A stretch of 64,000 bases of DNA. It comes from Pecten maximus (Eukaryota). Location: positions 14,880,001 to 14,944,000 of the forward strand of contig NC_047028.1 in the NCBI RefSeq assembly GCF_902652985.1. Direction: 5' to 3'. Both the position numbers and the translations under genes were made by a program. How positions within the stretch are numbered: the stretch's first letter is position 1; each line of letters opens with the position of its first letter. Shown piece by piece: positions 1 to 64,000 of this stretch. Under the pieces are notes generated by a model. It saw nothing but the letters and a program-made list of their open reading frames with translations, had not been told where the DNA came from and did not search any database.

Positions 1-32
1 TAACTCAAACAAACCAGCTGACTATTACATAC

Positions 33-3000
33 CTGCATGTAAGCCAGCTAAAAAAGCAGCCCCGAGACTAGTTATGTCAGCTCGTTGTTTGGCTCGGTCA
101 ATCACCTGACCAGTAAGGTCAGAGATTAACTGCATCAGGAAATTGTTATTACATACTCCACCATCAGCTCTACAAATACAGGACAGACATTTTAGCATGA
201 TTAGAAGTTTACCTTATAGTATCGCAGAGAAGTGGAATAACAAATCTAATTTTAATTTGATTTCTGAATCAACACTGCAATATGTGTATCTTAATTTTCA
301 TCAATAAAAAAAAAACTATTTTATCATATATGTGCCAGCTGGAACATAGACAAATTGTAGCTTACATAACAGGGAAGCATAAATATATTGTTATACCTGT
401 CATAATATATTGTAACATAAATATCTATGGTGATCATGTTGTAATTCCTAATCTTGATATAATGTATTATAAATATCTATGGATGCTGTAATACCTAATC
501 CTGATATATCATAACATAAAAATCTATAAATGTTGTAATACCTACCCTATAGATGTTGTAATACCTACCCTATATAGATGTTGTAATACCTACCCTATAG
601 ATGTTGTAATACCTACCCTATATAGATGTTGTAATACCTACCCTATATAGATGTTGTAATACCTACCCTATAGATGTTGTAATACCTACCCTATAGATGT
701 TGTAATACCTACCCTATATAGATGTTGTAATACCTACCCTATATAGATGTTATAATACCTACCCTATATATGTTGTAATACCTACCCTATATAGATGTTG
801 TAATACCTACCCTATATAGATGTTATAATACCTACCCTATATATGTTGTAATACCTACCATATAGATGTTGTAATACCTACCCTATATAGATGTTGTAAT
901 ACCTACCCTATAGATGTTGTAATACCTACCCTATAGATGTTGTAATACCTACCCTATAGATGTTGTAATACCTACCCTATATAGATGTTGTAATACCTAC
1001 CCTATATATGTTGTAATACCTACCCTATATAGATGTTGTAATACCTACCCTATATAGATGTTATAATACCTACCCTATATATGTTGTAATACCTACCCTA
1101 TATAGATGTTGTAATACCTACCCTATATAGATGTTGTAATACCTACCCTATATATGTTGTAATACCTACCATATAGATGTTGTTATACCTACCCTATAGA
1201 TGTTGTAATACCTACCCTATATAGATGTTGTAATACCTACCCTATATAGATGTTATAATACCTACCCTATATATGTTGTAATACCTACCCTATATAGATG
1301 TTGTAATACCTACCCTATAGATGTTATAATACCTACCCTATATATATGTTGTAATACCTACCCTATAGATGTTGTAATACCTACCCAATATAGATGTTGT
1401 AATACCTACCCTATAGATGTTGTAATACCTACCCTATAGATGTTGTAATACCTACCCTATAGATGTTGTAATACCTACCCTATATAGATGTTGTAATACC
1501 TACCCTATATAGATGTTGTAACACCTACCCTATATAGATGTTGTAACACCTACCCTATATAGATGTTGTAATACCTACCCTATAAATGTTGTAATACCTA
1601 CTCTATATATGTTGTAATACCTACCCTATAGATGTTGTAATACCTACCCTATATAGATGTTGTAATACCTACCCTATATATGTTGTAATACCTACCCTAT
1701 ATAGATGTTGTAATACCTACCCTATATAGATGTTATAATACCTACCCTATATATGTTGTAATACCTACCCTATATAGATGTTGTAATACCTACCCTATAT
1801 AGATGTTATAATACCTACCCTATATATATGTTGTAATACCTACCATATAGATGTTGTAATACCTACCCTATATAGATGTTGTAATACCTACCCTATATAG
1901 ATGTTGTAATACCTACCCTATATAGATGTTGCAATACCTACCCTATAGATGTTGTAATACCTACCCTATAGATGTTGTAATACCTACCCTATACAGATGT
2001 TGTAATACCTACCCTATATAGATGTTGTAATACCTACCCTATAGATGTTGTAATACCTACCCTATAGATGTTGTATTACCTACCCTATATAGATGTTGTA
2101 ATACCTACCCTATAGATGTTGTAATACCTACCCTATAGATGTTGTAATACCTATCCTATAGATGTTGTAATACCTACCCTATAGATGTTGTAATACCTAC
2201 CCTATATAGATGTTGTAATACCTACCCTATAGATGTTGTAATACCTACCCTATAGATGTTGTAATACCTACCCTATATATGTTGTAATACCTACCCTATA
2301 GATGTTGTAATACCTACCCTATAGATGTTGTAATACCTACCCTATAGATGTTGTAATACCTACCCTATAGATGTTGTAATACCTACCCTATAGATGTTGT
2401 AATACCTACCCTATATATATGTTGTAATACCTACCCTATATAGATGTTGTAATACCTACCCTATATATGTTGTAATACCTACCCTATAGATGTTGTAATA
2501 CCTACCCTATATAGATGTTGTAATACCTACCCTATATATATGTTGTAATACCTACCCTATAGATGTTGTAATACCTACCCTATAGATGTTGTAATACCTA
2601 CCCTATATATATGTTGTAATACCTACCCTATATAGATGTTGTAATACCTACCCTATAGATGTTGTAATACCTACCCTATATATGTTGTAATACCTACCCT
2701 ATAGATGTTGTAATACCTACCCTATAGATGTTGTAATACCTACCCTATAGATGTTGTAATACCTACCCTATATAGATGTTGTAATACCTACCCTATATAT
2801 GTTGTAATACCTACCCTATAGATGTTGTAATACCTACCCTATATAGATGTTGTAATACCTACCCTATATATATGTTGTAATACCTACCCTATAGATGTTG
2901 TAATACCTACCCTATATATATGTTGTAATACCTACCCTATAGATGTTGTAATACCTACCCTATAGATGTTGTAATACCTACCCTATAGATGTTGTAATAC

Positions 3001-6000
3001 CTACCCTATAGATGTTGTAATACCTACCCTATATATGTTGTAATACCTACCCTATAGATGTTGTAATACCTACCCTATAGATGTTGTAATACCTATACCC
3101 TATGGATGTTGTAATACCTACCCTATATATATGTTGTAATACCTAATCCTGATATATTGTATACCGCAGACTATATCTTACCTGATCATATATGAGAGTT
3201 CCACTTTGGATTCTTTAAGAATGGCTTCATAGAGAATTTTGAACCTAAATGCAATTGATTCCAGTAATGCCCGCACAAGATGAGCCTTAGTAGTGGTGGG
3301 TTTTACTCCGATGATGGAAGACGCTGCCTTGTCATCATTGATTGGGGCCTATCAACAAAACCAGTACAATGTAATGACAATGATTTTCAATCAACCAGAG
3401 ACAAAGGAATACTTTTCAAATTATTCTATCAGAAAATCAGAGATTATTTTGGAAAACTCCATTGGCTAAAAATTATGACATTTACATGTTATGAATAAAA
3501 GAGAGTCATGTCCACAATGTTTCCAACAGAATTATTTTTCATTTCATGAATCATAATTCTAAAGTTCTTTGACCAGTCGCAATGATATCTAATATTGTCA
3601 AAGTACATGTCTACAATCTACAATCTACCTCTTGCTTAGCATTGGTAAGAAAGGACAGAGGCTTGACACATTTCTATGACCCAGAATGAAAACCTAACCC
3701 CAGGGTCCGGCCCCTAGATCACTTATTATTATAATAAGTGATTTAGGGTTTAGACCCAGGGAGATAATTTTTCATGCTGGGTCATAAGAACGTGCCATGC
3801 TCCCCTGTGTCAGAAAACTCTTGATCAAGTGTACATATATAGTTACCTGGAGTCCACTAAAAGCTGCCACGATACACACCCTGTCAGAATCTGAAACACA
3901 AAAAACATCATTATCTTAATGATTTAAAATGGAAAAAAACAAAGCAAATTGAATTATTGAATTTAGTAATAATCATACATTTCTTAATTGTTAAATATAT
4001 CTCAAAACTGCATATTTCACCTCTCATAACTTTGTTTTTTGATAAATTTGCTAGTTCATGCCTGCTGTGAAACTTCAGAGCTGCTTGAGGGGGCTAGTCA
4101 AGCATGACCAGAAAGTGGACGTTGTAAGCGTTATCCTAGGGGAAGTGAAACGGAAGTAAAATTCCAAACATGAAATATACTCATAGTATAAATGCGTAGC
4201 TGAGGGCAAAATTGGCTGTATAAATCTGACCTTGGCAGAGAGAGAAGTAAAAAATGTCTGGAAGTAAAAAATGTCTGTAAGACATTAATGTCCTAACTGC
4301 CACTTGATACCCGAAATACAGCAATATGAGAAACATACTCATTATCAACCTTTCTAAAAAATTTGATGAAAATCTATGAAAAAGTTGAAGCTTTTCTGTA
4401 TATAGCAAAAGTACCCTTGGCCATAATGTCCCCTCCTAGCTGTGTTGACAGGTGTCATTGGTGATGCAGAAGACTCTTACTCTACTGGACCACGTACCTG
4501 GTCTTATTCTCCCTGTACATTGTCAAACGTCTCCATGCATATCCATATCTTATGTTGATATTTGTCCTTTTTTTATAATTTTGAGTTTGAGTTATGGTTT
4601 CATTATTTTGCTGGTATTCTTTGTTGTTTTTTGTGTGGAGGTTTTATGGGGGTGGGAATAGGGAAGCTTACAAAGTTGATCTGTCATATTCTACCAACAA
4701 TGGATCAATCAGTCCATCTAGCATAAAGAGCAACGAGATCTTTGTTTATCACAGCCATTAGACAGGTGCTCAATGCTTTGGTCAAAATCTAGATATTGCC
4801 AAGTGAGGCAGTAAAGGAAAGAAACAGGAGTACCGAGGGTGCAACAACAAGTACACTGGGTATTACTAAAGCAATACATGACCCCTATTGGCCCCCGCTA
4901 AATACGATAACAGTTACCTTGACCCCAAACACCCTGAAACTCAAATTTGATCTATAGCTACTTATACTGAAGTTACATACCAACTTTCACTAACAGACTA
5001 AGCCCCAAGTATCACTGAAAAGTCCTAACATCTTTATCATGATTTTTATTTTTATTCATGATTCGGCACACACTTTATCTATTAATAAGTTTGTTTGTTA
5101 AGGTGCCTATCATTGTGTGCCTTTTATGTTAATTCTTGTGTCCTTATCTCTACCTACAGAACTTATAATTACCTGGTACTGACTCGGCTATCCTTGCTGT
5201 GTCGGACACATCCTCAAACAGACCTGTACAGAAAGGATAAGTATGAAGCTACGTCTGTCAAATATACAGGTATGGAAGTCATACAGGTATATTCCTGCTT
5301 CGGTAATTCTATAACAATGACATTGTGTTATAACATACCTGTAGACTTGGCCCAATCTATAACAATGACATTGTGTTATACCATACCTATAGACTTGGCC
5401 CAATCTATAACAATGACATTGTGTTATACCATACCTATAGACTTGGCCCAATCTATAACAATGATGTGTTATAACATACCTATAGACTTGGCCCAATCTA
5501 TAACAATGACATGTTATAACATACCTATAGACTTGGCCCAATCTATAACAATGACATTGTGTTATAACATACCTATAGACTTGGCCCAATCTATAACAAT
5601 GACATTGTGTTATAACATACCTATAGACTTGGCCCAATCTATAACAATGACATTGTGTTATAACATACCTATAGACTTGGCCCAATCTATAACAATGACA
5701 TTGTGTTATAACATACCTATAGACTTGGCCCAATCTATAACAATGACATTGTGTTATAACATACCTATAGACATGGCCCAATCTATAACAATGATGTGTT
5801 ATACCATACCTATAGACTTGGCCCAATCTATAACAATGACATGTTATAACATACCTATAGACTTGGCCCAATCTATAACAATGACATATTATAACATACC
5901 TATAGACTTGGTCCAATCTATAACAATGATGTGTTATAACATACCTATAGACTTGGCCCAATCTATAACAATGACACTGTGTTATACCATACCTATAGAC

Positions 6001-9000
6001 TTGGCCCAATCTATAACAATGACATTGTGTTATAACATACCTATAGACTTGGCCAATCTATAACAATGACATGTTATAACATACCTACAGACTTGGCCCA
6101 GTCTATAACAATGACATTGTGTTATAACATACCTATAGACTTGGCCCAATCTATAACAATGATGTGTTATAACATACCTATAGACTTGGTGAAATCTATA
6201 ACAATGACACTGTGTTATAACATACCTGTAGACTTGGCCCAATCTATAACAATGACATTGTGTTATAACATACCTATAGACTTGGCCCAATCTATAACAA
6301 TGACATGTTATAACATACCTACCTATAACAATGATGTGTTATAACATACCTATAGACCTGGCCCAATCTATAACAATGACATGTTATACCATACCTATCT
6401 ATAACAATGACATTGTGTTATAACATACATATAAACTTGGCCCAATCTATAACAATGACATTGTGTTATAATATACCTATAGACTTGGCCCAATCTATAA
6501 CAATGACATTGTGTTATACCATACCTATAGACCTGGCCCAATCTATAACAATGACATTGTGTTATAACATACCTGTAGACTTGGCCCAATCTATAACAAT
6601 GATGTGTTATAACATACCTATAGACTTGGCCCAATCTATAACAATGACATTGTGTTATACCATACCTATAGACCTGGCCAACTCTATAACAATGACATTG
6701 TGTTATAACATACCTGTAGACTTGGCCCAATCTATAACAATGACATTGTGTTATAACATACCTAAAGACATGGCCCAATCTATAACAATGATGTGTTATA
6801 CCATACCTACAGACTTGGCCCAATCTATAACAATGATGTGTTATAACATACCTATAGACTTGGCCCAATCTATAACAATGATGTGTTATAACATACCTAT
6901 AGACTTGGCCCAATCTATAACAATGATGTGTTATAACATACCTATAGACTTGGCCCAATCTATAACAATGACATTGTGTTATACCATACCTATAGACTTG
7001 GCCCAATCTATAACAATGATGTGTTATAACATACCTATAGACTTGGCCCAATCTATAACAATGACATTGTGTTATACCATACCTATAGACCTGGCCCAAT
7101 CTATAACAATGACATTGTGTTATACCATACCTATAGACCTGGCCCAATCTATAACAATGACATTGTGTTATAACATACCTATAGACTTGGCCCAATCTAT
7201 AACAATGACATTGTGTTATAACATACCTACAGACTTGGTGCAATCTATAACAATGATGTTGTAATATAACATACCTATAGACTTGGCCCAATCTATAACA
7301 ATGACATTGTGTTATAACATACCTATAGACTTGGTCCAATCTATAACAATGACATTGTGTTATACCATACCTACAGACTTGGCCCAATCTATAACAATGA
7401 CATTGTGTTATAACACACCTATAGACTTGGCCCAATCTATAACAATGACATGTTATAACATACCTACCTACATCTTCGCTAGCCAAGGCTTCTGATTACG
7501 TTACACTACACGAACCCTTGGCGGATATAGGCGTCAGTTCTGGCCCTCTAGCGGAGATTCAAAATTACCACTCTTTACGCATGAAATTATCGACCAATCA
7601 AAACGAGCGTTACCGATTTACTTCATCTGAGATGTTTACAAACACATGTGGAGGCTTGTGTCATTTTGATGAGATATGTGATCAATGACTTAAATAGATT
7701 GATCAAACACTGCGAATGTTTCCTTAAAGATAGTTCGTGTCTGTATATAGGTAAAATGCCATGACATAGTCGACATTGTAGCTCTGTACTGGGTGCCGCA
7801 ATTTTTGTTTACTGCGAAACCAAGCCTGAACGTAAAACACGATTTGATTGGGTACCCTAGGATTCCAGGGCGTGACGGTTTGAACACGACTATATCCGCC
7901 AAGGGTTCGTGTAGTGTAACGTAATCAGAAGCCTTGGCTAGCGAAGATGACCTACCTATAACAATGACATGTTATAACATACCTACCTATAACAATGACA
8001 TGTTATAACATACCTACCTATAACAATGACATGTTATAACATACCTACCTATAACAATGACATGTTATAACATACCTATAGACTTGGCCCAATCTATAAC
8101 AATGCCTGTATCCGTTATGGCCCCTTCTGCTACATACACCAGTTCATCCTTTATCTTCCAGCCAATTTGAGGATACAGACCTAAAACATGGGATATAGTA
8201 CAGTTATAAAAAGTGCCGAGAGAAAACGGTTATAGGAAGTATATACATTATTTACTACGATATTAAATGTAAGAAACTCCGGAATATCATGAACATGAGT
8301 CTGTCTGTTTGTACAGTTAATATGTTTGTGTGGTTTATTTGGTGGGTTAATCACCCTGTAAACATCAGTTTTGGTAGGAATCTCCTGTAGCTACTTAACG
8401 GTACATCACCATACCAAACATCACCTACCATATACTATCCACACCAATAATTGTATAGCATCTCTCCCAGAGACATGACCATTACAGTTAGGACTGTCTG
8501 TGATCTAAGCCTCCTGATATAGCTAGTAATGAGATCAAATTACAATATATCTAACATAATTATTGATTCTCACTTGGACAAACAATACATGTGCACATCA
8601 TATTTGCCAGATATCTTCAAAATTCATCACATTATTAATCAAACTTTAAGATAATAATAAGTTATTAAATTGTTAGATGAAACTGGAAACTATCAAACCT
8701 GCAACAGAAGCATGAGCATAGCTGCCTGTATTCACATCAACAAAGGTTCCTGTTCCCATGGTGCACTTCATATCTCCAACGTCATAGCAACACTCCCCAA
8801 ACATGGCCGACATCTGGTCAGATATCTGGGTAGAGAATCATAAAGAACATCACGTCAACAAATAGTTATATTATGACATAATTGAAAATAAAAAAAACAG
8901 CATTTACTAAATTTATTATTCTAGGCCACATATTTGAAAAAGATATTTCCCAATTTGTTATTGAAAGCAATTGTAAAATTAGCTCTTTGATCCTGATTGT

Positions 9001-12000
9001 TACAGTTAAATAATAATCATAAGCATTTTACAAGAATTACAATGAATTACATGTACACATGTATATGTCTCACCTGTCCCACTTTGTCAGTATAGCTAGT
9101 TTTAAGCAAACTCCACAGTTCACTAAAATATCAGTATCTCTTTAAAAAAACAACCAATTGACTTGCACTTAATAGCTTGGAAGCAGCCTGTATGCATTAT
9201 AGACATGTGTATATATTGATGCATTGCAAAATAAATATGTTATCTAATTTTGCAAAATTACTAATTCTGCAAATTCAACTAAATATGTCATTTTTACCCA
9301 AAAAATCACTCTTTCTGAAAAGAGTTTTTACCTAAAACTACAGCAAAGAATTTAAAATTCATGTGATCTGTTGGTTGTGTTTAGATGTCCATACTACAAT
9401 GCAACTACATATATCACAGGTTTGGTTGGGAAAACATTCAATTTGATACTTTTCGAGAAACTGAGCCAAACACAAAACTTTAAAGTTCAGATTCCAAGCA
9501 TTCCTAACTTTCAGAGTCACTGGACCATAAACTGTGGATAAAATTCCATTAAAGAAGGGTGTGTTGAAATGTCCACTACATGATCTAACTTTATACCAAG
9601 TTTGATTAAATTTGTCGGAAAAGTAACACCACTTTCTCACTTCAGGACTTACATGTGTCACAGGCAAGACAAAAATTAGGTAATTTTATAACTTCAGATG
9701 TTTTCTTTTTTTTTTTTTTAGATATCTGCTGAATGAATTGAGTGCTCACCATAGCTGTGATGGGTATAGCCGCACCAAACAGTGAAGGGTCAGTTTTTCC
9801 AAACAGGCAACTGAAGCAAAATAGATAATATAGTCTACAGGCGTATCACATTATGTTCTAATTTGAACTTTCAGAAGAAATCACTTGATAGGAACATGGA
9901 CATGAATAAGCTTTTTTTTATATACAGGTCAAGAAATACAGCTTTAATCCTGCAATAAGACTCGACCAAAACATGATTAATCTTATTCTGACTCTTTGAG
10001 TGAGCCACATATGTTAGTACATTTTGTTTTAATTGTACTAAACATAAATACATGTAAGATTATGATGGCATGGTTACCATATATGGGCTTATTTTATTAT
10101 ATCTTTTGTGATTTTGAGATTTACCAGTGTTTTTATAATATAACCTATTACAAATTGATTTATTTAGTAAAATTCAATTATCTTATAATCAACCGTAAAA
10201 GCAGTGTAATCATTTTTACCATACTCCGAAAATGAGGGTGAGACATGTTATATTCCAAACATAAACAATTTTCACTGTACCAGATGTAGAGACATACCTC
10301 GTATCTTTGATCTCAGGTAGAATGTTCATTGGAATGTTTAGAAGGTTACATACTATAGAACTCCATTCTACCTGTAAGTAAACACATACTACAACATCTT
10401 ACAGGTACGTCAATGGAGAATTACTATTGGTCAGTGTGGAAAAATGGGGGTCGCCCCTCCCATCCCCTTCCCGAACACTCAATCTAATCAAAAGGAATTT
10501 AATACATCAAAGACATACAGCATATTTTACATTTTAAATCACTGGCCATGTAACCACAGGTGAAGATCTGAGGTGAACAGTTTGACATTCCATACCCATG
10601 TTGGTCTGAGGGCCACAGTTTGACATTCCATACCCATGTTGGTCTGAGGGCCACAGTTTGACATTCCATACCCATGTTGGTCTGAGGGCCACAGTTTGAC
10701 ATTCCATACCCATGTTGGTCTGAGGGCCACAGTTTGACATTCCATACCCATGTTGGTCTGAGGGCCACGGTTTGACATTCCATACCCATGTTGGTCTGAG
10801 GGCCACAGTTTGACATTCCATACCCATGTTGGTCTGAGGGCCACGGTTTGACATTCCCTAGCCATGTTGGTCTGAGGGCCACGGTTTGACATTCCCTAGC
10901 CATGTTGGTCTGAGGGCCACGGTTTGACATTCCATACCCATGTTGGTTTGGGTTTCTCGGGAAGTTGGGAAATAGGCTTGTCTTTACTGTCGTGGCTGTG
11001 TCCTCGGGCAAGAGACTTTACCCTAATTGCTCTAGATGGCATTCGCTGCGCCTCCCGTATATATTTGGTTATGTAGTCACAAACTACTACAAGGTGACCA
11101 TGCCTCAAAATGACCCTTGCTCTTAATGGGACGATAAACGCAGTAAACAAACAAACAAGCCTAAATAGACAAATGAAATTATTGAAAATTCTTAAATTAT
11201 GGCTTAAAATATAATCAGAAAGCAATACACTATTCAGAAATTGAAAAATTATTCGTCATTTCTACGATATCCCTACCCTACTAACCTGGAAAGGATCAAA
11301 TAAGCCTGTCCCACTGGCATTGGAATAGTCTGTGGCATGGACCTTCTCACCAGTCAGTTTCCATAGCAACCACGTATCTATACACCCAAACATCACCTGG
11401 TCTTCTGATGCTCTCTTCTTCAACTAAAAACAATACGTCATCTGTGTAACCTCAGACAAGTCATGTAAAAAAGATGTCTATTTCTTTGTTTTGATTGGCC
11501 TATGAAAGCTATTTATTTGCTAATGTTCATAGGGTCTTGAAATAGGTATATGTACTAACCACTACTGAAATCCAATCTTCATTGTTTAAATGTTAAACCT
11601 CAATCTACTAAAGGTGTAGTAGCAGGAGTCTTAGAAAAATGACTGACAAACAAAGGCTGAAGTGAGGGGTCTGAGAGGGGTCCAAGAGGGGTCTTAGAAA
11701 GACGATTGACAAACCTCTACTCAGAGGCTGAAGTGGACTTCTTAGAAAGACGATTGACAAACCTCTATTTAGAGGCTGTAGTGGAGATCTTAGAAAGACG
11801 ATTGACAAACCTCTATTCAGAGGCTGAAGCGGACGTCTAAGAAAGATGATCGACAAACCTCTACTCAGAGGCTGAAGTGGACTTCTTAGAAAGATGATTG
11901 ACAAACCTCTACTCAGAGGCTGAAGTGGACTTCTTAGAAAGATGATTGACAAACCTCTATTCACAGGCTGAAGCGGACGTCTTAGAAAGATGATCGACAA

Positions 12001-15000
12001 ACCTCTATTTAGAGGCTGAAGCGGACGTTTAAGAAATATGACTAACAAACCTCTATTCAGAGGCTGAAGCGGAGGTCTTAGAAAGATGATCGACAAATAA
12101 ATAATTTGTTTACCTCCTCTATGTTCTCTAGGGCCCAGATCAATCGTAGACCAACCTGTGGAAAAAAAACACCACACTTGTGTAAATCATGTACAACACG
12201 CTTATCACATTTAATATCATGGACTGAGGACTTACTCATCACAAAATTATATATTACTCTAGATCTTGGTATCTTTATAATATAGTGCACACATTAAGCT
12301 ATTTAAACAAATTTACATAATTTATATCCCATGTTTTAAGCAAAACATTTCTACCTATCATCAGTATTTCTATTGGTGTGATTTGGTGTTGATATATATC
12401 TGTTTCTTTGATTTAATATATAATTGGTCCATACAGACACATATACCAAATTTGATTGAAATCAAACTTCCTTTGGGAACAGAAATTGCACTGAAACCAA
12501 TTAAACACATCAACCAATCAGGTATCCTAAATAATCATTCATAAACAGAAATAATAAAATAGTGATCAAACCAATTAATTAGATATATCCATTCCATTGT
12601 ATAAAAATGAAAAACAGCTCAATAGGAATAAAGTTACATGAACACTTGTGTTAGGAGATAGAAACCTTGTACCTGATTTGACAGAAATTTGAGTACACTG
12701 GCTGCCAGGAATCTGGGTTGTCGAGTAAACAGATGGAGGAAAGAAGATCCTTTGTTCAAAGCCTTCAATACAAATTACTTACAGTGATTAGGTTTTTATC
12801 AAAACAAATGCTAGAAAAGAAGTTTTTAACCAAATCACTTTTCATAACATTTATGTTATGAATTTAAATAAATAGATTGAAGAAATGTATTTGTTGTTGA
12901 TATTCTGTAAAGAAATTAAGAATTAATTGACTGATTGATAAAAAGAAAGAAAACAAAAACTGAAGGCTTGTTATACAAGGATCTTAAATTACCCGTAGTT
13001 TGTATGAGTTGTTCCATGACTTGACATGGTCACTTGCTCTCAGGTCCTGCCAGGTGATGAAGTTATGGAATGGCTTCCCTGTCTCTCTGTTGGCAGATTC
13101 ATCAACATTAATAAGTGAAAGAAGACCATGCACATGTATAAGTTTAATAAGTACATGTGTTTCTAGATTACTTTCCCTTATCAAATTATTTCCATTCTGG
13201 TGTTCCTTATTTAGGGCAATTGAAAACGATCCTTTAAATTCAGGGCCTTTTCATAGCTTATCAATGAACTTTGGACCTACAAGATGTATCTAAAATTTTG
13301 ATGAAAACAAACTGTATCATGATGACTTGTAACTTGCCGGAATCAGATACATTTATTTTATGCATAAAAGTATCTTTACCTGTCCTAGGTGAAGAATGTA
13401 GATATATATATACTTTACACTTACCTGTCCCAGGTGAGAAATGTAGATATCTGTATACTTTACACTTACCAGTCCCAGGTGAGAAATGTAGATATCTGTA
13501 TACTTTACACTTACCAGTCCCAGGTGAGAAATGTAGATATCTGTATACTTTACACTTACCAGTCCCAGGTGAGAAATGTAGATAAATGTATACATTACAC
13601 TTACCTGTCCCAGGTGAGGAATGTAGATATCTGTATACTTTACACTTACCTGTCCCAGGTGAGGAATGTAGATATATATATACTTTACAGTTACCTGTCC
13701 CAGGTGAGGAATGTAGATATCTATTTACTTTACACTTACCAGTCCCAGGTGAGAAATGTAGATATCTGTATACTTTACACTTACCTGTCCCAGGTGAGGA
13801 ATGTAGATATATACATGTGTGTATATACTTTGCACTTACCAGTCCCAGGTGAGAAATGTAGATAAATGTATACTTTACACTTACCTGTCCCAGGTGAGGA
13901 ATGTAGATATCTGTATACTTTACACTTACCTGTCCCAGGTGAGGAATGTAGACATCTGTTTACTTTACAGTTACCTGTCCCAGGTGAGGAATGTAGATAT
14001 CTGTATACTTTACACTTACCTGTCCCAGGTGAGGAATGTAGATATATGTATACTTTACAGTTACCTGTCCCAGGTGAGGAATGTAGATATTTATATACCT
14101 TAATCTTACCTGTCCCAGGTGAGGAATGTAGATCTCTGGTTTGTTATCCCCATACATGTCACCTGGCTAGCAGTTATGTTAGCAGCTTAAATAATGAAAT
14201 TATACATTGTTACCGATTTCTACACATACATACCAATGTATTCTGTTACATAACAACAATAAATTTCCCTTGATATGTTGTATCAAAGAGCAAAATTTCT
14301 AGTTATATTGAACATTAGGCTGATCACATGAGTAACACAATGATAGATTACCAGGTGTAATTTCTAGCCCCACACTGAAGAACAGATAAGGTTATAAATA
14401 CTTGATAAAACATATTTTCTTTTGGTTCAAAAAATTATTTTAAAATGAAAACTGATGTTAACATTCAGCACCATATCAATCTATTTTTATATACAATAAC
14501 AAATGTATACCTCTGATAGATTCCTTGATACACTCGACAGCTTGTTGTACCAACTGATCCGGGTCTATCTCCGACCAGCGGGGCTTAGGGTATATGACCT
14601 GTATCTGTAACCATTACAATAACAAAAACTAAAACAGTGACTAGGGACATTGCCATGTTTAAAACGTTTATACATTGCCATGTTTAAAACGTTTATACAA
14701 AGTTATCACTATACACGATGATTACAATGACTCCAAATCATATCATAATCACAACATCACAATGTACTTTTAACATAAAATTATAATGAAAAATACTCGG
14801 CTACTGCTGGGGCTCTATCTATAGCTAGTGGTCACCTCTTGCTTTCCAAGCGGACATCCAAACACTTAACTAAAGGGAAATTCCTGCTTCTTAGGCTCTG
14901 TACGACAGATGGTCGTCGTCAGAGTGCCAGAGATCAGTGTAGGCAGGGTATGAATATTCGTTCTAGTAAGGTGAAAGCTGACCTTATACTCTCCACTTTT

Positions 15001-15311
15001 GCGCCTTACATTCAGATATCATGATCTTGACTACCAAATTGTGACCTCAAACCTTTTTTTTTATCTGACCTGATGATGTTCATTTTTATACTGAGGCTAT
15101 AATCTCAGATATTGCATATGTACCCACAGGTTGTAACATCGTGATCTAGGATCATGACATCATATAACCTCACCCTTTTGCTGCTAGAGCCTTTGATGCT
15201 GCCGTCCTTAACGTAGACATGGCTTCTCATGGTCGTAGTGCCGATGTCGAGAGAGATTATGTAGGGTATGACATCATCAGCCACTTGCTCCTCCGCTTTA
15301 CTAGGGTTCAT
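33..15311 (-). CDS. GK5: Glycerol kinase 5-like (FGGY carbohydrate kinase), multi-exon, 3' end outside window
   Basis: Coding exons in transcript order: 15311-15174, 14604-14511, 14185-14110, 13086-12993, 12762-12673, 12155-12114, 11423-11286, 10371-10298, 9810-9750, 8825-8699, 8180-8076, 5223-5173, 3890-3847, 3348-3182, 169-33. All GT-AG and phase-compatible. Spliced peptide has FGGY/GK motifs: [125 protein letters not shown]. The [19 protein letters not shown] segment resembles GK5 rather than GK as recalled. Confidence 0.92.
530..3145. repeat. Minisatellite, 23/25-bp unit ATGTTGTAATACCTACCCTAT(AT)AG, ~110 copies, GK5 intron
   Basis: Direct inspection. Degenerate copies extend to ~420. Confidence 0.97.
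3654..3809. mobile_element. Fold-back MITE (family shared with 20491-20687)
   Basis: Imperfect palindrome centred ~3730 (TAGATCACTTATTAT/ATAATAAGTGATTTA; TATGACCCAGAATGAAAA/TTTTCATGCTGGGTCATA). Confidence 0.7.
5308..8104. repeat. Minisatellite, 45/48-bp unit ATAACATACCTATAGACTTGGCCCAATCTATAACAATGAC(ATT)GTGTT, derived from the GK5 exon 8180-8076 3' end plus donor, interrupted by a MITE
   Basis: About 46 full units (5308-7470), the MITE, then short 31-bp variants and the genuine exon end. Confidence 0.97.
7471..7949. mobile_element. Non-autonomous DNA transposon (MITE), 60-bp perfect TIRs, 9-bp TSD (Mutator-like)
   Basis: 7471-7530 is the exact reverse complement of 7890-7949. ACCTACCTA flanks both ends (7462-7470, 7950-7958). 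Neighbouring repeat units show the empty site. Confidence 0.93.
10576..10947. repeat. Minisatellite, 38-bp unit CACAGTTTGACATTCCATACCCATGTTGGTCTGAGGGC, ~10 copies
   Basis: Direct inspection. Confidence 0.95.
10950..11158 (+). mobile_element. CORE-SINE-like fragment with (AAAC)n tail
   Basis: GCTGTGTCCTCGGGCAAGAGACTTTACCC resembles the CORE/MIR domain (GCTGTGTGACCTTGGGCAAGTCACTTAACC). 3' end AATGACCCTTGCTCTTAATGGGACGATAAAC...AAACAAACAAACAA. Confidence 0.65.
11625..12097. repeat. Minisatellite, 48-bp unit CTTAGAAAGATGATTGACAAACCTCTACTCAGAGGCTGAAGTGGACTT
   Basis: About 9 copies starting ~16 nt inside the GK5 donor at 12113. Confidence 0.93.
13375..14134. repeat. Minisatellite, 45-bp unit TTACCTGTCCCAGGTGAGGAATGTAGATATCTGTATACTTTACAC, derived from the GK5 exon 14185-14110 3' end plus donor
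   Basis: About 17 copies. The rightmost unit is the real exon end. Confidence 0.97.
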
Positions 15312-16500
15312 ACTGGCACCAAGGACTTTCTGTGAAGTTAAAATATGTCAAAAACACACATACACATATATAAATATATCAAGATGAGAATCGAATAAAT
15401 TAGCTACTGATACGAGACCTTATAGCAAGGGATACACTGTGTACATAATGAGACAATGTTAAGGGGAATTACTTATGGACATACACATGTATATGTATGC
15501 ATGAATATGTTTATTTTTTTAGATGTTTCAGTCTTTTAATTAATCTGAAAACAACCTAGCTTATGTAGCAGAACTGGACTGAACTGAAATTCTTGGTTAG
15601 AATGTACCTAGAGTATATACATCCATCTAGAGTCTGGAGGTCATTTTCTGGTCATTGCATTTTTCTTTGCCTATACTTAGGCCTAGTTGTCAGAGGAAAA
15701 TTATTCCTGGATCTACAAATAAACTTAATAATTTTATCAAATCAATAAGAAAGATAGCTTTCACTCAGCTTTCATATTATATATTATAATGGCCAACATT
15801 GTTGACTTATCAGTCAGGTTGAGAATAAAAAATGGAATATAGGCTACAGTTGTCAACTTACACTATAAAATCGTGTCCGCTGTGCCTTATCATCCATACG
15901 GTTCACAGATTATTTAGTTCATTTAAGCGGCCAGATGTATGCTGCAGCAAGGCACAAAATCTTGCTGTTGAAGAAAAAGAATATACAGTACAAATGTCAA
16001 GAACTGAATCAGCCGGAAATATAAAACTCAAGTCATAATTACAATTTTCCTGTTTCAGAAAAAGTATTTTTTATGTGTCATTGATAACTTTTAGTGTAAC
16101 ACGAGATCGGTTACAGGATATATATAAGAGGAAATTGAAAGTGTTAGCTTTGATTAGTACAAGTACCCTTGTAATGCCCATAACCATAACATGTGTAACT
16201 TTGTCCAATTAAAAACATGGGACGGCATTATCGGGCATTGAAGACGAAATAACATTTGGCACCACGGGAAAACAGTTAAACAAAACTAAAGCCACAGGGA
16301 GGGGGTAAACCGAAGTGTTCTGATGTTAATATCGCGGTAAAGCTGCATTAGTGCATAGCAATATTGTCAGAAAATACGGATTATGAGGGATGTGGACATT
16401 CAGCGACAATGCATTGTGACTAACGAACATAATACACAAATATCGGTAATTGATTAGTCAAATTTAAGTCGATTTATTCCAGTCTCGTTAACAAACTCAC

Positions 16501-16560
16501 GATTTCTTTTTTCTACACGTCACCATTTGTTTTTAATGGGCCGTCCGCCATTTTGTTCAA
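16501..16560 (-). other. Putative 5' UTR first exon of GK5
   Basis: The ATG exon has an acceptor (cttcacag) upstream of 15329, so an earlier exon is needed. A strong minus-strand donor (ATC|GTGAGT, intron starting 16500) lies just downstream of a CAAAATGGCGG motif. 5' boundary is approximate. Confidence 0.6.
16545..16554 (-). promoter_or_regulatory. YY1-like motif (AAAATGGCGG) near the putative GK5 transcription start
   Basis: CCGCCATTTT on the plus strand. Matches the YY1 consensus common just downstream of housekeeping TSSs. Confidence 0.45.
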
Positions 16561-16767
16561 GTCATGTGACAATATTACCAGAGATATTTTTACATTTAAA
16601 TTTTAGATGTATTTAAATAACATTTACCAGACGTAACAATAAATGCTTCATTTTACTTCAATATACCAATTGATATTTAAAGAAATAATTAAATTCTTAT
16701 TTGTATCAAGCATATTACTATTGTGTATAAAATTTAAATACAAGTTTATTTGCGTCCATATACGTAC

Positions 16768-16839
16768 TCCTCGGTAGTATAGTGGTAAGTATCCCCGCCT
16801 GTCACGCGGGAGACCGGGGTTCAATTCCCCGCCGGGGAG
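16768..16839 (+). tRNA. tRNA-Asp (GTC)
   Basis: 72 nt TCCTCGGTAGTATAGTGGTAAGTATCCCCGCCTGTCACGCGGGAGACCGGGGTTCAATTCCCCGCCGGGGAG. Acceptor stem TCCTCGG/CCGGGGA, anticodon loop CTGTCAC, A and B boxes, downstream T-run. Confidence 0.97.
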
Positions 16840-16840
16840 A

Positions 16841-16848
16841 TTTTTTTT
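16841..16848 (+). terminator. RNA Pol III terminator (T8)
   Basis: Run of 8 T one base after the tRNA 3' end. Confidence 0.85.
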
Positions 16849-17215
16849 GTATATAATTTTTTTTCTAAATTATTTTTGTTTAATTCATAATTATATATTT
16901 TCGAAATAAGATTTTCAGTTTATTTACCAGGCTCTTAATAAACAGCAATAATGCACCAGTGGCGGTAAATGCAGTCTAGTGGAAGAAGATATCCAGCTCA
17001 CATTATATATTATCGTTATATATTCGAGAGATCGTGTGATGTGAATCGTGGCTATACAAAATGCAAATGTTAATATTTGCGTTATTTGATAAAAAAAAAA
17101 GTAAAGTATAGAGATACTTTTGCTGATCAAACACTCGCTTAATTCTAGCAACATGTTTAGATACTTTCCATTATGTATTGAAAAATAGAAACGTCAGCTT
17201 AAAAAACTAAAACAT

Positions 17216-18645
17216 CCAGAGTCACACAAAGACGATATACAGGGAGACACCAACAGTCAGAGTCACACAAAGACGATATACAGGGAGACACCATCAGTCA
17301 GAGTATCACAAAGACGATATACAGGGGACACAATCAGTCAGAGTCACACAAAGACGATATACACGGAGACAGCATCAGTCAGAGTCACACAAAGACGATA
17401 TACAGGGAGACACCAACAGTCAGAGTCACACAAAGACGATATACAGGGAGACACAATCAGTCAGTCACACAAAGACGATATACAGGGGGACACCAACAGT
17501 CAGAGTCATACAAAGCAATATACAGGGAGACACAACAGTCAGAGTCACACAAAGACGGATATACAGGGAGACACAATCAGTCAGAGTCACACAAACACGA
17601 TATACAGGGAGACACCAACAGTCAGAGTCACACAAAGACGATATACAGGGGGACACCAACAGTCAGTCACACAAAGACGATATACAGGGGGACACCAACA
17701 GTCAGAGTCACACAAAGACGATATACAGGGGGACACCAACAGTCAGAGTCACACAAAGACGATATATAGGGAGACACCATCAGTCAGAGTCACACAAAGA
17801 CGATATACAGGAGACACAATCAGTCAGAGTCACAAAGACGATATACAGGGAGACACCATCAGTCAGAGTCACACAAAGACGATATACAGGGAGACACAAT
17901 CAGTCAGAGTCACACAAAGACGATATACAGGGAGACACCAACAGTCAGAATCACACAAAGACGATATACAGGGAGACACCAACAGTCAGAGTCACACAAA
18001 GACGATATACAGGGAGACACCAACAGTCAGAGTCACACAAAGACGATATACAGGGAGACACCAACAGTCAGAGTCATACAAACACGATATACAGGGAGAC
18101 ACAATCAGTCAGAGTCACACAAAGACGACATACAGGGAGAAACAGTCAGAGTCACACAAAGACGATAAACAGGGAGACACCAACAGTCAGAGTCACACAA
18201 AGACGATATACAGGGAGACACAATCAGTCAGAGTCACACAAAGACGATATACAGGGAGACACAATCAGTCAGAGTCACACAAAGACGACATACAGGGAGA
18301 AACAGTCAGAGTCACACAAAAACGATATACAGGGAGACACCAGCAGTCAGAGTCACACAAAGACGATATACAGGGAGACACAATCAGTCAGAGTCACACA
18401 AAGACGATATGCAGGGAGACACCAACAGTCAGAGTCACACAAAGACGACACACAAAGACGATATACAGGGAGACACCAACAGTCAGAGTCACACAAAGAC
18501 GATATGCAGGGAGACACCAACAGTCAGAGTCACACAAAGACGACACACAAAGACGATATACAGGGAGACACCAACAGTCAGAGTCACACAAAGACGATAT
18601 GCAGGGAGACACCAACAGTCAGAGTCACACAAAGACGACACACGA
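17216..18645. repeat. Minisatellite, 41-bp unit CAGAGTCACACAAAGACGATATACAGGGAGACACCAACAGT
   Basis: About 35 copies. Confidence 0.97.
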
Positions 18646-19364
18646 AGACTAGTTACACGAAGACAACGTAAAGATCAAAACCTACAGTTATCTCCACTTA
18701 CAGCGGAGACGAATTTCTGAGTAGGCCTAGGCTTCTCAAAGTTTCCAGTGTTAAAATGAACACGGATGAGTGTTGTCGGTGATTTATATCTTTACTCATA
18801 AACGATTGTGTAACATAGCCTGGAATTTTACAACTACTAGCATTTAATTGGTGTTTTTTATGTTTAATCTTAGTATATATTTATTTTATCAAGGGGGGTA
18901 ACTCGTATGGTCTTATCTGATAAATACGTTGCCTACTGTATAAGTTGGGCACCCTGAGAAAAATTCTGATTTTGATGTTTAACATACAAGATAATATATC
19001 GGGTCGTCTGTGTACCGGTAAAACCCCTCTACGTAATTTCTGACTGTAGGTCCGTTCAGTACGTTTCCTGTACCAAGGCCTCCTTCGCTGTTCACCATTG
19101 TTTACACAATAGCCTGACGTACGGCCTGAAGGAGTATCTTTATCTAAGACTACAGATTTAGGCGTTTTAGTGGAAAAGGATTGCTGATGTATGCATACCA
19201 GGCCATCGTCCTACTATCCGGACGTAAAACAAGATATAGTAAAAATTGGATAAAACACAGGTAAAATGTGGTCTCGTGATTTGTGTGTAGACATTTATTA
19301 CACACATTTATATATCACAACTATATTATGATTTTATTGTACATTTTGTTCGTATAATTATATA

Positions 19365-19453
19365 AAACAGACTCTCTACAATCCGAATCTCTCTACAAAC
19401 CGGCCAAATTATATAGTCCCAATGGAGTCCGGTTTAGACAGAGTCCACTCTAC
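19365..19453. mobile_element. Degenerate short TIR element (pogo/Tc1-type MITE-like)
   Basis: ACTCTCTACAA...AAACCGG and CCGGTTTAGACAGAGT form imperfect inverted ends. Confidence 0.35.
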
Positions 19454-20490
19454 ATACATTCAATTCATTATTATGTATTCTTGAATCTTACAATCAGGGC
19501 GGAATCCTATCAATTTATATATATCTATATATACGTTGGATGATATGTAACAAAGTTGATGATCACGTGGTTTGTTTTGTTAATAGCTATTGTAATATAT
19601 GAGGTGATTTGCAGCACTTAATCAATATTATAACAGTACCACAGTGTATCGTGTGAAACACGTAAACTGCCATTCCCTTAAAAACATGACTATACATTAC
19701 AAAATCTTATCCCGTAGTTGAAATCCGTGCTATATACAACACAGACGCCATTAACAAATTTAACGGTACTCAGGGGAATATTTCTAATCATGACCGAGTA
19801 TGGAATGGTTCCACAATTAAAGAAGCTGTGTATCCGTTATCTTTTGGTCTAGATGAATCAATATTTAACACAAATTCATTAGCATGACATACACCACGTT
19901 CCATATTCGTTAAGATGATAGCTCACGTATAGCTGTGAGTTATGGTTTACAATGTAGATCTAAACATTTACCAATAAACTTAGATTGGCGATAAGGTGTG
20001 GCTGACAATACTATACGAGACCCACACACACCATACACCACAGGTGAAATTCCTGTAGTTACCTGATGTATACATGTACACGTATACCTGTAGAAAGTTT
20101 CATACGGAAATGTTAATTAGTAAGATGTTACCTGATACAGTGTGTGTATACACTGTCTATACACGATATGTGTCAACTTGTACACCGTAATAAAGCGGTC
20201 GGGGACTGTTTTAACTTTATTTATTATTCATTTATAATTATTTTTATTTAACGCCAAGCAATGACGTTGAAGTTATAAATCTGTAAGGGGTTTGTGTTCT
20301 TCAAGAGCACGTTCTAATATACCACATAATCCACATAATTGTCCTGCAATAAAATGAACAGTTCTACTTTAAAAGCCGTGAATGGAATGTGTGGGAAAGT
20401 TGAACGTGTTCATACAGGTGTTACATGTACAGTGGGGCCATGGTACCTCGGGAATAACAAGTAACTATATCATAGTTTGTAGGGTATTTT

Positions 20491-20687
20491 CACAGGGACT
20501 TTACACTTTCCTATTACCGAAAATGAAAAATTGACCTCACTTATTATTGACTTATTAGGAATCGGACCCTGGGAACAACACTAAGTGATCTAACACAAAG
20601 ATCTGTGGTAAATAATAAGTGATCTAGGGATCGCATCTTGAGGTAGTTCTTTCATTCTTGGTCATAGGAACATGTCAAGTCCCTGTG
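20491..20687. mobile_element. MITE with CACAGGGACTT...AAGTCCCTGTG termini
   Basis: 11-bp perfect plus longer imperfect TIR. Internal TCACTTATTATT/AATAATAAGTGA shared with 3654-3809. Confidence 0.75.
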
Positions 20688-21028
20688 GTATAACAAGATT
20701 TCTCTATCACTTTACAGTATTTATTGTTATGTCTTGTTGGTCTTTGAACAACCCGGAACATGTAGTTAACGACATTATCAATACAGTCTGTACAGACAGG
20801 ACGACAGTTTATTTGTGTAATAGGGAAACTTTGTAGATTAAAATATGTCTGTGGTTATTCCGAAAATCGTTAAACTATTGAATGATAAAAAACAATACAC
20901 TTACTTCCCTCAAGCCAGAGACTTGTATACCTGATTTATACCTCATATGATATAGAACACAGTCAAGCGACAAACTGGGCAACACATCACTAGGTAGCGC
21001 AAGTTATACACAGAAAAGGTAAAGTTGT

Positions 21029-21029
<1 letters not shown>

Positions 21030-21062
<33 letters not shown>
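21030..21062. repeat. Poly-G tract (33 nt)
   Basis: Direct inspection. A second G20 tract lies at ~52344-52363. Confidence 0.9.
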
Positions 21063-24000
21063 CGATGGGCGACCTTTCAGGTGGAGTGTAAATGTCCTGA
21101 AATAAACCACACCAAATCTAATTAAAATCAAGATGGTCATTCTCACTACGTGTTCATGTAACGTAGTGAGAGAGACTATCTTGATGTTAATTATATTGAA
21201 ACCACACCCTCCTGATTATAAAGTATTTTAGTCTGTAAATCAATATATATGTATTTGAAAAAAAAAAATAGAATCAACACCATAACAGTGTTGGAGTAGC
21301 CTTATAATCAAATTCCACTTTTATTAAATGGGACTATGTTATTAGTGGGCAGAGACCTACATATACAAATGTATGTATATGTGTTTACTGTGAAGACTCA
21401 GGTAGTAGACTCAGAGCTCACATGCCCCAGTTTTTATCTATCTAAACAGGCAGTGTTTCCTGTCAAACCCCCTGTGGATTAGGGCTTGTTTTAATTTGAC
21501 TTTAAACACAGGCTGTCCTTTTTAAAATCCTTTATCTCCAAAAATCTAAGGACTCATTCTCTAGTCGTTAAGACAAGGTCGAATATCATTTCACTGTCCC
21601 TTTAAAGCTGACACTCCAGCGTGTCACGTACCAGTGGTTCTGTTTACCTGTAACCTGGACAGAATACAAACAGTCAGGTGTGTTATACAGGTAGGCATGG
21701 CCAAGGAGTCACACAGGTGTAGTAATATTAGCTGCGAACAATTACATACTAATGAAAATAGTTCCGTGGGGACGGAGGACTACTTGTGACACATGCATTG
21801 TAATGGCGGTTGCTAGGGACTCGTTCAGTGATACGCAAGCTCTATAATAAGAGTGACTATTAAAATAAGTAATGACCTCACCTCGGGTACTAAGCTTTGA
21901 TATCTTATCGTATGCTACAAACAATTTAAATCGTTTCTATTTTAGTAACTATTAAACAATACCAACTGGTAATCCGGTTCAAACTAAATCTCTCACTCAT
22001 TATCTACAGAAAATTAGGACTATTTGTACATATAATCTCTCAACACTCTAATTAGAAAATCTGACTGACACTCACTAGGCTTGGGAAACTTATTATCGAT
22101 CGAGCATTTATAGACAGTGAGGCCAACGACTACAATACACCATTGTATACGTATATTGTACATGTAGGTAGATTGTATATAAGGGGCGAACCTTGACTCT
22201 GTAATTAAATCTACAGTATACGTTGTCAAATAAGTAAACGTTGTCTTTTTTCTTAATATTTTAAGAAACATTTTACAGAATATATGGTCTATCATCACGG
22301 ACCTATATCAAAGTCTATTATCAAACTTAAACGCATTTCTTACTAGAAAACAATAAAAGGATTAGAAATGAACTATGTTGTAATTAGAGGATAATCTCAC
22401 CACATATTTACAAATAAGGAAAACTACCGACACACGAATCCATACTGTTAAATAATGATTTACTGTGAAGAATCATAAATCACAGAGAAAAAAAAATAGT
22501 TGTATGAAGCCAAAAGGGTATACGATTTCTGAAACGGACACGTACACAATGCCTACACGGAATGCCAAGCAAAATATATAATATACATACCATGTACATT
22601 AAACACTGGTACAGCAGTGGCTAACCATACATACAATGTACATAAATCTTGTTTATATCTTTCACAATACAATTAGTTAAGGGATTATCAACTTCGCAAC
22701 TTTTGAATTTAGTATTTGTATATTGTTTTTGAGCATTTCCATGGTGAAAGTTATAACTATATCAGAGAGATGAAGGTTAAAACACATGTTAGTATTTATT
22801 AATTCATATTCCTTACGAATGATTTTACTATAATACATTTGTATATTCAACACATGTACATGCAGTTGCTTAGGAACCACGATACCAGCACGCCATTTCA
22901 TGTATTTAAGTGCCCTTTCCTAATCGACATGTATCTCTATAAAAAATAGAACCACGAAGCCTTATTTAAAATGGTACTACATTTACATATAAATGCTAAC
23001 TTATAGAGCAACAAAGCCTATATGTAAACGGCTAATTACACTGTACTGGGTACTCATAGGCTGTATAAATGTACATGTACCCGCCACAACTCTAAAGCAT
23101 ACGTGTATGTGTACAAGGTATTTATAGAGGTGACGGTGGCAGTATTTGCGATCTATGCCAAACTGTCAATCCCAAAGGAACGATGTCGATGGCGCTCGTC
23201 TGAATGAGCCGATGAATCGTCGTCGTTGGTGTATTGTCGCCTTTGTCATTGGTGGTATCATCTAATCTTATCAGAAAACAGCCATCGCTCTGGCTTTGTA
23301 ATTAGACGAGTTCGGGGTGACGCGTACAAACAATTACGGTTAATTTTATTAGACCCCCATTGTTAATAAGTGTAATTTGTACTTCAATTAACAATAACGA
23401 AATCCTCTTCAATTGTCATTAATATAAGATATCTTGAGTACCAGGTGTTTGCAGACACTGGTCAGACCATGTAAAATCGTCCCCTGGTGAAGCCTACCAA
23501 TAGTTGGCAGCCCGGAATCAAACGACACCCTCAGGAATCAAACGACCTCAGGAATCAAACGACACCCTCAGGAATCAAACCAATATGCTGTGATTTCAAT
23601 GAGATTGATCAGTTGTTCGATAAGATTTCAATGATCCACCACAACAACTAATCAATCACGGAGAAGGTACGACGGGCTGACACATAAACAGGACTGCTAT
23701 ATTACATATGTAGAGTTATTGTATTGGTGAGAGGGAAATAGCACTTTTATTGTTCAACTAACAATTTCCCGAGTCAAGCCAAGTTTTCGAAAGCGTTTTC
23801 GGACTTATCGTAATACAAGGGATGTATAGACATCCAAAGGAATACAACAAATGCATTGTCCAATCAGAATGAACGAGGGAAAAAACGCGAAAATACGAAT
23901 GCGCTCATTCCGGGTAAATAGCACCTTTGACTATTACCCAGTTAATAGTTTTTTGGAGGATGTGGTTCAAATAGCATTTCTATTGTCTACTTTTTATATC

Positions 24001-24164
24001 GTGTAAAATAAGGAAAGGTATAATAAAGTACTATACTGGACATTTACTGACAACTGTCTCACTCACTGCTAATACCCCATCAAACACCCTATTTATCACC
24101 TCCTCTCAGGAGCAATTGTTAATATATATATATACATATATCACTGTATATAATGTCTGTGTTG

Positions 24165-24432
24165 TGATATATATGGTGTGTGTGTTGTGGTATTGTATAT
24201 GGAGTGTGATGTGGTATTGTATATGGTGTGTCTGTTTGTGGTATTGTATACGATGTGTGTGTTGTGGTATTGTATATGGTGTGTGTGTTGTGGTATTATA
24301 TATGGTGTGTGTGTTGTGGTATTGTATATGGTGTGTGTGTTGTGGTATTGTATATGGAGTGTGATGTGGTATTGTATATGGTGTGTGTGTTGTGGTATTG
24401 TATATGGTGTGTGTGTTGTTGTATTGTATATG
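24165..24432. repeat. Minisatellite, ~26-bp unit GTGTGTGTGTTGTGGTATTGTATATG
   Basis: About 10 copies. Confidence 0.93.
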
Positions 24433-24687
24433 CTATGAACTATTTCTAAGACTTGTGGTTTTGCCTCCTGCCTGCTGTGCGTGATGCACTATAGACAATG
24501 CTTGATGCAAAATGGAGATTATCGATTCTTGCTGCCAAATGAGAACTGCCATTACTTGTTGACTTTATGGCGTTGTACTATTGTTATTGCTTTGGGCGGT
24601 CATTCTATTGTTATAGAGCAGTAGATACAGAAGTAGTTTCGCCGCTGATCACGACACGGAACCAACATAATACAATTTCATCTCCAA

Positions 24688-25650
24688 CCGCATATAAACA
24701 ACACAATCAATAAGGGACGAAACTGTATATAAGCAACACAATCAATAAGGGACGAAACTGTATATAAACAACACAGTCAATAAGGGATGAAACTGTATAT
24801 AAACAACACAATCATTCAGGGACGGAACTGCATATAAACAACACAATCATTAAGGGACGAAACTGTATATAAACAACACAATCAATAAGGGACGAAACTG
24901 TATATAAACAACACAATCAATAAGGGACGAAACTGTATATAAACAACACAATCATTAAGGGATGAAACTGTATATAAACAACACAGTCAATAAGGGATGA
25001 AACTGTATATAAACAACGCCATTATTAAGGGATGAAACTGTATATAAACAACACAATCAATAAGGGATGAAACTGTATATAAACAACACAATCAATAAGG
25101 GACGAAACGGTATATAAACAACACAATCAATAAGGGATGAAACTGTATATAAACAACACAGTCAATAAGGGACGAAACTGTATATAAACAACACAGTCAA
25201 TAAGGGATGAAACTGTATATAAACAACACAATCATTCAGGGACGGAACTGCATATAAACAACACAATCATTAAGGGACGAAACTGTATATAAACAACACA
25301 ATCAATAAGGGACGAAACTGTATATAAACAACACAATCAATAAGGGACGAAACTGTATATAAACAACACAATCATTAAGGGATGAAACTGTATATAAACA
25401 ACACAGTCAATAAGGGATGAAACTGTATATAAACAACGCCATTATTAAGGGATGAAACTGTATATAAACAACACAATCAATAAGGGATGAAACTGTATAT
25501 AAACAACACAATCAATAAGGGACGAAACGGTATATAAACAACACAATCAATAAGGGATGAAACTGTATATAAACAACACAGTCAATAAGATACGAAAGTG
25601 TATATAAACAACGCCATTAATTAGGGACAAAACTGTATAAACAACACCTT
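24688..25650. repeat. Minisatellite, 35-bp unit AACTGTATATAAACAACACAATCAATAAGGGACGA with a 420-bp higher-order duplication
   Basis: 24781-~25170 is repeated at 25201-~25590 with identical variant order. Confidence 0.95.
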
Positions 25651-26040
25651 AACATGGTACGAACTTCAAAAAACCTTAACAATGCACAAATTTGTAAACA
25701 ACACATAAACAAGGTACGAATTAGTAAACAACACCCAAACAATTGACAAACTAGTCAACAACACCTTAACAATGGACAAATTAGTAAACAACACCTAAAT
25801 AATGGACAAATTAGTATACAACACCTAGACAATAGACGACCTAGTAAACAACACCTAGACAATAGACGACCTAGTAAACAACACCTAGACAATAGACAAA
25901 TTAGTAAACAACACCTAGACAATAGACGACCTAGTAAACAACACCTAAACAATGGACAAATTAGTAAACAACACCTAGACAATAGACGACCTAGTAAACA
26001 ACACCTGAACAATGGACAAATTAGTAAACAACAGCTAAAC
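25650..26040. repeat. Minisatellite, 30-bp unit AATAGACGACCTAGTAAACAACACCTAGAC
   Basis: Contiguous with the 35-bp array and shares the TAAACAACAC core. Confidence 0.9.
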
Positions 26041-28657
26041 ATGATCTTAATCACTCGTTCAACATTTAGCTAAGATACAGACATATGAAATACCTCTGAC
26101 AAGTTAAATGATATACGTGTATCTAGACTTGGATTAAACAATGTAATTCGCCTATTTTCATGGAAAAAACATAAAATACTATTTATCTTCCGCTTTACAA
26201 AAAATGAGTCTTCGTGACGATCTTTGGTGCCTTTTTATTACGTGACAAACAAGTGTTTAGCTATGGAATTATTAACTGGGTTTCTGTACTCGTTGTCTTA
26301 ATTAAGTTTTAATCCTTCCTCTGGAGATAAAATTTAAACAACTACATTAGGATGTTGTATTACATTGTGGGATAATTGCTAACAACATGGTAAAGTTGTA
26401 ACAGCGAGTATACGTATGTGCTATCTGAGATGTTATTCACACAAAACATGCTTTGATATACTGACATCGTTTTTATCTTTATTTCATAAGCATTTCATGT
26501 CACAAATAGATGTATTTAATTATCTGCGAAACATTTAACTCATACCTAGTAATAGATATTTTTGTAACTCTTGATGAAATAGCAATAATGGTTCTTAGAA
26601 GCACCAGACTACTGTTTATACAGGATGACACTACAAATACTTGTATTAGGATAAGTGTTTACAAGGCGAACGTGATCATACAACCCTAGCTGAGATGGAA
26701 AAATAGAGGGAAAATCTACATCAACAATCCCCACCCTCTAACCTAAAATAATTGATCATGATAGAATGTAATTTGATATACAGTGATTCTATAGTGTATA
26801 GTTTGCAGTGTAATTTAAAACAAAAACAAAAACGTTATTTGCACACATGCACCTTTTTTTATTGCCATGGAGTAATTTCTAAACCTTAGTGTGGCATTTT
26901 TTAATTGAACTGCCTATAATGCGCAACCACAACTTTCACGAACCAGTTAAAATGACGTCATCGAGAAATCATTGATCGGGATTATATACAATATGTGAGG
27001 ACGCTTGATGAATTTAAATCATTCGCTTTAGACTAAAACATGGCTGGTAGACTTGGCCCAAGCTCAAATTAATGGGTTTGATTTCGTTTGGTCAGCAGAA
27101 TTTGATTCGTTAATAGTTTGGCGAATTTCTCAGTAATCTTTTTAATCTGGTATAGACGATGTTACCTGTTTTGTACCGTAAATTTACATTTAACGATAAT
27201 GGGATGTTTACCAATAGGGTAGAGCATGTGATGTATACCGGCGTAATTAAATATGGGCTCCATTTACAAATATATGCATACCAAAATATTCGTACGAAAA
27301 TGTTAGACGCCAGGAACTCATTAACGATCGCGTGCAGAATTAACGATACACGCATTAAAACTTGGGTATGTAGATTATACGGAGGCCTGGATGTGTTAGG
27401 GATTATCGTAAAAACTAGTAAAACTTTGTATTAGGGGTCTACGCGTGTTAAGTTAAGCCAATATGTCTGAAAACCAAACCATTTTATCGACTTTATGATA
27501 CATGAATGATTACATATAGAAGTTCTGATAAGATTTTCCAGTACATATTGAATTATTACTTCATTTTTACATGCATACATGTATAGATGAAGCCTCTTAT
27601 ACTTTACCGTTATGTATATGATTATAAAATTTATTCATGAGTTCGATTCATAAAAATAATCATTAATATTAGATGAGATAACATAATGTTAACTTTAGTA
27701 TTCGTTTGGACAATGGTGCATTTAACGCTTTGTATTATTTTCAATATTTTAAGGCTTCAAATTAAATTAATTCTAACCCGTGTATTTACCGTGAGTAAGA
27801 CCCCACCCCGCGGGAACATTGATGTGTCGATACTTGTCATATACAAGTGTACATTTGTATATAAATGCGTGTAGTCTGATTCGCGCGGTGTAACCAGGCA
27901 GAAAATCACAAAGATCTATCGCATTTAAATCAATATTAAACAATATCGATAATATCTTACACGACTTGGCTATCTCCCTGAGACCGTTTTCATGTCTTAC
28001 TGAACCCCAATGGAAGGGTGCGACTCTATTACGTAAAAAGTCAAGACAGAACAGGGTATTGTATTAACGGAAAACATTGTCTTATATATTTACAGATATC
28101 ATTTTAAAATTTTCGTCGTTTCAGACGATGTTTATGTTTAGGAATCTAAGGCCATATCATGTTGACTACACGATAATAAATAGGGTACATTACTAATAAC
28201 AAGCGGATTTAGATATTTTTGTCAATGACCCGCTAAATCTGCAAACAATTGACGTGTGGGTCAGTAGACTATTGAATGAGTTGTAGCGTCGATACAGCGC
28301 AAACAAACAGACGTCAATACACATCTGACTTCTGATTAAACGTTTACATGGGTGGGTAACTGTAATGTTTGTAGACACCATGTGACTAGACACAAAGATT
28401 CTATCTTGACCCTTAATTAGATTTTAACAGGTGAATACACCAAATAAAAAGACAGGTATAATTTTTAGACAGGTGTGTGTTCAAACCGGTCGGCCTGTTC
28501 CAGATGTCCACTTGAAACAACTTTTTTTTAAACAATAGTACACACTCGTATTTTTAATTCTTGTTTAAAATCTTTGGAGGACATACATGTATAGACTGTA
28601 GCAATTGAATTTTAATGATCAAGACATACAGTTACACGTATCTGTAATGTAGATCGT

Positions 28658-30040
28658 TTATAACGAGGAATGTGTGAACACTGAATTAAGGTTTTATAAT
28701 GAGGAATGTGTGAACACTGTGTTAATGTTTTATAACGAGGAATGTGTGAACACCGTGTTAAGGTTTATAATTAGGAATGTGTGAACACTGAATTAAGGTT
28801 TATAATGAAAGGTCAGGATAGAATGTGTGAACACTGTGTTAAGGTTTACTGTATAATGAGGAATGTGTGAACCCTGTGTTAAGGTTTTATAACGAGGAAT
28901 GTGTGAACCCTGTGTTAAGGTTTTATAACGAGGAATGTGTGAACCCTGTGTTAAGGTTTTATAACGAGGAATGTGTGAACCCTGTGTTAAGGTTTATAAT
29001 GAGGAATGTGTGACCAGTGTGTTAAGGTTTTATAACGAGGAATGTGTGAACACTGTGTAAATGTTTTATAACGAGGAATGTGTGAACCCTGTGTTAAGGT
29101 TTATAATGAGGAATGTGTGAACACTGTGTTAAGGTTTATAATCAGGAATGTGTGAACCCTGTGTTAAGGTTTATAACGAGGAATGTGTGAACCCTGTGTT
29201 AAGGTTTTATAACAAGGAATGTGTGAACCCTGTGTTAAGGTTTATAATGAGGAATGTGTGAACACTGTGTTAAGGTTTTATAACGAGGAATGTGTGAACA
29301 CTGTGTTAAGGTTTTATAACGAGGAATGTGTGAACCCTGTGTTAAGGTTTAAAATGAGGAATGTGTGAACACTGTGTGAACACTGTGTGTTAAGTTTTAT
29401 AACGAGGAATGTGTGAACAATGTGTTAAGGTTTTATAACGAGGAATGTGTGAACACCGTGTTAAGGTTTTATAATGAAGAATGTGTGAACACTGTGTAAA
29501 TGTTTTATAACGAGGAATGTGTGAACCCTGTGTTAATGTTTTATAACGAGGAATGTGTGAACCCTGTGTTAAGGTTTATAATGAGGAATGTGTAACACTG
29601 TGTGTTAAGGTTTTATAACGAGGAATGTGCGAACACTGTGTTAATGTTTTATAACGAGGAATGTGTGAACACCGTGTTAAGGTTTTATAATGAGGAATGT
29701 GTGAACCCTGTGTTAAGGTTTTATAACGAGGAATGTGTGAACACTGTGTTAAGGTTTATAATGAGGAATGTGTGAACACTGTGTTAAGGTTTTATAATGA
29801 GGAATGTGTGAACCCTGTGTTAAGGTTTATAACGAGGAATGTGTGAACCCTGTGTTAAGGTTTATAATGAGGAATGTGTGAACACTGTGTTAAGGTTTTA
29901 TAATGAGGAATGTGTAAACACTGTGTTAAGGTTTTATAACGAGGAATGTGTGAACACTGTGTTAAGGTTTATAACGAGAAATGTGTGAACCCTGTGTTAA
30001 GGTTTTATGAAGAGGAATGTGTAAATCCTGTGATAAGGCT
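28658..30040. repeat. Minisatellite, 35/36-bp unit ATAACGAGGAATGTGTGAACACTGTGTTAAGGTTT(T)
   Basis: About 38 copies. Confidence 0.97.
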
Positions 30041-32226
30041 TGACATTATTAGGAAATGAACCGTCTGTGGGGTATATGTCAATTTCTAATATTGACTTTT
30101 TGTCAACGTTTCACTTCAATCTGTCGTCTATCTGTAAAACACAGGTTACTTTTTATACTGCTCGTCATACACAGGTGTCTTTGTTCTACACTTCCTACCC
30201 GTATACACGTCAACAGACTGGAATGTTTCTTATACACATGTACCTACATACATACATGGTAGGGTAGACAATAGGAAAATGTAGTATCAGGCTTGATAGT
30301 GACGAATGAGTTTGTTTTCAAAAGAAAAAAAATCTTCGAATCACGATGAGAAAAATATATATCAAGCACAATTACATTGTTATTCCACGATCTGATTAGG
30401 AAATGATATGCATGTACATGCTTGAACTCAGTTTTAATGGTAATATATCTACTTTTTTACCAGATATAGCATGGGAAACCTTAACTATCTACCCCGGGAA
30501 ATGTTGTTTATCTAGCCAACCCAATATCAGAAATTTGTTTATGTGATGAAGTAACATTATATAAAAACGTTCACCTCGTGATTTTGTGTAAATTAACCAA
30601 ATCCCACAGGCTAAGTTCTGGTGTATCTCACAGCGTTTTAGAGATACAAGTCTGTACCTGTAAAGGTCTGTTAATCGTATTACCTATTTGTATATACACA
30701 GGTATATATGCATTGTAAGTACAACCGAGGTAAAGGTAAATTAAACTCTGTAAGTGGCCATGGTGCCACTAAATGGCGATTCAACATGTCCAGTTTGTGA
30801 CAGAACGTGCGGTGACGTCACAATTTAAGTGAACACTAGCAAGCTAAATGAGGTGACATATTAAACCTGTGTCTTATGTATAACAGCTTATCTCGAAATC
30901 GGAGTATACACAAAGGAAATAAATGCATTTCGATATTCCTAGCTATGATGGCGTTCTCTTGTCGCATTGAACAAGTAATGAAATATTAAATAGCCATTCA
31001 TTCGAATTCCCCAGTAATATTACCGGTCATATTGCTCAACACATTATTCACCGACAAGTTTCCATAGAGAACACTTCACCACTTATTGTCTAAAGCTGAG
31101 TGAACATTGATGGATACTTATCAACTCTTAAATTGTAATGTTAACCCACCCGAAATCGCCAGTAGCAATAACGTTACATCATCTGTGACGTCACGTATTT
31201 GCCATACTCTGCCAAATACATAGCTGGCTTCTTTACAATTGTTCTTAGTTCCATCTTGTTTAGTGACAAAAATATCATATCCGGTATCACAATAACGGAC
31301 ATTTACATACAGTTATCATTTTCAGCTGTAACTGTAGTTATACAGATATGGAAAATGGCCATAACATCGACTTAATCTCGGTTAATACATCTTTCTCCGG
31401 TTAATGAAACCTTACATTCACCTCACCAAAAGTCCATAATTGATAGGGATTTGTAGGCCTACTGCATTCCAATCATAAAATAAATGGTATAGGCTAAATA
31501 TATACCTACTTGAAGAGTGTGAGAATTAAGTTGTTAACAAACCTGGCCTTATTTACGATGTATTGTCCTATTAGGGAGCTATATCCAAGCGATTATCGAT
31601 CTCTTAAGGGTTACTACGTAATCAGTGATAGTGGTGATGGAAAGGTAATTTATCAAAGATAAAATCGAGACTGGAGGTAAATAATTAGGGGGCAGCTTGT
31701 AGGTGAAGGTCATCAGACCTATATTTTCATTGTGTTCGGAAGTAGGCGACATCATATTGTATCGTCATGGAATTTATTTCTATATTCTTACAGAAATGAT
31801 GTTTATATTATAGCAAACCTTGCTGCCTTTAATTATGTAATCTGTTCAAGAAAACCATATATTCTAAAAATTCTAATAAGTTCGATAAAACATTCTTGTA
31901 CAACTTTTATGAAAAGAGATTACCAGAAGTCACAGAATTTGAGATAAATTACAACCCCATTTACATTACATACACTTGCTATACATACAGACCGTGGGGT
32001 TGGATATTGGTGCCAATTCCTTACACCAGAGGTACTTTAAGGCCAGGTAGGGTACACGAATCTAGCGGCCACTTTCTTATCGAATTGCCATTAAATGTAT
32101 ATAATCAATAAATTGATAAATGAAAGAATGAATGGTGATAAATCTATGGTGCACGGTGCCCCAAGAAAGCAGCCGATAGGGGCGAGGTGCCTTATCTTTA
32201 GGCAGATACCCGGCACCGTACCCGGC

Positions 32227-32233
32227 TATATAA
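32227..32233 (+). promoter_or_regulatory. TATA box, tubulin A
   Basis: TATATAA in GC-rich context 94 nt upstream of ATG. All four copies have a TATA at a similar distance. Confidence 0.7.
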
Positions 32234-35922
<3,689 letters not shown>

Positions 35923-38099
35923 TCCATGTGAACCAAAATATTACTAAATTCCCCAAAAAGCCTAATTTTACTGAAAAATAATCTGAACTTAAAATTTTAA
36001 ACTTGCAAAAACATTCAATGTTTTACATCCTTACCTCTTTCAACTAATCTAGTCATCAGTATCTTTAGTTTATCAAACTATCCAATAAAAAGTGAGCATT
36101 TAATGCTGCTTTGTTTGCTTGTTTTTTTTATCCTTTTATATGTCATGAGAATTCGAGAAGTTGATGAAGTGTTAAGAACTTTTAGACATCGATTTCACAT
36201 TTTCTCATTAGGGTTTCACCGTGTGGTTTCTAGTAACGAAACATTCTTCTCACTTACAATCAGTCACAATGATTCTTTAAGTTAACTGATGCATGATTTT
36301 GTTGTGAAAGGCATTGTCTTCCGTAGAGAGTTGATGTTGAGGAAGATGTGAAATATCGATCATAATATCATATCATGTGACCAAAGTTCTATAAACGTGT
36401 ACAGTCACGTAATTGTAGCACTTCGTAAGCATTAGATGATTGGATATTGCCGAAGGAAATTGTTTATTTAATATATATCTATAAAGTTTAAGGTAGCATA
36501 CACCCTTAATGAATGTTATCTAAATATAATTGACCATTAACATGAAGGCCACTCTATATGAATTATTGATTACACCATTGTCATAAAACACATATTTTGA
36601 AACCGGAAACGGGCGGAAGTCAGACGCATGCGCTGTCCTGACGTTGTCTTTGCGTTGCCATTCCGTAAACAAACTAAAATAGCTTAAGCATTGCCAGCCA
36701 GATGGCAGGAGTTCTTTAATTCTAAAAACACAAAACGTGTGCCAGAGCATTCATTAGACAGCTGGTTGATTCGTGTCAATTAACTTCAGTCTTGAAATTC
36801 CTTTATAATGAGGTCGATTGACCAAAACTGATTGATCGATAGATTATTTTTTCTGCAATAGGGATAGGTTTCAAGAGCAATGCAATGCTCTTTTCTAAAA
36901 CATGTTGGATACTTGATAGTTTTGGCCCATAATATGAACTACCTTGACACTGGATACAGCGAGAAAACAAAGTATTAATAGTGTTATTTGGTCAGGTACA
37001 AAGACAAAATCATTGTAACAACACATTGGTATGTTGCAAAATAAAAGTGGACGGGCTATGACAAGTCCATAGCAACCAAATACAGCGCCTTGTTATTAGA
37101 AACCCATACTGGCATACTGTAGGAAGGGCAGATAGAAACACGATTTCTACTTAAATGTTGGAATTTCGAAGTTATAAACATATGGAAGTTTTCTGATTCT
37201 TGTTTTATACATTGTTGGCTTTCCCAAATTTCATTGGTAAACTTTCAGTATGTAACTACGGAAATTCACCAAGATCTTATTTGTAGAGTTTGTACTAGGA
37301 TATTTTACACGAGGGCTTAGTTCAATCAAAGAATAAAATGTCGATTGCCCTGTTCATGTTGTATTAGTACTTTGGTTGTCCGGGACCAGTGGAGGGGCAA
37401 AATATACAAACTATTGGTAAAAGTTTCCAGTTTGGATATTCAAAATGAATTACATGTTTAACTGAAATATTCAAACGATATTGATAGTTATGGACTTTAC
37501 TGTCGGAGTTTTGACACTTTTCAAATATAGCTCACGCGCATGCTCTAGAATAACGGTCCTATCATTTTGACAATGTGTTACTCTATAAATTGTGAATTTA
37601 ACCATATAATATCTCTAATGTCAAACCATGGATCAAGAACACAGGTCGCTGTCTGCGTCGATAAGTCAGAACCAATTATTTATGGGTTTATAGACACTAG
37701 AACTGTTTACTTGTTTGGCTAAAGTCAATATGTCTCTCACTACAGTTTAAACTGCAGGGTAAACCGAATGTAAATCGAGTAGAAAGCTTTTAAAACACGT
37801 AGACTAAGAAGTAGATATGAATATGTATACATTGAAAGTCTCCGACACATACCTGACTAGTATTCTAGAATAAGAAAGGGGAATCTGTGACGTTAAAACG
37901 CATTTAAGAATTTGTTACTAGTAGTTGAATATGAAATTCAATATCTATTAAGTTGGTATATTTGATACGAAATATAAACAATGTTATGTCCACGACAAAT
38001 AAACAAACCTAGGTATGACATACCTGTAATATCACACTAATCAATCGATAAGTTTTATAGCGGATCTAAGTTTCAGTTGAAACACCTAACGTACAAACA

Positions 38100-38755
38100 C
38101 TTAAGACAGGTGGCCAAACACTGAGACAGGTAGACTGACACTTAGACAGGTAGTCTGACACTTAGACAGGTAGTCTGACACTTAGACAGGTAGTCTGACA
38201 CTTAGACAGGTAGTCTGACACTTAGACAGGTAGGCTGACACTGAGACAGGTAGGTTGACACTTAGACAGGTAGACTGACACTTAGACAGGTATCCTGACA
38301 CTAAGACAGGTAGGTTGACACTAAGACAGGTAGGCTGACACTTAGACAGGTAGGCTGACACTTAGACAGGTAGGCTGACACTTAGACAGGTAGGCTGACA
38401 CTTAGACAGGTAGGCTGACACTAAGACAGGTAGGCTGACACTGAGACAGGTAGGCTGACACTAAGACAGGTAGGCTGACACTAAGACAGGTAGGCTGACA
38501 CTAAAATAGGTAGGCTGACACTAAGATAGGTAGGCTGACACTAAGACAGGTAGGCTGACACTAAGATAGGTAGGCTGACACTAAGACAGGTAGGCTGACA
38601 CTAAGACAGGTAGGCTGACACTAAGATAGGTAGGCTGACACTAAGATAGGTAGGCTGACACTGAGACAGGTAGGCTGACACTGAGACAGGTAGGCTGACA
38701 CTAAGACAGGTAGGCTGACACTTAGACAGGTAGGCTGACACTAAGACAGGTAGAC
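38100..38755. repeat. Minisatellite, 20-bp unit CTTAGACAGGTAGGCTGACA
   Basis: About 32 copies in strict 20-nt phase. Confidence 0.97.
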
Positions 38756-39524
38756 ATTATTATTTCTTTTTCAGGAAAGATGGACTCCGCCGATCACAAT
38801 ACAGATTTCGCATATAACTATACTAGGAGAAAGGATTAGTCTATTTTGTAATAAAATTAGAATCTTCCATTAAAACTACATGTTATTATCACTTTTCAGT
38901 CAGCTTTCGTACGGGGTAGAGAAAATTGGCTTTTACGGACAAGCGACCTTTATATAGATTTTAAAATTCATGAAGTGAGAACTAAAACAGTTGATCTTTA
39001 GAGAAAAAGTATTTGTAACACAGAATATACCTCCAAGTCAGGTCTGACTCATTAAATCAAATGTAAGTACTTAATAATCACCAGAGCCAACTGTATTATG
39101 TGCTTACAGCCCTATCCGGAACGTCAATATGTACCGGTATACATTAGTTCCTAGGCTACCCGGATACCCGATAGTGGACGACACCCCACTATGTATCTTG
39201 TCCCTTTGTCACTGAGCTATATCTTCGATCTCGATATCTCAAATTACACAGTTTAATTGTAATTCGTATATTCTAAATGTAACTAGCAATGTTAATACGA
39301 TTTGTACTTCGAGCTGGATTTGTTACTTCATCGGTCGAATATCTTTTCAAATCGACTTTAAATAAACCTTTCTTTGATCCATTCTAAGATTAACGGGTAT
39401 GAAAAAGATAAATAGTACATTTTATTACGACCTAGATATCATTATAACTTTCAATTGGTCCTTTCCTTTAATCCTATACCTTGATAAAAACGGCATTACT
39501 GTTAAAAAAACCAAGACTCCGGAA

Positions 39525-39890
39525 TTTACCCTCACATTTCACCCCTTTTAACTCCATCTTCTATCCCCACCTTTTTTACCCGTACGTTTTACCCCCACCT
39601 ATCCGTAAGTTTTACCCCCACCTTTTACCCGTACGTTTTACCCGTACGTTTTACACCTACGTTTTAGGCGTACGTTTTACCCGTACGTTTTACCCAACCT
39701 TTTACTCCTACGTTTTACCCATACGTTTTATCCCTAGGTTTCACCACCACCTTTTACCCCTATCTTTTACCTCTATGTTTTACCTCTAGTTTTTACCCCT
39801 GCCTTTTACCTCCATCTTTTACTCCCACATTTCACCCTTTTACCCCCACATTTCACCCCTAACTTCCACCCCCAAACTTTTAACATCACC
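39525..39890. repeat. Degenerate ~13-bp repeat TTTTACCCGTACG / TTTTACCCCCACC
   Basis: Direct inspection. Confidence 0.8.
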
Positions 39891-40069
39891 ATTTAACGTT
39901 TTAGTCTGAGTTTCATGTATTTCTGCATTTGAACGTCCCTCGTGAGTTGTTTGGCGATAAATGACTCTTATCGTCGACGAGCCGTAAAAGAATTAAAATG
40001 AATACATTATGTAGCTAAAATATTTGTACAATAATGAATGGTAGGTATATACATGTATGATCTTTATAT

Positions 40070-43000
40070 AGACCAGGACCATAGGTATAATATATAATCT
40101 CTTTATCGACCATAGGTACAATATATAATCTCTATATTGACCATAGGTACACTATATAATCTTTATATTGACCATAGGTACAATATATAATCTTTATATT
40201 GACCATAGGTATAATATATAATCTCTATATCGACCATAGGTACAATATATAATCTCAATATTGACCATAGGTACACTATATAATCTTTATATTGACCATA
40301 GGTACAATATCTAATCTTTATATTGACCATAGGTATAATATATAATCTCTATATCGACCATAGGTACAATATATAATCTCTATATCGACCATAGTTATAC
40401 TAAATAATATCTATATCGACCATAGGTACAATATTTAATCTCTATATCGATCATAGGTACAATATATAATCTCTATATCGACCATAGGTATAATAGATAA
40501 TCTCTATATTGACCATAGGTATAATATATAATCTCTATATCGACCATAGGTACAATATATAATCTCTATATTGACCATAGGTACACTATATAATCTTTAT
40601 ATTGACCATAGGTACAATATATAATCTCTATATCGACCATAGGTACAATATATAATCTTTATATTGACCATAGGTACAATATATAATCTCTATATCGATC
40701 ATAGGTACAATATATAATCTCTATATCGACCATAGATACAATATATAATCTCTATATCGACCATAGGTACAATATATAATCTCTATATTGACCATAGTTA
40801 CAATATATAACATCTATATCGATCATAGGTACAATATATAATCTCTATATTGACCATAGGTACAATATATAATCTTTATATTGACCATATGTACAATATA
40901 TAATCTCGATATCGACCATAGGTATGATAAATGATCTCTATATCGACCATAGGTACAATATATAATCTCTATATCGACCATAGGTATAATAGATAATCTC
41001 TATATTGACCATAGGTACAATATATAATCTCTATATCGACCATAGGTACAATATATAATCTCTATATTGACCATAGGTATAATATATAATACCTATATTG
41101 ACCATAAATATAATATATAATCTCTATATCGACCATAGGTACAATATATAACATGTATATCGATCATAGGTACAATATAAAATATCTATATCGATCATAG
41201 GTACAATATATAATCTCTATATCGACCATAGGTACACTATATAATCTCTATATTGACCATAGGTACAATATATAACATCTATATCGATCATAGGTACAAT
41301 ATATAATCTCTATATTGACCATAGGTATAATATATAATCTCTATATCGACCATAGATACAATATATAATCTCTATCTCGACCATAGGTACAATATATAAT
41401 CTCTATATCGACCATAGGTACAATATATAATCTCTATATCGACCATAGGTATAATATATATCTATATTGACCATAGATATAATATATAATCTCTATATCG
41501 ACCATAGGTACAATATGTAATCTTGATATTGACCATATGTACAATATATAATCTCTATATCGACCATAGGTATGATAAATAATATCTATATTGACCATAG
41601 GTACAATATATAATCTCTATATCGACCATAGGTACAATATATAATCTCTATATTGACCATAGGTACAATATATAATCTCTATATTGACCATAGGTACAAT
41701 ATATAATCTCTATATCGACCATAGGTACAATATATAATCTCTATATTGACCATAGGTACAATATATAATCTCTATATCGATCATAGGTACAATATATAAT
41801 CTCTATATTGACCATAGGTACACTATATAATCTTTATATTGACCATAGGTACAATATATAATCTTTATATTGACCATAGGTATAATATATAATCTCTATA
41901 TCGACCATAGGTACAATATATAATCTCAATATTGACCATAGGTACACTATATAATCTTTATATTGACCATAGGTACAATATCTAATCTTTATATTGACCA
42001 TAGGTATAATATATAATCTCTATATCGACCATAGGTACAATATATAATCTCTATATCGACCATAGTTATACTAAATAATCTCTATATAGACCATAGGTAC
42101 AATATATAATCTTTATATTGACCATAGGTACAATATATAATCTCTATATCGACCATAGGTACAATATATAATCTCTATATCGATCATAGGTACAATATAT
42201 AATCTCTATATCGATCATAGGTACAATATATAATCTCTATATCGACCATAGGTATGATAAATAATATCTATATCGACCATAGGTACAATATATAATCTCT
42301 ATATCGATCATAGGTACAATATATAATCTCTATATCGACCATAGATACAATATATAATCTCTATATCGACCATAGGTACAATATATAATCTCTATATTGA
42401 CCATAGTTACAATATATAACATCTATATCGATCATAGGTACAATATATAATCTCTATATCGACCATAGGTACAATATATAATCTCTATATCGACCATAGG
42501 TATAATAGATAATCTCTATATTGACCATAGGTACAATATATAATCTCTATATCGACCATAGGTACAATATATAATCTCTATATTGACCATAGGTATAATA
42601 TATAATACCTATATTGACCATAAATATAATATATAATCTCTATATCGACCATAGGTACAATATATAACATGTATATCGATCATAGGTACAATATAAAATA
42701 TCTATATCGATCATAGGTACAATATATAATCTCTATATCGACCATAGGTACACTATATAATCTCTATATTGACCATAGGTACAATATATAACATCTATAT
42801 CGATCATAGGTACAATATATAATCTCTATATCGACCATAGGTATAATATATAATCTCTATATCGACCATAGATACAATATATAATCTCTATATCGACCAT
42901 AGGTACAATATATAATCTCTATATCGACCATAGGTACAATATATAATCTCTATATCGACCATAGGTATAATATATATCTATATTGACCATAGATATAATA

Positions 43001-43430
43001 TATAATCTCTATATCGACCATAGGTACAATATGTAATCTTGATATTGACCATATGTACAATATATAATCTCTATATCGACCATAGGTATGATAAATAATA
43101 TCTATATTGACCATAGGTACAATATATAATCTCTATATCGACCATAGGTACAATATATAATCTCTATATTGACCATAGGTACAATATATAATCTCTATAT
43201 CGACCATAGGTACAATATATAATCTCTATATCGACCATAGGTACAATATATAATCTCTATATTGACCATAGGTACAATATATAATCTCTATATCGACCAT
43301 AGGTACAATATATAATCTCTATATCGACCATAAATTTAATATATAATCTCTATATCGACCATAAATATAATGTATAATCTCTATATTGGCCATAGGTATG
43401 ATATATAATCTCTATATCGACCATAGGTAA
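40070..43430. repeat. Minisatellite, 31-bp unit GACCATAGGTACAATATATAATCTCTATATC, ~108 copies with higher-order duplications
   Basis: Rare variants recur at offsets ~1516 (41091/42607) and ~1671 (40251/41922). Confidence 0.97.
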
Positions 43431-44301
43431 AACACATATATAGAGGATATTGAATAGTTTCTCGTTGAATATAACATGAAAATATCGAAATATTGTGTCA
43501 TACGAATGAAATGTATTTGTTATATTAACGGGAAAACATTCAATTTTCTGTTGATTGCAGATTTATAATAATAATATATATATATAAAAAAACATTGAAA
43601 AATTAATAGTGTCAAAAGGCGCGGGAATCAGTATCACAATTCACGACCCCACAGCAAATTATTGGAAAAATCGACAAGTGTCAATGAGGTGAATGCGATG
43701 GTTCGCTCTGATTGGTCAAAAACAAAAACAACATATTTTCACTGCAAAGCTTATATGTAAGTTTATCAGTTTGATAAATTTCTTTACTTCGCTGACGAAA
43801 ATGTAATAAATAGAGCTATTAGTCACATTTTGCTACCTGTTATGTGGATCCCGTTTCAAACAATGATGTCATTGACTACAATAGCCTGACTAATAACGAT
43901 GTCAATTTATTCTTGTGATTTTAAAACGATGCGTAATGATTTCTAAAATTGTGAAATAATACATTTGATAGTTACTGCAATGCTTGATTTAACAATGTAT
44001 CCGTTTGTATGCCTGACCGTATTCAAAGTGTCACGCTTTTTTTCGGATTTATCCAATTTTAGGAATTACATGCTATTGAAACGCCATCGTGTGCCAAATA
44101 TGGAGGATAGTGAAACTTGCCGACCATTTCGATTTCCAAACAAGACTCGAAATCTATACTCTAGCATTATAACTGATTAATAATACATTGTATATGGACA
44201 TTAAGTCAGGATTAAAATGGTCATTTACAATCATGCACGGTTACTATGACCACGGTACCGATGGCTTGTGATGGACTGGGGAGTATTGATCGAAAGCTGG
44301 G

Positions 44302-44308
44302 TATATAA
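44302..44308 (+). promoter_or_regulatory. TATA box, tubulin B
   Basis: TATATAA 79 nt upstream of ATG. Confidence 0.65.
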
Positions 44309-44380
44309 TCAGCCAAATCGGTGCGCACTCACAGCGACATCAGGAACAGACGACCAGACAGGTAGAATACTAGCGACACA

Positions 44381-48852
<4,472 letters not shown>

Positions 48853-48923
48853 TCCATGTGAACCAAAATATTACTAAATTCCCCAAAAAGCCTAATTTTA
48901 CTGAAAAATAATCTGAACTTAAA

Positions 48924-48969
48924 GGAGGGGGAGTTTGACGAGGAGGAGGCCGAGGGCGAGGAAGCATAA
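48924..48969 (+). pseudogene. Orphan beta-tubulin C-terminal tail fragment ([14 protein letters not shown])
   Basis: GGAGGGGGAGTTTGACGAGGAGGAGGCCGAGGGCGAGGAAGCATAA lies 71 nt after the copy B stop and is followed by AATAAA at 48978-48983. Confidence 0.85.
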
Positions 48970-49628
48970 TTCGCTTGAATAAAGCCATTTCAACACTCTC
49001 CGATCAGTCTATCGATACCGAAAAGTAACGTCAACGTACAATTTTATATAATACAATGAAGTAAGATCACTACGAAAAGTCGCTAAACATGGCGAAATTG
49101 GCAATCGGACAACTTCATTGTGTTCCTAAGAATCTTGCCAAACCATTGCAGATTCTGGACTACATCCAGGTTTGAAAACTATGCATGTAACTCTTGCCAA
49201 CATACATGACGTTTACCAAAAATGGGAATATCTCCACAGACTGGAAAGGAGATGTTGTAATAATCATCCAAAATTAAAAATAGGACCAAAACGATTCATA
49301 CTGGGTTGTCTTTAATACTTGTTTTTGAAATGATACCTTGTAAGGAATCTGAATATTTATAGACTTGTTCAGGATTAATTATTATGTTTACTCATTTAAA
49401 ATGTACGAAATTGCTGTATGATGCTTTAATGGTTCTTAAGGATAAGGATATGCTACATTTTAATTGTACAAAAGACGACACTGAAAAACATATCGATGCT
49501 TTAAGTAAGCTTCGTTCTTTTCCTGTCTGTTTTTAGCATTTGTTTTATATTTCTATTCTTTCGTATGTGTCCCTCTAGACAGCCGTCTTAATATGACTGA
49601 CTATTGATATCCCCAAGACACCTTTCCA

Positions 49629-49940
49629 CATATGACTCTGACTGTTGGTGTCCCCGATAAACCAGCCCTCATATGGCCCTGACTGTTGGTGTCCCCGATA
49701 TACCAGCCCTCATATGACTCTGACTGTTGGTGTCCCCGATAAACCAGCCCTCATATGACTCTGACTGTTGGTGTCCCCGATAAACCAGCCCTCATATGGC
49801 CCTGACTGTTGGTGTCCCCGATATACCAGCCCTCATATGACTCTGACTGTTGGTGTCCCCGATAAACCAGCCCTCATATGGCCCTGACTGTTGGTGTCCC
49901 CGATATACCAGCCCTCATATGACCCTGACTGTTGTTGTCC
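49629..49940. repeat. Minisatellite, 41-bp unit CATATGACTCTGACTGTTGGTGTCCCCGATAAACCAGCCCT
   Basis: About 7.5 copies with degenerate copies on both sides. Confidence 0.95.
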
Positions 49941-50009
49941 TTTGACACCCGTCCTCAAATGATGGCTGAGACACCAACCCTCATATGACCTATTTGTTGA
50001 TGTCCTCGG

Positions 50010-52470
50010 GGTTAAGCGTAGGAGGGTAAACAGGGTCTGTGTAGGAGGGTAATCAGGGTTTGTGTGGGAGGGTAAACAGGGTTTGTGTAGGAGGGAAAAC
50101 AGGATTTGTGTAGGAGGGTAAACAAACAGGGTCTGTGTAGGAGGGAAAACGGTCTTTGTAGGAGGGTTAACAAACATGGTCTGTGTAGGAGGGTAAACAG
50201 GGTTTTTGTAGGAGAGTAAACAGGGTCTGTGTAGGAGGGTAAACAGGGTCTGTGTAAGAGGGTAAACGGGATATGTGTAGGAGAGTAAACAGGGTCTGTG
50301 TAGGAGGGTAAACGGGTTAAGCTTAGGGGGTAAACAGGGTCTGTGTAAGAGAGTAAACAGGATCTGTGTAGGAGGGTAATCAGGGTTTATGTAGGAGAGT
50401 AAACAAGGTCTTGATAGGAGGGTAAACAGGGTCTGTGTAGGAGAGTAAACGGGGTTAAGCGTAGGAGAGTAAACATGGTCTGTGTAGGAGGGTAAACAGA
50501 GTCTGTGTAGGAGGGTAAACAGGGTCTGTGTAAGTGGGTAAACAGGGTGTGTGTAGGAGGGTAAACAGGGTTTGTGTAGGAGGGTAAACAGGATCTGTGT
50601 AGGAGAGTAAACAGGGTCTGTGTAGGAGGGTAAACAGGGTCTATGTAGGAGGGTAATCAGGGTTTGTGTAGGAGAGTAAACAGGGTCTGTGTAGGAGGGT
50701 AAACAGGATCTGTGTAGGAGAGTAAACAGGGTCTGTGTAGGAGGGTAAACAGGGTCTATGTAGGAGGGTAATCAGGGTTTGTGTAGGAGAGTAAACAGGG
50801 TCTGTGTAGGAGGGTAAACAGGATCTGTGTAGGAGGGTAAACAGAGTATGTGTAGGAGGGTAAACAGGGCCTGTATAAGAGGGTAAACAGGATCTGTGTA
50901 GGAGAGTAAACAGGGTTTGTGTAGGAGGGTAAACAGGGCATGTATAAGAGGGTAAATAGGGTCTGTATAGGAGAGTTAACAGGATATGTGTAGGAGGGTA
51001 ATTAGGGTCTGTGTAAGTGGGTAAACAGGGTGTGTGTAGGAGGGTAAACAGGGCCTGTATAAGAGGGTAAATAGGGTATGTATAGGAGAGTAAACAGGGT
51101 TTGTGTAGGAGGGTAAACAGGATCTGTGTAGGAGAGTAAACAGGGTTTGTGTAGGAGGGTAAACAGGATCTGTGTAAGAGAGTAAACAGGGTGTGTGTAG
51201 GAGGGTAAACAGGGCATGTATAAGAGGGTAAATAGGGTCTGTATAGGAGAGTAAACAGGGTTTGTGTAGGAGGGTAAACAGGGTTTGTGTAGGAGGGTAA
51301 ACAGGGCATGTATAAGAGGGTAAACAGGATCTGTGTAGGAGAGTAAACAGGGTTTGTGTAGGAGGGTAAACAGGATCTGTGTAGGAGAGTAAACAGGGTT
51401 TGTGTAGGAGGGTAAACAGGGTCTGTGTAGGAGGGTAAACGGGTTAAGCTTAGGAGGGAAAACAGGGTCTGTGTAAGAGAGTAAACAGGATCTGTGTAGG
51501 AGGGTAATCAGGGTCTATGTAGGAGAGTAAACAGGGTCTTTATAGGAGGGTAAACAGGGTCTGTGTAGGAGAGTAAACGGGTTAAGCGTAGGAGGGTAAA
51601 CATGGTCTGTGTAGGAGGGTAAATAGGGTTTGTGTAGGAGGGTAAATAGGGTTTGTGTAGGAGGGTAAATAGGGTTTGTGTAGGAGGGTAAACAGGATCT
51701 GTGTAGGAGGGTAAACAGGGTCTGTGTAGGAGGGTAAACAGGGTCTGTGTAAGAGGGTAAACGGGGTCTGTGTAGGAGGGTTAACAGGGTCTATATAGGA
51801 GGTTAATCAGGGTCTGTGTAGGAGGGTAAACGGGGTTAAGCGTAGGAGGGTAAACAGGGTCTGTGTAGGGGAATAAACAGGGTCTGTGTAAGAGGGTAAA
51901 CAGGGTCAGTTTAGGTGGGTAAATAGGGTTTGTGTAGGAGGGTAAACAGAATCTGTGTAGGAGGGTAAACATGATCTGTGTAGGAGGGTAAACAGGGTCA
52001 GTAGGGGGCTAAACAGGGTCTGTTTAAGAGGGTAAACAGGGTCAGTGTAGGAGTTTAAACCAGATTTGTTTAGGAGGATAAACATGATTTGTGTAGGAGG
52101 GTAAACAGGGTCTGTGTAGGAGAGTAAACGGGGTTAAGCGTAGGAGGGTAAACATGGTCTGTGTAGGAGGGTAAACATGATCTGTGTAGGAGGGTAAACA
52201 GGGTCTGTGTAAGAGAGTAAACAGGATCTGTGTAGGAGGGTAAACAGGGTCTGTGTAAGAGAGTAAACAGGATCTGTGTAGGAGGGTAAACAGGGTCTGT
52301 ATAGGAGAGTAAACAGGGTTTGTGTAGGAGGGTAACAGGGTCAGGGGGGGGGGGGGGGGGGGGCTAAACAGGGTCTGTTTAAGAGGGTAAACAGGGCCAG
52401 TGTAGGAGTTTAAACCAGATTGGTTTAGGAGGATAAACAGGATTTGTGTAGGAGGGTAAGTAGGGTGTGT
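50010..52470. repeat. G-rich minisatellite, 23-bp unit GTAGGAGGGTAAACAGGGTCTGT, ~105 copies
   Basis: Direct inspection. Confidence 0.97.
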
Positions 52471-53335
52471 TAATTCCAACCAATATTACTCCAAACTGAT
52501 AGCTGTCGCCCTCATTGAACTCCAACCAATATAATAACAATGCTATAGCTTTCATTGACAACATCCAATATCACTCCAAAGTCATAACTTCTTTTGAATC
52601 TCAACCAACATTACTCCAGTGTGATAATTCTAATTTAATCCCAACTAATATCACTGCAAAGTGATAGATTGTTTTGAATTCCAACCTACACAACTCCAAG
52701 GTCATAACTCTTATTACATTACCAATATAACCTCAAGGTCGCATGGTATAACCAGTATGAGTATGTCCCCTGATCAGAGTGATGCCGTTTGCACATCAAT
52801 GAGATAAAAGCATTTGCATTGTTTATTGTATCAAACATAATTCTATATGAAAAGCACCATTCATGTTTTAAATCCAGTATAAAACAATGGAGAATACCGA
52901 TACATTCCATAAACCATAACTCTGACTCAAAATCTATAACATGACGGCAAAATATAAACAACACATATATTAGTATGGGGACACATAAAAACATACAGAT
53001 ATGATAAGACCAGGTGTCCTAAAGCATAAGCGTCCTTTGTTTCATTGACGACACCCACCATACAAATCTATGTGAAATCCAAGACAAGTCACATTCTTAA
53101 ATTGAGATGTAGGGTGATGACAACGGAATCGCCAGACATATAAACTTAGAACTGATGATTGGAATCACGTAGTAAAACTAATAATATAACAAGGTCATCA
53201 ACAATAAAGATTTCTCTCTTATACGTTATATCGATGCCAGAAACTGTATAGTGTTTTAAATTCGCGGGGTTAGTATTTTTCTTTTTTTGAACAGTTATGT
53301 TTCGCTGTACACTGCGTAAAAACCCACAATGGACG

Positions 53336-53382
53336 AGTACAATAGGAGTAACAATAGGAGTAACAATAGGAGTAACAATAGG
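53336..53382. repeat. 12-bp tandem repeat AATAGGAGTAAC x4
   Basis: Direct inspection. Confidence 0.85.
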
Positions 53383-53742
53383 TGTATTTCATATGGACGA
53401 CATGTCGGACCCCGTTACATTATATTGTTCTTTTATGTAAACATTTTGTAAATGATAACGGTTTTCTGCTGTTGTGAAAATTAATGCAGTGATTAATGAA
53501 AATTCCCGATGATATTGGACTTGTACGGGAATATATACCGAAATCATTAGTAATACTCTAGCCTTGTCTGTAATTAAAACCCTGTAATGGATCTGGGTCC
53601 GGCCTCGTAGATACCCGACAGTTTGGTCATAACAATTATCACTATCAATAGATTATCAGTCCACCGGTAAATTACTGGGTCGGTCGAGTTAGAACAATGA
53701 AGAATTTAATCAAGGTTCGCTAGCTCAGCACCATGGCTCCCG

Positions 53743-53749
53743 TATAAAA
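53743..53749 (+). promoter_or_regulatory. TATA box, tubulin C
   Basis: TATAAAA 68 nt upstream of ATG. Confidence 0.7.
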
Positions 53750-53810
53750 GATCTGGATCCCGCAGTACAAACCACTACGGAGAAGATCGGCAACACAGAC
53801 ACACATCAAC

Positions 53811-55791
<1,981 letters not shown>

Positions 55792-58438
55792 TTCTAGTGA
55801 ACTAGTTTCTATGGACTAAATTTCAATCACTGCCGTATTAACTAATTCTTTACTCTCATTGGTCCTGCTGAGTACGGGGCTTATTTTTAGGAAATTCAAA
55901 AAAGATTTATTCATTAGGTTGACTAAGAAACAAAATGACAATATTAGATTCAAATCAAAAACAAGTAATAAAAATCAGTTGAAAGTTTGATGTGTTTTCT
56001 AGTTCTTCTTTTACGTTGGCCGAGATAGTATGTCGAAAACAACAATGGACTCGAAGACAAAAGGCTGTTATCTGGCTGGCCATCAAAGATTTTAAAGGTA
56101 ACTGCGTACACACAGTTTTGTAGTTAAGTATACAGCTCATTAAAGGTATAAATTACAATACACTGTGTCATTTTCTGGAACAGAGTTCAACAATATACCA
56201 AACCCTTTAACATTGTCTTAAATAATGCAAATCTGTGTGCAGATTCAGATGTTAAATGCGATTTTCAATGTCTGTGATACAAGTTTCTTTGTTCCTAAAA
56301 CAAAATTACTGACAATGTCCATTCCATCATGTTGACTGACCTTTGCTTGGTGACACACTAAAGTTAATATCTTAATTCCTATATTTAATAAAACATACAA
56401 ATGTTCTCGACATTATTTATTCAATGATAGCATTGTTACAACTTTGATAAAACAAAACGCATTCAATTCTAAAAATAACTCGTAATTTTCGTAATTTAAA
56501 GAAAACATACACTTGTATTTGCATGCACATCTAGATGTCGTTATAAACAATATAACACATTATATATTGTCATCAGATAATTCTTATCCTGAGATAACGT
56601 ACTATTTAAATTATGTCAGCTACATAAAGTTTAATGTATACTCGAGATCTTTACTTACAATATAACCATCACGGACAGTCAGTTTCCATTTCTTGATTGT
56701 AGCATCATTGTTTCCCCTACATACGGTTTCCAAGGGATTGTTTCTATTACCACGATTTCCGTGAAATACTACTGACGGAAAACTGATAACACACAGTTTC
56801 AACAGACGCAGAAGTAGACCATGGAAAGATTTTATGACTGATATCTTGATAGTGCGATATGAAGTCATACGTGTTCGATGTTTATTGGTATGCCTAGTGG
56901 TTCTTCTAAGACCTAGTGATTGGACCTAGATTTTCATTTCGATTGTCGTCATTAAACAGAAGACGCTTACCCTTCGGAACACCTTGTGTAAGGCTTCTTG
57001 TGTTGTTTCAATGGTCTCTTGCTATTGTATATTTTATTAATAGCTTTAACCTCGTTTTATCGATTTAAGTTACGGGTTTGCTTGAATGTCGGTATTCCTT
57101 GTTATATTATCACTAATGATGAGGAGGTAATATGAACATTTAGGTAAAGGATTGTAGAACAGATACACGTTAGAGAACACCTTTCAGTAAGGAATTATTA
57201 ATTGCTGCAGCATGATGAATATAGAACTATAATTATATTTTACAGTCATTTCATTTTTTTATGACTCCTCAGTACTGCATGGGACAAATTCTTCCAATGA
57301 GACTTGATAGATATGCTGGGTCAATAATCACTATAAATATATGTCTATATGAGTATAAAGTTATGTACCATATCAGTATTATGTCAATCTGGGATTCGTG
57401 AGTGATGCTATATATATTAACAGAAACTCGTGTCTGAAATGTTCCGATGCATATACAGATCAAAGAAAGGCGTGTGTAAAACAGGAAATGCACTTATATT
57501 TTCTATTATTGATTTTATATTTTGTATGTAAATGAAAGAATAAGCTACGAGGAATATATATATTTTTCCTCGTCTAGCAACACTGACGTGTCCTAGAAGG
57601 ATAAAACAGCTGTATTTTGGCCCTAGCATCACTTACAATTCCTTGAAGGAGAAACTAGCTGTACGATTGCCCAAACATCACTGACGAGTCCTAGAAGTAA
57701 AAAACAGCTGTAAGATGGCCCTACCAAACAACCTTACGGAAGTTTTATATTCATTACTCAGCAATTATTGAAAAAATGATTACATTTATATATAAAGGCG
57801 ATATACATTTACGTGTCACTTGTTCAACCGTTAAACGTTACAGTTGTATTACATATAAACCAAAGGCACGTACTTTCTACCTACATAGATACGCTTTTCT
57901 TACTACGTTTGATATAATTATAGGGTGTTACAGACCCTTGAATGTCAATTCATCGCAAATATTACGTTAAATCAAAATTTGGTATCACCTTGGAAGCGTG
58001 TTTCGACTGCCTTTCTAATTATCAGTGTTTCTCCTTTTTACTGTCAACAGTCTATAAGCATATCTAGTTTGAGACATGGTACTTTTGCCTTAGATTAATT
58101 CAAGTGGTCAACTCTTCGTCAATTAAAATAGCATTTCTCCATGGCAGTGAGTGTAACAAACATTAGTAATACAGGACAACCTGACACCGTGTGAGGTACA
58201 ATAATTAAATAGTAGATCCCTACCCCGTATAAAAAGCTAGCAGTAGATCGATACCCGATACCACTCCATGTCAAATAAGGTATTTAATAGATCTGATAAA
58301 TGGGACCTTAAACAAGACGGCTATGGTATGATAAAACACGTAACCAAACCTTATCTTTAATTCCTTTTATTCGCACGAACCTATATTGATAATAGTGAAT
58401 CACTGAGCCGGATCGTTGGCCGAGCTCCATAGCTTTGA

Positions 58439-58445
58439 TATAAAA
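58439..58445 (+). promoter_or_regulatory. TATA box, tubulin D
   Basis: TATAAAA 85 nt upstream of ATG. Confidence 0.65.
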
Positions 58446-58523
58446 GTCCAAGGGACACTAGACAACATATCATTATCGGCGAAGTTGACCACTTCGGAAT
58501 CACAGACAGACACAGCTACCAAC

Positions 58524-59515
<992 letters not shown>

Positions 59516-60654
59516 TGAAGGGAGGAACACATATCTATGAACCGCAGTAGATCACGAAATAGATAAAAACGAACTGTAATGATGTGAAGGTATCCATCAC
59601 TTTAAACCGGAAGTACATAGTAATATACGCCAGAAATAAACTAATAATTTGATTAGAGTGTAAACACAGCCGTAGTCAAACATAACAAGATAGTACTAAT
59701 ACAGACAAATAAAACATGACGTCAATGCGATGTTGTCTTCCTCTTGTTTTATGACCATTGTTAGCAATGGGAATGTATGAAATGAAATGAAAATAATTTG
59801 ACCACAGTTAACATAATACGATTTGCATTAAAATGGAATCAACTAACCATAATTATGAATCATGTGTTTAAAATATACTTAAGACGATAACTTGATCTGC
59901 GCTGTCTAATGAAGCTGATCTGTGACATAAACCACAAAATGTTCTAAAACTAATAGATAACTATAGATTATCTATTATCATAAGTATCAATGTTAAATTT
60001 AATTGTTTTTTCTCAATGTGACATGGAGATGACTGTTAGTTTCTCTTTATAAAAAAATGTAATGTGTTAGATTCCATCATCTCATTACTCATATTCGTGA
60101 GAAAATATGCGAAAATCCTACAATAGATCCCACTTTGAGAAGGAAATTTCGACTGCCAATACATTTTTTAGTGTATGACGTCATTCATTTATGGAAAATT
60201 GATACCACGACAGTGTTAGTATATATGTGTCGTAAGGTTTTGATGACATGGATATATTATATGGTAAAATAGGTAAAATGTATGACAATACGTATGTAGG
60301 CTCAGATCATCAGAAGTAGAGTCAATAATGAATTTTCAGGGCGGCACACATAGCGCCACCTAGGTTTAAACTATAAAGGAGGACATGATAAGGGGGAATA
60401 ATTCCAACATGATGTGTATGATATTAATAGTCTCTTCAAAGTGAATCAAATCAAGGTCAAGATAGTGTATAACATTAACGATTAACACAATATGGATATG
60501 GTTATTAATATACAGTTAACAAAGGAATACATATCCAGTTAGCATTACAGGTTTAGATGGAAACTGGGTATAGGTTCGTATGAACACGACTGTTTCTCCT
60601 CAGATATACATGTACACTAGAAGTGTGGAATAATAATTCTCGAAGTAGTACTAT

Positions 60655-60800
60655 ATAAATAGAGGTTACGCAACGAGTGGTTGGTGGAAATGTAATTTAT
60701 TTCACTCGAGTAAGTTATTTTTCTAAAGTTACTAAAGATACGAGCTTTAGCGAGTTTTTTGTTACTTTTACAAAATAACTTACGAGTGTGAAAAAATATC
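60655..60800. mobile_element. Palindromic repeat element (~90-bp imperfect hairpin), related in style to 43438-43550
   Basis: TTCAC...GTAAGTTATTTT...AAAATAACTTAC...GTGAA arms, preceded by ATAGAGG as at 43440. Confidence 0.5.
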
Positions 60801-61694
60801 CAAAATTCACGAGTCGTGAGACCTGTTTCGGCCAAGTCTAAGTTAGGGTGTGCAAATAAGGTGTACAAGTGACGGCCGGGACCCGGTGATGTGACGTCAT
60901 TCGATTATTGATGACGTTGATAACAATTGCAGTTCGGGTCAAATGTCACCGTGTCAACCAATCAAAACACGTTTAGGGTTTATTCCACGTCTGGTATAAA
61001 CTGAATGTTATTTTAAAAACAGTTGTAATGATTATTGCATGCCTTGGGAGCTGAATAACACCCACCTATTGTGGTAGAAATGGTAGTTAAGGAAGTGAAA
61101 AGCTGAAATAAATCTAACACGAAGTACGATATGCTGATTTACGTAGCATATGTCGTTACCGGTTATACAACAATATTGACTTTAATATTAACAGGACACG
61201 CGCGTTATGGAAACCATTCAAAATACAGCATTTAATCATTCAAGTTATGAAGAAAATTGACCTACTGGTTCGCAAATTAATCGATATGGTGAGAATGAAG
61301 TGTGTGCGGGTATATATAGGTACTACATAAGCTGTGGTACGACATCTATCACCATGTAGTGTTTACAGTACGTATATTGGACGATATTCCTTTGTACACA
61401 GACTTGTTTGCTCAAGACTTAATGTCCTCGCAACTGACATGGGGATATAGGGACGAGAAAAAATGTCACATAAATAGAAGTTATCATGTGGTCTACAGAA
61501 AAAATGTTATCAAGTATTCGACACTTATTCGACTGCTTTTTGCACAATAATAATCAAATTCTTTTCGTTTGAAAAGTAACTCTGTACATTTTGTAATTCA
61601 ATTGGATTATTATGTTTATACAAACTTCATTGTGGAGAAAATGAAGAGAATTATCAAATACCTTTTTCTAAGTGAGCGATAGGATTCCATACCA

Positions 61695-61930
61695 CTAGCT
61701 CACTTGGTCCAGGGGATACCATGGCGCAGCGTCCGTTGTCCGCCCGTCCATTGTCCGCCCGTCCATCAACTTTTTCTTTAAATCGATACAAAGACCTTCC
61801 AGAGCGTCAGTTTGTGGTTTTCGATCAAATTTTGTCTCAATCACTGTTGGGTGTAGTGGATTCAATGTTGTATAAATTGAGAGTCCAGCTCTTTGGGGAA
61901 GGGGAGGGGGGGCTTTGAAGTATATCATTT
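61695..61930 (+). mobile_element. Helentron-associated/HINE-like interspersed element fragment
   Basis: TAGCTCACTTGG... followed by a (GTCC)n-type microsatellite (CGTCCGTTGTCCGCCCGTCC) then AACTTTTTCTTTAAA, the layout recalled for DINE/HINE-type elements. Confidence 0.5.
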
Positions 61931-62079
61931 AAACTCCTTCTTCTATAGGACAGTTTTGCTCCCTTCGGATCTAGAACATTATTGTGTGGATGATACAATC
62001 CTCACTCTTCTAAGAGAATAAAGACGTATTGGTCAGTACATGGTCTGTAGCATTTCTAGGTAAAGGGGAATCGTTGTTA

Positions 62080-62229
62080 CATGGACGCTGGTTCTTCTTC
62101 GGGGTCGAAGACCTTTTTGAAAGAGGGAGCAATGTCACAGAACTGGACTGGGCTGAATGACGGTGGCCAGGTAGCTCTTCGGAGGGTCTGGGTTCGAGTC
62201 CAGCCTCTCCTGTTATATTGGCGCCCAAC
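62080..62229 (+). mobile_element. Non-autonomous LTR retroelement fragment (TRIM-like): internal end, PPT, short tRNA-derived LTR and tRNA-Lys PBS
   Basis: PPT GAAAGAGGGAGCAA abuts TGTCACAG (62133). LTR ends CTGTTATA (62217) and contains B box GGTTCGAGTCC. TGGCGCCCAAC at 62219-62229. Confidence 0.7.
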
Positions 62230-63244
62230 TAAATAATACCCACATAAGGGCTGGCACAAAGAGAAACTAAAGATAAGATATCAAAGAAACTGAATTTGTT
62301 ATAAATCATTTATCTGTTGAACCATGAAATGAAAGTGTTCATGTGTAATATAATTGTTGAACTATACAGGGGAGATACGATACAGGCCCCTGGGCATCTT
62401 GTTTTATGGTATGGCTATATTTTTTAAAATGTATTTACAAAACCATTTAACTTCGATATTTGAATCACATAAACAAAAGAATTCACACTTCGATATTAAA
62501 CACTTATATTTTTATTCCGGAAGTGGTATAATTATATATTATAAACAAGTTTTCAGATACGTGATACCACTCCGGGCATTAATTTCAATATTGCGCGAAG
62601 TAAATTTGATATAATCGTTAAAATTAACGGAAGAGGATAATTATATGTAATTACCAGTTGAAATAATTGTCAGGGGAGATAATCCTGATTATACATTGTC
62701 TTTATGCCTGAAGCATAAATGAAGGCTGGTTAAAAGGTTGATGCCTTAGGGAAGTCATTGTATTACTGTATGTCCTGATTTGACACTTACCACTGTCTGG
62801 GGGCTCCAAGCCTTACTCTTATGTTATAACACTTCAACACTGAATGGCCATACAGATTTGAAAATTTTAAAAGTAAATGTTAGCTAAAAGTTAAAAGAAA
62901 TATCTAGCTTGAGTCATTACAATTTCTAAACTTAAAACTTCAAACACATACAAAAATACATAATAAGGGTATATTTGTTAATTTAAACTTCAAGACACAA
63001 ACAAACCATGTATATTGCCATTGAACTCTTTGTATTCCTAAACTTTAAACAATAAAACCTATACAAGTTATGGATTATGATTTTTTTTTTTATAATTTTG
63101 CTCTCTGGTATTTCAACTTAAAACATATACAAGCTATTTATACTGGGGCTGTATCTATTTACTCATAAATTTAAATTAAAAACCTAGAAATAAGCTATGG
63201 ATATTGACAGAGTACATTGTATTTTGATTTTTCAAACTCAAAAA

Positions 63245-63466
63245 CACATACAAACTGTAGATAATTACACTCTTTAAAACACTTACAAACTGTGGATAGT
63301 GACAAACTTTAACATGCATACAAACTGTGTATAGTGACAAATTAGAAAAAAAACACACACATACAAACTGTGTATAGTGACAAATTAGAAAAAAAAACAC
63401 ACACACATACAAACTGTGTATAGTGACAAATTAGAAAAAAACACACATACAAACTGTGTATAGTGA
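63245..63466. repeat. Minisatellite, ~40-bp unit CATACAAACTGTGTATAGTGACAAATTAGAAAAAAAACACA
   Basis: 4-6 copies. Confidence 0.85.
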
Positions 63467-64000
63467 TAGTGTATTTGTACCAGAGCCACAATTGGGTGTA
63501 TACAATGGGCGTGTATGTCACACTCTGACGGTTGAGATGTGTGTCAATATAGAGTTTCGGTTTATTTGTCTACCCGAGGACGTTGTGTTGACCTTCTATA
63601 ATACCGCTTTATTACCGAGGTCGATAATCTACCCCACTTTACTGGCTGGTAGGACAATCAATGAAAGCCTTTACAAATCCTACCGCTACAAATCCACCCT
63701 CTCAACCAACCTGATAAGTATGGACGATTGTGTAGATTATCTCGTGAAATATTTATAAATTACACAAATGTGTACGTTTAAATATAAGACCAGAAAAACT
63801 CAGTGCCCTGTCCGGTGTCATATCCCGAGATATATTTTATAAGAAACACAAACTACGTCACATGTATCAACTCAGCAGACTTTGTTTTATATCCCACTAT
63901 ATTTGTTTAATTAAAAAGTATATGCAGAAACAAAGATACCTACTAATTACTACTAGTAAATCCCAATGTTTAATTATCTATCTCAGTGTTGGAATTTTGA

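Follow-up and report, generated by a model that had tools for sequence, protein, structure and literature searches.

The tandem repeats in genes of the scallop Pecten maximus start about twice as often as expected by chance near 5' splice sites (donors), and at chance level near 3' splice sites (acceptors), among 361 introns from 119 loci that were chosen blind to repeats. This sample covers 1.8 of 918 Mb and draws on three gene families, i.e., kinases, myosins, and kinesins, with splice sites called in this analysis. A total of 173 arrays of at least three copies were found in 107 of the 361 introns. At the 50-nt cut-off, which was picked after inspection of the histogram, 39 arrays started near a donor against 18.5 expected, and none of 5000 permutations under a within-intron null was as high; 18 arrays ended near an acceptor, against the same 18.5 expected (p = 0.59). 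Boundary-straddling arrays occurred at 16 donors (p = 0.003) and 6 acceptors (p = 0.76), with 7.4 expected for each. Thus, about 4% of donors are straddled, and about 11% have an array start within 50 nt. Among the wider set of 252 repeats of at least 1.7 copies, 22 donors and 7 acceptors were straddled (9.3 expected), and 52 repeats lay within 50 nt of a donor as against 19 of an acceptor (25.4 expected). The comparison of donors, acceptors, and random positions had been set as a test in the first-pass annotation of a single gene, which suggested that array birth or expansion may be nucleated at exon-to-intron junctions, and the sample came out on its side.

The window, which is the whole stretch of 64,000 nt that was analysed (NC_047028.1, positions 14,880,001 to 14,944,000), carries this gene, a GK5-like glycerol kinase gene on the minus strand. 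Its 17 coding exons form an open frame of 548 aa, and the protein aligns without gaps and at 89% identity with the "putative glycerol kinase 5" of Mizuhopecten yessoensis. The features, in window positions, are as follows:

33-15897, minus strand: GK5-like glycerol kinase gene (open frame, scallop orthologue, RNA joints)
15862-15897, 15174-15329, 14511-14604, 14110-14185, 12993-13086, 12673-12762, minus strand: GK5-like coding exons, part 1
12114-12155, 11286-11423, 10298-10371, 9750-9810, 8699-8825, minus strand: GK5-like coding exons, part 2
8076-8180, 5173-5223, 3847-3890, 3182-3348, 33-169, minus strand: GK5-like coding exons, part 3
outside the window, about 1.3 kb to its left, minus strand: 17th coding exon
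14647-14699, no strand assigned: duplicated 25-bp unit (two copies) that stops 42 nt short of an acceptor, a counter-example
13376-14138, minus strand: 45-bp minisatellite, 16.7 copies (TRF)
11691-12097, minus strand: 48-bp minisatellite, 8.5 copies, starting at +16 in the intron (TRF)
10577-10947, no strand assigned: 38-bp minisatellite, 9.8 copies, mid-intron (TRF)
5308-8104, minus strand: 48-bp minisatellite with 31-bp variants (TRF 5308-7466 and 7950-8078)
7471-7949, no strand assigned: 479-bp MITE inserted into the 48-bp array (64-bp terminal inverted repeats, 9-bp target duplication)
4244-4281: two-copy duplication
405-3145, minus strand: 23/25-bp minisatellite within an older 47-bp repeat (TRF)

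The donors at 14110, 12114, 8076, and 3182 (the number being the last exon base) are authentic, because the open frame continues through them and RNA backs neighbouring joints as well as the donor at 8076. RNA contigs join 8178 to 8697, 8825 to 9750, 10369 to 11284, and 12761 to 12992, and the second of these joints rules out a guessed exon at 9074-9139. At 8076, one RNA contig departs from the genome at 8074 and continues for 542 nt, so the first donor is in use there, and minor sites could coexist. A search for RNA contigs across the 14110 donor returned none, and the reading frame and the orthologues suggest that the first donor is used there too; scallop GK5 orthologues align without insertions at the array-bearing junctions. 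None of the RNA contigs spans an array.

The first-pass annotation placed four arrays at or just inside donors. For the donors at 12114 (start at +16) and 3182 (about +36) this holds. The arrays at 14110 and 8076, which were said to start on the donor itself, begin 24-29 nt inside the exon, and the unit therefore consists of the exon end, the GT donor, and about 20 nt of intron. The 45-bp unit at 14110 comprises the final 24 nt of the exon, the donor, and about 21 nt of intron, and the 48-bp unit at 8076 comprises the final 29 nt, the donor, and 19 nt of intron. In both, the first unit spans the authentic boundary and the donor is repeated in the intron, with 16 reiterated copies downstream of 14110 and about 48 downstream of 8076. 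Seven of the downstream 45-bp copies read CAG/GTAAGT, which outscores the authentic CAG/GTAAGA. An in-frame TAA follows the authentic donor in the 45-bp array, and one lies at most 11 nt from it in the 8076 array.

Judging by their units, the other two donor-side arrays are ordinary intronic minisatellites near a donor. The unit at 11691-12097 lacks a donor, and its likeness to its own exon end is not significant (p = 0.42). The 23-bp array (525-3145, about 110 copies, TRF start about 36 nt into the intron) grew within an older 47-bp repeat, which is left at 405-544 and as a remnant near 3145-3160. Its unit, TAGG/GTAGGT, is donor-like as first read (score 9.1 vs 11.7 for the authentic donor), but it is no closer to its own exon end than to other exon ends (p = 0.46). 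Derivation of either unit from an exon end was therefore rejected. The 10577-10947 array does lie mid-intron, 338 nt from the donor and 205 nt from the acceptor, and the introns at 170-3181 and 5224-8075 are indeed mostly repeat, with about 87% and 80% array, respectively. Absent from the first reading were the MITE, for which 40 of 705 candidates were scored, all of them full length with 95-100% identity, the GK5 copy included, the duplications at 14647-14699 and 4244-4281, and a further array just outside the window that ends 69 nt before the last GK5 acceptor. GK5 is typical of the genome in this respect (4 of 16 introns against an overall rate of 52/361, p = 0.19).

Dispersed or transposon-carried satellites were sought with exact genome pattern searches, in which very common words were skipped, for the 23-bp, the 8076 48-bp, and the 11691 arrays; each pattern returned its own array only. 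All 90 exact matches to a 20-nt pattern of the 23-bp array and all 23 to a 22-nt junction pattern of the 8076 array fall inside the respective array, and the 11691-12097 unit has one genome match only. For the 45-bp array, the nearest other match in the genome has 69% identity, with no close copy elsewhere. As the tested arrays are unique to their locus, they were born in place.

The account that we favour, at close to even confidence, is that these minisatellites are grown in place from local duplications which arise about twice as often around donors as elsewhere in the intron. The seed would be a 20-70 bp tandem duplication of the gene's own sequence, as the units are resident, single-locus copies, and the duplication-prone zone is likely to reach from about 50 nt before to about 50 nt after the donor. 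Exon-end and donor sequence partly resembles array-forming intron sequence (more G+C, shorter A/T runs, AGGT), and the residual excess, mainly of starts 0-50 nt into the intron, may reflect a higher birth rate that depends on position, probably through transcription-linked nicks or breaks that are repaired with duplication. Slippage and unequal exchange, as established for minisatellite turnover, would then amplify the unit. The first copy leaves the exon intact, so extra copies occur only downstream. Use of the first donor, seen at one GK5 donor, probably extends to the others, and since a later donor would run into a stop codon, the arrays may be near-neutral passengers with no regulatory role. 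More tentatively, and with somewhat less confidence, the roughly 100 nt around donors may form a germline hot zone, coupled to transcription or to the spliceosome, where short tandem duplications arise and seed minisatellites at about one in nine donors of repeat-prone genomes; this would lie behind the recurrent donor-spanning arrays in scallops, lancelets, sharks, and humans.

The counts are of fixed arrays in one assembly, in which birth and survival are not separable, and a real but lesser chance attaches to even birth followed by asymmetric survival. Arrays next to an exon would be shielded from deletions that would damage it, and those at acceptors would be purged where they disturb the branch point, the pyrimidine tract, or the choice of the first AG, leaving donors enriched and acceptors flat. 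Low-copy repeats are scarce at acceptors (1 vs 8.2 expected below three copies, 3 vs 11 below five copies), which points to selection there; interspersed repeats shun both intron ends, the acceptor slightly more; and first-donor choice renders donor copies harmless in the cases that the available part of one report describes (PMC1557585). However, shielding and purging would have to cancel in each acceptor bin, as in 219 longer introns, where the background is 6.4, every such bin holds 5-8 arrays and the donor side reaches its peak, 21, between -3 and +50. High-copy arrays should do the most damage, yet acceptors show no depletion of them (16 vs 12.8 expected), and five acceptor-spanning arrays keep intact upstream AG copies, up to 40 of them, which means that the purging of acceptor duplications is not strict. 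Nor are acceptor arrays significantly younger (median identity 91 vs 89%, p = 0.52); an earlier hint in this direction (96% vs 89%, six arrays) vanished in the larger set.

It is unlikely that sequence alone suffices, in the sense that exon ends and donors, unlike pyrimidine tracts, contain sequence that seeds or sustains arrays anywhere, with position and transcription irrelevant. Models that learned from 153 mid-intron arrays put the rate at 1.3- to 1.7-fold in donor-straddling windows, where 2.4-fold is seen, and at 1.1- to 1.2-fold in acceptor-straddling and 0.85- to 0.96-fold in acceptor-proximal windows. These models replaced a first one whose training arrays could span unannotated exons, the training now being on confirmed intron interiors. 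AGGT is enriched in 107 mid-intron units (29 sense and 20 antisense vs about 15 and 14 expected), and strong donor motifs are not clearly so (12 and 12 vs about 9 and 8). However, for 0-50 nt into the intron, the prediction is 1.0- to 1.2-fold, and 30 starts are seen against 16 expected, although the models are weak (AUC 0.63-0.65) and may under-predict; AG/GT is no commoner at straddled donors (8/16 vs 205/345). Local sequence predicts much of the straddling excess, 1.5- to 1.7-fold of the 2.4-fold, and little of that just inside the intron. About half of the donor excess consists of arrays with no donor in the unit, and the idea that donor-proximal arrays are decayed straddlers was dropped, since 3 of 29 reached p ≤ 0.05, with one clear case.

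Regarding a position-dependent birth rate around donors, the first-pass annotation had offered R-loops, splicing-coupled breaks, and pausing at donors, which are left with no direct support. In an indirect test for R-loops, the mean GC skew was 0.03 for the 16 straddling and -0.05 for the 23 proximal arrays vs 0.06 mid-intron, i.e., with no sense-strand G skew, and the 26 listed starts were scattered between -53 and +3, the spike looked for at a cut site or RNA-templated breakpoint being absent. Hence, neither R-loops nor splicing chemistry is tied to the zone by any of these results.

It is improbable that the bias in the three-family sample is sampling noise or an artefact of annotation, though counts are small, the cut-off was set after the fact, and the sign test of nearer-donor vs nearer-acceptor arrays is not significant at three or more copies (59:47, p = 0.29; 85:56, p = 0.018 at 1.7 or more). 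Anchors gave 0 HMM matches in an opposite-strand control; they omit Pfam matches on small unplaced contigs, near-full-domain kinase matches, and some tandem near-duplicates, and 14 of 194 planned genome stretches are absent from the sample. Tests free of splice prediction (HMM ends only: 83 donor vs 37 acceptor, 595 exons) and of TRF (k-mers: 16-21 vs 6, 327 introns) concur, and donor-proximal repeats are spread over 40 separate loci vs 15 for acceptor-proximal ones. The bias has the same direction in kinases, myosins, and kinesins separately, in a strict set of 270 introns (28 vs 11), and in all 442 introns (41 vs 19), of which 81 fell below the confidence cut for the main set, and the donor excess is present in all four identity classes. 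A TRF strand bias was discarded as its source, as a reverse-strand run gave the same direction, and so was dilution of the null by transposons: masking of interspersed repeats (families seen at least twice in 1.8 Mb; 9-13% of intron sequence) changed nothing, with 51 on the donor side vs 26.8 expected. The block-bootstrap ratio was 2.0 (95% range 1.3-3.9); the range touches 1 for arrays of at least five copies, and with periods of 10-25 bp or introns of at least 1.5 kb it includes 1. Other cut-offs gave p = 0.034 (35 nt) and p = 0.006 (100 nt), and for starts at +4 to +50 the donor-acceptor contrast at three or more copies was not significant (20 vs 11, p = 0.11). The effect is only about twofold, with 117 of the 173 arrays mid-intron, and the 16 microsatellite arrays (period 2-9), none near either intron end, are uninformative.

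A selected function, with downstream copies serving as U1 decoys, regulators, or makers of alternative exon ends, is very improbable: the seven stronger 45-bp copies and two pseudo-sites described as used in human 6-16 and CBS (PMC1557585, as far as available) speak for it, but units are unrelated across loci with lengths random modulo 3, a stop codon precedes the next donor copy found at 15 of 16 straddled donors, and the insertion-free orthologues and the donor-free half of the excess count against it as well.

Duplication in place at a raised rate around donors would also be a route of intron growth, as first suggested, but a minor one rather than a major driver of size, since donor-proximal arrays make up 5.2% of intron DNA (acceptor-proximal 2.6%, all arrays 27%). 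The first interpretation is thus partly supported. Boundary-spanning minisatellites have so far been anecdotal, and published work describes their origin as unclear. With the frequencies seen here and a measurable donor-over-acceptor bias, a single genome would offer natural cases by the hundreds to thousands, on which it can be tested whether splicing or transcription shapes duplication sites and how the first donor beats stronger downstream copies. Gene annotators should be cautious at array-bearing junctions.

The route was called possibly undescribed, but donor-spanning arrays are already in print, and a literature search for a donor-versus-acceptor count of intronic arrays found none. Lehmann et al. 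(2010) described intron gain through tandem duplication of AG/GT proto-splice sites (PMC2891723). As in the scallop arrays, splice signals are copied by short tandem duplication; in the part of that work available, the duplication lies inside an exon and yields a new intron, whereas in the scallop it overlaps or follows a donor that already exists, and an old intron becomes longer.

Amphioxus "mirages" are described in Adh3, the globins BflGb6 and BflGb9, TnC, and PGBD5 (Ebner et al. 2010, PMC3087553, and PMC3902484). In these, as in GK5, a marine invertebrate carries exon-intron boundaries that are duplicated in tandem in the manner of a minisatellite. The available portions state that splicing is unaffected, that either boundary may be duplicated, and that the mechanism is unclear; they are gene-by-gene accounts that give no rate or asymmetry and omit donor-free arrays starting just inside the intron, the class that supplies about half of the scallop excess.

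The closest human parallels are from Borensztajn et al. (2006), who described the 37-bp VNTR of F7 intron 7 and minisatellites in 6-16, CBS IVS13, LAMIN B2, and PDGF intron 4 (PMC1557585). As far as this source is available, the loci are treated singly, neither a frequency nor a donor-versus-acceptor count is given, the first donor is the one normally used, and only pseudo-sites with a perfect consensus are reported to shift splicing. Seven GK5 copies read CAG/GTAAGT. Four exon bases are repeated in F7 as against 24-29 in the GK5 arrays. In both, the first unit spans the boundary and further copies of the donor follow in the intron, an arrangement already described (PMC1557585, PMC3087553, in the parts available) which the GK5 arrays at 14110 and 8076 fit.

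Tandem arrays in the introns of Pecten maximus show a bias towards the donor that is real in our sample and modest in size, about twofold. The sample comprised 180 of 194 planned 10-kb stretches of the 918-Mb genome, around kinase, myosin and kinesin exons that Pfam searches had picked out blind to repeats; tandem repeats of period at least 10 made up 22% of it. HMMs built from the sampled loci gave 602 exon matches and none in the opposite-strand control, and exon pairing constrained by phase and HMM, with a splice matrix that started from generic frequencies and was then refitted to the sample, yielded 442 introns, of which 361 from 119 loci were of high confidence.

Arrays of at least three copies (173, or 163-173 by slightly differing merging rules between scripts) were present in 107 of the 361 introns, and 117 of the 173 were mid-intron. 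Counted per site, donors straddled by an array numbered 16 and acceptors 6 (discordant 15:5, p = 0.041); sites with an array within 50 nt, a limit set after data inspection, numbered 39 and 18 (32:11, p = 0.002), with 35 and 100 nt passing as well. The null, in which every array was reduced to a single unit and assigned a random position within its own intron, predicts 7.4 straddled sites and 18.5 within 50 nt at either end. Donors stand about 2.1-fold above it and acceptors at expectation; the outcome that the first-pass annotation named as refuting, no enrichment of array boundaries at donors over acceptors or random positions, did not occur in the sample. For all 252 repeats of at least 1.7 copies, the counts were 22 and 7 straddling and 52 and 19 within 50 nt (expected 9.3 and 25.4).

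Donors also exceeded acceptors in a strict intron set (28 vs. 11), in all 442 introns (41 vs. 19), with reverse-strand TRF (39 vs. 18), with TRF-free k-mer recurrence (16-21 vs. 6, of 327) and with HMM ends only (83 vs. 37, of 595). A block bootstrap gave a donor/acceptor ratio of 2.0 (1.3-3.9), and masking of interspersed repeats left 51 at donors against 26.8 expected. Among 219 introns of at least 450 nt after collapsing, 21 starts fell at -3 to +50 over a background of 6.4, with 5-8 in each acceptor bin. Bootstrap ranges reach 1 in subsets (short periods, long introns, high copy number). At three or more copies a threshold-free sign test was not significant (59:47, p = 0.29) and a Wilcoxon test on log distance gave p = 0.039; at 1.7 or more copies the sign test gave 85:56 (p = 0.018). 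Taken together, the donor excess is very probably real. About half of it comes from arrays without a donor in the unit. Of the intron DNA, 27% is array sequence, with 5.2% in donor-proximal and 2.6% in acceptor-proximal arrays.

The GK5-like glycerol kinase gene lies on the minus strand in the left 16 kb of the window. Its 17 coding exons, stop-free when joined, encode 548 aa with 89% identity to Mizuhopecten yessoensis "putative glycerol kinase 5" (gap-free) and 89% to a Ylistrum balloti protein. RNA contigs from four runs (2 to 3 studies; RNA nature guessed for three), compared over 7470-13370, have joints at 8178 to 8697, 8825 to 9750, 10369 to 11284 and 12761 to 12992, in agreement with the exon model; they rule out a guessed exon at 9074-9139. 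A 437-nt contig of run X1 (12198-12700) passes from exon into intron at a depth of about 10 vs. 25 for mRNA, possibly an intron retention or alternative end. A tRNA-Asp(GTC) gene (16767-16840, plus strand) lies about 0.9 kb upstream of the start codon.

Features within GK5 introns are as follows.
13376-14138, 45-bp array, starting in the exon; unit of exon end, donor and about 20 nt of intron
5308-8104, 48/31-bp array, starting in the exon; unit of exon end, donor and about 20 nt of intron
7471-7949, 479-bp MITE with 64-bp inverted ends and 9-bp target duplication, inside the 48-bp array

TRF recovered all five GK5 arrays of the first-pass annotation. Those at 14110 and 8076 do lie at the donor, but begin 24-29 nt inside the exon rather than on the donor itself. 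In the 45-bp array, CAG/GTAAGT recurs in 7 of 16 downstream copies (score 13.5 vs. 11.7 for the real site). Use of a later donor would truncate the frame, since the sequence reads an in-frame stop at most 11 nt past the real donor in both cases. At 8076 the first donor is used: record 22 of RNA-contig run X4 agrees with the genome to 8074, the point where intron and following exon become distinguishable, and extends another 542 nt. Later copies may see minor use, because contigs lose rare forms. The arrays at +16 and +36 of donors 12114 and 3182 lack the donor in their units, which are no closer to their own exon end than to other exon ends (p = 0.42 and 0.46); they are ordinary minisatellites near a donor, and the other two belong to an already known kind. 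In a genome search the four donor-side arrays were found at the GK5 locus only and were therefore born in place; a share of 4 in 16 introns is unremarkable for the genome (p = 0.19). The MITE is young, has 705 first-look candidates across the genome and very high RNA-contig depth, and from its 9-bp target-duplication length is presumably Mutator-like. Next to the mid-intron 38-bp array, at about 10950-11120, lies another interspersed repeat, whose RNA-contig depth is high and whose ends are loose.

The window also holds beta-tubulin genes, delimited by eye, and arrays in one of their introns.
32322-59445, cluster, with three complete genes at about 32322-35922, 44382-48853 and 53812-55792
about 58527-59445, fourth gene, middle exons apparently missing
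45287-46468, 18-bp array, mid-intron in 44438-47220
46837-47167, 30-bp array in the same intron, ending 53 nt before the acceptor

Both arrays are counter-examples to the donor pattern, and none of nine cluster introns checked by eye has a donor-proximal array. Over 48850-48970 the 3' end of the second gene matches that of the first through the stop codon and about 70 nt into the 3' UTR; another acidic tail with its own stop follows, likely a gene conversion or recombinant end. Elsewhere, acceptor-spanning arrays (loci L048-L049, L133, L152 and L071) contain intact upstream AG copies scoring at least as high as the real acceptor, natural tests of 3' splice-site choice. Three kinesin donors (L084-L085, L053-L054 and L102-L103) are followed by 34-84 donor copies; at L084-L085, 59 copies outscore the real site.

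As to cause, we prefer over two rivals a modest, position-dependent excess of births added to a sequence effect, a reading whose chance of being right falls just short of even. That shielding and purging shape the donor/acceptor asymmetry is rather unlikely: low-copy repeats are scarce at acceptors (1 vs. 8.2 expected), which suggests selection there, but arrays of high copy number show no depletion, those at acceptors are not significantly younger than those at donors, and five acceptor-spanning arrays hold intact AG copies (up to 40). Units far from known exons have more G+C, G runs and AGGT and fewer A/T runs than background; among 107 mid-intron units, AGGT occurs in 29 on the sense strand and in 20 on the antisense strand (expected about 15 and 14), and AGGTA is present too in the intergenic arrays at 38097 and 40077. 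Sequence models fitted to 153 mid-intron arrays reach an AUC of 0.63-0.65 and put the expectation at 1.3-1.7x straddling donors, 1.0-1.2x just inside them, 0.85-0.96x before acceptors and 1.1-1.2x across them; observed values are about 2.4, 1.9, 0.75 and 0.75. Sequence thus accounts for much of the straddling excess but little of that inside the intron, and as sole explanation it is improbable. R-loops, proposed earlier as one possible cause, and RNA-templated junctions are opposed by the lack of sense-strand G skew at donor arrays and of a spike of array starts at the cut site.

Under a position-dependent birth excess, duplicated units would amplify by slippage and unequal exchange, as minisatellites do. 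Donor arrays may be tolerated because the first donor is chosen and stops intervene; a stop precedes the next donor copy in 15 of the 16 straddled donors.

The arrays at 14110 and 8076 share their donor-spanning arrangement with known minisatellites, F7 and four others in humans, for which first-donor choice has been shown (PMC1557585). Amphioxus mirages concern both boundaries, by a mechanism termed unclear (PMC3087553, PMC3902484), and intron gain via duplication is also described (PMC2891723). A literature search found no donor-versus-acceptor count, though scallop genome papers or supplements may hold related tables; what is new here is the measured, about twofold donor bias.
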